Shown here piece after piece: positions 1 through 64,000 of a stretch of DNA of 64,000 nt; positions within the stretch are counted from its first letter, which is position 1; every line of letters begins with the position of its first letter. The stretch is taken from IMG/VR virus record IMGVR_UViG_3300025383_001098; one strand, given 5' to 3'. The translations under genes were made by a program, and so were the position numbers. The notes beneath the pieces were generated by a model, which worked only from the letters and a program-made list of their open reading frames with translations, had not been told where the DNA came from and made no database searches. Origin of the DNA: a virus.

Positions 1-90
1 TGCGTCAATACTATGCTGTCCATAATCAACTACAATCCCTAATAGGTAGTTATACCGCAGAGCTTGAAAAACGGCGTCAAAAACCCACGG

Positions 91-119
91 TTGCCCAATA
101 AATCCCAAAATGTTATAAT
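91..119 (+). promoter_or_regulatory. sigma70-type (early) promoter
   Basis: TTGCCC-17 nt-TATAAT with extended TG; same architecture as promoters at 13132, 13837, 14110, 54888. Confidence 0.65.
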
Positions 120-124
120 ATTAT

Positions 125-132
125 TATAAATA
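125..132 (+). promoter_or_regulatory. T4-type late promoter TATAAATA
   Basis: exact TATAAATA 8 nt before ATG 141. Confidence 0.7.
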
Positions 133-140
133 GTAGTACT

Positions 141-599
141 ATGAAGATAACCGATATTTTAACTGAACAAGAGATAGCCGAAATGAATCGTCGAGATTTT
201 CTTAAAGGAGCAGGCGCCGCTGTTGGTGCCGCCGCATTAGGAGGAGCCGCTGGTCAAGCTAAAGCAACATCAAAAGAAGAATTAGAGGCCGTAGTCAATG
301 TAATAGGCGTTTTAGTAGTAGCCCAAGAATTTTTACAATCTGGCGGCAGCCAAGGACAGGATCCTGGATTTGACGCACAAACAAATAAAGTTGTAGGATA
401 TGCTAAAGCCTCGTTGAGCAAATGGGCACAAAATCGTAAAGGCGGTAGAGAATACTTAAATCAAGAATATGCGGCAATGAAGAGAAATATTCAAGATGCT
501 CGAAAAATCAATGCTAAAAATACTGGCAACTGGGAAGCTCAGATTCTTGCTAACTACAAAATGTATATTCAGCAGTTAGATGATTATTCTCAATTCTGA
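141..599 (+). CDS. hypothetical protein with internal twin-arginine (Tat) signal after an acidic leader
   Basis: MKITDILTEQEIAE then MNRRDFLK, Ala/Gly h-region and AKA site. Confidence 0.75.
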   Translation: MKITDILTEQEIAEMNRRDFLKGAGAAVGAAALGGAAGQAKATSKEELEAVVNVIGVLVVAQEFLQSGGSQGQDPGFDAQTNKVVGYAKASLSKWAQNRKGGREYLNQEYAAMKRNIQDARKINAKNTGNWEAQILANYKMYIQQLDDYSQF

Positions 600-623
600 C
601 AGATTACATAAAAATAAAATAAT

Positions 624-646
624 AAAAGCCCCGCAAGGGGCTTTTT
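624..646 (+). terminator. intrinsic terminator (possibly bidirectional)
   Basis: AAAAGCCCC-GCAA-GGGGCTTTTT. Confidence 0.9.
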
Positions 647-663
647 AATCAATGAGGGAAAAT

Positions 664-828
664 ATGAAAAATATTGATGTAGAAAAGTTTAACACAGAAA
701 CAAAGTCATTACAGGAAAGTGTTATTACACAAAAGTCTAACAAATATCAACAATCAAAGATCGTTAAAAAACAGAACAATACTTTGAATCTTCTTGACAA
801 GATCAAGACAGCGGTTAAGCAAGGTTAG
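664..828 (+). CDS. small hypothetical protein (54 aa), absent from ORF track
   Basis: GAGGG upstream, ATG 664, MKNIDVEKFNTETKSLQESVITQKSNK...AVKQG, TAG. Confidence 0.5.
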   Translation: MKNIDVEKFNTETKSLQESVITQKSNKYQQSKIVKKQNNTLNLLDKIKTAVKQG

Positions 829-829
829 A

Positions 830-975
830 CAGGATTCAGGAACGGCAACGGTCCTGCGATGTAATCGGCAGACCCACACTTGCAAGAGACGATTCGTCTG
901 CTTCCGCTGTACACGAAACGTGGGATGGGCTGTGTACACGGGGTTTGGCAGTTTCCTGACATAAAAATAACTGCC
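830..975 (+). ncRNA. candidate structured RNA with long-range pseudoknot (family unknown)
   Basis: GC-rich non-coding stretch; CAGGAT/GTCCTG, CAGACCC/GGGTTTG and GGCAGTT/AACTGCC stems; loop TCAGGAA complementary to TTCCTGA. Confidence 0.5.
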
Positions 976-982
976 ATTTACA

Positions 983-1011
983 TTGACATTGTATTGTAAA
1001 TACAGTATAAT
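983..1011 (+). promoter_or_regulatory. perfect consensus sigma70 promoter
   Basis: TTGACA(983-988)-17 nt-TATAAT(1006-1011). Confidence 0.9.
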
Positions 1012-1016
1012 CAATT

Positions 1017-1305
1017 AAAGGTAAAAAGTTTAGGTACAGGTGTGACGACCATCTGATACTAATAGGAAGCAGAGTATGTAGCAACGCAAGATGAGCCGCT
1101 CGAAAATTTTGCAATATCGGGTATTCCCGAAGCGGCACCAGTATTTCAAAGCTACGAAACCGCTGATATTTTGTTAACACATACGATAATTAGTTTTCTT
1201 GCAAACAGTTTTACTTATTGTATGGTACTGAGCCTGAGCGATATCTCGGGAGTAAACAATCTATAGTTGTAAAGCAGATTTTATGTACCTAAACTTTTTA
1301 CCTTT
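1017..1305 (+). ncRNA. candidate ~289-nt large structured ncRNA closed by a perfect 22-bp terminal stem
   Basis: 1017-1038 AAAGGTAAAAAGTTTAGGTACA is the exact reverse complement of 1284-1305; many nested internal stems; starts at the predicted +1 and ends at the tRNA 5' end. Confidence 0.75.
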
Positions 1306-1390
1306 GCCCCGATGGTGGAATTGGCAGACACGCCGGTCTTAGAAGCCGGTACCGCAAGGTGTGCGAGTTCAAGTCTCGCTTGGGGCACCA
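1306..1390 (+). tRNA. tRNA-Leu (anticodon TAG)
   Basis: cloverleaf; CCGGT-CTTAGAA-GCCGG anticodon arm; long variable arm; GTTCAA T-loop; encoded CCA. Confidence 0.95.
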
Positions 1391-1411
1391 AAATTTAAGA
1401 AAGGAGTTGGC

Positions 1412-1555
1412 ATGTCTACTAAAGAAACTTTAGATCGAGCATACGGTAATATGCCCAAGGAAGTTAGCGGAAATTTTGATTTCTTTGATTTTGTACCAAC
1501 TCCGCGTGGTATAAAATATTATTGGTATCGATTGATACGTAAAATAACAAGATAA
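1412..1555 (+). CDS. small hypothetical protein (47 aa)
   Basis: AAGGAG SD then ATG 1412; the ORF-track start at 1361 lies inside the tRNA. Confidence 0.6.
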   Translation: MSTKETLDRAYGNMPKEVSGNFDFFDFVPTPRGIKYYWYRLIRKITR

Positions 1556-1562
1556 AGAACAT

Positions 1563-1657
1563 GGTGAGCTGGCCGAGTTGGTCGAAGGCACTTTCCTGCT
1601 AAGAAAGCATACGGGCCAAAACCTGTATCAAGAGTTCGAATCTCTTGCTCACCGCCA
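1563..1657 (+). tRNA. tRNA-Ser (anticodon GCT)
   Basis: GGTGAGC/GCTCACC acceptor stem; CTTTC-CTGCTAA-GAAAG; long variable arm; GTTCGAAT; CCA. Confidence 0.95.
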
Positions 1658-1659
1658 AA

Positions 1660-2955
1660 TTAATAAATTACTATTTGCCCATTGATAACATGTTTATGTT
1701 GTCTCTGGGCTATTTCTTTTTTGTGCTCTAAGATTAGAGGTTTTGTTTTAAACCCACCTGCTACTTCAGGAATAGTAGAATCGCCAAAGTAATAATACAG
1801 ACTGTCGAAGGATTTTATGTTTGTTGCACGGCCATCAATGTATTCAACAAAATCCAAATCAACATTGTTGACCAAGTAGTCAATGCCGGCTTCCCACGAA
1901 TTATACAATTTAGAATCTTTAAAATTAACGTGGAACCAATGGTCCATTTCGTTATAAACATTATTGGTTGGCTTTGCAGTTTGGAATGTATGAAAATCGT
2001 AATCGGGATAAACAATATGCTTTACCAATTGTTCATATAGGGTACGCTGGGCAAAGTTATTATTGGGCCACTGTAATACACTTTGCATCTGATAATTCTG
2101 TGGCATACTGAACCAATTTTTTACCGCGTGTATTTGTTTGGCCAATAAACGACATGATTCGGGTGCCCAGAAGAAATATTCATTTACTACCCCTGATGTA
2201 TCTCCTACCGTGGCATTTGTATAACTGGCAATGCCGTCAATAAAATACATAAAGAATTTTCCATCTTTAATGAATACCTTGGGTTTATCTACTCCATAGA
2301 GTAAACATACCTTGTTTTTACTTTCAACTATCCGATGTTGATCCCCAAGGAATGAGTCATCAAACTTGTGTATATGGCCAGGCTGTAGATAATGCTTGGT
2401 GCGGAAAATCCAAGATTCGTCTTTGGAGTCGGATTCGGCAATCATGTCCTCGCTGTAATCGTGTACAGTGATCTTTGTAGCAGGATAATTAGTAGCAATC
2501 CACTGTAGTAATGGTCTTGCGGCAAACTCCCACTCGCTTAGAGTATTTTCGGCCCTGGTGTCAAATATATTGCCTACTACACCCTTTTCACCTTGCTTGG
2601 GATAACGAAAGATAACTTCATCTAAATGTATACCGTTTAGTAAGAAACTATAAGCAACGGTGGTACTATCACTTCCTCCACTGAGCTCTAATCTAATATA
2701 GTCGTAAGAGTCTCTTAGTTGTTGAGCACGTTGACGATATAATTCGCGTAGACTTTCTTCTGGCTCTATATGCCAAGGATACTTGACAAACACATCCTCA
2801 TTAAAAAACCATTTAACTTCTTGTTTACGTCGACTGGCATCTAACATGGCTTGAATCTTATTGTAATAGATTTCATTGCCAACCAAATAGTAACCTATCT
2901 TTTTATTAGGCTCAAAGTTAACACCAGCGTGTGAGGTATGTTCGATTATGGGCAT
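1660..2955 (-). CDS. PP-loop (adenine nucleotide alpha hydrolase-like) protein
   Basis: LELSGGSDS PP-loop motif; minus-strand TATAAATA at 2983-2990. Confidence 0.7.
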   Translation of the reverse strand: MPIIEHTSHAGVNFEPNKKIGYYLVGNEIYYNKIQAMLDASRRKQEVKWFFNEDVFVKYPWHIEPEESLRELYRQRAQQLRDSYDYIRLELSGGSDSTTVAYSFLLNGIHLDEVIFRYPKQGEKGVVGNIFDTRAENTLSEWEFAARPLLQWIATNYPATKITVHDYSEDMIAESDSKDESWIFRTKHYLQPGHIHKFDDSFLGDQHRIVESKNKVCLLYGVDKPKVFIKDGKFFMYFIDGIASYTNATVGDTSGVVNEYFFWAPESCRLLAKQIHAVKNWFSMPQNYQMQSVLQWPNNNFAQRTLYEQLVKHIVYPDYDFHTFQTAKPTNNVYNEMDHWFHVNFKDSKLYNSWEAGIDYLVNNVDLDFVEYIDGRATNIKSFDSLYYYFGDSTIPEVAGGFKTKPLILEHKKEIAQRQHKHVINGQIVIY

Positions 2956-3018
2956 TGGGGAGTTGTAATTGATGTGATAAAATATTTATACTATAGTCAA
3001 CTTGTTAAATAGTATTAT

Positions 3019-3094
3019 GCCCCTTTAGCTCATCCGGTAGAGCAACTGATTTGTAATCAGTAGGTGGTCTGTTCGAGTCGGACAAGGGGCACCA
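3019..3094 (+). tRNA. tRNA-Thr (anticodon TGT)
   Basis: GCCCCTT/AAGGGGC acceptor; ACTGA-TTTGTAA-TCAGT; GTTCGAG; CCA; 76 nt. Confidence 0.95.
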
Positions 3095-3112
3095 ACTGCA
3101 AATCGAGGATAT

Positions 3113-3274
3113 ATGGCAAAGACAAAAAAATCAAGTCTACATACCAAAACTGGTAAAATACTTTTGGGCCCACTTAACATTGCCCAACTAACAGACATGT
3201 TAGAAAAAACATCTAAAGCAAAAGAAAAATCCAAAATCCAACGCCGTTTAACTGAATTGACCTCACGCGGTTGA
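3113..3274 (+). CDS. small basic hypothetical protein (53 aa), absent from ORF track
   Basis: GAGG SD; MAKTKKSSLHTKTGKILLGPLNIAQL...ELTSRG, TGA. Confidence 0.65.
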   Translation: MAKTKKSSLHTKTGKILLGPLNIAQLTDMLEKTSKAKEKSKIQRRLTELTSRG

Positions 3275-3299
3275 CCTAAAAATCAATCTATAGTAAACT
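3271..3299 (+). promoter_or_regulatory. sigma70-type promoter
   Basis: TTGACC-17 nt-TAAACT. Confidence 0.55.
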
Positions 3300-3329
3300 G
3301 TTTACTCTACTAACTTTTGGAGTATCGTT

Positions 3330-3836
3330 GTGAAAAAACTATTGGTAATTTTGGGTCTATTTTTGTCGACCACAGCATTTGCCGAACAAGGCGATGTTTG
3401 GGCTACAATCGACACAGTTGGATATCATTTTCAAAACGACAATAAAGCAAACGATTTTAACTATGGCGTAGGTGTTAATTACGAAGTTGTTAATCGATTA
3501 AGTATCGGTGCACGAGTATATCGCAATAGTTTTAAAGATGGCACTATGATCAATGGCCAACCGGCAGAGCTGTATTCCGAGGCCGCTGTTATTGACTATC
3601 GCTTTTGGAACGACGACTTGTGGGCTACACACATTGGATGGCAATTTGCCAATCATTTTGGTCATTCAAACGGTATAGTGTTTCCTCATATGACTGACCT
3701 TCCGTATGCAAGTGTATGCCGTAAAATTGGTGATGCTGATGCTAAATGGCAAGCCTGTGGTCAAGTTACTACTTGGAAAAATACTACAAACGGGTGGGAT
3801 CAATCTGCTTCATTTAAACTACAATATACATTCTAA
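3330..3836 (+). CDS. putative outer-membrane beta-barrel protein (possibly PagP-like)
   Basis: Sec signal ending AFA; alternating beta-strand pattern; C-terminal FKLQYTF beta-signal. Confidence 0.6.
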   Translation: MKKLLVILGLFLSTTAFAEQGDVWATIDTVGYHFQNDNKANDFNYGVGVNYEVVNRLSIGARVYRNSFKDGTMINGQPAELYSEAAVIDYRFWNDDLWATHIGWQFANHFGHSNGIVFPHMTDLPYASVCRKIGDADAKWQACGQVTTWKNTTNGWDQSASFKLQYTF

Positions 3837-3837
3837 T

Positions 3838-4014
3838 ATGACCGAAGAAAAGAAATTTAAAAATCCATTTATTGCCGCTGCACAAGCCGCTAAGGCCGCT
3901 GCCAGTAATCCACGAGTACCCGGAGCCAAAACCACGCAAGTTCAAAAAGCTAAATTTGGCACACAAGTACAGGGTAATAAACCGGCTAAGAAGTCAGCCG
4001 GTCGCGGCCGATAA
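3838..4014 (+). CDS. small Lys/Ala-rich basic protein (58 aa)
   Basis: ATG 3838 right after the previous stop; MTEEKKFKNPFIAAAQAAKAAA...KKSAGRGR. Confidence 0.65.
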   Translation: MTEEKKFKNPFIAAAQAAKAAASNPRVPGAKTTQVQKAKFGTQVQGNKPAKKSAGRGR

Positions 4015-4023
4015 CCAAACAGA

Positions 4024-4052
4024 TTGACTTTAAATGGCCAATCTGTTATACT
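4024..4052 (+). promoter_or_regulatory. sigma70-type promoter
   Basis: TTGACT-17 nt-TATACT with extended TG. Confidence 0.7.
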
Positions 4053-4081
4053 TTATATAGTTCAACCCTAAAGGATTTATC

Positions 4082-4243
4082 ATGTTTGAAAGTTTAGAAA
4101 TTCGCCGTGCAGCAAACGGTTTTATTTTAGTAGTTAATACCGAAGAAGAAGCCACAGAATTTGTCTATGACACTGAGCGTAAATTGATTCGTGTTGTTAA
4201 GCAATACTTAGGTGAGCGTATCACAGAAGCAGATGCCAGTTAA
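4082..4243 (+). CDS. small hypothetical protein (53 aa), absent from ORF track
   Basis: AAGGA SD; MFESLEIRRAANGFILVVNTEEE...; TAATG overlap with next gene. Confidence 0.7.
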   Translation: MFESLEIRRAANGFILVVNTEEEATEFVYDTERKLIRVVKQYLGERITEADAS

Positions 4244-4860
4244 TGACGTTTGACGAATACTTAAACACCCACGAAATTAAAAAACTACAACTTGGTTGTG
4301 GTGGGAATATTCTTCCTGGGTGGTTAAATACCGATGGGCAGGGCGACGGGTGGTTCCATCCCGACAGCGTCAAACTTGATGCAAGTCAACCTTTTCCACT
4401 TCCTGACAATAGTTTTGATTATGTCTACAGCGAACACATGATCGAACATTTACCTTATTGGTCCGGACAGGAAATGTTAAAAGAAAGTTTTCGTGTATTA
4501 AAACCCGGTGGGCGTATTCGTATTAGTTGCCCCGACATGCAGTTTTTAATAGACGCATACACCAATCCCACACAAATACATTTAGATTACATTGAACAGA
4601 CCAAACCAGACTGGGCGCCGTTCCCTGATGCTATTTTTACATTCAACAATTATGTAAGAGATTGGGGTCATCAATTTATCTATAATAAAAGAATTTTAGA
4701 GTTAAGTATGATGGCCGCAGGCTTTACAAACATCACAGAACATAGTATACTTGAGAGTGAAGATCCGGTGTTACAAAACTTAGAAATAGCAACACGTATG
4801 CCGGAGGGATTCTTACAATTAGAAACCATGACTCTTGAGGGAATTAAAGAAGGTGTTTGA
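4243..4860 (+). CDS. class I SAM-dependent methyltransferase (Methyltransf_11-like)
   Basis: LQLGCGG motif I; FPLPDNSFDYVYSEHMIEH; RVLKPGG. Confidence 0.85.
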   Translation: MTFDEYLNTHEIKKLQLGCGGNILPGWLNTDGQGDGWFHPDSVKLDASQPFPLPDNSFDYVYSEHMIEHLPYWSGQEMLKESFRVLKPGGRIRISCPDMQFLIDAYTNPTQIHLDYIEQTKPDWAPFPDAIFTFNNYVRDWGHQFIYNKRILELSMMAAGFTNITEHSILESEDPVLQNLEIATRMPEGFLQLETMTLEGIKEGV

Positions 4861-5569
4861 TACAGATAAATTCTTTTGGCACAATTACATTCCGTTTTAC
4901 GAGAAATTTTTTGCTGACCGAAATTTCACAAAGATTGCTGAAATTGGACTTTTTAAAGGCGATTCAGTTCGTTGGTTATTAAATCGATTTCCTACAAGTG
5001 CTATCATTGGTGCAGACATATTAACACGTCAAGACACCTGGCCCGTTGATGAAAGATTTTTAGACTGTCAACTTGACCAAGGTGATCTACAGGCACTTGA
5101 AAATTTTTTCAGCCTTGGTCCATACGATCTTATAATTGAAGATGGCAGTCATTTTCCCGAACATCAAGTTTCAACACTATTAATAGGTATAAAGCACTTG
5201 ACCAGCGATGGTGTTTATATACTCGAAGACGTTCATACCAGCCACCCTAAACATAAATTAAATAAACAACCTACAGTGGGCAATGCCCTTTCGGTGCTGT
5301 TGGCCTTGGCACACTACAGGAGAAACGGCATTGCTGTTACAGAAGAACGTGCTGAGTTGATTGCTAAAAACTCACTGGTTACTACAGATGAAGTCATTGA
5401 TTTAGATTCTGCCTTAAAAGAAATAGTATTATACAAGCGTACAATTTTACCTGATAAATGTTATGAATGTGGTAGCCAGGATTACGAGTTTAGTCAATAT
5501 CGATGTCAATGTGGCGCAGAAATATTCTCTGACACAGACTCAATGTCATTTGTACTGATCAAGGAATAA
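4853..5569 (+). CDS. class I SAM-dependent methyltransferase (sugar O-methyltransferase-like)
   Basis: AEIGLFKGDS; YDLIIEDGSH; GVYILED; probable GTG start 4853. Confidence 0.75.
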   Translation: MFDTDKFFWHNYIPFYEKFFADRNFTKIAEIGLFKGDSVRWLLNRFPTSAIIGADILTRQDTWPVDERFLDCQLDQGDLQALENFFSLGPYDLIIEDGSHFPEHQVSTLLIGIKHLTSDGVYILEDVHTSHPKHKLNKQPTVGNALSVLLALAHYRRNGIAVTEERAELIAKNSLVTTDEVIDLDSALKEIVLYKRTILPDKCYECGSQDYEFSQYRCQCGAEIFSDTDSMSFVLIKE

Positions 5570-5573
5570 CAAA

Positions 5574-6422
5574 ATGAAAATTTACGATTGTTTTACTTTT
5601 TACAATGAATTAGAAATGCTGGATCTGCACCTGGCAGAACTATACGAACATGTAGACAAATTTGTCATTGTAGAGTCGACTAAAACATTCCAAGGCAATG
5701 ATAAAAGCCTTTTCTTAAAGTTGAATTGGAATCGTTACATCAAGTATCATGATAAAATTATTCATGTTATTGTAGATGACAGCCCCTGTAGCTCAAACGC
5801 CTGGGACAATGAAACGTTCCAGCGTAATGCTATTATGCGTGGACTAACTGGCGCCGATGCCGATGACATTTGTATTATTGGTGATGTAGACGAAATACTT
5901 CGACCAGAAGTTGTTGATCAAATACGTGCTAACCCAAAAGATATTATGGGGTTTCGTGTACCATACTTTAACTTTAAATTTAATTATATGTTGGTTAACA
6001 ACAATGAAAGTTACTTTGTTTGGACAACCGCTTGCCGTCGCAAGTTATTAGAAGATCCAGACCAATTTAGACGTACACGATTTGAATTAAATAATCTTCC
6101 AATTGACTACGAAGATGCTACCATTAAGATGTACGAACATGCTGGTTGGCATTTTACCTACCTGGGTGATGCCGAATTTATTCGTAACAAGATTCGCAGT
6201 TTTAGTCATGCTGAATTAAACTATGACGAGTTTTTAAATAAAATCAATGTTGATGAAATGATTGAGCGTGGTGTAGGATTTAATCCATTAGATCCAAGAC
6301 CATTTGTAGCAGTAACATTAGATGATTATTTCCCCAAGACTATAGTTAATAATCCAGCTCGGTATCAGACTCAAATTGTCGAAGGTGCTACAAAAAGTGC
6401 CCGTGAAATTTTTAGCCTATAA
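5574..6422 (+). CDS. glycosyltransferase family 17 (GnT-III/MGAT3-like)
   Basis: KIYDCFTFYNELEML; FVIVES; QRNAI; GDVDEI; AGWHFTY; KIRSFSHAE. Confidence 0.85.
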   Translation: MKIYDCFTFYNELEMLDLHLAELYEHVDKFVIVESTKTFQGNDKSLFLKLNWNRYIKYHDKIIHVIVDDSPCSSNAWDNETFQRNAIMRGLTGADADDICIIGDVDEILRPEVVDQIRANPKDIMGFRVPYFNFKFNYMLVNNNESYFVWTTACRRKLLEDPDQFRRTRFELNNLPIDYEDATIKMYEHAGWHFTYLGDAEFIRNKIRSFSHAELNYDEFLNKINVDEMIERGVGFNPLDPRPFVAVTLDDYFPKTIVNNPARYQTQIVEGATKSAREIFSL

Positions 6423-6452
6423 ATACAAACATCAAATAACAACGGAGTTCAA

Positions 6453-7484
6453 ATGTCAAAAAGAGTGCTTATCACCGGTGGCGCTGGTTTTATTGCCCAT
6501 CACGTAATTGAAAATATTATTAAAACAACCGACTGGAGTATTGTTTGCTTAGACAGACTTGATTTCTCTGGTAACCTAAATCGTCTTGCAGATGTTATGC
6601 AAGACTTTTCACAAGAGGACAAATCTCGCATTAAGGTTGTGTTCCACGATCTTAAGGCCGAAGTTAATCCAATGATTGCCGACATGTGTGGCGATATTAA
6701 TATTGTACTACACTTGGCCGCAGGGTCACACGTAGATCGTTCAATTGAATTTCCAATGGAATTTGTTATGGACAACGTAGTTGGTACTGTTAACCTGCTT
6801 AACTATGCTCGTACACTAAAGAACTTAGAAAAGTTTGTCTACTTCTCAACAGACGAAGTATTTGGCCCAGCACCGGTTGGTGTTAAGTACGGCGAATATG
6901 ATCGTTATAATTCAACAAACCCTTATTCAGCGGCCAAAGCCGGTGGCGAAGAAATGTGCGTGGCATTTGAAAATACCTACAAAATGCCAATTGTTATTAC
7001 ACATACTATGAACGTATTTGGCGAACGTCAGCATCCAGAGAAGTTTATTCCCTTGTGTATTCAACGTGCCCGCGATCAAGAAATGGTACGCATTCATGCT
7101 GATCCAACTAAAACAATTCCCGGAAGTCGACACTATATTCACGCTAAGGATGTAGCCGAAGGCCTGATGTTTATTGTAACTCAACTCAAAGACTATACTT
7201 ACTTTGAGCCAACCGGACTTCGTGTTATTCCTAAGTTCAATCTTGTTGGACCAGAAGAAACAGATAACTTAAACCTGGCAAAAATGATTGCTGCCGCTCA
7301 AGGTAAAGAATTACTCTACGAACTCACCGACTTCCACTCAGCTCGCCCTGGACATGATCTACGCTATGCATTAGATGGATCTTTACTCAAAAAATTAGGT
7401 TGGGAGCCAAAGATTAAATTCAGTGAACGTGTTCAACAGGTTGTTGAATGGACCTTAGCTAATCCACGGTGGTTATGCAAATGA
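6453..7484 (+). CDS. rfbB: dTDP-glucose 4,6-dehydratase
   Basis: TGGAGFI; HLAAGSHVDRSI; STDEVFG; YSAAK; QHPEKFIP; RPGHDLRYA; TATAAATA at 6418-6425. Confidence 0.9.
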   Translation: MSKRVLITGGAGFIAHHVIENIIKTTDWSIVCLDRLDFSGNLNRLADVMQDFSQEDKSRIKVVFHDLKAEVNPMIADMCGDINIVLHLAAGSHVDRSIEFPMEFVMDNVVGTVNLLNYARTLKNLEKFVYFSTDEVFGPAPVGVKYGEYDRYNSTNPYSAAKAGGEEMCVAFENTYKMPIVITHTMNVFGERQHPEKFIPLCIQRARDQEMVRIHADPTKTIPGSRHYIHAKDVAEGLMFIVTQLKDYTYFEPTGLRVIPKFNLVGPEETDNLNLAKMIAAAQGKELLYELTDFHSARPGHDLRYALDGSLLKKLGWEPKIKFSERVQQVVEWTLANPRWLCK

Positions 7485-8194
7485 AGCCATTGTTTGTTTT
7501 AACTTCTGCAATCAATACTAAATTTGGTGTTTATTCGCCCGAACAAAGATTTCAACAAACTTTAGAAAGTATTGACAGTATTAAAAAACGAGCCCCTGGT
7601 GCTAAAATTGCTATATTAGAAATGAGTGGCGATCCAATTTCTGACGAGCAAGCAGAGGTATTAAAAAAGCATATCAACTATCTGTTGACCTTTAGCCAGG
7701 AAGATGCTGTAAAAAGCATATACAACAGTACCGAGAATTGGGACATTGTTAAAAATTGTACAGAAATGTTAATATTTGCCAATGCACTCCGCGAGCTCAA
7801 AGACAAAGGTGTTATTGGTCAGTTTGATAGAATATTTAAACTAACAGGTCGTTATCAGGTAACTGATAATTTCAATCCTGACTACTACGACACAGTTCCC
7901 GATCGTATTGTGATATTAAAGGCCAAGCCAAGTCAGTTTCCTCCCCAGGTAACTGGCGGACTTACTATGCAGTACATGAGTAGGTTCTTTAGTTGGCCAG
8001 CTGATCAGACCGACACTATCATTGACACATACAACACAGGATTTATGGCAGTAGCACAACATTTAAATGCCGGCGGCTATTTTGATCTTGAGCACATGCT
8101 GTATAATTTCTTGCCCAAGGATCGAGTAACTGAAGTTGACGTCTTAGGTTGCACAGGCAATCTTGGACCAAACGGAATGCAGGTCAATGACTAA
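7481..8194 (+). CDS. hypothetical protein, possible glycosyltransferase
   Basis: RFQQTLESI, IFKLTGRY and LEH motifs; position in glycan operon. Confidence 0.55.
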   Translation: MKPLFVLTSAINTKFGVYSPEQRFQQTLESIDSIKKRAPGAKIAILEMSGDPISDEQAEVLKKHINYLLTFSQEDAVKSIYNSTENWDIVKNCTEMLIFANALRELKDKGVIGQFDRIFKLTGRYQVTDNFNPDYYDTVPDRIVILKAKPSQFPPQVTGGLTMQYMSRFFSWPADQTDTIIDTYNTGFMAVAQHLNAGGYFDLEHMLYNFLPKDRVTEVDVLGCTGNLGPNGMQVND

Positions 8195-8969
8195 TTTTAT
8201 CAATGAAAAAGCCTGGGACGAGTTAAATCAACAGTTTTCTGTTGCCCAGCCTTTTAATCATATTATCATTGATGATTTTTGGCAAGACGACATTGCACAA
8301 GAACTTGTGGGGGATTTTCCCGACTATGAAAGTCCAATTTGGACCGCACACTATCAAAATGCCATTGAAGATAAAAAAGCTGCTAACCATTGGGATAACT
8401 TTCCTGCCGCGACCTATAGGGCATTTACCTATTTAAACAGTCCAGAGTTTGTTGGTATAATTGAACAAATTGCAGGTCGAGCTAATATTAAAACAGACAT
8501 AGGTCTACATGGCGGCGGTTGGCATTGTCACCATAAGGGTGGAAAACTCAATGTACATCTTGACTACAGCATACATCCTAAGCTAAAATTAGAACGTCAT
8601 TATAACTTGATTGTTTATATGACACCCAACTGGAATCCTGCCTGGGGCGGCGGCTTAGAGTTATGGAGTCATGGCGCACAAGGTCCGAAGGAATTGGTTA
8701 AGACTGTAGAAAACCGTTTCAATCGTGCAGTATTGTTTGATACCACACAGTTTAGTTGGCACGGATTACCAGACGATTTAACTTGTCCAGATGGTATTTA
8801 CAGACGTAGTATGGCCGTGTATTATCTAACAGATCCTGCCGACGGTGTTGATCCTCGTGGCAAAGCATTATTTGCACCACACAAAGATCAGGCCAACGAT
8901 CCAGCAGTACTTGAACTTATTAAAAAACGCAGTAATGTTAATACTGCCGCAGACGTTTATAAAAAATGA
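8187..8969 (+). CDS. 2OG-Fe(II) oxygenase
   Basis: HLD...WHG...R iron/2OG residues; WGGGLELW; FNRAVLF. Confidence 0.85.
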   Translation: MTNFINEKAWDELNQQFSVAQPFNHIIIDDFWQDDIAQELVGDFPDYESPIWTAHYQNAIEDKKAANHWDNFPAATYRAFTYLNSPEFVGIIEQIAGRANIKTDIGLHGGGWHCHHKGGKLNVHLDYSIHPKLKLERHYNLIVYMTPNWNPAWGGGLELWSHGAQGPKELVKTVENRFNRAVLFDTTQFSWHGLPDDLTCPDGIYRRSMAVYYLTDPADGVDPRGKALFAPHKDQANDPAVLELIKKRSNVNTAADVYKK

Positions 8970-9856
8970 AATTAGAAAATCCTTTTAACATATTGGTACG
9001 CAGACGTAGTGCCATTGGCGACGTTATTATGAGTACCGGTGTAGTTCGCGAACTAAAACGTCGCTATGGCGATAATGCCAATATTGACGTAGCCACAGAC
9101 GTTTTTGATGTATATCGCAATAATCCCAATGTTCGTAATATTATCCCAACAGATGGAGCAGATCCATCTAAGTATGAACTTTATATTAATTTAGATGATG
9201 CTTACGAAGTTAATCCTACAGAGCATTATGTAGACAATTATTTTTATCGTGCATTTGGCGATTCTGCTACATTAAATCGTAGCGTTGAATTATTTCCTAC
9301 TGAGTCAGATAAAAAAGAAGTTGATGCAGATTTAGCAGATATTGGCAATAAGTTTATTGTAGTTCATATGCGTAACTGGCACTGGGCAGCAAAGAATATC
9401 ACCATGGATGTTTGGTTTGATGTTTATGCTAAACTATTTTCTGAACGCACAGACTTTAAAATTGTAATACTTGGTGGCAAAACAGATTTTACAGTCGAAG
9501 ATCATCCCTTGTTCTTTGATGCACGTGATAGATATAATAATCAACAAATGAAATATCTATGTGATCATGCCGCTTGTTTTATAGGCATAGACTCCGGGCC
9601 TTATTGGTGTGCAGCAGCAAGCGACACACATATTGTTGCCTTACTAACACATCTACGACCAGAACGTATTGTGCCACATCGCCATTTGGATACAAATTGG
9701 AACGCTACACCTATTCCCACACTTGAAGATTGTGCTGGCTGTAATGATGTACAACAAAGACCTATTAGACAAATTGTTTGTAAAAAACAAACATATCCTT
9801 GTGCCAATAATTTTGATACGGATGCAATAGCAAAGGCGATCCTGGAACAATTATGA
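8966..9856 (+). CDS. glycosyltransferase family 9 (heptosyltransferase-like)
   Basis: RRSAIGDVIM; FIGIDSGP; C-terminal CAGC...C...C. Confidence 0.8.
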   Translation: MKLENPFNILVRRRSAIGDVIMSTGVVRELKRRYGDNANIDVATDVFDVYRNNPNVRNIIPTDGADPSKYELYINLDDAYEVNPTEHYVDNYFYRAFGDSATLNRSVELFPTESDKKEVDADLADIGNKFIVVHMRNWHWAAKNITMDVWFDVYAKLFSERTDFKIVILGGKTDFTVEDHPLFFDARDRYNNQQMKYLCDHAACFIGIDSGPYWCAAASDTHIVALLTHLRPERIVPHRHLDTNWNATPIPTLEDCAGCNDVQQRPIRQIVCKKQTYPCANNFDTDAIAKAILEQL

Positions 9857-10671
9857 AAGACGTAACAATAGTAGCCATTGATTTTCTAACACACGATTTA
9901 ACACGTCGTTCAATAGAAAATACACTCAAGCATATAGATCCTAAAGAAATTCTTGTTATATCCGACAAAGAAATATATCCTGGTGCTCGTCACGTAATTA
10001 GGCCGCCAGTTGATGGCATGCCCGAGTATAATCAACTTATGCTCAAAGGTGTAGCAGAGCATGTTGAAACTGGACACGCACTTTATGTACAATGGGACGG
10101 AATGGCCTGCGATGGTAACATGTGGACTGATGATTTTTTAAACTACGACTACATTGGTGCTATCTGGCCCTGGGAGCCAAAAGAACACAACGTAGGCAAT
10201 GGCGGTTTTAGTCTACGTAGTAAACAGTTATTAGATGCTTGTTTAGATACCTATATACAGTTAGATGAATCAAGAAACTTTACAGCCGAAGATGCTTATA
10301 TTGGTATTAACTATAGAAATTTCTTAGAAGAAAAATACAGTATTAAATTTGCTCCAGAAGAAGTAGCACGTAGCTTTAGTTTTGAGCTTGGAACATATCA
10401 ACCATGTTTTGGATTTCACGGACCCTGGAACATTTTCCATTTAATGCCATCTGAGGAACATGACTATTATTATCAACGTATGGATTATGCCAAATGGAAT
10501 CACTATAGATGGCATCATGTATTAGCCGCATTAATCAGGGTTGATAGAATGGACATTTACGAATTTATGGTTAACAAACTAATCGAAAACAGCCCAGAAT
10601 TATTACCAACTGTAGCTGCTTGGTTAGAGCATGACAGTCAAAATCCTCGTACCGAGCTGATTATTGATTGA
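9853..10671 (+). CDS. DUF5672-like putative glycosyltransferase
   Basis: VQWDG; YDYIGAIW; VGNGGFSLRS; AEDAY; FGFHG. Confidence 0.75.
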   Translation: MKDVTIVAIDFLTHDLTRRSIENTLKHIDPKEILVISDKEIYPGARHVIRPPVDGMPEYNQLMLKGVAEHVETGHALYVQWDGMACDGNMWTDDFLNYDYIGAIWPWEPKEHNVGNGGFSLRSKQLLDACLDTYIQLDESRNFTAEDAYIGINYRNFLEEKYSIKFAPEEVARSFSFELGTYQPCFGFHGPWNIFHLMPSEEHDYYYQRMDYAKWNHYRWHHVLAALIRVDRMDIYEFMVNKLIENSPELLPTVAAWLEHDSQNPRTELIID

Positions 10672-10682
10672 TAAATAATTTT

Positions 10683-10722
10683 GCGGTAGTTGTTGACAAT
10701 ACCGCATTCTTTGTAGTACAAT
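10683..10722 (+). promoter_or_regulatory. groESL promoter overlapped by an inverted repeat
   Basis: TTGACA(10693)-18 nt-TACAAT(10717); GCGGTA...TACCGC palindrome around the -35. Confidence 0.55.
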
Positions 10723-10760
10723 AAACAAACTAAATTTTATCATTTCATTTAAAGGAGATC

Positions 10761-12685
<1,925 letters not shown>

Positions 12686-12706
12686 ATTCATAAGTAATAG
12701 TAACAC

Positions 12707-12748
12707 ACCCGCTATGCCTCTTAATAATGCACACTTTAGCGGGTTTTT
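12707..12748 (+). terminator. terminator-like hairpin with a 22-nt loop
   Basis: ACCCGCTA...TAGCGGGT followed by TTTT. Confidence 0.6.
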
Positions 12749-12800
12749 GTTGATCTTTTAAATTTGGCATAAATAATATTATAATTCACAGGAGTAGATT

Positions 12801-13085
12801 ATGGCTACAGTAACAACAGTCGTAGTTTGGGGCGCAGATCATGATGTAACAACAGACGGTAAACCAATGGGTGCCGCATCTGTTATTTTACACAATTATC
12901 TAAGACAGCAACACGCTGCCGGCAAACTTACAAACGAAGTTGGCAATTTTGGAAATGTTGAACTACCAGATAGTAGTGGCACTATCACACAAAACGTAAC
13001 CCACGAATGGGCAGATGAAGCAAGTGCTTTAGCATATTTGAACTTTATTAGCAATTTAAGCCCAACCAGCGCCACTATTGTTTAA
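12801..13085 (+). CDS. hypothetical protein
   Basis: CATAAATA late promoter; AGGAG SD. Confidence 0.7.
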   Translation: MATVTTVVVWGADHDVTTDGKPMGAASVILHNYLRQQHAAGKLTNEVGNFGNVELPDSSGTITQNVTHEWADEASALAYLNFISNLSPTSATIV

Positions 13086-13105
13086 TAAAACATACAGAAT
13101 TAGAC

Positions 13106-13130
13106 AAAAGCCCACGAAAGTGGGCTTTTT
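13106..13130 (+). terminator. intrinsic terminator
   Basis: AAAAGCCCAC-GAAA-GTGGGCTTTTT. Confidence 0.9.
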
Positions 13131-13131
13131 C

Positions 13132-13160
13132 TTGACCAATAATTCGCATTCTGCTATAAT
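13132..13160 (+). promoter_or_regulatory. early sigma70-type promoter
   Basis: TTGACC-17 nt-TATAAT with extended TG; near-duplicate of 13837-13865. Confidence 0.85.
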
Positions 13161-13169
13161 ACTTGTATT

Positions 13170-13634
13170 ATGAAATATTTTGCGTATGGTATGAATACCA
13201 ACCGGTCTCAAATGGCCACCCGTTGCCCCAAGGCTCAAAGTTTAGGGCAAGCCCTGCTGCCCGAACACGAATTCCGTTTCAGCGTTCATGCTGACATTAT
13301 CCCAAACCCCGATTTCGATACCGAAGGTGTATTATGGGAAATCACCGAAGACTGTGAACGGGCCCTGGATGCCTTGGAAGGATTTCCTAACTACTATGAA
13401 AAGAAAATAGTCAGCGTTCTACACGAAGGCCAATGGGTAGAAGCAATGACATATTACATGACCGGTGATTTTCCCGACTCATATCCCAGCGACGGCTACT
13501 TGGCCATGCTTTATCAAGGATACGCAGAACACGGGGTTGATGAATCACAAATTGATGACAGTTTAGATTATATTCTTTGTTTAAATCGATATGCAATTGA
13601 AGCAGAATCAAAATATTTTCAATACTTTAATTAA
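13170..13634 (+). CDS. gamma-glutamylcyclotransferase (AIG2-like) family protein
   Basis: YFAYGMN; GVLWEI; LDALEG; YY; PS..Y. Confidence 0.85.
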   Translation: MKYFAYGMNTNRSQMATRCPKAQSLGQALLPEHEFRFSVHADIIPNPDFDTEGVLWEITEDCERALDALEGFPNYYEKKIVSVLHEGQWVEAMTYYMTGDFPDSYPSDGYLAMLYQGYAEHGVDESQIDDSLDYILCLNRYAIEAESKYFQYFN

Positions 13635-13643
13635 GGGACTATA

Positions 13644-13835
13644 ATGAAACTCAAAAATACCATTATTGATGACTACGAGCAGGCCTTTCCTTGGGATCAG
13701 GAATACGAACTTTGGATAGCCAGCATGGAACGTGACTACCAAGAAGAGTGTGGCTATCGTGCAGGGTTAGTGGTCACTAACAAAACTCAATTCAAAGACG
13801 AAGAATTCAGTCCGTTTAGTACAGTAAATTCCTGA
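13644..13835 (+). CDS. hypothetical early protein
   Basis: AAGGGA SD; acidic 63-aa ORF. Confidence 0.6.
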   Translation: MKLKNTIIDDYEQAFPWDQEYELWIASMERDYQEECGYRAGLVVTNKTQFKDEEFSPFSTVNS

Positions 13836-13836
13836 G

Positions 13837-13865
13837 TTGACCAATAATTCAAAGAGTGCTATAAT
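13837..13865 (+). promoter_or_regulatory. early sigma70-type promoter
   Basis: TTGACC-17 nt-TATAAT with extended TG. Confidence 0.85.
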
Positions 13866-13897
13866 ACTTGTATTGTAGTAAAAAAGGTAGTAGAGCA

Positions 13898-14074
13898 GTG
13901 AATGAATTTGAGCAGTTAATTGTAATAGAAGAAATGCGTAAAATGGGTATTGAGCATTACAATATGCAACCGGGCAATGGCTGTATTTGGGTCAGTTACC
14001 GTGTGGGTAGTAGTCAATTGCACAGTTACTATATTTTTCGCAACGGTAAACTAATAGATGTACAGTATGATTGA
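13898..14074 (+). CDS. hypothetical early protein
   Basis: probable GTG start downstream of the promoter. Confidence 0.55.
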   Translation: MNEFEQLIVIEEMRKMGIEHYNMQPGNGCIWVSYRVGSSQLHSYYIFRNGKLIDVQYD

Positions 14075-14092
14075 TGTTGTTTTAAAACAACA
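14075..14092. promoter_or_regulatory. perfect 18-bp palindrome TGTTG-N8-CAACA (putative protein-binding site)
   Basis: TGTTGTTTTAAAACAACA; related copy at 54824-54841. Confidence 0.6.
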
Positions 14093-14109
14093 CCCAAAAA
14101 TTGGGCGAT

Positions 14110-14138
14110 TTGACCCGAAAATCAAGATTTGTTATAAT
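14110..14138 (+). promoter_or_regulatory. early sigma70-type promoter
   Basis: TTGACC-17 nt-TATAAT with extended TG. Confidence 0.85.
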
Positions 14139-14169
14139 ATTAGTATTGTCAATAAAGAAGGAGCTAAGT

Positions 14170-15216
14170 ATGTCAACAGTATCATTTATTCGTGTTAAAT
14201 CTGGCGCATATCGTACAACAGATGTGAGCGGTCAGGTATTTCAATTAGTAGAGCAGTTTAAGCAAACCGCCAAAGGTGGCTATGTTACAGTTAAAAATGG
14301 TGGAAAGTTTCCTGGCATGCCAGTAGATATCCGTGTAAAGGTTGATGGCATGAGTGCTTACGATTTTGTAAGCGAGCAAGAGTTCATCGAACAAGGTAAT
14401 ACTCCAGTTGCAGAAACCGTGGCAGTAGAAACTTTAGCCGAATCCGATGAAGAAGTTATTGAACGCATTCGTCAGCGTTTTGAGATTTTGGACGAGATGG
14501 CTACGGCCGCTACCAACGGTGACATCCGTGCTATGATTGTATCAGGTCCTCCTGGTGTTGGTAAGAGCTTTGGTGTTGAACGTATTGTTGAAAAGGCCTG
14601 CTTGTTTGATCAAGTTGCTGGCAAACGTCTCCGTGCCGAAGTTGTCAAAGGTAGTGCATCGGCTTTAGGCCTGTACACTACACTCTACAAGTATTCAGAC
14701 TCAAATTGCGTATTGGTATTTGATGACTGTGACTCAATCCTTGTTGATGATGTTGCACTCAACTTGCTTAAAGGTGCCCTGGACTCAGGTAAGAAACGTA
14801 AGATTTCATGGTTGAGTGACAGTAATATGTTGCGTCGCGAAGGCGTTCCAGATAGCTTCAACTTCAACGGCTCAGTGATCTTTATTACTAACCTTAAGTT
14901 TGATCAGATGAAATCGCAAAAATTGCGTGATCACTTAGACGCACTACAGTCCCGTTGTCACTATTTGGACTTGACGCTTGACACTATGCGTGATAAGGTA
15001 CTACGTATCAAGCAGATTGCTAACGACGGTGCCTTGTTTGCCGACTACGACTTTGAGCAAGTGGCACAGGACGAGATCATTGAGTTCCTGGAAGAGAACA
15101 AGAACAAGTTCCGTGAAATGAGTTTGCGTATGGCAATCAAGATAGCAGACTTGCGTAAGAGCTTCCCACTCAAGTGGAAGGCTATGGCTCAAGTTACTTG
15201 TATGAAACAAGGTTAA
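14170..15216 (+). CDS. AAA+/P-loop ATPase
   Basis: Walker A GPPGVGKS; Walker B LVFDD; IFITN; ALQSR; AAGGAG SD before ATG 14170. Confidence 0.85.
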   Translation: MSTVSFIRVKSGAYRTTDVSGQVFQLVEQFKQTAKGGYVTVKNGGKFPGMPVDIRVKVDGMSAYDFVSEQEFIEQGNTPVAETVAVETLAESDEEVIERIRQRFEILDEMATAATNGDIRAMIVSGPPGVGKSFGVERIVEKACLFDQVAGKRLRAEVVKGSASALGLYTTLYKYSDSNCVLVFDDCDSILVDDVALNLLKGALDSGKKRKISWLSDSNMLRREGVPDSFNFNGSVIFITNLKFDQMKSQKLRDHLDALQSRCHYLDLTLDTMRDKVLRIKQIANDGALFADYDFEQVAQDEIIEFLEENKNKFREMSLRMAIKIADLRKSFPLKWKAMAQVTCMKQG

Positions 15217-15227
15217 AAGGAAAATAT

Positions 15228-15545
15228 ATGTTTAAAGAAATCTCAGCAGTTGTAATAGGTTGGATCGCATTTATTGCAGTATGTATGTTTGGTAGTTTTT
15301 TTGCCTATCAATACTTTGCACCCAAGTATCGTCAGGTAGATAATGAAGTGTTCAAACAAAGCGAACAGTACAATGACGGCATGATCCGTGACTTGGAAAA
15401 CTTGCAAATTGAATACATTGGTGCTGATGCGGAGAAGAAACAAGCTCTCCGTGCTATAGTGTTACACCGTTTTAGTGTGTACCCTGAGGATAAAATGCCT
15501 CCCAACCTTCGCAACTTTTATAACGATTTGAAAGCAGGAAAATAA
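15228..15545 (+). CDS. membrane-anchored hypothetical protein
   Basis: one N-terminal hydrophobic helix then helical domain. Confidence 0.7.
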   Translation: MFKEISAVVIGWIAFIAVCMFGSFFAYQYFAPKYRQVDNEVFKQSEQYNDGMIRDLENLQIEYIGADAEKKQALRAIVLHRFSVYPEDKMPPNLRNFYNDLKAGK

Positions 15546-15546
15546 A

Positions 15547-16029
15547 ATGAAACGACTCTTATTGGCATTGCCCTTTGTGTTTGCATTGACAGCCTGTGAT
15601 GTTAAAGAAACATCTACACAGATTGAGCGTCGCAAGCAAGAAGAACTAAGCCTGCAGGGTGTACAGTCAGTTGGTATGCCAAGTATTGTAAACTTTGCTG
15701 AAAAGCGTATGATGAAAGACATCATTGAGTTGCGTGATCAAAACGTGGCCACTACAGTCTATATCACAGATATGAATGGTAAGTTGCATAAGGTTTGTAA
15801 TGCTGTTGGCTATGGTTTGCCCTATGCTACTCAGTATACTAATCCACAGCGTATTAGCAGTGATGCACATGGTTATGCAACCCTGCCGCAAGCTGATCCA
15901 AACGGCCTGTATAGCCCTGCAAGTGCCGATGGTACTTGGGTCCTGTGTGTAGATGCCAAGTCAGGTAAACCAAAACCAGTGTACATCGAACCACGTGTTA
16001 TTGTAAGTCCAATTCCATTGGGCGAGTAA
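15547..16029 (+). CDS. putative lipoprotein
   Basis: MKRLLLALPFVFALTAC lipobox. Confidence 0.8.
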   Translation: MKRLLLALPFVFALTACDVKETSTQIERRKQEELSLQGVQSVGMPSIVNFAEKRMMKDIIELRDQNVATTVYITDMNGKLHKVCNAVGYGLPYATQYTNPQRISSDAHGYATLPQADPNGLYSPASADGTWVLCVDAKSGKPKPVYIEPRVIVSPIPLGE

Positions 16030-16034
16030 AGTTT

Positions 16035-16119
16035 CTATAGCGTTTCCGCTATAGCCCACAACTCTAAATTTAGCTCCGGAGTTGTGGTTTGGGCCCTACT
16101 TAACCGTAGGGCTTTTTTT
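16035..16119 (+). terminator. three consecutive hairpins ending in an intrinsic terminator
   Basis: CTATAGCG/CGCTATAG; CCACAACTC/GAGTTGTGG; GCCCTAC/GTAGGGC plus T7. Confidence 0.8.
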
Positions 16120-16147
16120 ATTTAAATAATTGTGTTATAATAACATT

Positions 16148-17296
16148 ATGATTAAATTTAAGTACGTTGAAGAATACTTAGAAACCATTGCCGGACATAG
16201 AGACCCTGTGTCCGGTAAACCTATTTCAACTTGGATTTTTACTTTCGATCCTATTATTAGTCTGGCCAGATACGATGTAAAAGTTCTTGAAAGTATGGCG
16301 CAGACAGTTGGGCAACAACAGCCACTGACAGAACGCCAAGGCGAGTTGTTGGTTAAGATAGTGCTTAAATATGAACGACAGTTGGCCGGTAAATCAATTG
16401 ATATTTCTCCAGTTCGTAATCCTGTCTGGCGTATTCCGTTGCGTCAAATGGATTATAGTCGTTCTATTGCGATTGAAAATGATATCATTGTTGTTAGATT
16501 CCCATTTAATGCCGAAATGATTGACAGCATACGAGACTTTGGAAAATCCAGTCAAGGAAAAGTAGTATGGAACCGTAGTCAAAAGATTTGGGAACTTGGG
16601 CTTACAGAATATAATCTTAGTTGGATAGTGGCTTGGGGGCAGTTACACAATTTTGAAATAGATCCAGCAATAACTGATCTAATGAATCGTATTACTGAAA
16701 CAGAAAGTACCAAATATTCGATTGAACTTTGTTTAGACGAACACGGTTTAAATATAACCAATGCAACTGATAGTCTTCGCGAATACATTGTTGAAAAAGT
16801 CGGCGGCTTTGATGAATCTAATCTGTTGAAGTTAGTGGACATGAGTAGTGTCTTGGGTTATACTGTTAAAGATGATATAGCCCAAGCTCTTATTGCCGAG
16901 TATGGCCCAAGGTTTTATAATTTATTGGCCAACCGAGAAATCAAAATCAATCCTAATAAACTTATGACATCAGATGACTTTGAAAGTATATTGTCCTATG
17001 CCGAAACAGTTGGGCGAGGTCCTGTGGTTATATATGAACCAGATTTAAGCGGACGTATGCTAACCAAACTTAAAGATCGTTTTGGTAACAACACTGATGA
17101 ATGGTCTGGGCGTTTTATACATACGGTTAAACCTATTAAAGAATTAAAGAACATAGCACTGATTATTAGTAGTGCTGGTATGGTTTTTGGTGGGGACAAA
17201 CAGGTAATGTTACAACGTGCCGAAAAGGTTGTGTACTGTGCTCAAGATGTGTATAATAAAAAGAATACTTCTGGGATAAAAAACATTGCAGGTTAA
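16148..17296 (+). CDS. hypothetical phage protein
   Basis: long ORF overlapping the helicase start; ATG 16148 just after TATAAT. Confidence 0.75.
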   Translation: MIKFKYVEEYLETIAGHRDPVSGKPISTWIFTFDPIISLARYDVKVLESMAQTVGQQQPLTERQGELLVKIVLKYERQLAGKSIDISPVRNPVWRIPLRQMDYSRSIAIENDIIVVRFPFNAEMIDSIRDFGKSSQGKVVWNRSQKIWELGLTEYNLSWIVAWGQLHNFEIDPAITDLMNRITETESTKYSIELCLDEHGLNITNATDSLREYIVEKVGGFDESNLLKLVDMSSVLGYTVKDDIAQALIAEYGPRFYNLLANREIKINPNKLMTSDDFESILSYAETVGRGPVVIYEPDLSGRMLTKLKDRFGNNTDEWSGRFIHTVKPIKELKNIALIISSAGMVFGGDKQVMLQRAEKVVYCAQDVYNKKNTSGIKNIAG

Positions 17297-18740
17297 ACTA
17301 ATAATCAAAGACGAAGTCAACGTCAAGCTGGAAGGCTTGGATCTTACCACACGTAAAAAATTAGTCGACAAATTCAAATATGAAATCCCCGGTGCAAGAT
17401 ATCAACCTTCGGTTAGGTTAGGTCGCTGGGACGGCAAAGTTGCGTTCTTTCAGCTTGGCGGTAGCACATACATCAACTTACTTCCGCAGATAATTCCCTT
17501 CTTAGATTCAGAGGGATATGATGTTGAGGTGGAAGATCTACGTGAGTATAAAACAGGCTATGAGTTTACAGAGTTTACTGAAGATACATTTGCTGATCAA
17601 ACCTGGCCCCAGGGACATCCGCAGGCCGGGCAACCAATTCGATTCCGTGACTATCAAGTAGAAATTATCAATAATTTTTTACGTAATCCTCAGAGTGTAC
17701 AAGAAATTGCCACAGGTGCAGGTAAAACTATTATGACCGCGGCCTTGAGTAAAAGTGTAGAACAATATGGACGTTCAATTGTTATTGTTCCTAATAAGAG
17801 TTTAGTTACACAAACAGAAGCAGACTACAAAAACTTGGGTCTTGATGTGGGAGTGTACTTTGGCGATCGTAAAGAGTTTGGTCGTACACATACTATCTGT
17901 ACTTGGCAAAGTCTAAATATCCTATTAAAGAATACCAAGAGTCACGAAGCCACTGTGGGTATTGGAGAGTTTATTGAGGACGTGGTGTTAGTCATGGTTG
18001 ACGAAGTACACATGGCCAAAGCCGACGCATTAAAAACATTACTTACGGGTGTGTTTAGTCATGTGCCTATTCGCTGGGGACTAACAGGAACTATTCCCAA
18101 AGAAGAATACGAACGTGTAAGTATTTTCTGTAGTCTTGGCGACGTGGTAGGTAAGCTGAGTGCATCGGAACTTCAAGAAGCAGGCCATCTGGCTAATTGT
18201 CATGTAAATATAGTACAGTTAGTTGATCATGTTGAGTATACTAATTATCAAACGGAACTAAAATATCTGGTAGAAACAGATGAACGTTTAGACTACATTA
18301 GTAACTTAATTCGCACAGTTAATGAAACTGGCAATACCTTAGTTCTAATTGATCGTATAGCCACTGGTAAATTGTTGGCCGAGCGTTTAGACAATGCAGT
18401 ATTTGTCAGCGGAGCAACTAAAGCAAAGGATAGAAAAGATGAGTACGACGAAGTTGCTATATCCGATGACAAGATTATTGTGGCTACCTATGGCGTTGCT
18501 GCTGTTGGTATTAATATTCCTCGCATATTCAATCTTGTGCTTGTGGAACCGGGTAAATCCTTTGTCCGCGTCATCCAATCAATCGGGCGTGGTATTCGCA
18601 AAGCGGAGGACAAAGATTTCGTCCAAATCTGGGACGTAACCAGTACCTGTAAATTTGCAAAAAGACATCTAACTAAACGTAAGCAGTTTTATCGAGAAGC
18701 AAACTATCCTTTTACAGTTGAAAAAACAGAATGGCAATAA
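17286..18740 (+). CDS. uvsW: SF2 DNA helicase, UvsW-like
   Basis: FRDYQ; ATGAGKT; DEVH; GLTGT; GINIP; QSIGRGIR. Confidence 0.85.
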   Translation: MQVKLIIKDEVNVKLEGLDLTTRKKLVDKFKYEIPGARYQPSVRLGRWDGKVAFFQLGGSTYINLLPQIIPFLDSEGYDVEVEDLREYKTGYEFTEFTEDTFADQTWPQGHPQAGQPIRFRDYQVEIINNFLRNPQSVQEIATGAGKTIMTAALSKSVEQYGRSIVIVPNKSLVTQTEADYKNLGLDVGVYFGDRKEFGRTHTICTWQSLNILLKNTKSHEATVGIGEFIEDVVLVMVDEVHMAKADALKTLLTGVFSHVPIRWGLTGTIPKEEYERVSIFCSLGDVVGKLSASELQEAGHLANCHVNIVQLVDHVEYTNYQTELKYLVETDERLDYISNLIRTVNETGNTLVLIDRIATGKLLAERLDNAVFVSGATKAKDRKDEYDEVAISDDKIIVATYGVAAVGINIPRIFNLVLVEPGKSFVRVIQSIGRGIRKAEDKDFVQIWDVTSTCKFAKRHLTKRKQFYREANYPFTVEKTEWQ

Positions 18741-19540
18741 AGAAATTAATCGTATGTGGTGACAGTTTTGCTGCACCTTCAAAACCATTGCCGGGTACGG
18801 CTTTTGGTGAAGTACTGGCTCGGAAGTTAGGCTGGGACGTTGAAATTTTAGCACGTCAAGGTTGTAGCAATGGTGGTATTCGCATACAAATAGATGAAGT
18901 ACTTAGACAACGTCCTGACTTCGCAATCATTGCGCCCACATTTCACGACCGCATAGAAATTCCTGCCGGTGCTGCACCCTATGTTCCTCCGCCCAATGAA
19001 AAGAAAACCTGGGACAACGATTTACAACGTCACCTGCAACAAAATCACAACAACGGATACGACCCAGAGGCAGGTATCAACAATGTAAACTATGGTAACA
19101 ATCCTTACCGTATGATTTGCGAAACTATTTTTAGTTTAGTAGAAAACTATCCGCATCCTTATAGATCGAATAAAATAGATCGAGATACTCAAGCCGCCGT
19201 CAAGCAGTATGTAAATTTTATGTACGATAGTAATTGGAAGCTACAACAGGATCGCTGGATTATACGTGATGGTATTATGCAGTTATTCTACGCTAACATA
19301 CCATTCCTATTAATAGCCTGTAATATCTGGACCAGCAATACAGTTAGAGAGCAATTTCCTGCGGTAGTGCCCGACAAATATATGACTACACGCTACGAAC
19401 ATACTACCGCTTATGCTGTTAACGAGTGGCCATTTACCACAAAAGAAGATCCTGGATATCACGGTGATCCTAAGAGCCAAGAGTATCTGGCTGATACTTA
19501 TTATAAGATTATTACAGAACAATTTGGAATACTACCGTGA
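18731..19540 (+). CDS. SGNH/GDSL-like hypothetical protein
   Basis: VCGDSF; GCSN; C-terminal YH. Confidence 0.55.
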   Translation: MAIKKLIVCGDSFAAPSKPLPGTAFGEVLARKLGWDVEILARQGCSNGGIRIQIDEVLRQRPDFAIIAPTFHDRIEIPAGAAPYVPPPNEKKTWDNDLQRHLQQNHNNGYDPEAGINNVNYGNNPYRMICETIFSLVENYPHPYRSNKIDRDTQAAVKQYVNFMYDSNWKLQQDRWIIRDGIMQLFYANIPFLLIACNIWTSNTVREQFPAVVPDKYMTTRYEHTTAYAVNEWPFTTKEDPGYHGDPKSQEYLADTYYKIITEQFGILP

Positions 19541-20478
19541 CAGATAATACCATAACACATTCAGAAGAAGATTTTGATTGGTTTAAACAAAACGGCATAT
19601 TCATGCCTATGATTAATGATACCATTCGTAACATTAGATATAAACAAGCAATCGAGCAAGCAGTACCAGGCAAAGTGGTCTGTGATATCGGCACAGGTAC
19701 AGGACTATTAAGTATTCTGGCTGCCAAAGCTGGCGCAACAAAAGTCTATAGTGTAGAAATGGATCCAGGTCGTGCGGAGTTTGCTCGTAACATTATTCGG
19801 CAAGTTGGGTTAGACAATGTAATTGAAGTTATACACAGTAACTTTTTTAACACAGATATTTCAGCTGATGTTTATATCAGCGAAACCATTGGCAGTCAAT
19901 TGTTCAACGAAAACATTATTAATATTAGCCGCCACGCACTACGCCACGGTGGGATATTTTTACCTAACAGTTTTGATTTATGGTTAGAGTTATATGATGA
20001 TCATCCCATCTTTCCTTTGGTAATTGACTCCAGCCAGGCTTTTGAATTCCAACCCGATATTGAAATTGATCCAGTATTTGAAAATTTAATCAATACACAA
20101 TTTCAAACTCGTCATCCTAAAGACAGTACACTATATCAAGCAAACACAGTCAACAGCTTCTTTACTATGTTGCCACGTTTTACCGACTTAAAGTTAAATA
20201 AAGTCTACGAAACCAAGCCCATACGCATCGATTTAAGCCAACAAATTGACGAAAACAATATACGATTAACTATCCCAGCTTCTTGTATTCCCGACACAGA
20301 CACCAAGGTAGTTGTGATGTTTTGGACAGCTAATATGTTTGGTGATATTCAAATGCCGGTAAAAGAAACCTGGTGGGGCAATCCTATCAAAACTATACTG
20401 CCTCATATTAAACAAGATGGTAGTGATATCACAATGTGGTATGATCCACGAATTAGTAATTGGAGACTAAGCTACTGA
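19537..20478 (+). CDS. PRMT-like SAM-dependent methyltransferase
   Basis: MINDTIRN; VCDIGTGTGLL; VYSVE; ISETIGSQLFNE double-E loop; GGIFLP. Confidence 0.75.
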   Translation: MTDNTITHSEEDFDWFKQNGIFMPMINDTIRNIRYKQAIEQAVPGKVVCDIGTGTGLLSILAAKAGATKVYSVEMDPGRAEFARNIIRQVGLDNVIEVIHSNFFNTDISADVYISETIGSQLFNENIINISRHALRHGGIFLPNSFDLWLELYDDHPIFPLVIDSSQAFEFQPDIEIDPVFENLINTQFQTRHPKDSTLYQANTVNSFFTMLPRFTDLKLNKVYETKPIRIDLSQQIDENNIRLTIPASCIPDTDTKVVVMFWTANMFGDIQMPVKETWWGNPIKTILPHIKQDGSDITMWYDPRISNWRLSY

Positions 20479-21011
20479 TGCGAGCCATTACAGTAGTTGC
20501 ACATCCTGACGATTGTGTTATATTTGCCTGGCCCTTTATTGAAGCCCATCCAGAATTTTCTTGGACTATTCTATATCTTACCTATACTCCATGGGAACCC
20601 CGAGCTAAAGAGATCTCTGCTTATTGGCAACAGTACAACATACCTACAATATTTTTAGGGTTTCAAGATGATTGGGAATATGTTAAACTTGGTGAATTGG
20701 GGTTTGACGGCAAACAGGCCTCTGCCGAAATAGCCGGTATAGCAAAAGAATATGATTTGATATTAACACATTTTGAAGATGGGGACTACGGCCACGTACA
20801 TCATAAATTTGTAAATCAATCAGTTCAACCAATTGATAAGCCAAAGGTTTACTTTGCCAGTACTTTCAATTATAATACAGAATATAAAGTACAGAATCCT
20901 GTGATGACCGACCAATTACCTTTACATAAATCAGTTATAGAAGAATTCCAGGATCGAAATATCGGGAGATACATAGTGACACCAACAGCAGAAAGTTTAT
21001 TAAAACAATGA
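20478..21011 (+). CDS. PIG-L/LmbE-like deacetylase
   Basis: VVAHPDD; LTH...GDYGHVHH. Confidence 0.75.
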   Translation: MRAITVVAHPDDCVIFAWPFIEAHPEFSWTILYLTYTPWEPRAKEISAYWQQYNIPTIFLGFQDDWEYVKLGELGFDGKQASAEIAGIAKEYDLILTHFEDGDYGHVHHKFVNQSVQPIDKPKVYFASTFNYNTEYKVQNPVMTDQLPLHKSVIEEFQDRNIGRYIVTPTAESLLKQ

Positions 21012-21511
21012 GAATATTAACGCTCGACAATCGTAGTTATGAAATGAATGAAATACCCAACGAAATTGATGAACTTAATTTCTGTGTATTAGACAATAGT
21101 AACCCTAAAGAACCTGACTACTTTTATATTCCCTTGATCTTTATGGAGAGTTTTAACAGCCCTGCTTTGGTGTTAAAGATTGGAAAGCACATTGTTAAAA
21201 TGCCGGTGGATTGGCAACTATTGATTGGCGAAAAAGACATGGGCGACTTAGAAGTTGTACCATTGACCAGTATCAATGATCGCGGATTTAGTGCATTTGC
21301 ATTTAATCCTAAAACAAGTTTCCGTCCTGACTTTTATCCTGTAGAGATTGTAGACATTTATCAAGATGTTAAGTGGTACTTTCCTAAACTTAAACCTGGA
21401 CAACTATTAGCAGTACCCTTAGAAGAGGGTGTAGACGGCCCGATGTGTGCTTATTTCGTTAAAGACATTAGTCGCCAAAGCGAAGTAGTAGATTACAATA
21501 AGGTATGGTAA
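21008..21511 (+). CDS. hypothetical phage protein
   Basis: coupled ORF; no recognised motif. Confidence 0.7.
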   Translation: MRILTLDNRSYEMNEIPNEIDELNFCVLDNSNPKEPDYFYIPLIFMESFNSPALVLKIGKHIVKMPVDWQLLIGEKDMGDLEVVPLTSINDRGFSAFAFNPKTSFRPDFYPVEIVDIYQDVKWYFPKLKPGQLLAVPLEEGVDGPMCAYFVKDISRQSEVVDYNKVW

Positions 21512-21512
21512 T

Positions 21513-21758
21513 ATGAGTCGACTTAAACCTGGTGCTACTTACATTTATGAACGTGTAGAAGGAACTATATATGCCCGCGAAGCAGGCAAGAAGGACAGGT
21601 TTGTCATTGGATACGACTACGACTTAGACACAAAAGCTGGCCTTAAAGAAGATCAACTCTGGGCAGACATACGTCATGCAGCCACAGACAATCCTACCTT
21701 GCGTAGTGCATTAGAACAATGTATAATCATATACGAACTTTCAAAACAACATGGATAA
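21513..21758 (+). CDS. hypothetical phage protein
   Basis: coupled ORF. Confidence 0.7.
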   Translation: MSRLKPGATYIYERVEGTIYAREAGKKDRFVIGYDYDLDTKAGLKEDQLWADIRHAATDNPTLRSALEQCIIIYELSKQHG

Positions 21759-22218
21759 ACTACACATCGGATATGAACTCGAGCGATTAGATCGTAAAGA
21801 TCGTAATTTTTACGACAGCCTGAGTGATGAAGAAAAGAAAAAGTTCAGCCCATTCTTGATGATTCGATGGGCGGCCAGTATAACCGGCGATTATGATACA
21901 CAGTATTATTATTTGTATAACGTAAATGAAAACCTAAACAGACATTTCTTTGATATCAGTACTGCACAACATAAAAAGTTTCAATGGTTATTGGCCAGTA
22001 CTATAAGCCCGGGCGCCGGCATACAAAAATATCGCTGGTTGGCTGCTAAGAAAAAAGAATCAGGCAACAGTAAAGCAGCAAAGTTGTTGCGTGAATTGTA
22101 TCCAGTGGCCAAAGAAGATGAAATCAAGTTAATGGCAGAACTCAATACCACTGCTGATCTTAAGGATCTGGCTCGTAAACACGGTTGGACAGATCAGCAA
22201 ATTAAAGAGTATCTATGA
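21751..22218 (+). CDS. putative clamp-loader small subunit (T4 gp62-like)
   Basis: KKFSPFLMIRWAAS; N...H; WLAAKKK; LLRELYP pattern; replication context. Confidence 0.5.
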   Translation: MDKLHIGYELERLDRKDRNFYDSLSDEEKKKFSPFLMIRWAASITGDYDTQYYYLYNVNENLNRHFFDISTAQHKKFQWLLASTISPGAGIQKYRWLAAKKKESGNSKAAKLLRELYPVAKEDEIKLMAELNTTADLKDLARKHGWTDQQIKEYL

Positions 22219-22943
22219 ATTTGGTAGTAAATGGCTGTAGCTACATGGAAGGCTATGCCAGTGGCGGTGGGCACATAGATTTAGCCAATCAGTTAGGTCT
22301 TGGTGTAGCTACATCATTGGCCATTGGTGGTAGTGCCAACAGTCGCATACTACGAACAACTCTCAAACACAGTTATCAAGCCTCCCCCACTCTATATGTT
22401 TTAGGCCTAACCTACATTAGTCGCAGTGAACTGCCAATACTTCGTGTTCGCGATAATGATTCATTTGAAGGGCGTTGGTGTAATCCTCAAAATCAAGAAT
22501 TTGCCAGTGACTACGAACACTTTTGGAACCGTACTGAATCAGAACGTTTTGTTGATTTTAAATTAAAGACAGAAGTTTACAGTTTAATTGACAGAGTAGA
22601 AGATTTACAATACCAAATTTTGGCTGCTATAGCAGATTTAAAAACACGCGGGCACTCGGTTTTGGTTTATCAACAGTCAGATGATTCCTATCGGGATCTA
22701 TTAAGTCATCCAAAATTACAATATTTTAAAACGGTACCTAACATCGTTGACGGATTCGGGTGGTATGCTATACAATATCAACACAGCCGTGGAGTACCTG
22801 CAGATACTCCTGCTGACGTTGCAAATTTTATAGGACCACAGGGAACTCCGGAAGAAATACGCCATCGTGCTCCTGGTGAGCATGGTATTTTAAATGAATT
22901 TTTGTGTAACTATATAAGAACAAATCAGTTATTAAATGAGTGA
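22215..22943 (+). CDS. SGNH/GDSL-like hypothetical protein
   Basis: VNGCSY; GSANSRI; C-terminal H...H. Confidence 0.55.
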   Translation: MNLVVNGCSYMEGYASGGGHIDLANQLGLGVATSLAIGGSANSRILRTTLKHSYQASPTLYVLGLTYISRSELPILRVRDNDSFEGRWCNPQNQEFASDYEHFWNRTESERFVDFKLKTEVYSLIDRVEDLQYQILAAIADLKTRGHSVLVYQQSDDSYRDLLSHPKLQYFKTVPNIVDGFGWYAIQYQHSRGVPADTPADVANFIGPQGTPEEIRHRAPGEHGILNEFLCNYIRTNQLLNE

Positions 22944-23628
22944 ACAAGCATATACATGTCGATATTGTGAAAAAGCATTTCGTAAAGAAAGCACACTGGC
23001 CGCACATTTATGTGAACCTAAACGACGTTGGCAACAAGAAAAAGAAACAGGAGTTCAATTAGGACTAAAAGCCTATTTGAGATTTTATGAAATTACACAG
23101 GGTAGCGCCAAGCTAAAAACTTATGCGGATTTTGTTAGCAGTCCTTATTATAACGCTTTCGTCAAATTTGGAAGATACTGTCAATCTATACGTTGTCTCA
23201 ATTTTGCTAACTATCTTGATTGGTTATTACGTAATAATAAAAAAATAGACAACTGGTGTAGCGATCGATTGTATACTGAATGGTTACCGGACTATCTAAA
23301 GAAAGAAGCAGTACAAGATGCCCTTGAACGTGCTCTAAAGGAAATGCAAGACTATGCAGATGATCATCCGGATCTTAAAAATGGCTTTACTGATTATTTT
23401 TCTTACGGAAACACTAATCGTATCTGTTACCATATTTCTACTGGCCGTATTAGTCCATGGATTGTATACAACTGCACATCGGGTGTTGAGTTTCTTGATA
23501 CACTTACCGAAGAGCAAATAGCAATAGTACTGCCCTGGATTGATCCGGAATATTGGCAACGTAAATTTAAAGATTACTTAGCAGATACTGAGTGGGTTAA
23601 GGACATACTATCAAAGGCAGGCCTATGA
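22936..23628 (+). CDS. zinc-finger phage protein
   Basis: CRYCEKAF...LAAHLC N-terminal finger. Confidence 0.7.
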   Translation: MSEQAYTCRYCEKAFRKESTLAAHLCEPKRRWQQEKETGVQLGLKAYLRFYEITQGSAKLKTYADFVSSPYYNAFVKFGRYCQSIRCLNFANYLDWLLRNNKKIDNWCSDRLYTEWLPDYLKKEAVQDALERALKEMQDYADDHPDLKNGFTDYFSYGNTNRICYHISTGRISPWIVYNCTSGVEFLDTLTEEQIAIVLPWIDPEYWQRKFKDYLADTEWVKDILSKAGL

Positions 23629-24203
23629 AGTTTAAGTCAGACATTGACATTGACTTTCCCAACAGAGATACAGCATTAAAGTATCTTGAACATCATCCTG
23701 CGGGCATCATGCGTGAAGGACAATTGATCAAACATAACACAGGTGTTTATGTAACCGATATTCCCACGGATCCATTTACCGGCATTGCCAGCATTGATTA
23801 TCAAGCAGCCGAAGAACGTGGCTATATGAAGTTAGATTTTTTGAATGTATCATTATATACCCATATAAAGAATGAAGCTCATTTAGAAGAATTGATGGCC
23901 AAAGAACCAGCGTGGGATCGACTATACGACCCAGAATTCTGCGGTCGATTAATACACATTGGGAACCATTATCGAACCCTAATTCAAATGCCCGAAGCCG
24001 TTAACAGTATAACACGCATGGCCATGTTCTTGGCAGTTATTCGTCCGGGAAAAAGACACTTAATAGGCCGCCCCTGGGCAGAAGTTGCTGAGACAGTCTG
24101 GGACAAAGATGACGAAGGTTATCAATTTAAACGTAGCCACGCTGTGGCCTACGCACATTTAGTAGTTGTGAATATTAACTTACTCTGCGAACAAGAGTTA
24201 TAG
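23625..24203 (+). CDS. miniature DNA polymerase III alpha (DnaE)-like catalytic core
   Basis: SDIDIDF; KHNTGV; MKLDFLNV; AVIRPG; YQFKRSHAVAYA in DnaE order. Confidence 0.8.
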   Translation: MKFKSDIDIDFPNRDTALKYLEHHPAGIMREGQLIKHNTGVYVTDIPTDPFTGIASIDYQAAEERGYMKLDFLNVSLYTHIKNEAHLEELMAKEPAWDRLYDPEFCGRLIHIGNHYRTLIQMPEAVNSITRMAMFLAVIRPGKRHLIGRPWAEVAETVWDKDDEGYQFKRSHAVAYAHLVVVNINLLCEQEL

Positions 24204-24546
24204 AACGACGCTTACTGCGTTTTTGACTCATTTCTTTTAGGCTCACCTGGGGGCCTAATTTTATATCTACGTCTTTGCTGTTCATGGTCTTGACAGCAAA
24301 TTTAAATTCCTGCCAATCCTGCTTTAAAAATACATTAATAGGTATAATCCTATTACTTTCCCACCACCATACGTCGGCAAACTGTAAAAATCTAATCTTT
24401 TGATCGGGATTTTTTAATGCAGCAAAATCATATATTGTAGTAATCTGTTCGTCAGCATTTTGTACAATGCCAACGTAATCGTTGCCACCGTAGACGAGAT
24501 ATGTTAAGTATGGATACTTCTCTAATAACTGTTTAATTTCTTCCAC
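24175..24546 (-). CDS. hypothetical phage protein
   Basis: fills the gap between + genes; minus-strand TATAAATA at 24597-24604. Confidence 0.7.
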   Translation of the reverse strand: MEEIKQLLEKYPYLTYLVYGGNDYVGIVQNADEQITTIYDFAALKNPDQKIRFLQFADVWWWESNRIIPINVFLKQDWQEFKFAVKTMNSKDVDIKLGPQVSLKEMSQKRSKRRSITLVRRVS

Positions 24547-24578
24547 GATTCTCGCTAAATATGTTAAAAGACAACAAA

Positions 24579-25067
24579 ATGATTACTGTCAAAACATATT
24601 TATATCCAAATTTTGCTGAGGTTCAAGTTTTTGATCCTACAATATTTACAACAAGGAACCGCCAAGTGTACAGCCGCCCAATTAAAGTTTACCAAGGTAT
24701 AGACAACCCTATACAAGTTATAGTTCGAAATCAGGACCAGAAGAGTATTGATCTAACTGGTTACATAATGCAGGCTGAAATACAGGACCCTACAAACGGG
24801 GTAACTGTTGAAAGTTACGCTGTTACTTTTGCCGACATTACCAAGGGATTGGCTAACTTTATAATAGATAAGGCTACAATCAACGCTCTTGAACAGCGTT
24901 TTTACAAGTTAACATTTAAAACAATTAAACAAAGCGATAACACAGAACAACCAATCTACATTGATGATAACTACGGCGTCCCTTTGGATTTACAAGTGTT
25001 ACCGGCTTACTACGCTGAAACAGTCAGCGAAGATACCGAAGTTATATTTGATGGTGGAACAATTTAA
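24579..25067 (+). CDS. virion structural protein (baseplate-upper/BppU-like fold likely)
   Basis: IKVYQG...IDLTGY pattern; C-terminal DGG; CTAAATA upstream. Confidence 0.55.
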   Translation: MITVKTYLYPNFAEVQVFDPTIFTTRNRQVYSRPIKVYQGIDNPIQVIVRNQDQKSIDLTGYIMQAEIQDPTNGVTVESYAVTFADITKGLANFIIDKATINALEQRFYKLTFKTIKQSDNTEQPIYIDDNYGVPLDLQVLPAYYAETVSEDTEVIFDGGTI

Positions 25068-28000
25068 TGACAACATACGCAAACGTAGGCCACATACTAT
25101 TAAAGCGTGGTAATACCGCACAAAGCACAAGCTACACTGGCCCCTTGGGTGAGTTAACTTACGATACAGATTTAGGTACTGTTCGAGTACATGATAATGC
25201 CACAGCAGGTGGCGTTAATGTATTAGCCACACAAGCACAGGTCACTACATTGACCAATAGTTTATCATCAGCGGTTAACACAATTAACAATAATATCAGC
25301 ACCATTACTGGTATTGATGCTACATTTGTTGCCAACATCAATGCATTGTTGGCCAATGCATCTGTGCAAGATGCAGGTATTCAATCACTATGGGCAAATG
25401 CTGCAACACAAAACAGTAGCATACAAACTCTATTTTCTAATGCTGCTGCACAACAAGGACAGATTAATAATTTAACTACGAGTTCGTATGGCAATGCCAA
25501 CGTGGCCACATACTTGCCTCATTATGGCGGAGAAATTCTTGCAAGCAGTATTAACGGTGGTCCATTTAATGGTCGCTGGGCTACACTACAATTCCCTACT
25601 GTTCCTGGCGATGTAGATCTTGTAAATGATGTTGGTAACGTTAATATTATTACCAACGTTGGAACAACCAACCAGTGGACTTTTGACCAGTACGGTTTCT
25701 TGACAATACCCAGTGGAATCATCAATACCCCTGGCAATAATGTGGGAATGACTGCCAATGATACTTCGATAAATTTAGCATCTTGGAACTCTGCTCAGTC
25801 TTCACCAAACAGTATTGTTAATCTTAATCCTGAAAATGTAGTTATTGCCGCTAACGTATACGCCGCTGAGAAACAATGGACATTTAGTCAAGACGGTACA
25901 TTAACCTTCCCAGACAGTACAGTCCAAACAACGGCCTGGCAAGGAGTTACCGCTGGCACTACTGCTCCGGCCAATAACGTGTTATGGTACAATACCACAG
26001 ATGGTCGTTTGTATGTAAAATATAACAGCACCTGGGTTGACGCAAGTCCTACAGTAGCACCTGCCCCAAGTTACTACTTAGGCGACTTAGACATTAGCGG
26101 AAATGTTATTTCATTCCCCAATGGAACGCTAACAGTTGACGGTACAGGTAATTTATTAGTTAACGGTAATTTAGTCACAGGTGGTGGTAGCACGTATGGT
26201 AATGTTGATGTTGCACGATATCTAAATCACTATGACAACTCAATTACCTGGACAGACGGTACACAAATTTTAGTAGACAGCGGTCTTTATCTATCCGCTG
26301 GCCCAGTGGTAGGCATTAATTCCGGAGAAGCCTCTTGGACATTTAATAACACTGGCAGTACAACATTTCCTAATGGTGCCAAGTTAGATGGCGGAACAGC
26401 TTACAAATTTGCAACTGATAATAGCGTAACACAGTATATTGACTTGCGTGACACAAGCCAACGTGGTTTCTATACCGATTCAAACGGATTTACACTAAGA
26501 AGCAACAACTACAACTGGGTTTTTGACGGCACTGGTATTTTGAACTTGCCAAGTTCAACTACTGGCAATTCTTTAATCCAATCCACACATGTAATACAAC
26601 TTAATGCTAACGGTAAGTTCTTTACTTTTGGAACTGATGGTAACTTAAACTTACCTGGCAATATTGCTTTCTCTGATTCAACTGTACAAACTACAGCATT
26701 TAATCCAACATCGGTTGCTGAAATTTTATCAGGTAATGTCACTATTGGTAACTTGTTTGTTAATGGTACTACTGCTACAATTAATACAACTAACTATTCC
26801 GTTGACGATAACATTATTCAAATTGCCAACAACAATCCTGCCGACACATTAGACATTGGTTTTGTAGGACATCGCACACTTAGCGGGCAATTAGAGCACA
26901 CAGGCTTGGTACGTAATGCCAGCTTAAATCAATGGGCTTTGTTTAGTAATGTTGTACCACAACCAGGCACTACAGTAGACTTTACCGACGCTATCTATGA
27001 CGATTTACGTTTAGATAAATTATTTGCAGACACTATTCATTTAAGAGGAACACCGCCTACAACAGTATATGGTGCCGCAGGCGATTTGGCTGGTGATATA
27101 CACATCGACAGCAACTACTTGTATTATTGTACAGCAGACTATACTCCGCACACAAGTACAATGCAGGCCATAATGAATGGTGGAAACATATATGGATATG
27201 TTACTCAATTAGCATTTACAAAGTCAAGCAGCAGTCGCCAACCACAAACGGGTTGGACTATCACTGGCTATGACGGAGTATCCACTGGAAATGTTACACT
27301 TACAATTACCGGTGTTACTGACGGTGGTACTACTTGGTTAGTCGATTTTACCGGCGCCTTGTACGATTTCTTTAATCACAGTATCTGGACATTAACCGAC
27401 AATACGTCACCAGCCACAATTTGGAAAACAATCCCACTTACTGCATTTGGAAATGTTGCATACAGCGACGTCAACGTAGCTTCATACTTGACCTCCGGTA
27501 TATCAAGTAATGTTAAAACGTCAGCAAACGTTGTTGCTTCAAACTATTTGTTTGCTAATGGTGTAAACATTTTATCAACTGTATCGGGTGGCTCAACATA
27601 TTCTAATGCTAACGTAGCCAGCTATCTTGTTGCCAGTGCTCAAACTATCGGCAACTTAACAGTAACAGGTACAACCACGATCGGTAGTACACTACAACTG
27701 GTTGGCAGTACCAATACCATTAGCACAACTAATGGATCATCAGTACAGTTTGGCTCTGGAGTCAACTTCAACAGTTCCACCAGAATTGCTGTAAACGGTA
27801 ATATCCTTGCTCAGAGTGGAACAGCAAGTACAAGTACTAATACTGGTGCTATTCAAGTTAGTGGTGGTGTTGGTGTTAGCGGTAACGTCTACACAGGTGG
27901 TAATGTTACGGCTCCTTACTTTGTTGGTAATGCTGTTGGTACTACTGCAACTTATAGCGGCAACATCATTGCAGGTAATGTTATTACTGCTGGCGCCAGC

Positions 28001-28657
28001 GGACCTAAGACACGTTTCTTATGGGACACGTGGCAAGCTAATTCCACATCGGCATTGAGTTCATTTACTCCAAGTGGTACTATTGGTGGAAATGCTACAT
28101 GGGATAGCACTCAGGCATACGGATTAAAACTAACCACAACTGCTACTTCGCAGTCCGGCTACATTAACTGGAATAGTAGTACAATAAACTATAACTATGA
28201 TATGGTTATAACGACCAGTATTGGTGCCAGCGGCGGTACAGGTGCCGACGGACAATGGATCTACTTTGGATCTAATGCTGCCATAACAGGCAATCCTGGT
28301 AATACCAACACTTATGGTGGCATTGCAGTTATGAACCATTATTATAGTAGTGCAAGTCAATTTGAAGTTTATGTTGGCGGCACACAAACTAATATTCCCT
28401 ATATTGGTAACGGCAGTTATAACACAAGTGGCGTTACATTATGGAACGCCAGTTACACCAGTTTCTACAACTTGACCCTAAAGATTCGCAAGATACAGAA
28501 CGGCAACCGTATGTTGGAAGTGTACCTAAATGAAATATATCAAGGATCGGTTAACATTGGTAACTGGACTCCAGCGGGCAACTACTTTGGTGTAGCGGCA
28601 TACACCGGAGGATCTACTGCTCAAAACTGGGTACGTCAACTAAGAATAGATTGGTAA
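25067..28657 (+). CDS. tail fibre/receptor-binding protein (Mtd-like N-terminus, lectin-like C-terminus)
   Basis: LKRG...GELTYDTD...VHD...GG; YSNANVASYL repeats; WTF..DG.L.FP repeats; FGVAAYTGG C-terminal domain. Confidence 0.8.
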   Translation: MTTYANVGHILLKRGNTAQSTSYTGPLGELTYDTDLGTVRVHDNATAGGVNVLATQAQVTTLTNSLSSAVNTINNNISTITGIDATFVANINALLANASVQDAGIQSLWANAATQNSSIQTLFSNAAAQQGQINNLTTSSYGNANVATYLPHYGGEILASSINGGPFNGRWATLQFPTVPGDVDLVNDVGNVNIITNVGTTNQWTFDQYGFLTIPSGIINTPGNNVGMTANDTSINLASWNSAQSSPNSIVNLNPENVVIAANVYAAEKQWTFSQDGTLTFPDSTVQTTAWQGVTAGTTAPANNVLWYNTTDGRLYVKYNSTWVDASPTVAPAPSYYLGDLDISGNVISFPNGTLTVDGTGNLLVNGNLVTGGGSTYGNVDVARYLNHYDNSITWTDGTQILVDSGLYLSAGPVVGINSGEASWTFNNTGSTTFPNGAKLDGGTAYKFATDNSVTQYIDLRDTSQRGFYTDSNGFTLRSNNYNWVFDGTGILNLPSSTTGNSLIQSTHVIQLNANGKFFTFGTDGNLNLPGNIAFSDSTVQTTAFNPTSVAEILSGNVTIGNLFVNGTTATINTTNYSVDDNIIQIANNNPADTLDIGFVGHRTLSGQLEHTGLVRNASLNQWALFSNVVPQPGTTVDFTDAIYDDLRLDKLFADTIHLRGTPPTTVYGAAGDLAGDIHIDSNYLYYCTADYTPHTSTMQAIMNGGNIYGYVTQLAFTKSSSSRQPQTGWTITGYDGVSTGNVTLTITGVTDGGTTWLVDFTGALYDFFNHSIWTLTDNTSPATIWKTIPLTAFGNVAYSDVNVASYLTSGISSNVKTSANVVASNYLFANGVNILSTVSGGSTYSNANVASYLVASAQTIGNLTVTGTTTIGSTLQLVGSTNTISTTNGSSVQFGSGVNFNSSTRIAVNGNILAQSGTASTSTNTGAIQVSGGVGVSGNVYTGGNVTAPYFVGNAVGTTATYSGNIIAGNVITAGASGPKTRFLWDTWQANSTSALSSFTPSGTIGGNATWDSTQAYGLKLTTTATSQSGYINWNSSTINYNYDMVITTSIGASGGTGADGQWIYFGSNAAITGNPGNTNTYGGIAVMNHYYSSASQFEVYVGGTQTNIPYIGNGSYNTSGVTLWNASYTSFYNLTLKIRKIQNGNRMLEVYLNEIYQGSVNIGNWTPAGNYFGVAAYTGGSTAQNWVRQLRIDW

Positions 28658-28658
28658 T

Positions 28659-29027
28659 ATGATCATCCAAGGTGTTACACCTTTGTTGATCAATACAGGA
28701 ACCAACGACTTGGGTATGTGGGATAGTACTGTTTTTCAGTTTTATCCCTGTGGTTATTCAGTAGCCAGCTTGGCCAATGTCTGGGCGCAGTGGGTAGTAA
28801 CAGGTGACAGCGCCGGCCAATTATTTTATATTAACGGACAGTATGTGGGGCAGGTTACTGCACAGACGTCAGCTGGCAACAGTCACAACATCATTGGCAA
28901 CGTCAGTGGTTCCGGTGGTTTACAACCGTTTGGATATATAGCCAACACATTTTTGTATACTGCCAAGCTCACCCCGACACAAATTGGTCAGAACTACGGA
29001 GCATTACGAACACGGTTTGGGGTATAG
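28659..29027 (+). CDS. LamG/ConA-like structural protein, possibly internally deleted
   Basis: LFYING; GYIA...LY...LT...I.QNY..LR.RFG C-terminus; very short N-terminal part. Confidence 0.55.
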   Translation: MIIQGVTPLLINTGTNDLGMWDSTVFQFYPCGYSVASLANVWAQWVVTGDSAGQLFYINGQYVGQVTAQTSAGNSHNIIGNVSGSGGLQPFGYIANTFLYTAKLTPTQIGQNYGALRTRFGV

Positions 29028-29063
29028 TTACTGGTTGCAATAAATACAATATAGGACACAACA

Positions 29064-29264
29064 ATGATATATTTTCCACCAAGCCCCACAACAGGACAAA
29101 AGTACGTAGGCGTAAACGGCGTTACTTATACCTGGATGGGCGACCGTTGGAGTGGGATAGATGCTCTTGTACAGGGCACAGCAGAATATTATATAGATAA
29201 CGGCAATGCTGGTTATGTATATAATTCCGGAACAGATGCAGAATTAGATGGCGGAACAGCCTAA
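29064..29264 (+). CDS. small fibre-associated protein
   Basis: FPPSPTTGQ...YTW...W; ends LDGGTA; ATAAATA and AGGA upstream. Confidence 0.65.
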   Translation: MIYFPPSPTTGQKYVGVNGVTYTWMGDRWSGIDALVQGTAEYYIDNGNAGYVYNSGTDAELDGGTA

Positions 29265-29273
29265 GGAACCATA

Positions 29274-31109
29274 ATGACAACAAGAATTAAATTACGCAGA
29301 GACACAGCCAGTAACTGGACAAGCATTAACCCAACGTTAGCCTTGGGCGAACCTGGTTTAGAAACAGATACACGCAAAGTCAAGTACGGTGATGGTACTA
29401 CAGCTTGGAACAGTTTAGCCTACGCTACAGCTGGAGTAAACGGCCCAGGATACCAAAGTATCGCTATTGGAGACTCAGCGGGCACAAATCAAAACCAACA
29501 CTCAATTGCTATCGGAGCAAACGCCGGGCAAACCGATCAAGGTGCTGTGGGCATTGCCATTGGCGAATATGCCGGTAACAATGGCCAAGGTGAGCAAGCC
29601 ATTGCTATTGGACGTAGTGCAGGACAAACAAATCAGGGATGGAACGGTATTGCCATCGGACGTTTTTCCGGAGCAACGAATCAAGCTGAGGAATCTATTG
29701 CTATCGGCCGTTATGCTGGTAACACTAATCAGGAATATCACGCTATTGCAATGGGCGACATCGCTGGCGAAAACAATCAAGGCTGGGACGCCATTGCTAT
29801 TGGTAAGTCAGCTGGTAACTATACACAAAATAATGATGCAGTTGCCGTTGGTCACAGAGCAGGCGAAAACAATCAAGGTGGCACAGCAGTTGCTATAGGT
29901 TATCACGCAGGTAACGATCAACAAAGTGATGCGGCTGTTGCCGTTGGTAACTATGCTGGTAGAGTTAATCAGAAATATGACGCAGTTGCAGTTGGTCGTC
30001 AAGCCGGCGAGCAATCACAAGAAGAAGATGCAATCGCAGTTGGTTACCAAGCAGGGCAATACAACCAACAAGGTAGTTCAGTTTCAGTTGGTTACGAAGC
30101 TGGACAATATGGACAAGGTATAGAAGCTATTGCAATTGGTGTTAACGCCGCAGGTGGTATAGGTTCAGAAACATTTACAGCATCAGTAACTGAAGGTAGT
30201 AATTTATTAACTACCAATTATAATTTAGACGCTGTAGTTGGCGAGTTTGTGGGACCAGGATCTTACGTTTGGGTTGGTGGTGATGGCATCTGTGAAGGGT
30301 CGTTTATCACCGGTATACAAACTCCTGGTAGTGTTTACACAATGAATTATAGTGCTTTTGCCACAGTCAATAACTTGGAAGCATCTGTAAGTTTTGGCGG
30401 ACAAGGTTATCACGCTATTGCCATTGGTACCAACGCCGGATTGACTTTCCAACAATGGGACGCTATTGCTATTGGTAAGTCGGCTGGCTACGAAGGACAA
30501 AGCAATGATGCAGTTGCTATTGGCCACAGAGCTGCAGAAATTGGACAAGGCCCACGTGGCGTTGCCATTGGATACCACGCAGGCGATTACATACAAGGTA
30601 ATGATGCTATTGCCATTGGTAGTTACTCAGGATATCAACAAGGTAATCTTTCGATTGCCATTGGTTACCAAGCTGGAAACTATGACGATACTCCTTTGGG
30701 AACTAATGCAATTGCCATTGGTACCAATGCCGCATATGGACACGGACACGATAACAGTATTATCCTAAATGCTACTGGCAACGCATTGAATTCGGATGCA
30801 GCAGGTTTCTATGTAGCACCTGTTCGTAATGATAATAGTAATGTAAGTCAAGCAGTTTACTATAACACAAGTACAAACGAATTGACTTATGCTTCGGCAG
30901 GTAGCACAACAGCTACAGCATTGGGCAATGGTAGCACAAATCCTGTTATTACCACAGCCGGTATTCCTACACATGATACAGGAGCCCCGGGCGATGTAGC
31001 AGGAATGGTTGCATTAGACAGCAATTGGATGTATTATTGTGTGGCCAATTATACAACTGGTAGTGCAGTAATTTGGAAACGTACAGCCTGGTCCGGTGAG
31101 ACTTGGTAA
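29274..31109 (+). CDS. fibre protein with Mtd-like N-terminus and YadA-head-like repeats
   Basis: IKLRRDT...LALGEPGLETDT..KYGDG; many 14-aa AIAIGxxAGxxNQ repeats. Confidence 0.8.
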   Translation: MTTRIKLRRDTASNWTSINPTLALGEPGLETDTRKVKYGDGTTAWNSLAYATAGVNGPGYQSIAIGDSAGTNQNQHSIAIGANAGQTDQGAVGIAIGEYAGNNGQGEQAIAIGRSAGQTNQGWNGIAIGRFSGATNQAEESIAIGRYAGNTNQEYHAIAMGDIAGENNQGWDAIAIGKSAGNYTQNNDAVAVGHRAGENNQGGTAVAIGYHAGNDQQSDAAVAVGNYAGRVNQKYDAVAVGRQAGEQSQEEDAIAVGYQAGQYNQQGSSVSVGYEAGQYGQGIEAIAIGVNAAGGIGSETFTASVTEGSNLLTTNYNLDAVVGEFVGPGSYVWVGGDGICEGSFITGIQTPGSVYTMNYSAFATVNNLEASVSFGGQGYHAIAIGTNAGLTFQQWDAIAIGKSAGYEGQSNDAVAIGHRAAEIGQGPRGVAIGYHAGDYIQGNDAIAIGSYSGYQQGNLSIAIGYQAGNYDDTPLGTNAIAIGTNAAYGHGHDNSIILNATGNALNSDAAGFYVAPVRNDNSNVSQAVYYNTSTNELTYASAGSTTATALGNGSTNPVITTAGIPTHDTGAPGDVAGMVALDSNWMYYCVANYTTGSAVIWKRTAWSGETW

Positions 31110-31132
31110 TTAATTAAAAAAGGAAATATAAA

Positions 31133-31333
31133 ATGGCAACATATCACTTATCAGCAACTTCGGCTAAGAAAAACGCTACAGCTAACACACAAGTTAACAA
31201 GCGTATTCCGGTAACCGGTGACTTCGCAGATCAAGCAGCGGCCCAAACAGCGGCAGATGCTTATGCTAAAGATCTAAACGCAGAAGATTATCAAGGTACT
31301 TGGGACTGGGTCGGCGTAGCAACACCAGCCTAA
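31133..31333 (+). CDS. small hypothetical protein
   Basis: AAGGA SD; 66 aa. Confidence 0.7.
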   Translation: MATYHLSATSAKKNATANTQVNKRIPVTGDFADQAAAQTAADAYAKDLNAEDYQGTWDWVGVATPA

Positions 31334-31351
31334 TTTAGGTTTCAAAACTTG

Positions 31352-31380
31352 TTGATTTCAGCATCTGTTTAGTATATACT
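31352..31380 (+). promoter_or_regulatory. sigma70-type promoter before primase
   Basis: TTGATT-17 nt-TATACT, 7 nt before ATG. Confidence 0.55.
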
Positions 31381-31387
31381 ACTACAG

Positions 31388-32422
31388 ATGCTGAACTCTA
31401 TTCAAGACGCCGTACGTCTATTATTACCCGCAAAACGCAAAACCAATAACACTTCTGGTTGGATTAGTTTCAACGCACCTTGCTGTCACCATAATGGCGA
31501 ATCAGCAGATACCAGAGGACGTGGCGGATTAGTAATGAACCCAGATGGTGGCACCAGTTATCATTGTTTCAACTGTAACTTCAAAGCCAGCTATATTCCG
31601 GGTCGTCACTTAACATATAAATTTCGAAAACTATTATCATGGTTAGGTGCTGACGAAAACACAGTCAAACGCCTGGTCATAGATGCTATTCGCATCAAAG
31701 AATTAGTAGCACCAGAACAACGTGTTGAGGCCGAGGAATCAGAACCTGTCAATTTTAAGGCTCGTCCCTTGCCCGAAGAGGCCATGACATTCCACGCACT
31801 TAATACATTTTATACATTAAATTCAGATAAAGAAGTACCAGTAGAATGGCACAATGCAGTAATGTATGCCGCGGCACGTAGAGTTGATCTAAGCCGATAC
31901 GACTTATATTGGACTCCCGAAACACAATACAATTTACATCGTCGTGTTATCATCCCATTTACTTGGCGTAATCAAATTATTGGCTATACAGCACGTGGTG
32001 TTGATGATGGAGTTAAGCCCAAGTATCATTCCAGCTATGAACCAAACTATGTGTTTAATGTGGATTGTCAACGACCCGACAGTCGGTTTGTTATTGTATG
32101 CGAAGGACCATTTGATGCTATGGCTATAGATGGCATTGCTATATTGAGCAATGAGTGTTCAGAAATACAAGCAGACATTGTGGACAGTTTGGCACGTGAA
32201 GTTATTGTGGTCCCTGATGCTGATCGAGCAGGAACCCGACTTGTCGATGCCGCCTTAGAATACGGATGGGCAGTAAGCTATCCTGTGTGGCAATCGGACT
32301 GTAAAGACATTGGATCGGCGGTAGAAAAATATGGCAAATTGTTTGTATTAAAAAGTATATTGGCAGCAAAAGAAACTGGCAGATTAAAAATTGAGTTAAA
32401 GAAAAAGAAACTATATAATTAA
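31388..32422 (+). CDS. DNA primase (T4 gp61-like: Zn finger plus TOPRIM)
   Basis: APCC...YHCFNC; IVCEGPFDA; PDADRAG; KDIG. Confidence 0.9.
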   Translation: MLNSIQDAVRLLLPAKRKTNNTSGWISFNAPCCHHNGESADTRGRGGLVMNPDGGTSYHCFNCNFKASYIPGRHLTYKFRKLLSWLGADENTVKRLVIDAIRIKELVAPEQRVEAEESEPVNFKARPLPEEAMTFHALNTFYTLNSDKEVPVEWHNAVMYAAARRVDLSRYDLYWTPETQYNLHRRVIIPFTWRNQIIGYTARGVDDGVKPKYHSSYEPNYVFNVDCQRPDSRFVIVCEGPFDAMAIDGIAILSNECSEIQADIVDSLAREVIVVPDADRAGTRLVDAALEYGWAVSYPVWQSDCKDIGSAVEKYGKLFVLKSILAAKETGRLKIELKKKKLYN

Positions 32423-32425
32423 ACT

Positions 32426-33871
32426 ATGTCAACAAAAGAATATTCAACAGAATTACAAAAACTATTTTTAGAAATGATGCTGACAGATGCACAAAGCTAT
32501 GTGCGTGTACAGAACATTTATAATCCAGAAAACTTCGATCGTAGCCTAAGAGCTGTGGCCGATTTTCTTAAACAACACAGCAATGATCACAAGACATTGC
32601 CTACTTATGAACAAATTCGTGCAGTAACAGGAGTAGAACTCAAACCAGTTCCGGAAACAGTTGAAGGACATCACGATTGGTTTATGCAGGAGTTTGAATC
32701 GTTTACTCGGCGTATGGAATTGGAACGTGCTATCCTAAAGTCAGCAGACTTGTTGGAAAAGGGTGACTATGATCCTGTAGAAAAAATTATCAAAGATGCA
32801 GTACAGATTAGTTTAACCAAAGACCTGGGCACAGACTATTTTGCTGATCCCAAAACACGTATCGACAAGTATTACAATTCAGGTGGCCAAGTATCAACAG
32901 GTTGGCCTACTATGGACAAAATCTTGTATGGCGGTATGAGTCGCGGAGAACTTAATATTTTTGCCGGCGGATCGGGTTCAGGTAAATCGTTGGTTATGAT
33001 GAACATAGCTTTGTCGTGGTTACAACAAGGACTATCGGGAGTATATATTAGTTTAGAATTGAGCGAAGAATTATGTGCTCTAAGAACAGATGCTATGTTA
33101 ACAGGTATGGGCACAAAAGAGATTCGCAAGGACATTGATACTACAGAACTCAAAGTCAAGATGGTGGGTAAAAAAGCCGGTAAGTATCGAATCAAGGCAC
33201 TACCAGCACAGAGTAACGTAAATGATATTCGTAGTTTTATTAAAGAGTATCAAATACAAACTAATAACAAAGTAGATTTTGTTATGGTTGACTACTTAGA
33301 CTTGGTTATGCCAGTGAGTGTAAAAGTTAATCCCAATGATCAGTTTATCAAAGACAAGTATGTAGCAGAGGAACTGCGTAACTTATCGCAAGAGCTTAAT
33401 GTATTGTTAGTAACAGCATCGCAGTTGAATCGTTCAGCTGTTGAAGAAATTGAATTTGACCATAGTCATATTGCTGGTGGTATCTCTAAGATTAATACAG
33501 CAGATAACGTGTTTGGTATCTTTACAAGCCGTGCTATGAAAGAACGTGGGCGTTATCAAATTCAGTGTATGAAGTCACGTAGCTCTACAGGTGTAGGACA
33601 AAAGATTGACTTAGAGTACAACATTGAAACTATGCGTATTACTGATCCAGGACCAGAAGCACAACAGGACTTTATTACTCAAGGTGGTCCTCCACGTGTT
33701 GCCAACAATATTATGAATCAGATTAAAACTACAACTACAGTAGCACCATGGGAAAGCAAGGCAAAAGACGGGTTTGACGTAGAAAAAGACGCAGGCCCAC
33801 CTCCGAGTGCTACAGTAGACAGTAGCAAACTAAAGAGTATGCTGGCCGGACTAAAAGCCAAATCAGAATAA
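32426..33871 (+). CDS. replicative DNA helicase (DnaB/T4 gp41-like)
   Basis: GGSGSGKS; SLELSE; VDYLD; TASQLNR; KSRSS. Confidence 0.92.
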   Translation: MSTKEYSTELQKLFLEMMLTDAQSYVRVQNIYNPENFDRSLRAVADFLKQHSNDHKTLPTYEQIRAVTGVELKPVPETVEGHHDWFMQEFESFTRRMELERAILKSADLLEKGDYDPVEKIIKDAVQISLTKDLGTDYFADPKTRIDKYYNSGGQVSTGWPTMDKILYGGMSRGELNIFAGGSGSGKSLVMMNIALSWLQQGLSGVYISLELSEELCALRTDAMLTGMGTKEIRKDIDTTELKVKMVGKKAGKYRIKALPAQSNVNDIRSFIKEYQIQTNNKVDFVMVDYLDLVMPVSVKVNPNDQFIKDKYVAEELRNLSQELNVLLVTASQLNRSAVEEIEFDHSHIAGGISKINTADNVFGIFTSRAMKERGRYQIQCMKSRSSTGVGQKIDLEYNIETMRITDPGPEAQQDFITQGGPPRVANNIMNQIKTTTTVAPWESKAKDGFDVEKDAGPPPSATVDSSKLKSMLAGLKAKSE

Positions 33872-33904
33872 CTCCACATAAATATAACTAAATTGGAGTA
33901 GATC

Positions 33905-34159
33905 TTGCAAAAACGTACTCGTAGTATATTAGACGAGCTTGATAGCTTATTAGTACACAAAGACCGCGAAAACCTCGTGGAAAGTCGTGCTAATAACGTA
34001 ATTTCAAGTGCTATTAATCTAATGAATTACATTAAAGAAAACTACGACCCTGCTGTAGCAGATGAGCTTGAACGTCGTTTATTAAACAGTATTCGCTCGC
34101 AAGACCCCAATAAATTCATACGCGGAGTCCGCAAGTTGCGAGGAAATAATGAAGATTAA
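33905..34159 (+). CDS. hypothetical late protein
   Basis: CATAAATA late promoter; GGAG SD; TTG start. Confidence 0.7.
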   Translation: MQKRTRSILDELDSLLVHKDRENLVESRANNVISSAINLMNYIKENYDPAVADELERRLLNSIRSQDPNKFIRGVRKLRGNNED

Positions 34160-36668
34160 TGATATTTTAGTTCTTGACGAAAGTCAATTGGATGAGTACG
34201 GTAATGCACCAAACGACAGCACAGATCCAAGAGTTGCTGGTGGTGTGCCAAACGCAGTAGGTAATTTAAAAGCACGTCGTTTAGCACGTAACGCACCAGC
34301 TAAACCTGCACAAGATACACAAGCACCCGGCGCTGATCAGCAGGCCAACACAACACAAACTAACCCAACAAATACACAGAGTAATGGCCAAGCAGGTACT
34401 ACAGGTCAAACTGGAGGTACTCCTGGCTCTACAGCACAAACCGGAGGTACTCCTGGTACTCCTGGCACAAAAGGGAATCCATTTGCACAAGGTTTCTTTG
34501 GTGGATTAGGTTGGGATCGCACAGCTAAAGCATTTGCTGGTACTCCCGGCACTCCTGGTACTCCTGGCGCCGCAACACAAACTGGCGGAACTACCGGTGC
34601 CGGCACTACAGCACAAACTGGTGCTGGTAAAGAACAACCAGCTGCTGGTCAACCATCTGCACAAGATGCTACAGCCGGTCAGGGTCAACAGCAACAGGCC
34701 GGTGGTCAACAGGCCGCGGTAGATGCTAACAAAGATCCACAGTACAAAATTTTTAAAGATCCTGCTGCGTTTAAAGCAGAGTGGGACAAATATGTAACTG
34801 CACATACAAAACCAGATAGCCCATATCAATTAATTTCTGATCCAGAAATGTTAACAGCGTTGAAAGATATGTGGATGAGATCCGGCGGTCTTAAAGTTGA
34901 GAGCAAGCAAAGTAAAAAAGCTCAACGCTTGATTGAACAACGTATCATGAAAGATCCAATCTACGAAAGTTTTAGTCGTATTGGTCGCATGATTACAGAA
35001 GCAGAATTAACACAAGATCAAATTAAACAAATTTTCCAGTCAGTGGCCGATGGTGCTGCTGCAGGTGGTAATGTACAAAATGCAGGTGATGAACCTGTAA
35101 GCAACCGTACCTTAGTCGGTAAAGGTGGCGATGTAGCTAAGAAAGTTGCACAAGCCTGGGACGATGTTAAAACTAAGATTAGTCAATCAGCACCAGTTGC
35201 TGGATTTGACCAAGCAGTTGACTCTATTCAAGGCAAACTATTAAATGCCGCCGGCGGTGAATCTGGTGCTGTTGGGCAAGCACTTGCTAAGTATCGTGAG
35301 TTTGGTAAACAACATCCAATCTTCCAGGGTGCTATCTATGCTGGCTTAATTGCATTAGCAGGTATCAGTGGTGCTGGTCTTGGCGGTGCTGCATTGTTGG
35401 CCGGTATTAAGACATTTGACAGATTACTACAGGGCGACAAAGCAAGCTCTGCATTGTGGAAAGGCTTCAAGACTGGCGCTCTTGCTTATGGTGCAAGTCA
35501 CTTATTGAATCAACCACAAACAACACAGACTACAACTACAACTGATACAGGACAAGTTAATATTGGTCCTGTGAATCCTGATCTCAACAATGCCATAGAC
35601 AACGGCGTTGTTACACCACCGGGTGTAGATGCTACCACTATTGATCCGACTAATCCCGATGCATGGATTGACGGAACACAAGCCAATGGCACAGATCTAA
35701 TTCCATACACAGTACAACAAGGTGAAACACTAAGCCAGATTGCACAGAGCAATGGTATTAGTGTCAAGGATATCATGGATAATAATCCAATGATTACCAA
35801 CCCAAATAACTTGCCAACTGGTATTGAATTACATCTTCCGCAAAATGTAGAAAATTATAACGTATACGACCAAGGTGTTGGTACAGCAGCAGATACAGCC
35901 GCAAAGGTTGGTACCGGACAATATGCTCCAACCTGGGGCAACACAGGCACCAAGTCAACAGTAAACTCGTCATACATTCCAGTTGGAACAATGATCAGCG
36001 AATATGTTGACTACGAAGCAACTATGCGTATGCGTTTACTTGCTGAAAGTCGTGGAATGTCACAAAAAGGTTGCTACTTAACAGCATCAGGTGTTAAGGC
36101 AATCTTCGAAGGTGTTGTTGCCGAAGGCCCATGGGACGCTATTAAGAGCGGGGTTGGCAAAGTAGCTGGCGGAGTTGAGAAATTTGGCCAAGGCATTGCT
36201 AATGCGGCTAAAAAAGGCTGGGACTCTGCTGCCAACAAGATCACATACGATAAGTTAGATCTTAACTGGCGTAAGAACTACAAAGAGTTTGATCCAACTG
36301 GTGGACAAGGTCCAGTTGACAGCGAACAGGTTAAAGCATTCTTACGTAAGCAAGGTGTTACCGACGTGCTGATTAATAAAGTATTTGGCGACTTAGGTTT
36401 AGACGCACCAGCACAATCTGCACAGCCTGCTCAAGAACCAGCACAACCACAAGGCTTTGGTGGCGGAGCAGAATTTACAGCATTGTTTAAAAAGTTTAAT
36501 GATGCTGGCGGCAACTTAGCGCCACAGGTACGTGGTGTGTTAAAAGATATTTTATTAACAGCTATGCGTACAGTTGAAAGTATTCAACGTCAACGTATGT
36601 ATAAACCTCCTGTATTGTCTGAAGTTAAGACAGACTTCAGTGCTGCATTGTTAAAGTCGTTGAGATAA
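34149..36668 (+). CDS. large putative head-internal protein with LysM domain and Gly-Thr-Pro repeats
   Basis: YTVQQGETLSQIA...I.NPN.L..G..L.LP LysM; GTPGTPG tracts; many hydrophobic-x-E sites. Confidence 0.7.
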   Translation: MKINDILVLDESQLDEYGNAPNDSTDPRVAGGVPNAVGNLKARRLARNAPAKPAQDTQAPGADQQANTTQTNPTNTQSNGQAGTTGQTGGTPGSTAQTGGTPGTPGTKGNPFAQGFFGGLGWDRTAKAFAGTPGTPGTPGAATQTGGTTGAGTTAQTGAGKEQPAAGQPSAQDATAGQGQQQQAGGQQAAVDANKDPQYKIFKDPAAFKAEWDKYVTAHTKPDSPYQLISDPEMLTALKDMWMRSGGLKVESKQSKKAQRLIEQRIMKDPIYESFSRIGRMITEAELTQDQIKQIFQSVADGAAAGGNVQNAGDEPVSNRTLVGKGGDVAKKVAQAWDDVKTKISQSAPVAGFDQAVDSIQGKLLNAAGGESGAVGQALAKYREFGKQHPIFQGAIYAGLIALAGISGAGLGGAALLAGIKTFDRLLQGDKASSALWKGFKTGALAYGASHLLNQPQTTQTTTTTDTGQVNIGPVNPDLNNAIDNGVVTPPGVDATTIDPTNPDAWIDGTQANGTDLIPYTVQQGETLSQIAQSNGISVKDIMDNNPMITNPNNLPTGIELHLPQNVENYNVYDQGVGTAADTAAKVGTGQYAPTWGNTGTKSTVNSSYIPVGTMISEYVDYEATMRMRLLAESRGMSQKGCYLTASGVKAIFEGVVAEGPWDAIKSGVGKVAGGVEKFGQGIANAAKKGWDSAANKITYDKLDLNWRKNYKEFDPTGGQGPVDSEQVKAFLRKQGVTDVLINKVFGDLGLDAPAQSAQPAQEPAQPQGFGGGAEFTALFKKFNDAGGNLAPQVRGVLKDILLTAMRTVESIQRQRMYKPPVLSEVKTDFSAALLKSLR

Positions 36669-36669
36669 A

Positions 36670-37479
36670 ATGAAATTATATGAAGGCGGAGATGAAGCTA
36701 AAGGATTAGGCGGTAACGTATTTAAAGACGCTGCCGGTAATCCTTTAACCCGTCGTATCAACCGATTAGATGTTCCCTCTACTACTAAATTTTTAGAACA
36801 AATTACCGGCCTTGACCTAATGAACAATATGGTCGGCTCAACTGGCCAAAAAGAAACATCTGGCGACTTAGACTACGCCATCGATGCTACCATTATCAGT
36901 AAAGACGCACTACAAGGTGTGTTATATCAATACTGCCTATCCAAAGGTGTCCCAGAAAACGAAATCATGAATCAAGGTCGCAAGTACAAAGGCGGCTATA
37001 TTGATAAGACTGGCATCGAAGTACATTTCCGCACTCCTATTAACGGTGATCCAAAGAATGGCTATGTACAAAGTGACTTTAACTTCGTAGACAAAATGGC
37101 CTGGACTAAATTTATGCTATCTGCTATGCCACCTGATAGTCAGTTCAAAGGAGTTGATCGTGCTGTGTTGTTTAACAGTATCGGTAAAGTATTAGGAGTA
37201 AAGGTTACAGTTAATAGTGGCGTACATGACAGACTAAGCAATGAATTAGTTACCGACGATCCGGCTATGATGGCCAAGATGTTTGTACCCAATGGCACAA
37301 TAAAAGATATGGCCAGCGTAGAAAGTATCGTTAATGCACTACGCAATGATACACAACGTGATGCTAAATTAAAAGATTTTACTGACTATCTAACTAAATC
37401 AGGACGTCAGCTACCTAAATTAGAATCCAGTGTACATCCAACAGAGTGGTTTAAACACTTAAACGATAAATTAAAATGA
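36670..37479 (+). CDS. Pol beta-superfamily nucleotidyltransferase
   Basis: VGSTGQKETSGDLDYA signature; probable third Asp in YVQSDF. Confidence 0.7.
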   Translation: MKLYEGGDEAKGLGGNVFKDAAGNPLTRRINRLDVPSTTKFLEQITGLDLMNNMVGSTGQKETSGDLDYAIDATIISKDALQGVLYQYCLSKGVPENEIMNQGRKYKGGYIDKTGIEVHFRTPINGDPKNGYVQSDFNFVDKMAWTKFMLSAMPPDSQFKGVDRAVLFNSIGKVLGVKVTVNSGVHDRLSNELVTDDPAMMAKMFVPNGTIKDMASVESIVNALRNDTQRDAKLKDFTDYLTKSGRQLPKLESSVHPTEWFKHLNDKLK

Positions 37480-38576
37480 TTTTATTAGAATTTGTACAAT
37501 ATCTAACAGAAGGTGCTCGTACACCACATCCAGAGGATTTTATCTTCAGTGGTAGTAAAGCGGCCTTGGATGCTATCACAGGTATGGTAGGTGCTGTACA
37601 AAAGCCTGAAACTGTAAGCATCAAATGGGACGGAAGCCCTGCTATTATATTTGGTCGACGTACAGCTGACGGTAAGTTTACAATGAACTATAAAGAGTAC
37701 ATTGGCGAAGCCGGTGGCCAAGTTACAAGTGCAGAAGAGCTACTACAGTTTTACGCCAAGAACGGCAAGAACATGGAAGTAGGACAAAAATTAGCCAAGG
37801 TGTTTAATGCTGTGGGCAGTATATGTCCTCCAAACTTCAAGGGATTTGTACAGGGCGATTTGATGTGGACTGATAAACCATTAATACCGGTAGACGGTAA
37901 GTTTATTTTTAAACCTAATCCTCACGGTGTCACTTATAATGTTGCTACCAATACACCAATTGGCGAAGAAATTGCAGGTCGTCCAGTAGGTATTGCTGTA
38001 CACAGTTACGGCAATGAAGTTGAAAAGTCTAAAGAGTCTCCATTGGTAGGTCGTCAAAGTTTACAGGGCTTAGGCGGTCTATCTGGAACCAACGAATATA
38101 TTACCGTATTTACAGGCAACATGGGTACTAAGTTTAATATGAAAGAACCCACTACATTAAAAAATAATGCTAAACGTGCGGTTAACGAATTTAGTGCCGC
38201 AGGCGGCGATGCTTTTTTATCCAGTTTAACACAGGCATCCAAGGATAGGCTACAGCAGTATTACAATAGAAAAGCCACTGGACAACCTGTAGACGGCACA
38301 TGGTTACAGACTAAACTGACTAAACCACAGTTTGAAATAGTCAATGCTGAAGAAAATAAACCCGTTTTAGTAGCATTAGACAAAGTCTACAGCACAATTA
38401 GTCTATTAAAATTAGCTATATTAGATCAACTTGAGCCCCAAGTTAAGGGTGTAGAGCAGTTTGTGGGCGATGTTCCTAAAGGCGAAGGATTTAACATAGA
38501 CACCCCAAGTGGCTTTATAAAGCTGGTAAATCGTGGGGTTTTTAGTACTGCAAATTTTGCAGGAAGAGCACAATAA
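37476..38576 (+). CDS. ATP-dependent ligase-fold protein (RNA ligase-like)
   Basis: motif I KWDG; VQGDL; GEGF; IKLV. Confidence 0.6.
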   Translation: MILLEFVQYLTEGARTPHPEDFIFSGSKAALDAITGMVGAVQKPETVSIKWDGSPAIIFGRRTADGKFTMNYKEYIGEAGGQVTSAEELLQFYAKNGKNMEVGQKLAKVFNAVGSICPPNFKGFVQGDLMWTDKPLIPVDGKFIFKPNPHGVTYNVATNTPIGEEIAGRPVGIAVHSYGNEVEKSKESPLVGRQSLQGLGGLSGTNEYITVFTGNMGTKFNMKEPTTLKNNAKRAVNEFSAAGGDAFLSSLTQASKDRLQQYYNRKATGQPVDGTWLQTKLTKPQFEIVNAEENKPVLVALDKVYSTISLLKLAILDQLEPQVKGVEQFVGDVPKGEGFNIDTPSGFIKLVNRGVFSTANFAGRAQ

Positions 38577-38587
38577 TTTTTATTTTG

Positions 38588-38595
38588 TATAAATA
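38588..38595 (+). promoter_or_regulatory. T4-type late promoter
   Basis: TATAAATA, then short hairpin and AAGGAG SD. Confidence 0.75.
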
Positions 38596-38642
38596 AATGC
38601 ATGTAGTCCTTTAAGGGCTCATTATATTAAGGAGAATTAAAA

Positions 38643-39047
38643 ATGGCAACATTTACAAGAGTTAACGGCGACGCAGCCGGTGTAGTACAAGTTGATGCAG
38701 GTCGTGCATTTGCTAACGGCGCAATCATCAATACAGGTATCGCAGCACCTTTGTCAGTTCTAAAGATTGTTACTCCAACAGGTAACTTGGCAGCAGAATT
38801 AAACACAGGCGGTGCAGTTGAGTCTATCCTACGTGTTATCGAAGGTAATGCTTCAGTATTAGCATACCAAGTTGACAGCACACCACAAATCAGCGTTCTA
38901 TTAGAGCGTAGTGGTTGGGTTAGCGACGCAGCAGTTGCAGCAGCTATTACAGCAGCTTCTACATCAAGCAACATCGGTGGTTACGGTAACGTTTGGGTAG
39001 CTGGTGGTGGCTTCACAGTTTCCAGCTCAGCTGGTTTCAAACTATAA
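38643..39047 (+). CDS. probable abundant virion structural protein
   Basis: own late promoter, strong SD and terminator; Ala/Gly/Val-rich with strongly biased codons. Confidence 0.7.
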   Translation: MATFTRVNGDAAGVVQVDAGRAFANGAIINTGIAAPLSVLKIVTPTGNLAAELNTGGAVESILRVIEGNASVLAYQVDSTPQISVLLERSGWVSDAAVAAAITAASTSSNIGGYGNVWVAGGGFTVSSSAGFKL

Positions 39048-39065
39048 TAGTTAACCAACTATAAC

Positions 39066-39096
39066 AAAAGAGCACATCTTTATGATGTGCTTTTTT
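39066..39096 (+). terminator. intrinsic terminator
   Basis: AGCACATC-TTTAT-GATGTGCT plus T-run. Confidence 0.85.
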
Positions 39097-39113
39097 GTGG
39101 CATAAGTATTTGC

Positions 39114-39554
39114 ATGGACACCACGCATTTACATTTTTTCACTGGATTTACATTAGTTGATATCACAGCCACAGGTGAACTACGTAGCACGGCAGAACAA
39201 ACTCGCGACCAGCAACGTAATTGGGAAACCGTATTACAAACAATCGGCCTTGGTGCACAACCCTATGACGTTATACCTCCTACGGTAAAAACTGTAAACT
39301 TAGATTATTTAGAGTTTGGAGAAATGTATTCAGGCGAACACAATGTATGGATGTGGGCATTTGCTGTTGAACACGCAGATGTATTCACAGTCAATAATAA
39401 TCAAGTTGCCGGGCTTGAACAATGTTTTGAACAGGTACCTGTTATTTGTGGATTAACAGAAACAGCACGTTTTATGTTGCCTATTTTTTATCCCCACGGC
39501 GGAATTAAGAACATATACTTTAAATCTGGCTTAAAAAACATAAATAACTATTGA
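39114..39554 (+). CDS. hypothetical phage protein
   Basis: ATG 39114 after CATAAGTA; TLVDITATG...QQRNWET. Confidence 0.7.
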   Translation: MDTTHLHFFTGFTLVDITATGELRSTAEQTRDQQRNWETVLQTIGLGAQPYDVIPPTVKTVNLDYLEFGEMYSGEHNVWMWAFAVEHADVFTVNNNQVAGLEQCFEQVPVICGLTETARFMLPIFYPHGGIKNIYFKSGLKNINNY

Positions 39555-39625
39555 TGCTACGGCACCATTAAGGCTCATTATTAAGGCACATTTAGGCAAA
39601 ACAAACGCATCGCTAACTAACAGCG
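39553..39625 (+). promoter_or_regulatory. structured 5' leader with four GGC(A/T)(C/A) repeats
   Basis: GATGC/GCATC stem enclosing GGCAC, GGCTC, GGCAC, GGCAA. Confidence 0.5.
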
Positions 39626-39633
39626 AGAGATAG

Positions 39634-39891
39634 ATGGCCACTACTGATATTGAAAAACAGAGTCTTGAGGCACACGTAGAATTATGTGCGGAGAGATATT
39701 CCAACTTGGAAAACAAATTATCCAACCTTGAAACTCGTATGGATAAAATGGAAACCCACCTGGTTGACATTAAAGACAGCTTGTCAAAAAATTCATCTGG
39801 TCAACTTAGAATTATAATCACTATTGGTACTACTATTTTTGGTGTTTTAGTTGCCGGTACTATTACTCTGTTAGCTTCGCATCTCAAATAA
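39634..39891 (+). CDS. coiled-coil plus C-terminal TM protein (XhlA/holin-like architecture)
   Basis: heptads LENKLSNLETRMDKME; C-terminal hydrophobic helix. Confidence 0.6.
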   Translation: MATTDIEKQSLEAHVELCAERYSNLENKLSNLETRMDKMETHLVDIKDSLSKNSSGQLRIIITIGTTIFGVLVAGTITLLASHLK

Positions 39892-39894
39892 TCT

Positions 39895-40101
39895 ATGCGT
39901 ATCGTAGAACTCTTAAATAACATTACACTACCTATTACCAATGAGGAAGCTGAAGTATTGGACATGTTGCAAAACAAGTCAATACTAAAATCTGAATTAG
40001 ACGAGCATCAACAACGTCTTGCTAACAGTTTGGTTAATAAGGACGTATTATTGAGAATTCAAGAAAATGGACGCATCACATATCGAAGAAAAATTCGATA
40101 A
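39895..40101 (+). CDS. hypothetical phage protein
   Basis: 68 aa; MRIVEL start. Confidence 0.65.
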   Translation: MRIVELLNNITLPITNEEAEVLDMLQNKSILKSELDEHQQRLANSLVNKDVLLRIQENGRITYRRKIR

Positions 40102-40600
40102 ACCTACAAAACAAGAATTTAACCAAATAGTTGCGGCCACCACCCAATATATTTCGGCATGGACTCAACGCGAATTTAATCGCATAAGCACAAATAAACA
40201 GGTACCGTTGATATGGCCCTTGCCCCAGGGCGGATATGTAATAGGTAGTAAGCGTATAGTTCCTAACCGAGGCTATTGGCAACTACAAACATACGACCAC
40301 GAATTTATACATGATTTTGATGGCAAGCAAAGTGCTATTTTTTATTGCTTGTGCGATCATATTAAAAATTATCATTTAGCAACAATGATACGCAATGCCG
40401 ACAGCGAAGTTAAGCGTCTTAAAAATGACGTAATACACTATAGCAACAGCTTGGAACGTGCTTTAAAACATAAAGATAGTTTTGGGATAAGTAATTGGAG
40501 TGCCAGATTAGATGATGCAAAACTGCGATTAGATTTTGCTCAAAAAGAATTACAGAAATCTATTAAATCGGCTAAATACTTAAAAGTTTGGGATAATTGA
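40067..40600 (+). CDS. hypothetical phage protein
   Basis: ORF in late block. Confidence 0.7.
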   Translation: MDASHIEEKFDKPTKQEFNQIVAATTQYISAWTQREFNRISTNKQVPLIWPLPQGGYVIGSKRIVPNRGYWQLQTYDHEFIHDFDGKQSAIFYCLCDHIKNYHLATMIRNADSEVKRLKNDVIHYSNSLERALKHKDSFGISNWSARLDDAKLRLDFAQKELQKSIKSAKYLKVWDN

Positions 40601-40603
40601 ACC

Positions 40604-41296
40604 ATGAGATTAACAGAAATCGGCCTACAGCCAAAAGCTAAAAAAATTAACCAAGTAGTTGAAAGTCGCTTCGGCTTTAAAATCGACTACGATAATTTAA
40701 CCTTTCCTAAGGCGTACAAATTAGCTACTGCTATTACAGAAAGTTTAGACAAAGTAAAACGCACACACGGCGTTCATACTGCTGAAAAGAACCCTCAATA
40801 CATGGAAATGTTTATGGTTCGCGAAAGTCTAAATCGTTGGATGGTAGAGAACAGAGATATTCTTATTCGCGAAAGCGAAATGGCTAAAGCAGAAGCTACA
40901 TTAGCTGCTAAAGACATGGTTGACTCAATTCAAGACATGTTAGAAAAAATTGGTAAAATGCAGAATGAACAACTGCCTGCATTATTAGACACAATCCGTG
41001 ACCAAATCGGCGAACAACAAGCTGAAACATTTAAGGGCACAGTTACTCCATTGCTACAAAACTTATGGCAGACTTTAAGTACTGGTCGTGAACAGGCTGA
41101 CGGTGCTGCTCGTGCGTTAACTGGCGAATCTACACCAGACATGGGCATGGGTGGTATGGATGCTGGTATGGGTGCTCCTGCTCCAGACATGTCCCCAGAA
41201 TTGGGTGCCGAAGCTCCTGCTCCAGAGGGCGACGAGTTTGCCGCAACTGATGCTGCTGCAGGTGGCGAAGAAGAATTAGGTAGAGAGCGTCGTTAA
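40604..41296 (+). CDS. putative prohead core/scaffold-type protein
   Basis: MRLTE leader; VVES/ITES/VRES/IRES sites; acidic low-complexity tail ending LGRERR. Confidence 0.55.
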   Translation: MRLTEIGLQPKAKKINQVVESRFGFKIDYDNLTFPKAYKLATAITESLDKVKRTHGVHTAEKNPQYMEMFMVRESLNRWMVENRDILIRESEMAKAEATLAAKDMVDSIQDMLEKIGKMQNEQLPALLDTIRDQIGEQQAETFKGTVTPLLQNLWQTLSTGREQADGAARALTGESTPDMGMGGMDAGMGAPAPDMSPELGAEAPAPEGDEFAATDAAAGGEEELGRERR

Positions 41297-41721
41297 TGAG
41301 ATTTACTGAATTTCGTCGCCGTTTAAATGAGGATGGCGACCTCTCTGATTTTATCGAAGACGATGCCGATCATGCGGCCAATGACGCATTGATTAACACT
41401 CTAAGAGAAATTCAGTATAGTTCAGATCACGCTCAAGTTCCAAAAATTTCAGTTGAAGCATTAATTAATTTAGTTCGTCAACAACCTGGTGCCGAAGCAT
41501 TTAACTTAGATACATTAGTTAATGCACGTAAGAATAATGATACAGTAAAGAACATTGTTACTGACATTAAAGATGACGACCAAGGCACCAAATATGTTTT
41601 CATTAATCCAGCCGAACCTGCAATGACAGGTGGAGTAGGTGGTGAAGGCGAAGTGGGTCAAACACAACCCGAAAAAACGGTTTCCGCAATGGCCAACCGT
41701 GCATTATCCAATCGTAGCTAA
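41296..41721 (+). CDS. acidic putative head-internal protein
   Basis: MRFTEFRRRLNE leader; TAATG coupling. Confidence 0.6.
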   Translation: MRFTEFRRRLNEDGDLSDFIEDDADHAANDALINTLREIQYSSDHAQVPKISVEALINLVRQQPGAEAFNLDTLVNARKNNDTVKNIVTDIKDDDQGTKYVFINPAEPAMTGGVGGEGEVGQTQPEKTVSAMANRALSNRS

Positions 41722-41732
41722 ACTCAAAATCA

Positions 41733-41761
41733 TTGACTTTTCAAAATAAATACTGTATAGT
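41733..41761 (+). promoter_or_regulatory. sigma70-type promoter
   Basis: TTGACT-17 nt-TATAGT. Confidence 0.55.
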
Positions 41762-41828
41762 CAGTATTGTCAACTTTCTGTGTGGGTAAGGCGTTATAAT
41801 AATATAACCCTTAATAAGGAGAAGTAAA

Positions 41829-42140
41829 ATGAAAAAGATCATTGTAGCCGGTTTATTAGCACTATCATTTATTAACATAGCTCACGCTGAACGTTGGGCA
41901 CACGGTGGTGGTCGTTATTACTATCATCCTGGTTATGGTTGGGTGGTACCAGCATTAGTTGGTGGCGCTATCGTATACGAAGCTACTCGTCCTCCGGTTG
42001 TTATCCAACAACAGCCAATTTACATTCAGCAACAAATGCCACCTGCTGCACCTGTGTATCCAGCACCGGCCGGTTATCATTGGGAAGCCATGTTAGACGG
42101 TAATTGTAATTGTTATAAAACAGTATTGATTCCTAATTAA
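41829..42140 (+). CDS. secreted Pro/Gln-rich protein
   Basis: signal peptide ending AHA; GWVVPALVGGAI; PPVVIQQQP; AAGGAG SD. Confidence 0.75.
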   Translation: MKKIIVAGLLALSFINIAHAERWAHGGGRYYYHPGYGWVVPALVGGAIVYEATRPPVVIQQQPIYIQQQMPPAAPVYPAPAGYHWEAMLDGNCNCYKTVLIPN

Positions 42141-42320
42141 ATGAGAAAAATTTGTTTTGTTCTTATGATGATAATTGCCAGCACCGGAATGGCTGCTGGC
42201 CTACAACAGTTGTTTGATAGTTTAAAAAAACCTCCAACTACACAACCCGCTCCGCAACCACCGCAACCACCGCAACCACCTAAACCTCAACAACCGACTA
42301 AAAATGGCCTACAGCGATAA
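42141..42320 (+). CDS. small secreted Pro/Gln-repeat protein (59 aa), absent from ORF track
   Basis: MRKICFVLMMIIASTGMAAG...PQPPQPPQPPKPQQP; CCGCAACCA x3. Confidence 0.6.
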   Translation: MRKICFVLMMIIASTGMAAGLQQLFDSLKKPPTTQPAPQPPQPPQPPKPQQPTKNGLQR

Positions 42321-42684
42321 AGTAATCGATCACTACGAAAATCCACGTAACGTGGGTAAATTAGAAATGGACGACACAGTGGGAACAGGTGTAGTCGGTG
42401 CTCCTGCCTGTGGCGATGTTATGCGCCTACAGATCAAAGTAAATGAACAAGGTATAATCGAAGATGCAAAATTCAAAACATACGGTTGCGGATCAGCAAT
42501 CGCTTCCAGCTCACTGGTCACAGAATGGGTCAAAGGAAAAACTCTTGACGAGGCGGGCAGTATTAAAAACAGCGACATCGCCGAGGAGTTGGCTCTTCCA
42601 CCTGTTAAAATCCATTGCTCAATCCTCGCAGAAGATGCAATAAAGGCGGCTATCAATGATTACCGTAACAAACACAGCAAGTAA
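42304..42684 (+). CDS. iscU: Fe-S cluster scaffold IscU
   Basis: YSDKVIDHYENPRNVG; APACGD; YGCGSAIASSS; LPPVKIHCS. Confidence 0.97.
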   Translation: MAYSDKVIDHYENPRNVGKLEMDDTVGTGVVGAPACGDVMRLQIKVNEQGIIEDAKFKTYGCGSAIASSSLVTEWVKGKTLDEAGSIKNSDIAEELALPPVKIHCSILAEDAIKAAINDYRNKHSK

Positions 42685-42976
42685 AAAAATACAAACTAAT
42701 CTGTCAAAACGTGGCAAGGGCATAGGTATCAAGGTGGGCGTAAGAACTACCGGGTGTAGCGGCCTTGCTTATGTATTAGAATATGTAGATGAAACTTGGG
42801 CAGGCTCCACCAGCTTCCCGCAAGATGGATTTAGCGTTATAGTAGACAACAGAGATTTGCCTATAGTAGACGAAATAGAAATAGACTACGTTAGACAAGG
42901 TTTAAACGAAGGTTTTGAATTTCGTAATCCCAGAGAAAAAGATCGCTGTGGTTGCGGAGAAAGTTTCAGAATTTAA
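42656..42976 (+). CDS. iscA: A-type Fe-S carrier IscA
   Basis: TTGCSGLAY; CGCGESF. Confidence 0.93.
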   Translation: MITVTNTASKKIQTNLSKRGKGIGIKVGVRTTGCSGLAYVLEYVDETWAGSTSFPQDGFSVIVDNRDLPIVDEIEIDYVRQGLNEGFEFRNPREKDRCGCGESFRI

Positions 42977-43608
42977 TGAATCGTAAACTTGTTGTATTTG
43001 GAGATAGTTGGACCTGGGGAACAGGTCTTCAACCCAACGAACCAACATATGGAAAATTGATTGCTGACTATAGAAATATAGAATTTCAAAATTACTCTGT
43101 GCAAGGCACAGCAGCAGAGCACATGGTTCTTCAATTACAAGATTTATTAAGCAATATCGATCCTACGTTTAATTACACAGCTTTATTTTCTTTTACCGTA
43201 CTATCACGTCTGATGTATTATGCTGGCAAACAACCCGATACGGCCTATGTTATGTGGGATGGCACCAAAGACGATGTATCTGCAAGCTATTTTAAAAATA
43301 TACATTCAACTCTATTAGATCATTTTAAATTTTATACAACAGTATTGGCTTTGCAAAGTCTATGTCGACAGTACAAAATACAAGACTATTATGCTCTAAG
43401 TTTTTCAAAGGTCGATTGGGACCTTTTAAATTTTATAGGTGTTGATAGAAGTAAATTTTATAATCAAGGCACCTCAAATTTTTTAGATATCCTGGGATCT
43501 AAATATCCTGGAGATAATAAAATATATTTTGAAGGAACAGATGGCGGACACCCTAACGCACTGGGGCATCAAGTAATAGCTCAACATTTACAAGAGTGGA
43601 TAAATTGA
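42976..43608 (+). CDS. SGNH/GDSL-like protein
   Basis: VFGDSWTWG; GHPNALGH. Confidence 0.65.
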   Translation: MNRKLVVFGDSWTWGTGLQPNEPTYGKLIADYRNIEFQNYSVQGTAAEHMVLQLQDLLSNIDPTFNYTALFSFTVLSRLMYYAGKQPDTAYVMWDGTKDDVSASYFKNIHSTLLDHFKFYTTVLALQSLCRQYKIQDYYALSFSKVDWDLLNFIGVDRSKFYNQGTSNFLDILGSKYPGDNKIYFEGTDGGHPNALGHQVIAQHLQEWIN

Positions 43609-44321
43609 AATTATTTGCCAACGGATGTAGTTTTACCTGGGGCGGTGAACTGTATAAATCGTTATACGACACCAATGGGCAACTGCTTGACTATACGAAC
43701 CCCGATCCTATAAACAAAGAAAGGCTGACTCGAGTTTGGCCTTTTCATTTGGCCGAACGGTTAGGAGCAGACTCGTGTGTTAATCTCAGTATGGGCTGTG
43801 GATCAAATGATCGCATAGTAAGAACAACTATTGATTTTTTTACACAAGAATCTGAGAAAGATTGGACTGCTGTAATACAGTGGGCACATCCACATAGATT
43901 TGAGTACTGGGAAGAAGAAACACAGGCCTGGACGCTTATTATACCGCAATGCGGAACATTAGGTAAGAATGTCAACGGAGATGTTTTTGATCGGGTCAGT
44001 AAGTTTAAAGATCAAGTATACCGCAATTACACAGATTATACCTACGCACAAAAATACTGGACTCAAGTAGTTAGTCTTGCTAATTTTTTTATAGCCAACA
44101 ATATAAAATATTATTTTGTTAATCTAATGCCTAACAGTTATTACAATCTATTAGATTTACATCAACAACAATACCTGGAAAATAAAATAAATTGGATTGG
44201 TCAAGGGCCGAGGCACGATTTGGTTAACATGTTTGACTCCCGCTTTGACACAGCACACCCAACAGAATCGGGGCATAAACAAATAGCCGATTATTTCTAT
44301 CATCAGATAACTCAATGCTAA
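43596..44321 (+). CDS. SGNH/GDSL-like protein
   Basis: ANGCSFTWG; GSNDRI; HPTESGH. Confidence 0.65.
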   Translation: MDKLKLFANGCSFTWGGELYKSLYDTNGQLLDYTNPDPINKERLTRVWPFHLAERLGADSCVNLSMGCGSNDRIVRTTIDFFTQESEKDWTAVIQWAHPHRFEYWEEETQAWTLIIPQCGTLGKNVNGDVFDRVSKFKDQVYRNYTDYTYAQKYWTQVVSLANFFIANNIKYYFVNLMPNSYYNLLDLHQQQYLENKINWIGQGPRHDLVNMFDSRFDTAHPTESGHKQIADYFYHQITQC

Positions 44322-45421
44322 CGGTATTTACAGATAGTCGAGTACTTGATCTACAATGGCTACCTGCAATCAAGTTTAACGAACCTTATACAGTTTGTCA
44401 CAGTCTAACGGACTATATCAATGCCCCCGGTCGCAAAATAGCATTTACAATGTACATGATGGGACAAGATTACCACAGTCCTGTTAACTCGTTTGAAAGT
44501 TTTGTTAATCAACTAAGTCAAAATAGCGAAGCGGTATTTTGTTTTGACAGAGAAATGTCACTGCATTATTTTGATAAGTGGAATCAATGCACAGGAAAAA
44601 ATGTTTATTGGCTAACTCCTGCATTTATTAACGAGCAACATCCAGTAAAAGATCGTGTAATTTTTTGGGGGGATTGGTTTGAAACATCAACTGCTCTCTA
44701 TAAAGCCTTGCCTGATGTTTTGTCTACTGTAGATCCGTATAAAACAAAATCAAAATATTTTGATGCCTTATTAGGATTAAAGAAACCCAACAGAACATTT
44801 GTTTATGAAAATGTAAACAAACATAATTTAACCGATCAAATCATAATGACCTACAATGTTGATCGTAGAGTACAACCCGAGACCGGTCGGTATGATTACA
44901 CTGACGAGTTTTATGCTAAAGATTATTTTATCTGGGAGCCAGGAACCAAAGTTGCTGATCCAATAAAGGAAACAGCAAATTATGTTCAGTATCAAGGTCA
45001 GACTACGAGATTAAGTCAAATTATTCCTGTACAAGTTTATAATGATACGGCCTACAGCATAGTGGCCGAAACAGACTTTAGAAACGAACACAGTTTCTAT
45101 ACAGAAAAAACAGCCAAAGCTCTAATGGCACGTAGACTATTTGTGGCATTCAGCGGTCGTGGATTCTTGAGCAATTTACAATCTTTAGGGTTTAAAACTT
45201 TTGGTGATATAATTGATGAAAGTTACGACAACACGCCGCCGGCAGAGGAACGATGGGCTCAAGCGTTCGAACAAGTTCGGTACTTATGTGGTTGCGATCA
45301 ACAGGAAACTTATGCTAAAATAAAACCCATTGCCGAGCATAATTATAATTTAATAATGAATCAAAATTGGAACCAGCTCGCCGCAGATAAAATTACGAAT
45401 ATAATAAACCATGCTCATTGA
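44315..45421 (+). CDS. hypothetical protein, possible GT-B glycosyltransferase-like
   Basis: SIVAET; YTEKTAK; LGFKTF..IIDESYD. Confidence 0.55.
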   Translation: MLTVFTDSRVLDLQWLPAIKFNEPYTVCHSLTDYINAPGRKIAFTMYMMGQDYHSPVNSFESFVNQLSQNSEAVFCFDREMSLHYFDKWNQCTGKNVYWLTPAFINEQHPVKDRVIFWGDWFETSTALYKALPDVLSTVDPYKTKSKYFDALLGLKKPNRTFVYENVNKHNLTDQIIMTYNVDRRVQPETGRYDYTDEFYAKDYFIWEPGTKVADPIKETANYVQYQGQTTRLSQIIPVQVYNDTAYSIVAETDFRNEHSFYTEKTAKALMARRLFVAFSGRGFLSNLQSLGFKTFGDIIDESYDNTPPAEERWAQAFEQVRYLCGCDQQETYAKIKPIAEHNYNLIMNQNWNQLAADKITNIINHAH

Positions 45422-46121
45422 TCGTTACAATTACAAACCTATTGACCGTACTACCATTAATGGAAAAAGACATTATTGTTTACCCGATGGATCAGCGGTG
45501 CCCAGCGTTACAACAATCTTAGATCGAACAAAACCACAAGAAAAACGCGAAGCACTTGAGCGATGGAAAAAATCTGTAGGAGCCGAACGTGCTCAACAAA
45601 TTACTACAGAAGCCGCTAATCGCGGAACACGTATGCACAGTTACTTAGAACACTATGTTAAAACTGGCGACATGAAAGAACTTCCTACTAACCCATTTGC
45701 ACAGCCGTCGTGGTTTATGGCCGCACAGGTTATCTTAGAAGGATTCGCCAATATCAATGAAGTCTGGGGAGTCGAAGTTCCTGTTTATTATAGTGGGTTA
45801 TATGCCGGTACTACAGACTCTGTGGGAGTGCATTCAGGTAAACCCAGTATCATGGATTATAAGCAAACTAATAAATTAAAAAAACGTGAATATATTGACG
45901 ATTACTTTATACAATTGGCGGCCTATGCACAGGCGCATAATAATATGCACGGAACTGACATCAAAAGAGGGGTAATTCTTATGTGTCAGCAGCCGAAAGA
46001 GCTCAGTCCTGGCGTTTTTGACACCCCTGTTTATCAAGAGTTTATACTTGAAGGCGCAGAATTTGACCACTATAACAACGAGTGGAACAAGAGAGTTGAG
46101 CTATACTATCTCACAAACTAA
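45411..46121 (+). CDS. PD-(D/E)XK exonuclease
   Basis: PSVTTIL; RGTRMH; E...YAGTTD; IMDYK; QLAAY. Confidence 0.85.
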   Translation: MLIDRYNYKPIDRTTINGKRHYCLPDGSAVPSVTTILDRTKPQEKREALERWKKSVGAERAQQITTEAANRGTRMHSYLEHYVKTGDMKELPTNPFAQPSWFMAAQVILEGFANINEVWGVEVPVYYSGLYAGTTDSVGVHSGKPSIMDYKQTNKLKKREYIDDYFIQLAAYAQAHNNMHGTDIKRGVILMCQQPKELSPGVFDTPVYQEFILEGAEFDHYNNEWNKRVELYYLTN

Positions 46122-46151
46122 ATACAGTATACACGTTGGGATCAGTTAAGT

Positions 46152-46712
46152 ATGGCAATAGTACAAATTTCAAGAATTCAGCAAAGACGCGGGCTTAATC
46201 AGGACCTGCCGCAGTTGGCCAGCGCCGAGTTGGCCTGGAGTGTTGATACACGCCAACTTTACATTGGTAATGGTACTTTGGCAGAAGGTGCACCTACTGA
46301 AGGTGTGACTGAAATTTTAACTGAATATTCTATTATTAATTTCACTGATCAGTTTACCAGTGATTTTGCCAATCTTCAGGCCAATGTGGCTACAATTTAC
46401 GCAGAAGTAACAGCCGCAGGTGGTATCAAATCAAACGTAGTTTTAGCAGCCAACACCGCAGGTATATTTTCTACAATCACAGCTAACAATGCCACGGTTA
46501 ACTATACCTTATATCAAGGTACAACACAAAGAACTGGAACTATTAAATTAAGTCGCTTTGCCACCGGATCATCGTTGGCATTTGAAGAAGACTATAACCA
46601 GACAGCAGGAACTGATATATTCTTTACCGCGAACGCTAACACAACACAAGCCAATTTAAATTACACAACAACGTCCCAGACAACAGTAGTATATTCAATT
46701 ACAAACGTATAA
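46152..46712 (+). CDS. virion structural protein with Mtd-like N-terminal module
   Basis: IQQRRG...LASAELAWSVDTRQLYIGNG; CTAAATA upstream. Confidence 0.7.
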   Translation: MAIVQISRIQQRRGLNQDLPQLASAELAWSVDTRQLYIGNGTLAEGAPTEGVTEILTEYSIINFTDQFTSDFANLQANVATIYAEVTAAGGIKSNVVLAANTAGIFSTITANNATVNYTLYQGTTQRTGTIKLSRFATGSSLAFEEDYNQTAGTDIFFTANANTTQANLNYTTTSQTTVVYSITNV

Positions 46713-46723
46713 TATAAAAACAC

Positions 46724-47173
46724 ATGTGGAAACTTGAACCAGACGAGAGGATATCTCGTTGGCGTGACTTTCGAAAATCGCTCGACCAACTCAGTTTAGA
46801 ACAAGCACTCAACGAAGTTGCCAATTTTTGGCAAAGCTGTCCTCACTCACCTTACTATTTGGATCCATTAGACACCAACACCTGGCCCTCTCCTTGGGAG
46901 TTAATTGCCGAAAATTATTATTGTGATCTTGCAAAAGCCTGCGGTATGCTGTATACTATATACTTTACTGAACATGGAAAAGAGTTGGATGCCGAAATAC
47001 GAGTATATTATGATCCCGAAACTCGGTACACCTATAATTTAGCCGTTCTGTCACAGGGAAAATATATGCTTAATTTCATTGATGGCTCGGTCGTAAATAC
47101 TCTATCAATAAATAAAAACTTACAGTTAAAACATAGTTACAGTAGCAAAGATTTAAAATTACAAGAATATTAG
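46724..47173 (+). CDS. hypothetical phage protein
   Basis: WPSPWELI...YC. Confidence 0.7.
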   Translation: MWKLEPDERISRWRDFRKSLDQLSLEQALNEVANFWQSCPHSPYYLDPLDTNTWPSPWELIAENYYCDLAKACGMLYTIYFTEHGKELDAEIRVYYDPETRYTYNLAVLSQGKYMLNFIDGSVVNTLSINKNLQLKHSYSSKDLKLQEY

Positions 47174-47181
47174 AGGGATCG

Positions 47182-49485
47182 ATGACGCAAATTCAAGTTA
47201 CAAAGAGAGAAGGACATAAAGAAGTCCTCGATTTAGAAAAACTACACAAGGTAGTTTTTTGGGCCACACAGGGTATTACTGGTGTCAGTGCCAGCGAAGT
47301 GGAAATAAAAAGTCACATACAGTTTTACAACGGAATCAAAACGGCCGACATTCAAGAAACATTGATCAAAAGTGCTGCAGATTTAATTTCAGAAGAAACA
47401 CCAAATTATCAATACGTAGCAGGTCGTTTAATTAACTACCATCTGCGTAAACAAGTTTATCATGATTATCAACCATGGCCTTTGCTACAGTTAGTTAAAC
47501 GTAATGTAGCCAATGGATTTTATGACCGTGGATTGTTGGAAGCCTACTCCGAAGACGAGTGGGATCAATTAGATCATAAGATTGATCACAGCCGAGATGA
47601 GAACTTTACCTATGTTGCCATGGAACAATGGCGCGGTAAGTATCTTGTACAAAACCGTGTTAGCGGAGAAATCTATGAAACACCGCAAATAGCCTATATG
47701 CTTATTGCGGCAACACTATTTCAATCATATCCAAAAGACACAAGATTAAAATGGATATCAGATTATTATGATGCAATTAGTCTTGGAGACATTAGCCTTC
47801 CTACCCCTGTCATGGCTGGTGTACGCACTCCTCAGAAACAATTCAGTTCCTGCGTTCTCATTGAAACAGATGACAGTCTTGACAGTATTAACGCTACTGC
47901 TTCTTCTATTGTCAAGTACGTATCACAAAAAGCCGGCATCGGTATCGGTGCAGGCCGCATCCGTGCATTGGGATCACCGATCCGTTCAGGCGATGCTTAC
48001 CACACAGGTGTAATCCCGTTCTACAAGCTATTCCAAAGTGCCACACGTTCATGTAGTCAAGGTGGTGTACGTAATGGTGCCGCAACACTTTATTATCCTA
48101 TCTGGCATTTAGAAATTGAAGACCTTATTGTGTTGAAGAACAACAAAGGTACCGAGGATAATCGTGTACGTCACATGGATTATGGAGTACAATTCAATAA
48201 GTTAATGTATGAAAGATTAATCACAGGTGGCGATATTACCTGTTTTAGTCCTCACGATGTGCCTGAAATGTTTGATGCTTTCTTTGCAGATCAAGACAAG
48301 TTCAAAGAGTTATATGAACGTGCCGAACGCAATACCAAGTTGCGTAAAAAGACCTTCAAAGCCGCAGAATTGTTTAGTCGCTTTATGCAAGAACGCAAAG
48401 ATACAGGACGTATCTATTTGCAAAACGTGGACCATGCCAATACGCACAGTCCATTTGATGAAAGTGTAGCACCCGTAAAGATGTCAAACCTTTGTTGTGA
48501 AATTGATTTACCAACAGTTCCACTCAATGATGTCAACGACGAAGATGGTAGGATCGCACTATGTACTTTAAGTGCGATCAATTGGGGCAATGTAAAAAGC
48601 CCACATGACTTCCAGAGACCCTGTGAACTGGCAGTACGTGGATTAGATGCTTTATTAAGCTATCAAGGTTATCCAATTAAGGCCGCTGAGTTAGCCACTA
48701 AAGAATTTCGTCCATTGGGAGTAGGCATCATTAACTTTGCGTATTTCTTGGCAAAGAATGATGTTAGTTATTCAGATCCACAAGCATTAGCATTAGTCGA
48801 CGAGTTTGCTGAAGCCTGGAGTTATTACTTGCTCAAAGCTTCAGCAGATCTCGCTGTTGAACAAGGCGCCTGTGGTCGTTGGCAAGATCTTAAATCAGCA
48901 CGTGGTATCTTACCAATTGATACACGTAAGGCAGAGATTGATGAATTAGTTCCTCATCAAGAGCGTATGCCTTGGGCAGAGTTACGTGAACAAACCAAAG
49001 CCACTGGTCAGCGTAATGCTACCCTAATGGCTCTGATGCCAGCAGAAACTTCAGCGCAGATTGCTAACGCAACAAACGGCATTGAGCCCCCACGTAATTA
49101 TGTTAGTATTAAACAAAGTAAGCATGGTGTTCTTAAACAAGTAGTTCCTGAATATCGCCGCCTTAAAAACAAATACGAACTATTGTGGGATCAAAAATCA
49201 CCAGAGGGTTACCTAAAACTCTGTGCCGTCCTACAAAAATACATTGATCAAGGCATCAGTGTTAATACTTCTTACAATCCACGTTTTTATGCGGATGAAA
49301 AAATTCCAATGAGCGATATGCTCAAAGATGTTATACAGTTTTATAAGTATGGTGGTAAACAGTTGTACTATTTTAACACCAACGATGGTCAAGGTGAAAT
49401 CGATATAGAAAAATTGTCTGCTCAACAAACTGAACCAGAACAAACAACAGTAGATGATGCTGATTGTGATAGTTGCGTAATTTAA
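47182..49485 (+). CDS. nrdA: ribonucleotide reductase class Ia alpha subunit
   Basis: ATP cone VTKREG; QFSSC; SNLCCEI; LCTL; MPAETS; C-terminal CDSC. Confidence 0.98.
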   Translation: MTQIQVTKREGHKEVLDLEKLHKVVFWATQGITGVSASEVEIKSHIQFYNGIKTADIQETLIKSAADLISEETPNYQYVAGRLINYHLRKQVYHDYQPWPLLQLVKRNVANGFYDRGLLEAYSEDEWDQLDHKIDHSRDENFTYVAMEQWRGKYLVQNRVSGEIYETPQIAYMLIAATLFQSYPKDTRLKWISDYYDAISLGDISLPTPVMAGVRTPQKQFSSCVLIETDDSLDSINATASSIVKYVSQKAGIGIGAGRIRALGSPIRSGDAYHTGVIPFYKLFQSATRSCSQGGVRNGAATLYYPIWHLEIEDLIVLKNNKGTEDNRVRHMDYGVQFNKLMYERLITGGDITCFSPHDVPEMFDAFFADQDKFKELYERAERNTKLRKKTFKAAELFSRFMQERKDTGRIYLQNVDHANTHSPFDESVAPVKMSNLCCEIDLPTVPLNDVNDEDGRIALCTLSAINWGNVKSPHDFQRPCELAVRGLDALLSYQGYPIKAAELATKEFRPLGVGIINFAYFLAKNDVSYSDPQALALVDEFAEAWSYYLLKASADLAVEQGACGRWQDLKSARGILPIDTRKAEIDELVPHQERMPWAELREQTKATGQRNATLMALMPAETSAQIANATNGIEPPRNYVSIKQSKHGVLKQVVPEYRRLKNKYELLWDQKSPEGYLKLCAVLQKYIDQGISVNTSYNPRFYADEKIPMSDMLKDVIQFYKYGGKQLYYFNTNDGQGEIDIEKLSAQQTEPEQTTVDDADCDSCVI

Positions 49486-49495
49486 GGAAAGTAAA

Positions 49496-50623
49496 ATGAG
49501 CGTATTCAATATTCGTAAAACCGATCACACCCAGTCTTTAGCATTTTTAGACACAAACGGAACCCCCGCTATTCAACGTTATGACGTACTAAAGTATCGT
49601 CAATTTGACAAGTTGACAGACAAACAGTTGGGATTCTTTTGGCGTCCAGAGGAAGTAGATGTACTTCGTGATGCTAAAGATTTTAAAGAATTAACTGACT
49701 TTGAAAAGCATATCTTTACCAGTAACTTAAAGCGTCAAATCCTATTAGACTCTGTGCAAGGTCGTAGTCCTAACTTGGCTTTCTTGCCTCTTGCTACGAT
49801 TCCCGAATTAGAAACATGGATTGAGACTTGGGCCTTTAACGAAACGATTCATTCTCGTAGTTATACACATATTATCCGTAACGTATACAGTAACCCCAGC
49901 GAAGTATTTGACGAACTAATGGACTTAGATGAAATCGTTGCCTGTGCCGGAGATATCAGCAAGTATTACGATTCATTGATTGAGGGCGCAGGTTGGTTCC
50001 GTATGTTGGGGTATGGTACCCACTCAGTCAACGGCAAAGAAATTGTAGTTGATCCTTATCAACTTAAACGTAAGTTGTGGTTATGCTTGAATAGTGTAAA
50101 CGCATTAGAAGGCATTCGTTTTTATGTTAGCTTTGCTTGCTCATGGGCATTTGCAGAGTTGAAAAAGATGGAAGGTAATGCTAAAATTATTAAACTAATT
50201 GCACGTGACGAAAACGTACACTTAGGATCTACACAGACCCTGCTCAAATTACTTCCGCAAGACGATCCAGACTATGTTACAATCAAGGCCGAAACCAAGG
50301 TTGAGTGTGAACAGATGTTCCTGGCAGCTGCGGCACAAGAAAAAGCCTGGGCCAAGTATTTGTTCAAAGATGGATCAATGATTGGTCTTAACGAAGTATT
50401 GTTAAGTCAATATATTGATTGGCTAACCTGTAAACGTATGACAGCAGTAGGATTAGACTGCGGTATGAAACCCGGTGCAAGCAATCCGTTACCATGGACA
50501 CAAAAATGGATCGCCGGGGCAGATGTACAAGTAGCACCACAAGAAACAGAAATTACCACTTATGTAATTGGTGGTACAAAACAAGACGTTGACCAAGATA
50601 CATTTAAAGGATTTAGTTTATGA
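49496..50623 (+). CDS. nrdB: ribonucleotide reductase class Ia beta subunit
   Basis: FFWRPEE; ETIHSRSY; EGIRFY; RDENVH; APQETE. Confidence 0.98.
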   Translation: MSVFNIRKTDHTQSLAFLDTNGTPAIQRYDVLKYRQFDKLTDKQLGFFWRPEEVDVLRDAKDFKELTDFEKHIFTSNLKRQILLDSVQGRSPNLAFLPLATIPELETWIETWAFNETIHSRSYTHIIRNVYSNPSEVFDELMDLDEIVACAGDISKYYDSLIEGAGWFRMLGYGTHSVNGKEIVVDPYQLKRKLWLCLNSVNALEGIRFYVSFACSWAFAELKKMEGNAKIIKLIARDENVHLGSTQTLLKLLPQDDPDYVTIKAETKVECEQMFLAAAAQEKAWAKYLFKDGSMIGLNEVLLSQYIDWLTCKRMTAVGLDCGMKPGASNPLPWTQKWIAGADVQVAPQETEITTYVIGGTKQDVDQDTFKGFSL

Positions 50624-50865
50624 TTACAGTATATTCAAAAAACAACTGCCCTTTTTGCGTTCAAGCAAAAAGCCTACTACAATTAAAAGGCGTTGAATTT
50701 GAAGAAGTAAAAATTGACGAAAGCTCAGAAGCACGTGAATTTGTTGTAGGTGAAGGACATAGAACTGTGCCGCAGATCTATAAAGATGGTAAACTATTAG
50801 TCGAAGGTGGCTTTCAAGGTCTCAAACGACAGTCAGAAGAATTTTTCGAACAACTAAAAGGTTAA
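50620..50865 (+). CDS. glutaredoxin
   Basis: CPFC; TVPQI; GG. Confidence 0.92.
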   Translation: MITVYSKNNCPFCVQAKSLLQLKGVEFEEVKIDESSEAREFVVGEGHRTVPQIYKDGKLLVEGGFQGLKRQSEEFFEQLKG

Positions 50866-50866
50866 T

Positions 50867-51178
50867 ATGTTAATTTCAAAATCAAAAATCTCCGACGGAG
50901 ACATTGCATCATTCAAGTTAAACAACGGGGACGAGCTCGTTGCTAAAATTGTAAGCCAAACAGACACTACTTATACACTGAGTAAACCATGTACAGTAGT
51001 TCCTGGACAAAAAGGTATTGGACTTATGCAGAGTATGTTTAGTATCGATCCAGATGGCGAAGTTGAACTAAGTAAACAACATATAATGATCACAGCGCCG
51101 ACTATTAAGCCAATGCAAGATCACTATATACAAGTAACTACAGGAATCCAAACTGCACCCAGTGGGATCATAACATAA
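50867..51178 (+). CDS. hypothetical phage protein
   Basis: FKLNNGDELVA; Y...TTGI. Confidence 0.7.
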   Translation: MLISKSKISDGDIASFKLNNGDELVAKIVSQTDTTYTLSKPCTVVPGQKGIGLMQSMFSIDPDGEVELSKQHIMITAPTIKPMQDHYIQVTTGIQTAPSGIIT

Positions 51179-51474
51179 TGCCAGAAGCTGCCAGAATCAA
51201 TGATGTAGACAATAGCGACGGACACCTCGAAAGTGCTGGAGCAACAACGGTTAAAATAAACGGACAATTGGCAGCATTAGTTGGCACAGTGGATCGTAGT
51301 CATGCCCCTTATCCAAGACGACATTCAAATCCACATCCACCACATCAAGCGGCCACTATCAGTCAAGGCAGTAGCACGGTTAGAATTGAAGGCAAATTTG
51401 CTGCACGTAAGGGCGATCCTTTGACCTGCAACCATGTGGTTAATCAAGGCAGTCCCGACGTTAATATCGGATAA
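51178..51474 (+). CDS. PAAR-repeat spike tip protein
   Basis: EAARIND; LAALVG; FAARKGD; His/Cys metal ligands. Confidence 0.9.
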   Translation: MPEAARINDVDNSDGHLESAGATTVKINGQLAALVGTVDRSHAPYPRRHSNPHPPHQAATISQGSSTVRIEGKFAARKGDPLTCNHVVNQGSPDVNIG

Positions 51475-51529
51475 AAATAATAGTAGTAGTTTATTTTTGC
51501 CTTAAATACACAATAAGGCAAAATTTCAA

Positions 51530-53131
51530 ATGGCACTTACTCCAACAACACTAATAGCAATAGCCGGACTTAGCCAAGGAACCGGACTTGCAATCAATTC
51601 AAATATGACTTCGGCTATGAGCCAAGTTGTTAATAGTTCTATAGTTACAACTATTGCTAATCTTCGTGTAGCACCAAACATTGGAAACGTCGTTGGCTTG
51701 ACCGACACTATTAATAGTTTACCATATTTTATTAATAACTCTGCGTCAGTGGTGTCCACGGTTACTACACATGCCCAAGGAATCCTCCCAGAGACATCGG
51801 TGCTGGGTCTTAAAGATTTTATTTTGTTGTTTAATAGTGTTGCCAGCTTTGTTGCTACAAACGCCGAAGTAGCGTCAGCATTGGCTGAATACAAAAATGA
51901 AACATTTGGTAACTTAGGCATTGGTGTAACAAATTACAATCAGGTTATTACCAGCGGAGTTCCAAACAATTTAATTGCTGTTGGTCCATATCTAAAAAAC
52001 TTTGGCATACTTTACGACTTTACAGATCTAACTACCGTAGGTACTCCGCAGAGCCTTGTAATGGGACTACAAGCTGCCGGGTTTGGGGATACCTTGGGAA
52101 TTAATCGTACCATTGTGTCATCTGGATACGATCCAACGATGGTAAAGAATATCCCTTCTTCGGTATTAACCGCAATATTAACAAATGTCAGCGGAAGTAA
52201 TTTAATCAACGCCGTCGCTTTATCACACTCAACACCAGTTAAGACTGTAAACAATGCTGCTGAACTATTATTAATAGAAACATTTATACCACAAGATGTT
52301 GTTGAAACTTTAGGGCTATCGGCTGTTGGGTCAGACGGACTTAAACAGTTGGCCAACAAATTATTAAATTTAGGAGTCCAGGGTGACAACTATAAGTTAG
52401 GCAATTTTTTAGCCAACGTTGAAAATCCTTCGTTGACACATCTTGGTACACTGACTTCGGTAATTCCAGCTACGGTGGCTTCAACAATAGGATCAACAAT
52501 TGGAACCGGAGTAGGCCCGTTTGGCAATCCTCTCATACAAGATCTCATTGGTACTGTAGCAGGACTTGGGCACAATGACAATTTTACCACAGTAGTTAAC
52601 AGTATCAACACGATCCAGGGTAATACGCTGGGTGCTTATTTAATTGCCAATGCCGCAACATTATCATCGGCGATTGCAGCAGCCACAGACCCAGGATCAG
52701 ACCCAGCAACACTTGCTGCCAACATAGCATTTTTTAATTCTGTACAAAACTTTAATTTGGCCATTGCAGGTACATCACCATTTGCAACCGCAACCACCAA
52801 TGCCAACCAATCATTAACAAAATCATTAAGTCAGGTAGCCACAGAAAATTCAAATCTATCAAGAGCCAGTATCAGTCTTTACAGTGGCACAACAACCGAC
52901 GGAGTTGGATCTTCGGACTTTATGTCATTTGGTCGCAGGTTACATGACTTTGGTGTCGACGGATCTCAATTAGGTTACAACATTATATTAGAAAATATTG
53001 TAACAGATGATCAAGCCGGTGACGCCATTCGCGCCTGTTTAGCCGAGGGCAGAAATCTTGCCAACAGCCAAAAAAATGGTAAAACCACTCCACACGTGGC
53101 TAACTATTATCAATCTTTAAAAACAGTTTAG
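51530..53131 (+). CDS. virion structural protein (baseplate/tail)
   Basis: late TAAATA; S/T/N/G-rich; follows PAAR. Confidence 0.6.
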   Translation: MALTPTTLIAIAGLSQGTGLAINSNMTSAMSQVVNSSIVTTIANLRVAPNIGNVVGLTDTINSLPYFINNSASVVSTVTTHAQGILPETSVLGLKDFILLFNSVASFVATNAEVASALAEYKNETFGNLGIGVTNYNQVITSGVPNNLIAVGPYLKNFGILYDFTDLTTVGTPQSLVMGLQAAGFGDTLGINRTIVSSGYDPTMVKNIPSSVLTAILTNVSGSNLINAVALSHSTPVKTVNNAAELLLIETFIPQDVVETLGLSAVGSDGLKQLANKLLNLGVQGDNYKLGNFLANVENPSLTHLGTLTSVIPATVASTIGSTIGTGVGPFGNPLIQDLIGTVAGLGHNDNFTTVVNSINTIQGNTLGAYLIANAATLSSAIAAATDPGSDPATLAANIAFFNSVQNFNLAIAGTSPFATATTNANQSLTKSLSQVATENSNLSRASISLYSGTTTDGVGSSDFMSFGRRLHDFGVDGSQLGYNIILENIVTDDQAGDAIRACLAEGRNLANSQKNGKTTPHVANYYQSLKTV

Positions 53132-53281
53132 AGCAAATATAACCCTATTTAATCTTGATTTTTCTGGATAAAATATGTATAATAGTATCATATAAACAGT
53201 TATAGCAGTCTATATCTCAAAATCTACATGGTTATATAAACTTAGCACCTTAAAAAAGTGCGACAACCAAAGGAGGACAGT

Positions 53282-53995
53282 ATGAGAACGATATTTTTAT
53301 CTATCGTAGCAATATTAGCCCTGACCGTAATGGCACCCGGTCATGCAGAAGAAGTACAACAAAACTTTATTACAAAAGTTGACGCAGTAGAATCGCAATC
53401 AATGTATGAGCGATTAGCAACAGGAACAAGGGATAAGTTAGATTCCTTAGTTCAAATTATTACAACACCTTGGATCGATTTTTCAGTATCCAGCAAAGAC
53501 GAAGATTGCCTGGCACGGAACATATTCTATGAAGCCGGCAGTGAAAGCGAAGAAGGCAAAGCCGCTGTCGCAATCGTCACAATCAATCGTGTTAAAGACG
53601 GACGTTTTGACAAGTCAATTTGCGGAGTTGTCAACCAACGCACAGTATTTGTTCGTCAACGTGAACTACAGAAAACAGAAATGGTAGCTGCTGGTTTTTT
53701 TGGCCGTCCAGAACCTGTAGTAAAAAAAGAAATAGTTATGCAATCTATCCCTGTTTGTCAATTTAGTTGGGTCTGCGCTTTTATGCGTAAACCCGGTAAA
53801 GAAGATGAACGTTGGCAAGAAAGTCAACGCATAGCACATGAAGTGTTAAACGAAGGCTATGCAGAATACCGCATGAAGTTTGCTGACGCACTATACTTTC
53901 ATGCCGCGGGTATACGTCCCAGCTGGGCACAAAGCAAGAAGTTTGTTGCTCGGGTAGGCGGACATAAATTTTACTCAGACCCATCAAAGATCTAA
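53282..53995 (+). CDS. cell wall hydrolase, SleB/Hydrolase_2 family
   Basis: signal peptide; CLARNIFYEAGSE; VTINRV; ICGVV; CQFSW; LYFHA; GGHKFY; AGGAGG SD. Confidence 0.9.
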   Translation: MRTIFLSIVAILALTVMAPGHAEEVQQNFITKVDAVESQSMYERLATGTRDKLDSLVQIITTPWIDFSVSSKDEDCLARNIFYEAGSESEEGKAAVAIVTINRVKDGRFDKSICGVVNQRTVFVRQRELQKTEMVAAGFFGRPEPVVKKEIVMQSIPVCQFSWVCAFMRKPGKEDERWQESQRIAHEVLNEGYAEYRMKFADALYFHAAGIRPSWAQSKKFVARVGGHKFYSDPSKI

Positions 53996-54649
53996 ATGTT
54001 TTTTCCAGCCCTTGAGCGTTTACGGAGTATTGCTGTTAGACACAGTGGTAAACGGTATACGCCCGAGGGTTTAACACATTTAATCCGTATGCAGTTTCGT
54101 GATCCTAACTTGGTCTTTAACACCGAGCGAGACAGTCGTGTGGAACCAGGTAACTTTTGGATCAAGGGTGAGTATCGTCCTGCCGACGACGAAAATAACG
54201 ATCCCTGTATCTATATCACTTTAACTTATCCTAAAAAAGAACGAGTTAGTTATATTGATAAAACTGACTGGCATAATATGGGTTTTCATATAGCAGATGT
54301 CTTGACACACGAGTACCTTCACCAGTATTATTGTAGACGTAGAGGATACCGACATGGTCGTGGCTATCGTTCAAAAACTACATTACGATATTCGGAAACA
54401 ATGCAAGATTATCTCGGATGTGAAGATGAAATTTTAGCACATGGTTTTAATGTAGCAAGCGAAATGGTAGTGTACAATCGACCAATGGAACGTACAGCAA
54501 CATATCGAAACTATAAGAAACATTTTAAACGAGATCTTAAAGTATTACTACAATTAAAAAAACAAGCGAATAAGTATATTAAACAACTGGAGCATTCAAA
54601 TGACAAAACCAGCAGCAACTCAAGAACAAGTAGTAGAAGATGTGTATGA
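53996..54649 (+). CDS. HExxH zincin-like hypothetical protein
   Basis: LTHEYLHQ; YL...DEILA. Confidence 0.6.
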   Translation: MFFPALERLRSIAVRHSGKRYTPEGLTHLIRMQFRDPNLVFNTERDSRVEPGNFWIKGEYRPADDENNDPCIYITLTYPKKERVSYIDKTDWHNMGFHIADVLTHEYLHQYYCRRRGYRHGRGYRSKTTLRYSETMQDYLGCEDEILAHGFNVASEMVVYNRPMERTATYRNYKKHFKRDLKVLLQLKKQANKYIKQLEHSNDKTSSNSRTSSRRCV

Positions 54650-54821
54650 TACAGAAATCAGCGACGAGGACTATGGTTTTGTACTTGGCCCAGACGGCGA
54701 GTTAAAATCAGTATTTTTACCAGATTCAATGCCGTTTAAAACTCCTAAAAAAGTACAGCGTATTTTAAAGATGTTTGGGATTATGGACCCGCATCAATTA
54801 GACGACGGTACGCTACACTAA
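54600..54821 (+). CDS. hypothetical protein
   Basis: GGAG SD; acidic 73 aa. Confidence 0.7.
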   Translation: MTKPAATQEQVVEDVYDTEISDEDYGFVLGPDGELKSVFLPDSMPFKTPKKVQRILKMFGIMDPHQLDDGTLH

Positions 54822-54823
54822 TC

Positions 54824-54841
54824 TGTTGCGAAAATACAACA
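54824..54841. promoter_or_regulatory. TGTTG-N8-CAACA palindrome (second copy)
   Basis: TGTTGCGAAAATACAACA upstream of an early promoter. Confidence 0.55.
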
Positions 54842-54843
54842 CC

Positions 54844-54871
54844 AAAAACCCCCAAAATTAGGGGGTTTTTT
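54844..54871 (+). terminator. intrinsic terminator (possibly bidirectional)
   Basis: AAAAACCCCC-AAAATTA-GGGGGTTTTTT. Confidence 0.8.
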
Positions 54872-54887
54872 ACGCCTAAAATTTCGG

Positions 54888-54916
54888 TTGACCCAAAATT
54901 CGCTCTCCTATATAAT
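54888..54916 (+). promoter_or_regulatory. early sigma70-type promoter
   Basis: TTGACC-17 nt-TATAAT. Confidence 0.85.
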
Positions 54917-54946
54917 GTATGTATAGTGATTAATAAGGAGCAAAAA

Positions 54947-55210
54947 ATGGTTGGATTAACAATAGTTGAAGGTGATACAATTCGTGCATACGACTTCAAG
55001 CCAATGTTAGGTCGTGAAGACTGTTTTATCGAAGGTCGTGTAGTTGATGCCCACAATACTGAATTGGGGTATCAAGCCTACAAAATTGTAGTTACCAAAG
55101 ACTCCTGGTCAGACAGTGAAGACAAGGGTCGTGTTGGTATCGAAATGTTTGTGCCTTGGCGTGTCGATTTTAGCGAGTTCCAAGGTCGTGTAATGAATTT
55201 GTCAAGATAA
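54947..55210 (+). CDS. hypothetical early protein
   Basis: AAGGAG SD before ATG 54947. Confidence 0.75.
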   Translation: MVGLTIVEGDTIRAYDFKPMLGREDCFIEGRVVDAHNTELGYQAYKIVVTKDSWSDSEDKGRVGIEMFVPWRVDFSEFQGRVMNLSR

Positions 55211-55219
55211 GGAGTAATT

Positions 55220-55471
55220 ATGTTGGTAGAAGATAAATTTTGCTTTATTGAGTTTAACGGCGTCAAATACGATAGCCGTCACGGTGGTCCGTTTGATCGT
55301 GGATCTGCTGACTCGTGGTATAGTCGTCCACGTGATCCACACTTCTACTTAGGCGACAGTTATAGTAGTCGAGAAGTTGGTCGTGATTTGATGACTAAAG
55401 ATCAAATCGATGCTTACCTTGCTGGTTACGACTACAACGAACAGCACGGTGGTAAAAAGGACTGGGATTAA
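55220..55471 (+). CDS. hypothetical early protein
   Basis: AAGGAG SD; RHGGPFDRGSADSWY. Confidence 0.75.
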   Translation: MLVEDKFCFIEFNGVKYDSRHGGPFDRGSADSWYSRPRDPHFYLGDSYSSREVGRDLMTKDQIDAYLAGYDYNEQHGGKKDWD

Positions 55472-55803
55472 TGAGTAATGTATTTTTGCTCAGTTGGGAC
55501 TGCAATGGTGTTGAAGCAGTTATTGACATGTCTAACTACGAAAAAGAAACCGTGTGGGCAGTTTTACAAGAAGTTGACCCACCGGCAAGACTTGGTAGCA
55601 TAGTTCAACATTTGATTCTTCGTGCTCGTGCCAATCCACAGCGTCATTATGAAATTTATACCATGCAGGTTGAATCGGGTATTACCGAAGAAGATGTTCG
55701 CGAAATGTTTGACAACGATCCACAGGGTTCGGCGGATTTAATACGCGAACGTGGAAATCGAATTTACAGCGATAGAATTACAGAACCAGCAAAGATAGTA
55801 TAA
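55471..55803 (+). CDS. hypothetical early protein
   Basis: TAATG coupling. Confidence 0.75.
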   Translation: MSNVFLLSWDCNGVEAVIDMSNYEKETVWAVLQEVDPPARLGSIVQHLILRARANPQRHYEIYTMQVESGITEEDVREMFDNDPQGSADLIRERGNRIYSDRITEPAKIV

Positions 55804-56081
55804 TGTACACTTATCATCCTAAAAATACCAACGTATCAGATGCCCTGAAAGTAGAAGCATTTATCGGTGGATATTCCGAGTTATACAATGCTGTCAGTGT
55901 CAACCCCAATCTGCGTATGATACCCATTGAGTATGTTGACGGAGTTAGAGCAGGCCTAAAACAATTGGGCTATCAAGTGCGTATTCGTTATCGCGGCCCA
56001 CACGCCCAACAACGTGATACACATAAATCAGATGCCCGTGCTTTTACAGTTTATTTCAAGGAACAAAATGGAAAAAAATAA
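55803..56081 (+). CDS. hypothetical early protein
   Basis: TAATG coupling; RIRYRGP. Confidence 0.7.
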   Translation: MYTYHPKNTNVSDALKVEAFIGGYSELYNAVSVNPNLRMIPIEYVDGVRAGLKQLGYQVRIRYRGPHAQQRDTHKSDARAFTVYFKEQNGKK

Positions 56082-56250
56082 CAGAATTAACGTATTGCGT
56101 TATACACTTACTCGGGACCAAATTGGTACTTTTGTCAATGGTCTACACGAAATACAGGCTGATATGATTGAAGCTACTGTAGCCGCAAAAGAAGCTCGCG
56201 GTTTTCCCGAAGCAAACGAAGTTATTCGACATATTATGGGACTAAAATAA
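56068..56250 (+). CDS. hypothetical early protein
   Basis: AAGGA SD before ATG 56068. Confidence 0.65.
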   Translation: MEKNNRINVLRYTLTRDQIGTFVNGLHEIQADMIEATVAAKEARGFPEANEVIRHIMGLK

Positions 56251-56429
56251 TGGCTTTTGAAACTTGGCTAACTGAAGAAGATACAGAACGTCTATGGGCG
56301 GTAGTTGAAGGCAATTTACCTGACTATGCGGCTACTACAGCAGAACTTGAAGAATTTGAACGATTGGTTACTCATGCTGCTATGATTAAAATAGCCGGGG
56401 AAAACTATCAAGCCCAGACTATACACTAA
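56250..56429 (+). CDS. small hypothetical protein (59 aa), absent from ORF track
   Basis: TAATG coupling; MAFETWLTEEDTERLWAVVEG...AQTIH. Confidence 0.65.
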   Translation: MAFETWLTEEDTERLWAVVEGNLPDYAATTAELEEFERLVTHAAMIKIAGENYQAQTIH

Positions 56430-56450
56430 TTAAAATTTACCTACAATATC

Positions 56451-56473
56451 AAGCCCGCCCAGTGCGGGCTTTT
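56451..56473 (+). terminator. intrinsic terminator
   Basis: AAGCCCGC-CCAGT-GCGGGCTTTT. Confidence 0.85.
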
Positions 56474-56497
56474 CCTTTTGTGTATAAATACTACATT

Positions 56498-56728
56498 ATG
56501 TCAGCTAACGGAATCAGTCATCTAAGTACCAAACAAGCACGTCAAGCCGCCAAATTGGCCTTGGCCGCTACTAATAGAGCCGCATCTGCTGCCCGTGCTG
56601 GTAGTACACCAGTGGCAGATGATAGATATACAGCAGACACCACAGAATTGCCCACAACATATACCGGTAATGCTGTGACCAAACAAAATCATGTAGGGGG
56701 TCTTGTAAAAGGCCGCCCTTGGAAGTAA
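56498..56728 (+). CDS. small late protein
   Basis: TATAAATA (56483-56490) 7 nt before ATG; MSANGISHL...GLVKGRPWK. Confidence 0.75.
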   Translation: MSANGISHLSTKQARQAAKLALAATNRAASAARAGSTPVADDRYTADTTELPTTYTGNAVTKQNHVGGLVKGRPWK

Positions 56729-56748
56729 ATATATAAACAGGACATATT

Positions 56749-57096
56749 ATGAACGCAAGTGAAATTCTACGCAAATTGGCAGATGTAATCGACAGCCAAG
56801 AAACAGGCAGTTCTAAACTTGTTGCTCAACAAGTTCCACATCAAGATCAATCGGCACAATTACATGCTGTTGAAATTGACAACCATGACCATACTGAATC
56901 AAATCTAATGGTTCCACCACTGCAACAAAAACTTGAACTGATGAAAAAGCTGGCTGGCGAAGATGAAAGTTGCAAAGAGTGCGGTTGCGAACCATGCGAG
57001 TGCGAGCCAGACGAACTATCAATCATGCGTCAAAACGCAGGAATTGCTCCAGCCATTATCGCTATAGCTGACGAAGACGAACCTTTTGAAGGGTAA
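56749..57096 (+). CDS. acidic late protein with CxxCxCxxCxC
   Basis: MNASEILRKLAD; MVPPLQQKLELMKK; CKECGCEPCEC. Confidence 0.7.
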   Translation: MNASEILRKLADVIDSQETGSSKLVAQQVPHQDQSAQLHAVEIDNHDHTESNLMVPPLQQKLELMKKLAGEDESCKECGCEPCECEPDELSIMRQNAGIAPAIIAIADEDEPFEG

Positions 57097-57103
57097 GTCT
57101 TAG

Positions 57104-60100
57104 ATGGCAATTCAAAAACTATTCACCAGTTTAAGCAAAGCCGGAAACACCAATGCCTACGTGGGCGAAAAAGGTCGTATCTGGTACGATTCCGTCAAAG
57201 GATTCCGTATCAGCGACGGAGTTACACCAGGCGGACAAGCTGCCGCGGTAGCAGTGACCAATGCCAACATTGGTGACCTTGTGATTACTGGTGCCACAAT
57301 CAGCACATCCAACACCAATGAAGATCTAAATCTTGATACCAACGGCACAGGTAACGTAAACATTCTTGGTGCATTCAACGCATTGACCACTTCAGGTCGT
57401 ACCATTATTGAAACCTTACAAAATGGTACACTAAACTTTTATGTGCCCAACATCAGTTATGACAGCGCCATTGACATTATTGGATCGGCCGATGGAGCGA
57501 TAGTTGCTCCGCAAAATACCGGTGTGTTGTTGCACCTGACCGGACAGGACAGCCTGCCGGCTCGTATCTACAATGACTCGGTCAACAGCTATGCCGCATT
57601 CATTGGTCGTCGTTACAATGGCACAGCTGACGCACCCACACAAGTACTAAGCGGCAATATTATTGCTCGTTACGGTGCCACACCCTACAGCAACACCGGT
57701 TGGCCCTCAATCTCTACTGCCCGCATGGACTTTGTGGCCCTGGAAGATCAAACAGCTACCACGCTGGGTACCAGCATACAATTTTATACCACGCCTGTGG
57801 GTAGTGCCAGTTCGGTGCCCAGTATGACTGTTGCATCCACTGGTATCAGCAATGCCGCCAACGTGGTTCCCATTTCAGATCAGGCCTACAATTTAGGTAC
57901 TGCTACTCTTCGTTGGAAAAATGTCTATGCTGGACAAGGTGGCCTGTGGCTGGCCGATTCGGTAACCAACGCCGAAGTGCAGTTGGGCGTTAACAACGGA
58001 ACCTTATATATCAACGGTGTACAAAACTTGGCCGTGGGCAATTTGGTTATCCTGAACACCACTCTAACATCCATAACACCCAGCACAGACATACAAATTG
58101 GCAACACCGGCGACACTGGCAACTTGGTGATTGGTCGTACTGTACAAATCCGTACACAGAACTTGAACACCGAAGCCGCACTATTAATCAATGGTAGTTT
58201 AAGTAATATAGTTCCAACTGAATACAACAACACCTTGTTCCACACAGTGGCAGTTCCGGGCTACAACGGCATACATCTCAATGACACATTTGGCACCGGC
58301 GTATTTTCTACATACGAAGGCCGTCATGCTCGTGGTACTATACAAAACCCCAGTGCCACACAGTCCGGCGATGTCTTGTTGCGTGTGGCCGGCGCCGGCT
58401 ACGGCACCAACACCTTTGACACCAGTTTTGGCACACAGGGTGGCAGTCGTATTGACTTCCGTGCCACCGAAAACTACACCAACTCAGCCAAGGGTTCGGA
58501 CATACACTTCTGGACCACACAGCCCGGCACAACCAACACAGTGAATTCAGGTAGCATCGACTATCGGGGATTCTTTGGCAACAGTTTTACCTTTACCACT
58601 GACAATTCTGTACAGACCACAGCTGGTATTCCCTTAACACAAAAAGGGTCTGGCCTGGGTGTTGCCACCCTGGACTCAAACGGATACCTGACGGCCGCAC
58701 AGATTCCACCCAGTCTCTTGGGTGGTGTTGTTTATCAAGGCTCCTGGGACGCCAGTACCAACACACCAAGTCTGGCCAATGGTTCAGGTACTACCGGCTA
58801 CGAATACTCAATCGGAGTTACAGGTACACAGAATCTGGGCGGCGGCAATCAAACCTATGTTCAAGGTGGTTTTGTTATCTACAACGGTTCAGTATGGAGC
58901 TATGTTCCACCCACAGGCCTGTTTACCAGCCTGACAGCCAGCACACACCTATCAGTAAACCAACCCACCGGTGCTATCACTATAAGTGTAGATGCTACCA
59001 GCGCCAATACAGCCAGTACCATTGTGAGTCGCGATGCGTCGGGCAATTTCAATGCCAACACCATCACAGCCACATTGGTGGGTGCTGCCACTTCAGCAGG
59101 CACAGCCGCAACAGTGACCAATGCCATACAATCAGCCATCACCAGCGTGGGCACATTGACCAGTTTGGGTGTCACTGGCAATGTCACAGCTGGCAACGTT
59201 TCGGCTGGCACCGGAACCATCTCGGCCGCAACCGGACAGTTTACCAACATCAACAACTCATTGCAAACTATCACGGCCAATGTAGGTGCATTTGAGACTT
59301 ATGCCAATGCTACATTTGCTACAGCATCTACAGTACAAACATTATCAGCCAATGTAGGTGCATTTGAGACGTTCAGCAATGCCAATACCGCAGGCCTATA
59401 CAATAGTATTTTGGGCGCCAATGCGGCAATAGTCACTGCCAACTCAGCAGTAGTAAGTTATGTCAACGCATTGAATTCGGCCATGGCGGCAAATGTGGCT
59501 GGTGCCAATGCCGCAATAGTTACAGCCAATACTGCAATGAAGGGGTATGTGGATGCTGTCTCTACTGCATGGACTGCCAACGCAGGCACACAACAAACAC
59601 AGATCAACGCAATCAACAGCAACGTAACAGCGGCCAATGCGGCCATTGCCACACTACAAACTCAAGTGTATACCAACGCCAACGTTGCGGCCTACTTGCC
59701 CACATATACCGGTAACTTACAGGCCGGCAATGCCACCATAATCAATACCTTGACTGCCAATACTGTGATCACTGGTTCAGGTGGTATCAGAAGCATAGCA
59801 GGTGGAACTCCTACTGTTACCATAAACTTCATCACCGACAAGATCATACATGTTTATCAACCTGCTGGTACAGTTACTATGCAATATGGTACCTTGACGG
59901 CAGGGGCCAGTGTTACCGTCCTGATCAATTTTGCCGCACAGCACAACATAGTAACTGGCGTAAGTGCCAGCAACAACATCAACCTGGCTGGCAAAATCAA
60001 TATTGGTGGTGTTGGTAATGCACCAGCGGCAACTGCACAGACCTTGGTCAAATTGGTTTACACTTCGGTAGACGGTACTGCTGGTAATACCTACTGTGCT

Positions 60101-60115
60101 GTACAGTACACCTAA
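57104..60115 (+). CDS. long tail fibre-like protein
   Basis: YVGEKGRIWYD...ISDGVTPGG N-terminus; VSRDASGNF; YTNANVAAYL; ANAA coiled-coil repeats. Confidence 0.8.
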   Translation: MAIQKLFTSLSKAGNTNAYVGEKGRIWYDSVKGFRISDGVTPGGQAAAVAVTNANIGDLVITGATISTSNTNEDLNLDTNGTGNVNILGAFNALTTSGRTIIETLQNGTLNFYVPNISYDSAIDIIGSADGAIVAPQNTGVLLHLTGQDSLPARIYNDSVNSYAAFIGRRYNGTADAPTQVLSGNIIARYGATPYSNTGWPSISTARMDFVALEDQTATTLGTSIQFYTTPVGSASSVPSMTVASTGISNAANVVPISDQAYNLGTATLRWKNVYAGQGGLWLADSVTNAEVQLGVNNGTLYINGVQNLAVGNLVILNTTLTSITPSTDIQIGNTGDTGNLVIGRTVQIRTQNLNTEAALLINGSLSNIVPTEYNNTLFHTVAVPGYNGIHLNDTFGTGVFSTYEGRHARGTIQNPSATQSGDVLLRVAGAGYGTNTFDTSFGTQGGSRIDFRATENYTNSAKGSDIHFWTTQPGTTNTVNSGSIDYRGFFGNSFTFTTDNSVQTTAGIPLTQKGSGLGVATLDSNGYLTAAQIPPSLLGGVVYQGSWDASTNTPSLANGSGTTGYEYSIGVTGTQNLGGGNQTYVQGGFVIYNGSVWSYVPPTGLFTSLTASTHLSVNQPTGAITISVDATSANTASTIVSRDASGNFNANTITATLVGAATSAGTAATVTNAIQSAITSVGTLTSLGVTGNVTAGNVSAGTGTISAATGQFTNINNSLQTITANVGAFETYANATFATASTVQTLSANVGAFETFSNANTAGLYNSILGANAAIVTANSAVVSYVNALNSAMAANVAGANAAIVTANTAMKGYVDAVSTAWTANAGTQQTQINAINSNVTAANAAIATLQTQVYTNANVAAYLPTYTGNLQAGNATIINTLTANTVITGSGGIRSIAGGTPTVTINFITDKIIHVYQPAGTVTMQYGTLTAGASVTVLINFAAQHNIVTGVSASNNINLAGKINIGGVGNAPAATAQTLVKLVYTSVDGTAGNTYCAVQYT
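59276..59370 (+). repeat. 23-bp exact direct repeat, 72-nt period, inside fibre gene
   Basis: GCCAATGTAGGTGCATTTGAGAC at 59276-59298 and 59348-59370. Confidence 0.85.
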
Positions 60116-60183
60116 CCAAAATCATTGACATTAACCAAAAATCATAGTATTATTACGCTATAACTCTCAATAAATATTAAACT

Positions 60184-61875
60184 ATGATACTTGGAATCGC
60201 CACTCTTGTTATTGCTTTACTAATCAGTTCTGTTTCAGCCTGGTATTCAATTCTGGGTCTTACCGCTATCTTTGCCGGTGCTACTGTGCCAGCAATTATC
60301 ATGGGCGGTGCCCTGGAATCCGGCAAGGTCATGGTAGCCATTTGGTTACACCAAAATTGGAAACGTGATCGCTTGTTGAAATTCTACTTGGTACCGGCTT
60401 TGGTATTCTTAATGCTACTGACATCAGTTGGTGTATTTGGATTCCTATCAAAAGCACACTTGGACCAAAGCGTTCCGTCGGGTGATATTCAAGCACAAGT
60501 ACAACTATTTGATGAAAAGATTCAAACTCAACGTGATAATATTGCCGCTGCACGTCGAGCATTACAACAAATGGATGCGGCTGTAGACCAAATAATGGGT
60601 CGCTCAACCGATGAGCAAGGTGCAGACAAGGCCGCTAACCTACGCCGAAGTCAAGCACGTGAACGCACACAATTACAAAACGATATTAGTCGAGCACAAA
60701 AAGAAATTGCTACCTTACAGGAACAACGTGCTCCTGTTGCCAGTCAATATCGTAAAGTAGAAGCCGAAGTTGGCCCTATCAAATATGTTGCGGCTCTGTT
60801 TAGTTCGGGTGCGCCAGACCAAGACATGCTGGAACGTGCTGTACGTTGGGTCATTATCCTAATTGTCATAGTATTCGATCCTTTGGCTATTATTCTTATT
60901 ATCGCTGGTATTAGCCAGCTGGGATGGTATCGTCAAAAGAGTGGCAGTTCCACTGGCTATGTGCCGGATGAATCTGGTAAAACCATTGACGAACAAATTG
61001 AAGAAATAGAACCAGAACCCAGCCAGACTAAGACCGTGCCGGACACAGTAACTGAAGAAGAGGAAGAAGCGTGGAAACAACTTGAAGCACAGCAACCAAT
61101 GGTAGTTGTTCCATCATCGTCTCCAATTACAAGTTATACTGTGACCACTACCTACAGTGATCCCGAGCCTGAAGTGGACGTTGAGGAAGCCAATCGTTTA
61201 GCACAAGAAGCCATGGTTGATAGAGAACCAGAGTATACTATAGTAGGCGATGCCGATGAAGAAGATCATTCCGCGGTAGATGCAGAATTGGCACAGGCCA
61301 GACAGGAAGCTGAACTGTTAGCACAGTATGTCGCAGAACGTGAAGCAGAACTACAGGCCGAAATTGAAAAACTACGAGCACAAGTATTGGCCAATGTTCC
61401 ACATCCGACTAATACTGACAATCCAGTAGACTTCCCTGCCGTGGAGGAACCAGTAATAGAACCAGAGCCAGAGCCAGAGCCTATAATTGAAACTCCTGCA
61501 GATAATGGTCCCAACTTTGAAGCAGTAAGAATGCCTGGCAGTCAAGAATGGGTACAAACTGGACCCAAGTTTGAAGAACCCAAAGCAGAACAGTTGACAA
61601 GACCAATTCGCAGTGACTTTGGGTCAAGTTTTCCAAATGATCCCGAGCGTGGCGACATGTTCTTGCGTACTGATTTCAAACCCAGCAGATTGTTTAAATG
61701 GAATGATGTTAAATGGATCGAAGTTAATAAAGCCACTACGGATGTTTACAACTATAATGATGCTTACATACAATTTTTAGCAGATAAACTAAGTACAGGC
61801 GAATATTCAGCCGATGATTTAACGGAAAACGAATTACAACAAGTTCAACGTGCTATAGGCGGTTATCGTGTCTGA
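60184..61875 (+). CDS. multi-pass membrane protein with coiled coil and acidic tail
   Basis: three N-terminal hydrophobic segments; long heptad region; IIVIVFDPLA TM; EP repeats. Confidence 0.75.
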   Translation: MILGIATLVIALLISSVSAWYSILGLTAIFAGATVPAIIMGGALESGKVMVAIWLHQNWKRDRLLKFYLVPALVFLMLLTSVGVFGFLSKAHLDQSVPSGDIQAQVQLFDEKIQTQRDNIAAARRALQQMDAAVDQIMGRSTDEQGADKAANLRRSQARERTQLQNDISRAQKEIATLQEQRAPVASQYRKVEAEVGPIKYVAALFSSGAPDQDMLERAVRWVIILIVIVFDPLAIILIIAGISQLGWYRQKSGSSTGYVPDESGKTIDEQIEEIEPEPSQTKTVPDTVTEEEEEAWKQLEAQQPMVVVPSSSPITSYTVTTTYSDPEPEVDVEEANRLAQEAMVDREPEYTIVGDADEEDHSAVDAELAQARQEAELLAQYVAEREAELQAEIEKLRAQVLANVPHPTNTDNPVDFPAVEEPVIEPEPEPEPIIETPADNGPNFEAVRMPGSQEWVQTGPKFEEPKAEQLTRPIRSDFGSSFPNDPERGDMFLRTDFKPSRLFKWNDVKWIEVNKATTDVYNYNDAYIQFLADKLSTGEYSADDLTENELQQVQRAIGGYRV

Positions 61876-62140
61876 TTACACAAATCTTATTACACCCCCG
61901 GATTTTGTTGAAGACGCCAAGCATACTGTATTATTGCTAAATCCCAAGCAAGAAGAAGTACAAGAGTTGGCAGAATGGTGCCAACAAGCAGAGCAGTATT
62001 TTAACATATACATTTACAACGAAACTATGGGACGTCCAGATTGGGCTAAAACAGCGGCAGGACTTGCTGATGCTATTATTGATTGTGCTACTGGGTCTCC
62101 TTTAAAATATTTTACAAAGTTAGACAAATTAGTTAAATAA
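61868..62140 (+). CDS. hypothetical protein
   Basis: GTG start overlapping previous stop; LITPPD. Confidence 0.65.
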   Translation: MSDYTNLITPPDFVEDAKHTVLLLNPKQEEVQELAEWCQQAEQYFNIYIYNETMGRPDWAKTAAGLADAIIDCATGSPLKYFTKLDKLVK

Positions 62141-62144
62141 CACT

Positions 62145-62393
62145 ATGGCCTTCGAAAAACCCAAATTCAATAAAATCATCGGAAATACTGTAGTAGTTGG
62201 TATGGACGGAAATGTAGAAAAAGCTCTACGCAAATTCAAAAAGAAAGTCTTAGAATCTGGCTTGCTTAACGAGTTGCGTGAACGTGAAACCTACACCAAG
62301 CCTACTACCAAACGCAAACAAGCCAAAGCCGCTGCCAAGCGTCGCTGGCAGAAAAAACTGCGTGACCAACAGTTGCCCAAAAAACTTTATTAA
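62145..62393 (+). CDS. rpsU: ribosomal protein bS21
   Basis: NVEKALRKFKKKV..SGLL.ELRERETYTKPTTKRK..K.AA.RR. Confidence 0.9.
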   Translation: MAFEKPKFNKIIGNTVVVGMDGNVEKALRKFKKKVLESGLLNELRERETYTKPTTKRKQAKAAAKRRWQKKLRDQQLPKKLY

Positions 62394-62585
62394 ATGAAAA
62401 TAATAGACATTTATAATTTGTCAGAATTTGACAAATATAAAATATTATTTGAATATCTTAAAGAAAAAGAAATAAGAGAAAATAACAAAACTGTCAGGTT
62501 GGCCTGGGAACAGTATAAAACTTTGGTAAATTTAACTGATCCTGGAGTTCCTCCGGAACCAATCGATGAAACACAGTTTGGTTAA
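62394..62585 (+). CDS. hypothetical protein
   Basis: 63-aa AT-rich ORF; AWEQYKTL. Confidence 0.6.
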   Translation: MKIIDIYNLSEFDKYKILFEYLKEKEIRENNKTVRLAWEQYKTLVNLTDPGVPPEPIDETQFG

Positions 62586-62611
62586 TTGTTGACAAATTAA
62601 GAATTTTCCTG

Positions 62612-62685
62612 TATAAATATATTTGTAGTGCCGATAGTCGGGCTACACATTTAAAGTCATTACTTGCTTAAAAAGGAGAAAACAA
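62612..62685 (+). promoter_or_regulatory. late promoter and ROSE-like RNA-thermometer leader of the Hsp20 gene
   Basis: TATAAATA; hairpin 62624-62647; CTTGCTT can pair with the AAGGAG SD. Confidence 0.55.
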
Positions 62686-63144
62686 ATGACACAATTACAA
62701 ATCCACACCCTTGACTTACCTAACTTTGTGAATCAAATTCACCGTCAGACCATTGGCTTTGATCGCATTTTTGACGAGCTAAATCGCAATTTTGTAAACA
62801 GCCGTGGCGACAATGGTAACTACCCTCCATACAATATCAGTAAATTAGATGATACTCACTATGTTGTAGAAGTTGCTGTTGCTGGCTTTAAAGAGTCAGA
62901 ACTTGACGTAGAACTCAAGGACAATGTTTTAACTGTTAAAGGTGAACAAGAAAAGAAAGAAGTAGAGATTGAATACTTACACAAAGGTATCAGTGCTCGT
63001 AACTTTGTTCGCACTTTCACTTTGGCCGATGATGTAGAAGTACGTGCGGCTACAGTTCAAAACGGTATTTTGGCAATCGCTTTGGAACATGTAATTCCAG
63101 AAGAAAAACAGCCAAAAAAGATTGCTATTACTTTCAAGAAGTAG
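62686..63144 (+). CDS. small heat-shock protein Hsp20 (IbpA-like)
   Basis: IGFDR; NYPPYNI; AVAGF; YLHKGISARNF; NGIL. Confidence 0.95.
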   Translation: MTQLQIHTLDLPNFVNQIHRQTIGFDRIFDELNRNFVNSRGDNGNYPPYNISKLDDTHYVVEVAVAGFKESELDVELKDNVLTVKGEQEKKEVEIEYLHKGISARNFVRTFTLADDVEVRAATVQNGILAIALEHVIPEEKQPKKIAITFKK

Positions 63145-63156
63145 TATAATCTACAC

Positions 63157-63185
63157 ACAAGGGCAGAATCACCTGCCCTTGTTTT
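63157..63185 (+). terminator. terminator-like hairpin
   Basis: ACAAGGGCAG-AATCAC-CTGCCCTTGT plus TTT. Confidence 0.75.
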
Positions 63186-63200
63186 ATAAATATTAATACT

Positions 63201-63515
63201 ATGGCAGACACTAAAACTCAAATTGAGATTCGTCCAAGCATTGCTCCTAAATCTGGACTTAAAGAACCTTCAAATTTTAATGTAATCTATATCAATGATG
63301 AAGTTACTACACAGGAATTTGTCATTGAAAGTCTTACATCTATTTTTAACTATGCCAGAGAATCTGCCGAAACACTGACTCTACGAGTACACGAAGAAGG
63401 GTCAGCTGTAGTAGCAACATTACCGTATGAAATGGCCGAGCAAAAAGGTATTGAAGTTACACTACTTGCTCGTAATCATGGATTTCCATTACAAGTTAAA
63501 ATAGAATCTGAATGA
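63201..63515 (+). CDS. clpS: ATP-dependent Clp protease adaptor ClpS
   Basis: VIYINDEVTTQEFV; VHEEGSA; EMAEQK; FPL. Confidence 0.9.
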   Translation: MADTKTQIEIRPSIAPKSGLKEPSNFNVIYINDEVTTQEFVIESLTSIFNYARESAETLTLRVHEEGSAVVATLPYEMAEQKGIEVTLLARNHGFPLQVKIESE

Positions 63516-63988
63516 TATTCAATCACATCCGTAAACTCAAAGACGATGGTAAGCGTATTGGCATTACCTTCTCCACATTCGACATGCTACACGCAGGACA
63601 TATTGCCATGCTTGCTGAAGCAAAAAATCATTGCGATTATTTAATTGCCGGCCTACAAACCGATCCTACTATTGATCGTCCCGATACTAAAAACAAACCT
63701 GTACAAAGTATTGTTGAACGTCAGATCCAATTAGCGGCTTGCCGTTATGTAGACGAAGTAGTAGTTTATCAAACCGAACAGGACTTAGTAGACTTGTTAC
63801 TAATCCTACCAATTGATGTTCGGGTACTTGGTGTTGAATATGAGCAATCAGAATACACCGGCAAGCGTGAAGGATTTATGCGTGGCATTGAATGTATCTT
63901 TAATCGCAGAGATCACTCATTCTCCAGCTCGGGCTTGCGTAGTCGTGTAGTAGAAGCAGAATCACTAAAAATTCTCAAGAAAAAATAA
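63512..63988 (+). CDS. cytidylyltransferase (TagD/glycerol-3-phosphate CT-like)
   Basis: TFDMLHAGH; CDYLIAGL; YVDEV; R.H.FSSS.LR. Confidence 0.88.
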   Translation: MIFNHIRKLKDDGKRIGITFSTFDMLHAGHIAMLAEAKNHCDYLIAGLQTDPTIDRPDTKNKPVQSIVERQIQLAACRYVDEVVVYQTEQDLVDLLLILPIDVRVLGVEYEQSEYTGKREGFMRGIECIFNRRDHSFSSSGLRSRVVEAESLKILKKK

Positions 63989-64000
63989 TGTTGTTAGTCT

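Follow-up and report, generated by a model that had tools for sequence, protein, structure and literature searches.

A conserved structured RNA gene beside the tRNA genes of an uncultured freshwater jumbo phage

What is encoded between a perfect promoter and a tRNA gene that stand about 290 nucleotides apart on a viral DNA, and what might such a product do for a phage? The DNA analysed here, a stretch of 64,000 nucleotides (IMG/VR record IMGVR_UViG_3300025383_001098; below, the window), encodes a chaperonin, a primase, a DnaB-type helicase, a ribonucleotide reductase, tail proteins and a sugar-modification operon. By helicase, its nearest cultured relatives are PA5oct, a Pseudomonas jumbo phage, and the Agrobacterium phage Atu_ph07, whose helicases are ~52% identical to that of the window. 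This kinship, together with the presence of window DNA in freshwater and lake metagenomes, assigns the window to an uncultured freshwater jumbo phage. We judge the related IMG/VR contigs to be fragments of phages of ~300-370 kb, and the sigma70-type promoters and outer-membrane-type genes suggest that the host is Gram-negative. Elsewhere in the window, right after the chaperonin gene (11066-12685), an abiF RNA motif (RF03085) was detected at 12708-12744, with 41.7 bits against an Rfam gathering score of 37; the ORF that follows the motif (13170-13634) encodes a GGACT/AIG2-like protein, not an AbiF protein.

The promoter consists of TTGACA (983-988) and TATAAT (1006-1011) on either side of a 17-nt spacer, and it is the sole promoter with a complete consensus match in positions 1-6000. 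Six bases past TATAAT, at 1017, begins the 22-mer AAAGGTAAAAAGTTTAGGTACA, whose exact reverse complement occupies 1284-1305; the two arms (1017-1038 and 1284-1305) form a perfect 22-bp inverted repeat, and the tRNA-Leu gene starts at the very next base, the distance between the two genes being 0 nt and the base at -1 of the tRNA being U. A first-pass annotation had described this arrangement of a perfect promoter, a perfect 22-bp stem and a tRNA without spacer, and motif, repeat, ARAGORN and Rfam scans confirmed it. No other inverted repeat of at least 18 nt within 600 nt exists across the 64 kb. The arms do not occur a second time in the window when up to three mismatches are allowed, and 100 shuffles gave 0 matches. 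The folding energy of the 289-nt RNA is -84.2 kcal/mol (z = -4.89 against 200 shuffles). The features of the locus are:

983..1011, plus strand: sigma70-type promoter TTGACA-17-TATAAT, 12/12 consensus match, predicted +1 at about 1017-1019
1017..1305, plus strand: structured non-coding RNA gene of 289 nt, long form (covariance model, covariation, Rfam negative)
1306..1390, plus strand: tRNA-Leu(TAG), CCA encoded (ARAGORN; Rfam tRNA 54.4 bits)
1412..1555, plus strand: 47-codon ORF of the same apparent operon, with a strong AAGGAG ribosome-binding site
1563..1657, plus strand: tRNA-Ser(GCT), the next gene in the same orientation (ARAGORN, Rfam)

The 47-codon ORF, which lies between tRNA-Leu and tRNA-Ser, matches nothing in Pfam or PHROG. 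Between tRNA-Ser and tRNA-Thr, on the opposite strand, lies a gene for a 431-amino-acid protein (1660-2955, minus strand) that has no Pfam family and a marginal PHROG match only; its homologues, 45-71% identical, are found on at least 30 IMG/VR contigs and usually adjoin tRNA genes.

The first homologues of the RNA were reached through this 431-amino-acid neighbour, two of the 30 viral loci retrieved with it carrying the RNA element. A covariance model (R1) built from the first four sequences served to screen pattern scans of IMG/VR and of metagenomes. In the metagenome scan 4 of 76 stretches were real, representing three phages, and the family model run over the whole contigs of 19 related phage records added two members. 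The homologue search in viral metagenomes proposed by the first-pass annotation thus yielded a family of 20 distinct members, window included, together with a strong compensatory signal (see below). The members, drawn from IMG/VR and from lake metagenome contigs, all lie on viral or lake metagenome contigs of uncultured freshwater jumbo phages, measure 263-295 nt and reach full-length covariance-model scores of 72-320 bits; L091 is identical to the window sequence. A terminal helix (P1) of ~20 bp, the hairpin TATCGG-T--T-CCGA, the stretch ATTT-A-A and the junction GT-G-AA-CA follow one another in the same order in all 20. Two forms can be distinguished: a long form of 284-295 nt (11 members, among them the window) and a short form of 263-275 nt (9 members), in which the 3' domain is swapped for two different hairpins.

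The window has a single copy, as has each of the contigs G002 (374 kb) and G004. The family is absent from G001 and G003, two fairly complete records of related phages, hence the RNA is not essential to the wider phage group; most of the other records among the 19 are 3-40% fragments, in which absence says little. The exact 22-mer has no match in IMG/VR. Among GenBank phages, blastn with positions 900-1700, with 1-25000 and with one short-form member returned only tRNAs, a groEL segment, or nothing. The family model found nothing above 14.4 bits in PA5oct and Atu_ph07, model R1, run unfiltered on the T4 tRNA cluster (NC_000866, 68000-76000), scored at most 9.4 bits, and a scan of 185,579 prokaryote species with the core pattern gave one match, which the model rejected.

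Comparison of the members bears on whether the element is an RNA and on which strand it is read. RNAalifold applied to 4 sequences found compensatory changes in 35 of 78 pairs. In an alignment of 17 sequences, 93.5% of the cells at predicted pairs are paired and compensatory double changes occur in 58 of the 78 pairs; this alignment was fitted to the model, which inflates the pairing somewhat, yet the margin is very large, and a first analysis based on MAFFT agrees with it. None of 500 shuffles of the 17-sequence alignment reached any of five measures, and sliding the 3' partners by 1-3 columns reduced pairing to 37-41%. G-U plus U-G pairs number 130 against 15 A-C plus C-A, an excess which identifies the plus strand as the RNA strand, and the covariance model scores 319.6 bits on the plus strand and 30.8 bits on the minus strand. 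No reading frame is open across the family members, in keeping with the earlier observation that the plus strand holds no credible ORF. On this comparative evidence, 1017-1305 is a real, conserved gene for a structured non-coding RNA on the plus strand.

The comparative fold comprises the following elements:

1018-1038 / 1284-1304, plus strand: terminal helix P1, 21 pairs, 17 compensatory, 98% paired (17 sequences)
1039..1050, plus strand: P2, hairpin GGT/ACC with the conserved loop GTGACG, 100% paired, two of three pairs compensatory
1051-1055 / 1275-1279, plus strand: P3, ATCTG/CAGAT, 100% paired
1058-1066 / 1260-1267, plus strand: P4, 8 pairs, 4 compensatory, 92% paired
1068-1072 / 1160-1164, plus strand: 5'-domain helix (comparative consensus)
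1078-1082 / 1151-1155, plus strand: 5'-domain helix GTAGC/GCTAC, every pair compensatory, 93% paired
1086-1091 / 1197-1202, plus strand: pseudoknot of GCAAGA with the hairpin loop TCTTGC, 5-7 bp, covarying in all 11 long-form members
1095-1100 / 1131-1136, plus strand: core helix GCCGCT/AGCGGC, with a 16-nt bulge and the hairpin TATCGGGTATTCCCGA inside it
1117-1121 / 1126-1130, plus strand: hairpin TCGGG/CCCGA, within the core 1095-1136
1143..1150, plus strand: conserved unpaired stretch ATTT-A-A, identical in at least 19 of 20
1171..1259, plus strand: 3' domain, with closing helix 1171-1175/1255-1259 and hairpins 1193-1206, 1211-1228 and 1233-1250
1233-1239 / 1244-1250, plus strand: helix CCTGAG/CTCGGG (comparative consensus)
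1268..1279, plus strand: conserved junction TGTAAAG, then the P3 3' strand CAGAT (family conservation)

The window copy has the longest P1 stem of the family, and a perfect one. The inner half of P1 is conserved in sequence as well, which suggests recognition beyond mere pairing. Forty-six positions are identical in at least 19 of the 20 members, clustering at 1115-1130, at 1143-1150, in the P3/J region and in GT-G-AA--CA (1266-1276). The most conserved part is the core, 1095-1136, where TATCGG-T--T-CCGA (1115-1130) is identical in at least 19 of 20 while the loop-closing pair of its hairpin covaries from G-C to A-T; the G and C of the P2 loop are likewise conserved in at least 19 of 20. At the place equivalent to the pseudoknot, long-form relatives carry GCAAAA/TTTTGC, GCAAGT/ACTTGC, GTAAGA/TCTTAC and even the unrelated pair CACATCT/AGATGTG, good evidence for a pseudoknot linking the 5' and 3' domains. 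The P2 loop (GAC/GGC) might also form a tertiary pairing with the GTTG/GTCG junction, a weak candidate: all members are compatible with it, and the changes are one-sided only.

From the single sequence, eight internal helices had been proposed, of which the comparative consensus supports five. ATCTG/CAGAT, GCCGCT/AGCGGC, TCGGG/CCCGA and CCTGAG/CTCGGG were upheld as drawn. The fifth, GTAGC(1078)/GCTAC(1151), had been offered as a possible pseudoknot; its pairing holds, as an ordinary nested helix. The other three, AGGAAGC/GTTTTCT, GTATGT/ACATAC and TTTACT/AGTAAA, are complementary in the window sequence only and are not kept in relatives; they fail the comparative test and were rejected as helices of the family.

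The surroundings of the RNA, like its fold, recur from phage to phage, and 17 of the 20 members lie no more than ~100 nt from a tRNA gene. On the 5' side, members without a tRNA directly upstream show a promoter-like -35/-10 pair that ends 3-10 nt before P1. TTGACA-17-TATAAT precedes the RNA in the window, L001, L032 and L117, and TTGACA-17-TATACT in L130, L128 and L114. In five short-form members the RNA starts 0-4 nt past the encoded CCA of a tRNA-Ser; in L124 (7049-7141) and L114 (2111-2200), the tRNA-Ser directly upstream of the short-form RNA has the anticodon ACT. On the 3' side, the RNA usually ends 0-24 nt ahead of a tRNA. This is tRNA-Leu(TAG) in 8 long-form members, at 0-1 nt in the window, L001 and L019 and at 12-14 nt in L032, L130, L118, L117 and L128, and tRNA-Thr(TGT) in four short-form members, after 12-18 nt; altogether, six long-form and four short-form members have a spacer of 12-24 nt. 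Downstream of the RNA in L087, L110 and L111 are a ribosome-binding site and an ORF, within 11-80 nt. In L137 the order is promoter, RNA and then directly a GC hairpin with a T-run terminator, so that in L137 the RNA is a stand-alone gene.

What stays constant across these arrangements is that the RNA begins at the foot of P1 and occupies a position in the tRNA array with the spacing usual between tRNAs; blunt abutment is a local variant. The first-pass annotation had recognised an undescribed structured non-coding RNA between a promoter and a tRNA, and this part of its interpretation stands. Blunt abutment is not general: it is seen in the window, L001 and L019 (0-1 nt) and gives way elsewhere to a spacer, an ORF or a terminator. 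On this point and in the three lost helices the interpretation had to be revised. The same spacers, ORFs and terminator mean that RNase P cutting at the tRNA, from which the first-pass annotation had derived the 3' end, does not apply to all members; for the window the suggestion has the support of the gene arrangement alone.

Several other elements were noticed in the tRNA islands of these phages. In L019 (8864-9592) the abutting tRNA-Leu is split, its 5' half running from 8865 onward and its 3' end lying at ~9560-9592; the insert holds a 152-codon ORF, weakly matching His-Me/HNH homing endonucleases, and a complete second tRNA-Leu(TAG) at 9388-9472, and looks like a homing-endonuclease cassette with a replacement tRNA. 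L012 carries, at 1432-1507, a tRNA with the anticodon CTA, amber-reading and called 'Pyl'. In contigs of related jumbo phages (L005, 7799-8230; L021-L023, 7081-7698; L030, 9297-9684), ARAGORN finds tmRNA genes of the permuted (two-piece) kind, their tags reading ...ALAA; they adjoin a homologue of the 431-amino-acid gene. No tmRNA was found in any of the loci examined around the RNA. Small omega-like ORFs are present in L087 (8663-8863, minus strand), L117 (8598-8792, minus strand) and L124 (6773-6958, plus strand), with PF01192 above cut-off in L117 and L124.

Part of 900-1700 was found in nine metatranscriptomic runs, four of which were examined. The contigs from these four lake metatranscriptome libraries are 99.8-100% identical to the window; being assembled contigs, they speak for presence only and are silent on strand, ends and level, and DNA carry-over is conceivable. 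One contig each covers 1042-1334 (X11) and 1046-1314 (X16) with 0 differences. A third, again with 0 differences (X19, 1102-1403), bridges the junction of the RNA with tRNA-Leu and contains the whole tRNA. The fourth (X14, 831-1284, 1 difference) crosses the promoter, so that upstream read-through, or DNA carried into the library, is possible. In the four runs there was no contig on 1-800 or on 1743-2948, which is not evidence of silence there.

The sequence just upstream of the promoter, 820-982, is GC-richer and is itself conserved (nhmmer). In L001, L117 and L087 its homologues immediately precede the RNA; in L019, L119 and L114 they lie kilobases from it. Contigs of all four RNA libraries cover 831-934 and then diverge from the window sequence. 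It is probably a second, separate family of non-coding RNA.

What, then, does the gene make? We consider it likely that 1017-1305 on the plus strand encodes a compact non-coding RNA of ~290 nt, belonging to an uncatalogued family of freshwater jumbo phages, which is processed along with tRNAs and probably acts in trans. Host sigma70 RNA polymerase would start at the foot of the terminal helix from the promoter at 983-1011, and the RNA would be transcribed as the first unit of a tRNA operon that continues with tRNA-Leu, the small ORF and tRNA-Ser. As in bacterial tRNA maturation, a cut by RNase P at +1 of tRNA-Leu would form the 3' end of the RNA; in relatives with tRNA-Ser upstream, 3' processing of that tRNA would form the 5' end. 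Bacterial RNase P usually contacts a single-stranded 5' leader, and cleavage may be slower when the leader is paired throughout. RNase III, for its part, could act on a perfect 22-bp duplex and would then yield other ends. Once released, the RNA should be shielded from end-dependent nucleases by the terminal helix of 21-22 bp, which pairs both of its ends; such paired, nearly blunt ends would resist 5' entry of the RppH/RNase E type as well as 3' exonucleases. The pseudoknot would lock the 5' and 3' domains into a globular fold, whose working surface is likely to be formed by the nearly invariant hairpin and junctions. Such a fold, globular, pseudoknotted and with an invariant hairpin and invariant junctions, suggests a specific partner or activity, and we infer that the RNA most probably works in trans, as a stable binder of a protein or another RNA.

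A bolder proposal, which we regard as doubtful, is that the RNA represents a new functional class: a ribozyme, an RNA-only assembly, or a decoy that, during infection by the jumbo phage, neutralises a host defence aimed at RNA or readjusts translation or transcription. The invariant hairpin and junctions would then be an active site or binding pocket, and the host tRNA-processing machinery the means of delivery.

The element might instead work only in cis, as a leader or processing module that stabilises or insulates the tRNA/mRNA transcript, orders the nuclease cuts or regulates the downstream genes, with no role as a free RNA. The RNA always stands at the 5' end of a transcription unit or within one, the X19 contig runs from it into tRNA-Leu, the three members named above have a ribosome-binding site and an ORF within 11-80 nt downstream, and 5'-terminal stem structures do guard bacterial transcripts from RNase E. 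However, the genes downstream vary, being tRNA-Leu, tRNA-Thr, an omega homologue, unrelated small ORFs or, in L137, a terminator only, and a pseudoknotted fold of ~290 nt with 46 near-invariant positions goes far beyond the needs of a protective hairpin. We therefore think a purely cis-acting module unlikely.

The omega homologue raises another alternative, in which the RNA is a regulator directed at RNA polymerase that works with a phage omega subunit, like 6S or Ms1, abundant bacterial regulatory RNAs that bind RNA polymerase. Omega-like ORFs share the tRNA islands with the RNA in 10 of the 20 loci, in L087 directly downstream of it; PF01192 matches rise above cut-off, and two more RNA-bearing contigs have one. 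With 6S and Ms1 the RNA has in common its paired ends and an omega homologue that is often nearby, but it differs from them in having no Rfam 6S or Ms1 match and in being multi-branched and pseudoknotted where 6S is a rod with a central bubble. Moreover, the one complete genome with the RNA, G002 (374 kb), lacks a PF01192 match, the 100-kb fragment G006 has one while the RNA was not found there, and the 64-kb window holds no omega gene. The co-occurrence is a frequent tendency, not an obligatory one, and may merely reflect common residence in tRNA islands, which leaves a partnership with omega quite improbable.

It is more improbable still that the RNA belongs, as a divergent member, to one of the known classes (RNase P RNA, tmRNA, 6S, SRP, Y RNA, ROOL or GOLLD). 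A terminal helix joins its 5' end to its 3' end, as in RNase P RNA, tmRNA and Y RNA, its place in a tRNA island would suit ROOL and GOLLD, and related phages do encode tmRNA. Against this, the scan of Rfam 15 matched no family at gathering score, at E<=10 on 600-1700 of the window or at E<=1 in eight other members, the outcome that the first-pass annotation had named as a sign of novelty; the ROOL and GOLLD covariance models were silent over the same ranges, no Rfam tmRNA family matched, and RNase P RNA gave no Rfam match at E<=10. ARAGORN calls no tmRNA in the window, and a tRNA-like T arm, a CCA end and a tag frame are missing from the RNA. CR-I and CR-V, which we take to be the signature motifs of RNase P RNA, are absent from 1017-1305 as judged by eye.

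Least credible is an element of the DNA itself, be it a MITE beside a tRNA, a cruciform, an origin or a packaging signal: a perfect 22-bp terminal inverted repeat with arms ~290 bp apart and next to a tRNA gene does fit the dimensions of a MITE, but the element is single-copy, its flanks (CAATT and GCCCC) show no target-site duplication, its syntenic position is shared by divergent phages, 12 internal helices carry compensatory changes, and a G-U to A-C ratio of 130:15 is explicable only for one RNA strand. A MITE in particular is in effect refuted by the unduplicated flanks and by the single copy in the window and on each of the contigs G002 and G004.

The likely product is thus a tRNA-processed, probably trans-acting RNA, and no prior description of the family was found in the literature, of which our coverage is incomplete. 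The family is previously uncatalogued and takes its place among the orphan folded RNAs of phage tRNA islands. Giant phages hold in these islands folded RNAs of unknown purpose, and the recurring tRNA slot suggests a general route by which phages deliver stable RNAs through borrowed host tRNA-processing enzymes. With ~290 nt, very strong covariation, a pseudoknot, a near-invariant core and a presence in lake RNA libraries, the family is tractable for work on structure and partners, even if the lack of a cultured phage carrier so far limits immediate experiments.

Two known systems invite comparison. ROOL and GOLLD, which have been studied by cryo-EM (PMC12286853), are large RNAs of unknown function with elaborate folds; phages and prophages encode them, often close to tRNA islands. 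The present family resembles them in its phage location in tRNA islands and in its elaborate fold; it differs in that neither sequence nor structure matches and in size, ~290 nt here against hundreds of nucleotides, and >800 nt in many cases for GOLLD. As regards RNA-only homo-oligomeric cages, inspection by eye revealed no conserved self-complementary loop in the family. The second system is the pair of T4 RNAs rnaC and rnaD (species 1 and 2), stable RNAs still without known function (PMC9697503). Within the tRNA cluster of T4 they adjoin tRNA-Arg, with gaps of 1-6 nt to their neighbours. Run unfiltered, model R1 gives only 4.4-4.7 bits over both, so they are not homologous to the present RNA, and at 139 and 119 nt they are shorter than its 289 nt. 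What they share with it is the manner of being encoded, as a unit inside a tRNA operon, here at a distance of 0-4 nt from an upstream tRNA-Ser and of 0-24 nt from the tRNA that follows; fifty years after T4 RNAs C and D, a new, defined family offers a further handle on the function of such RNAs.
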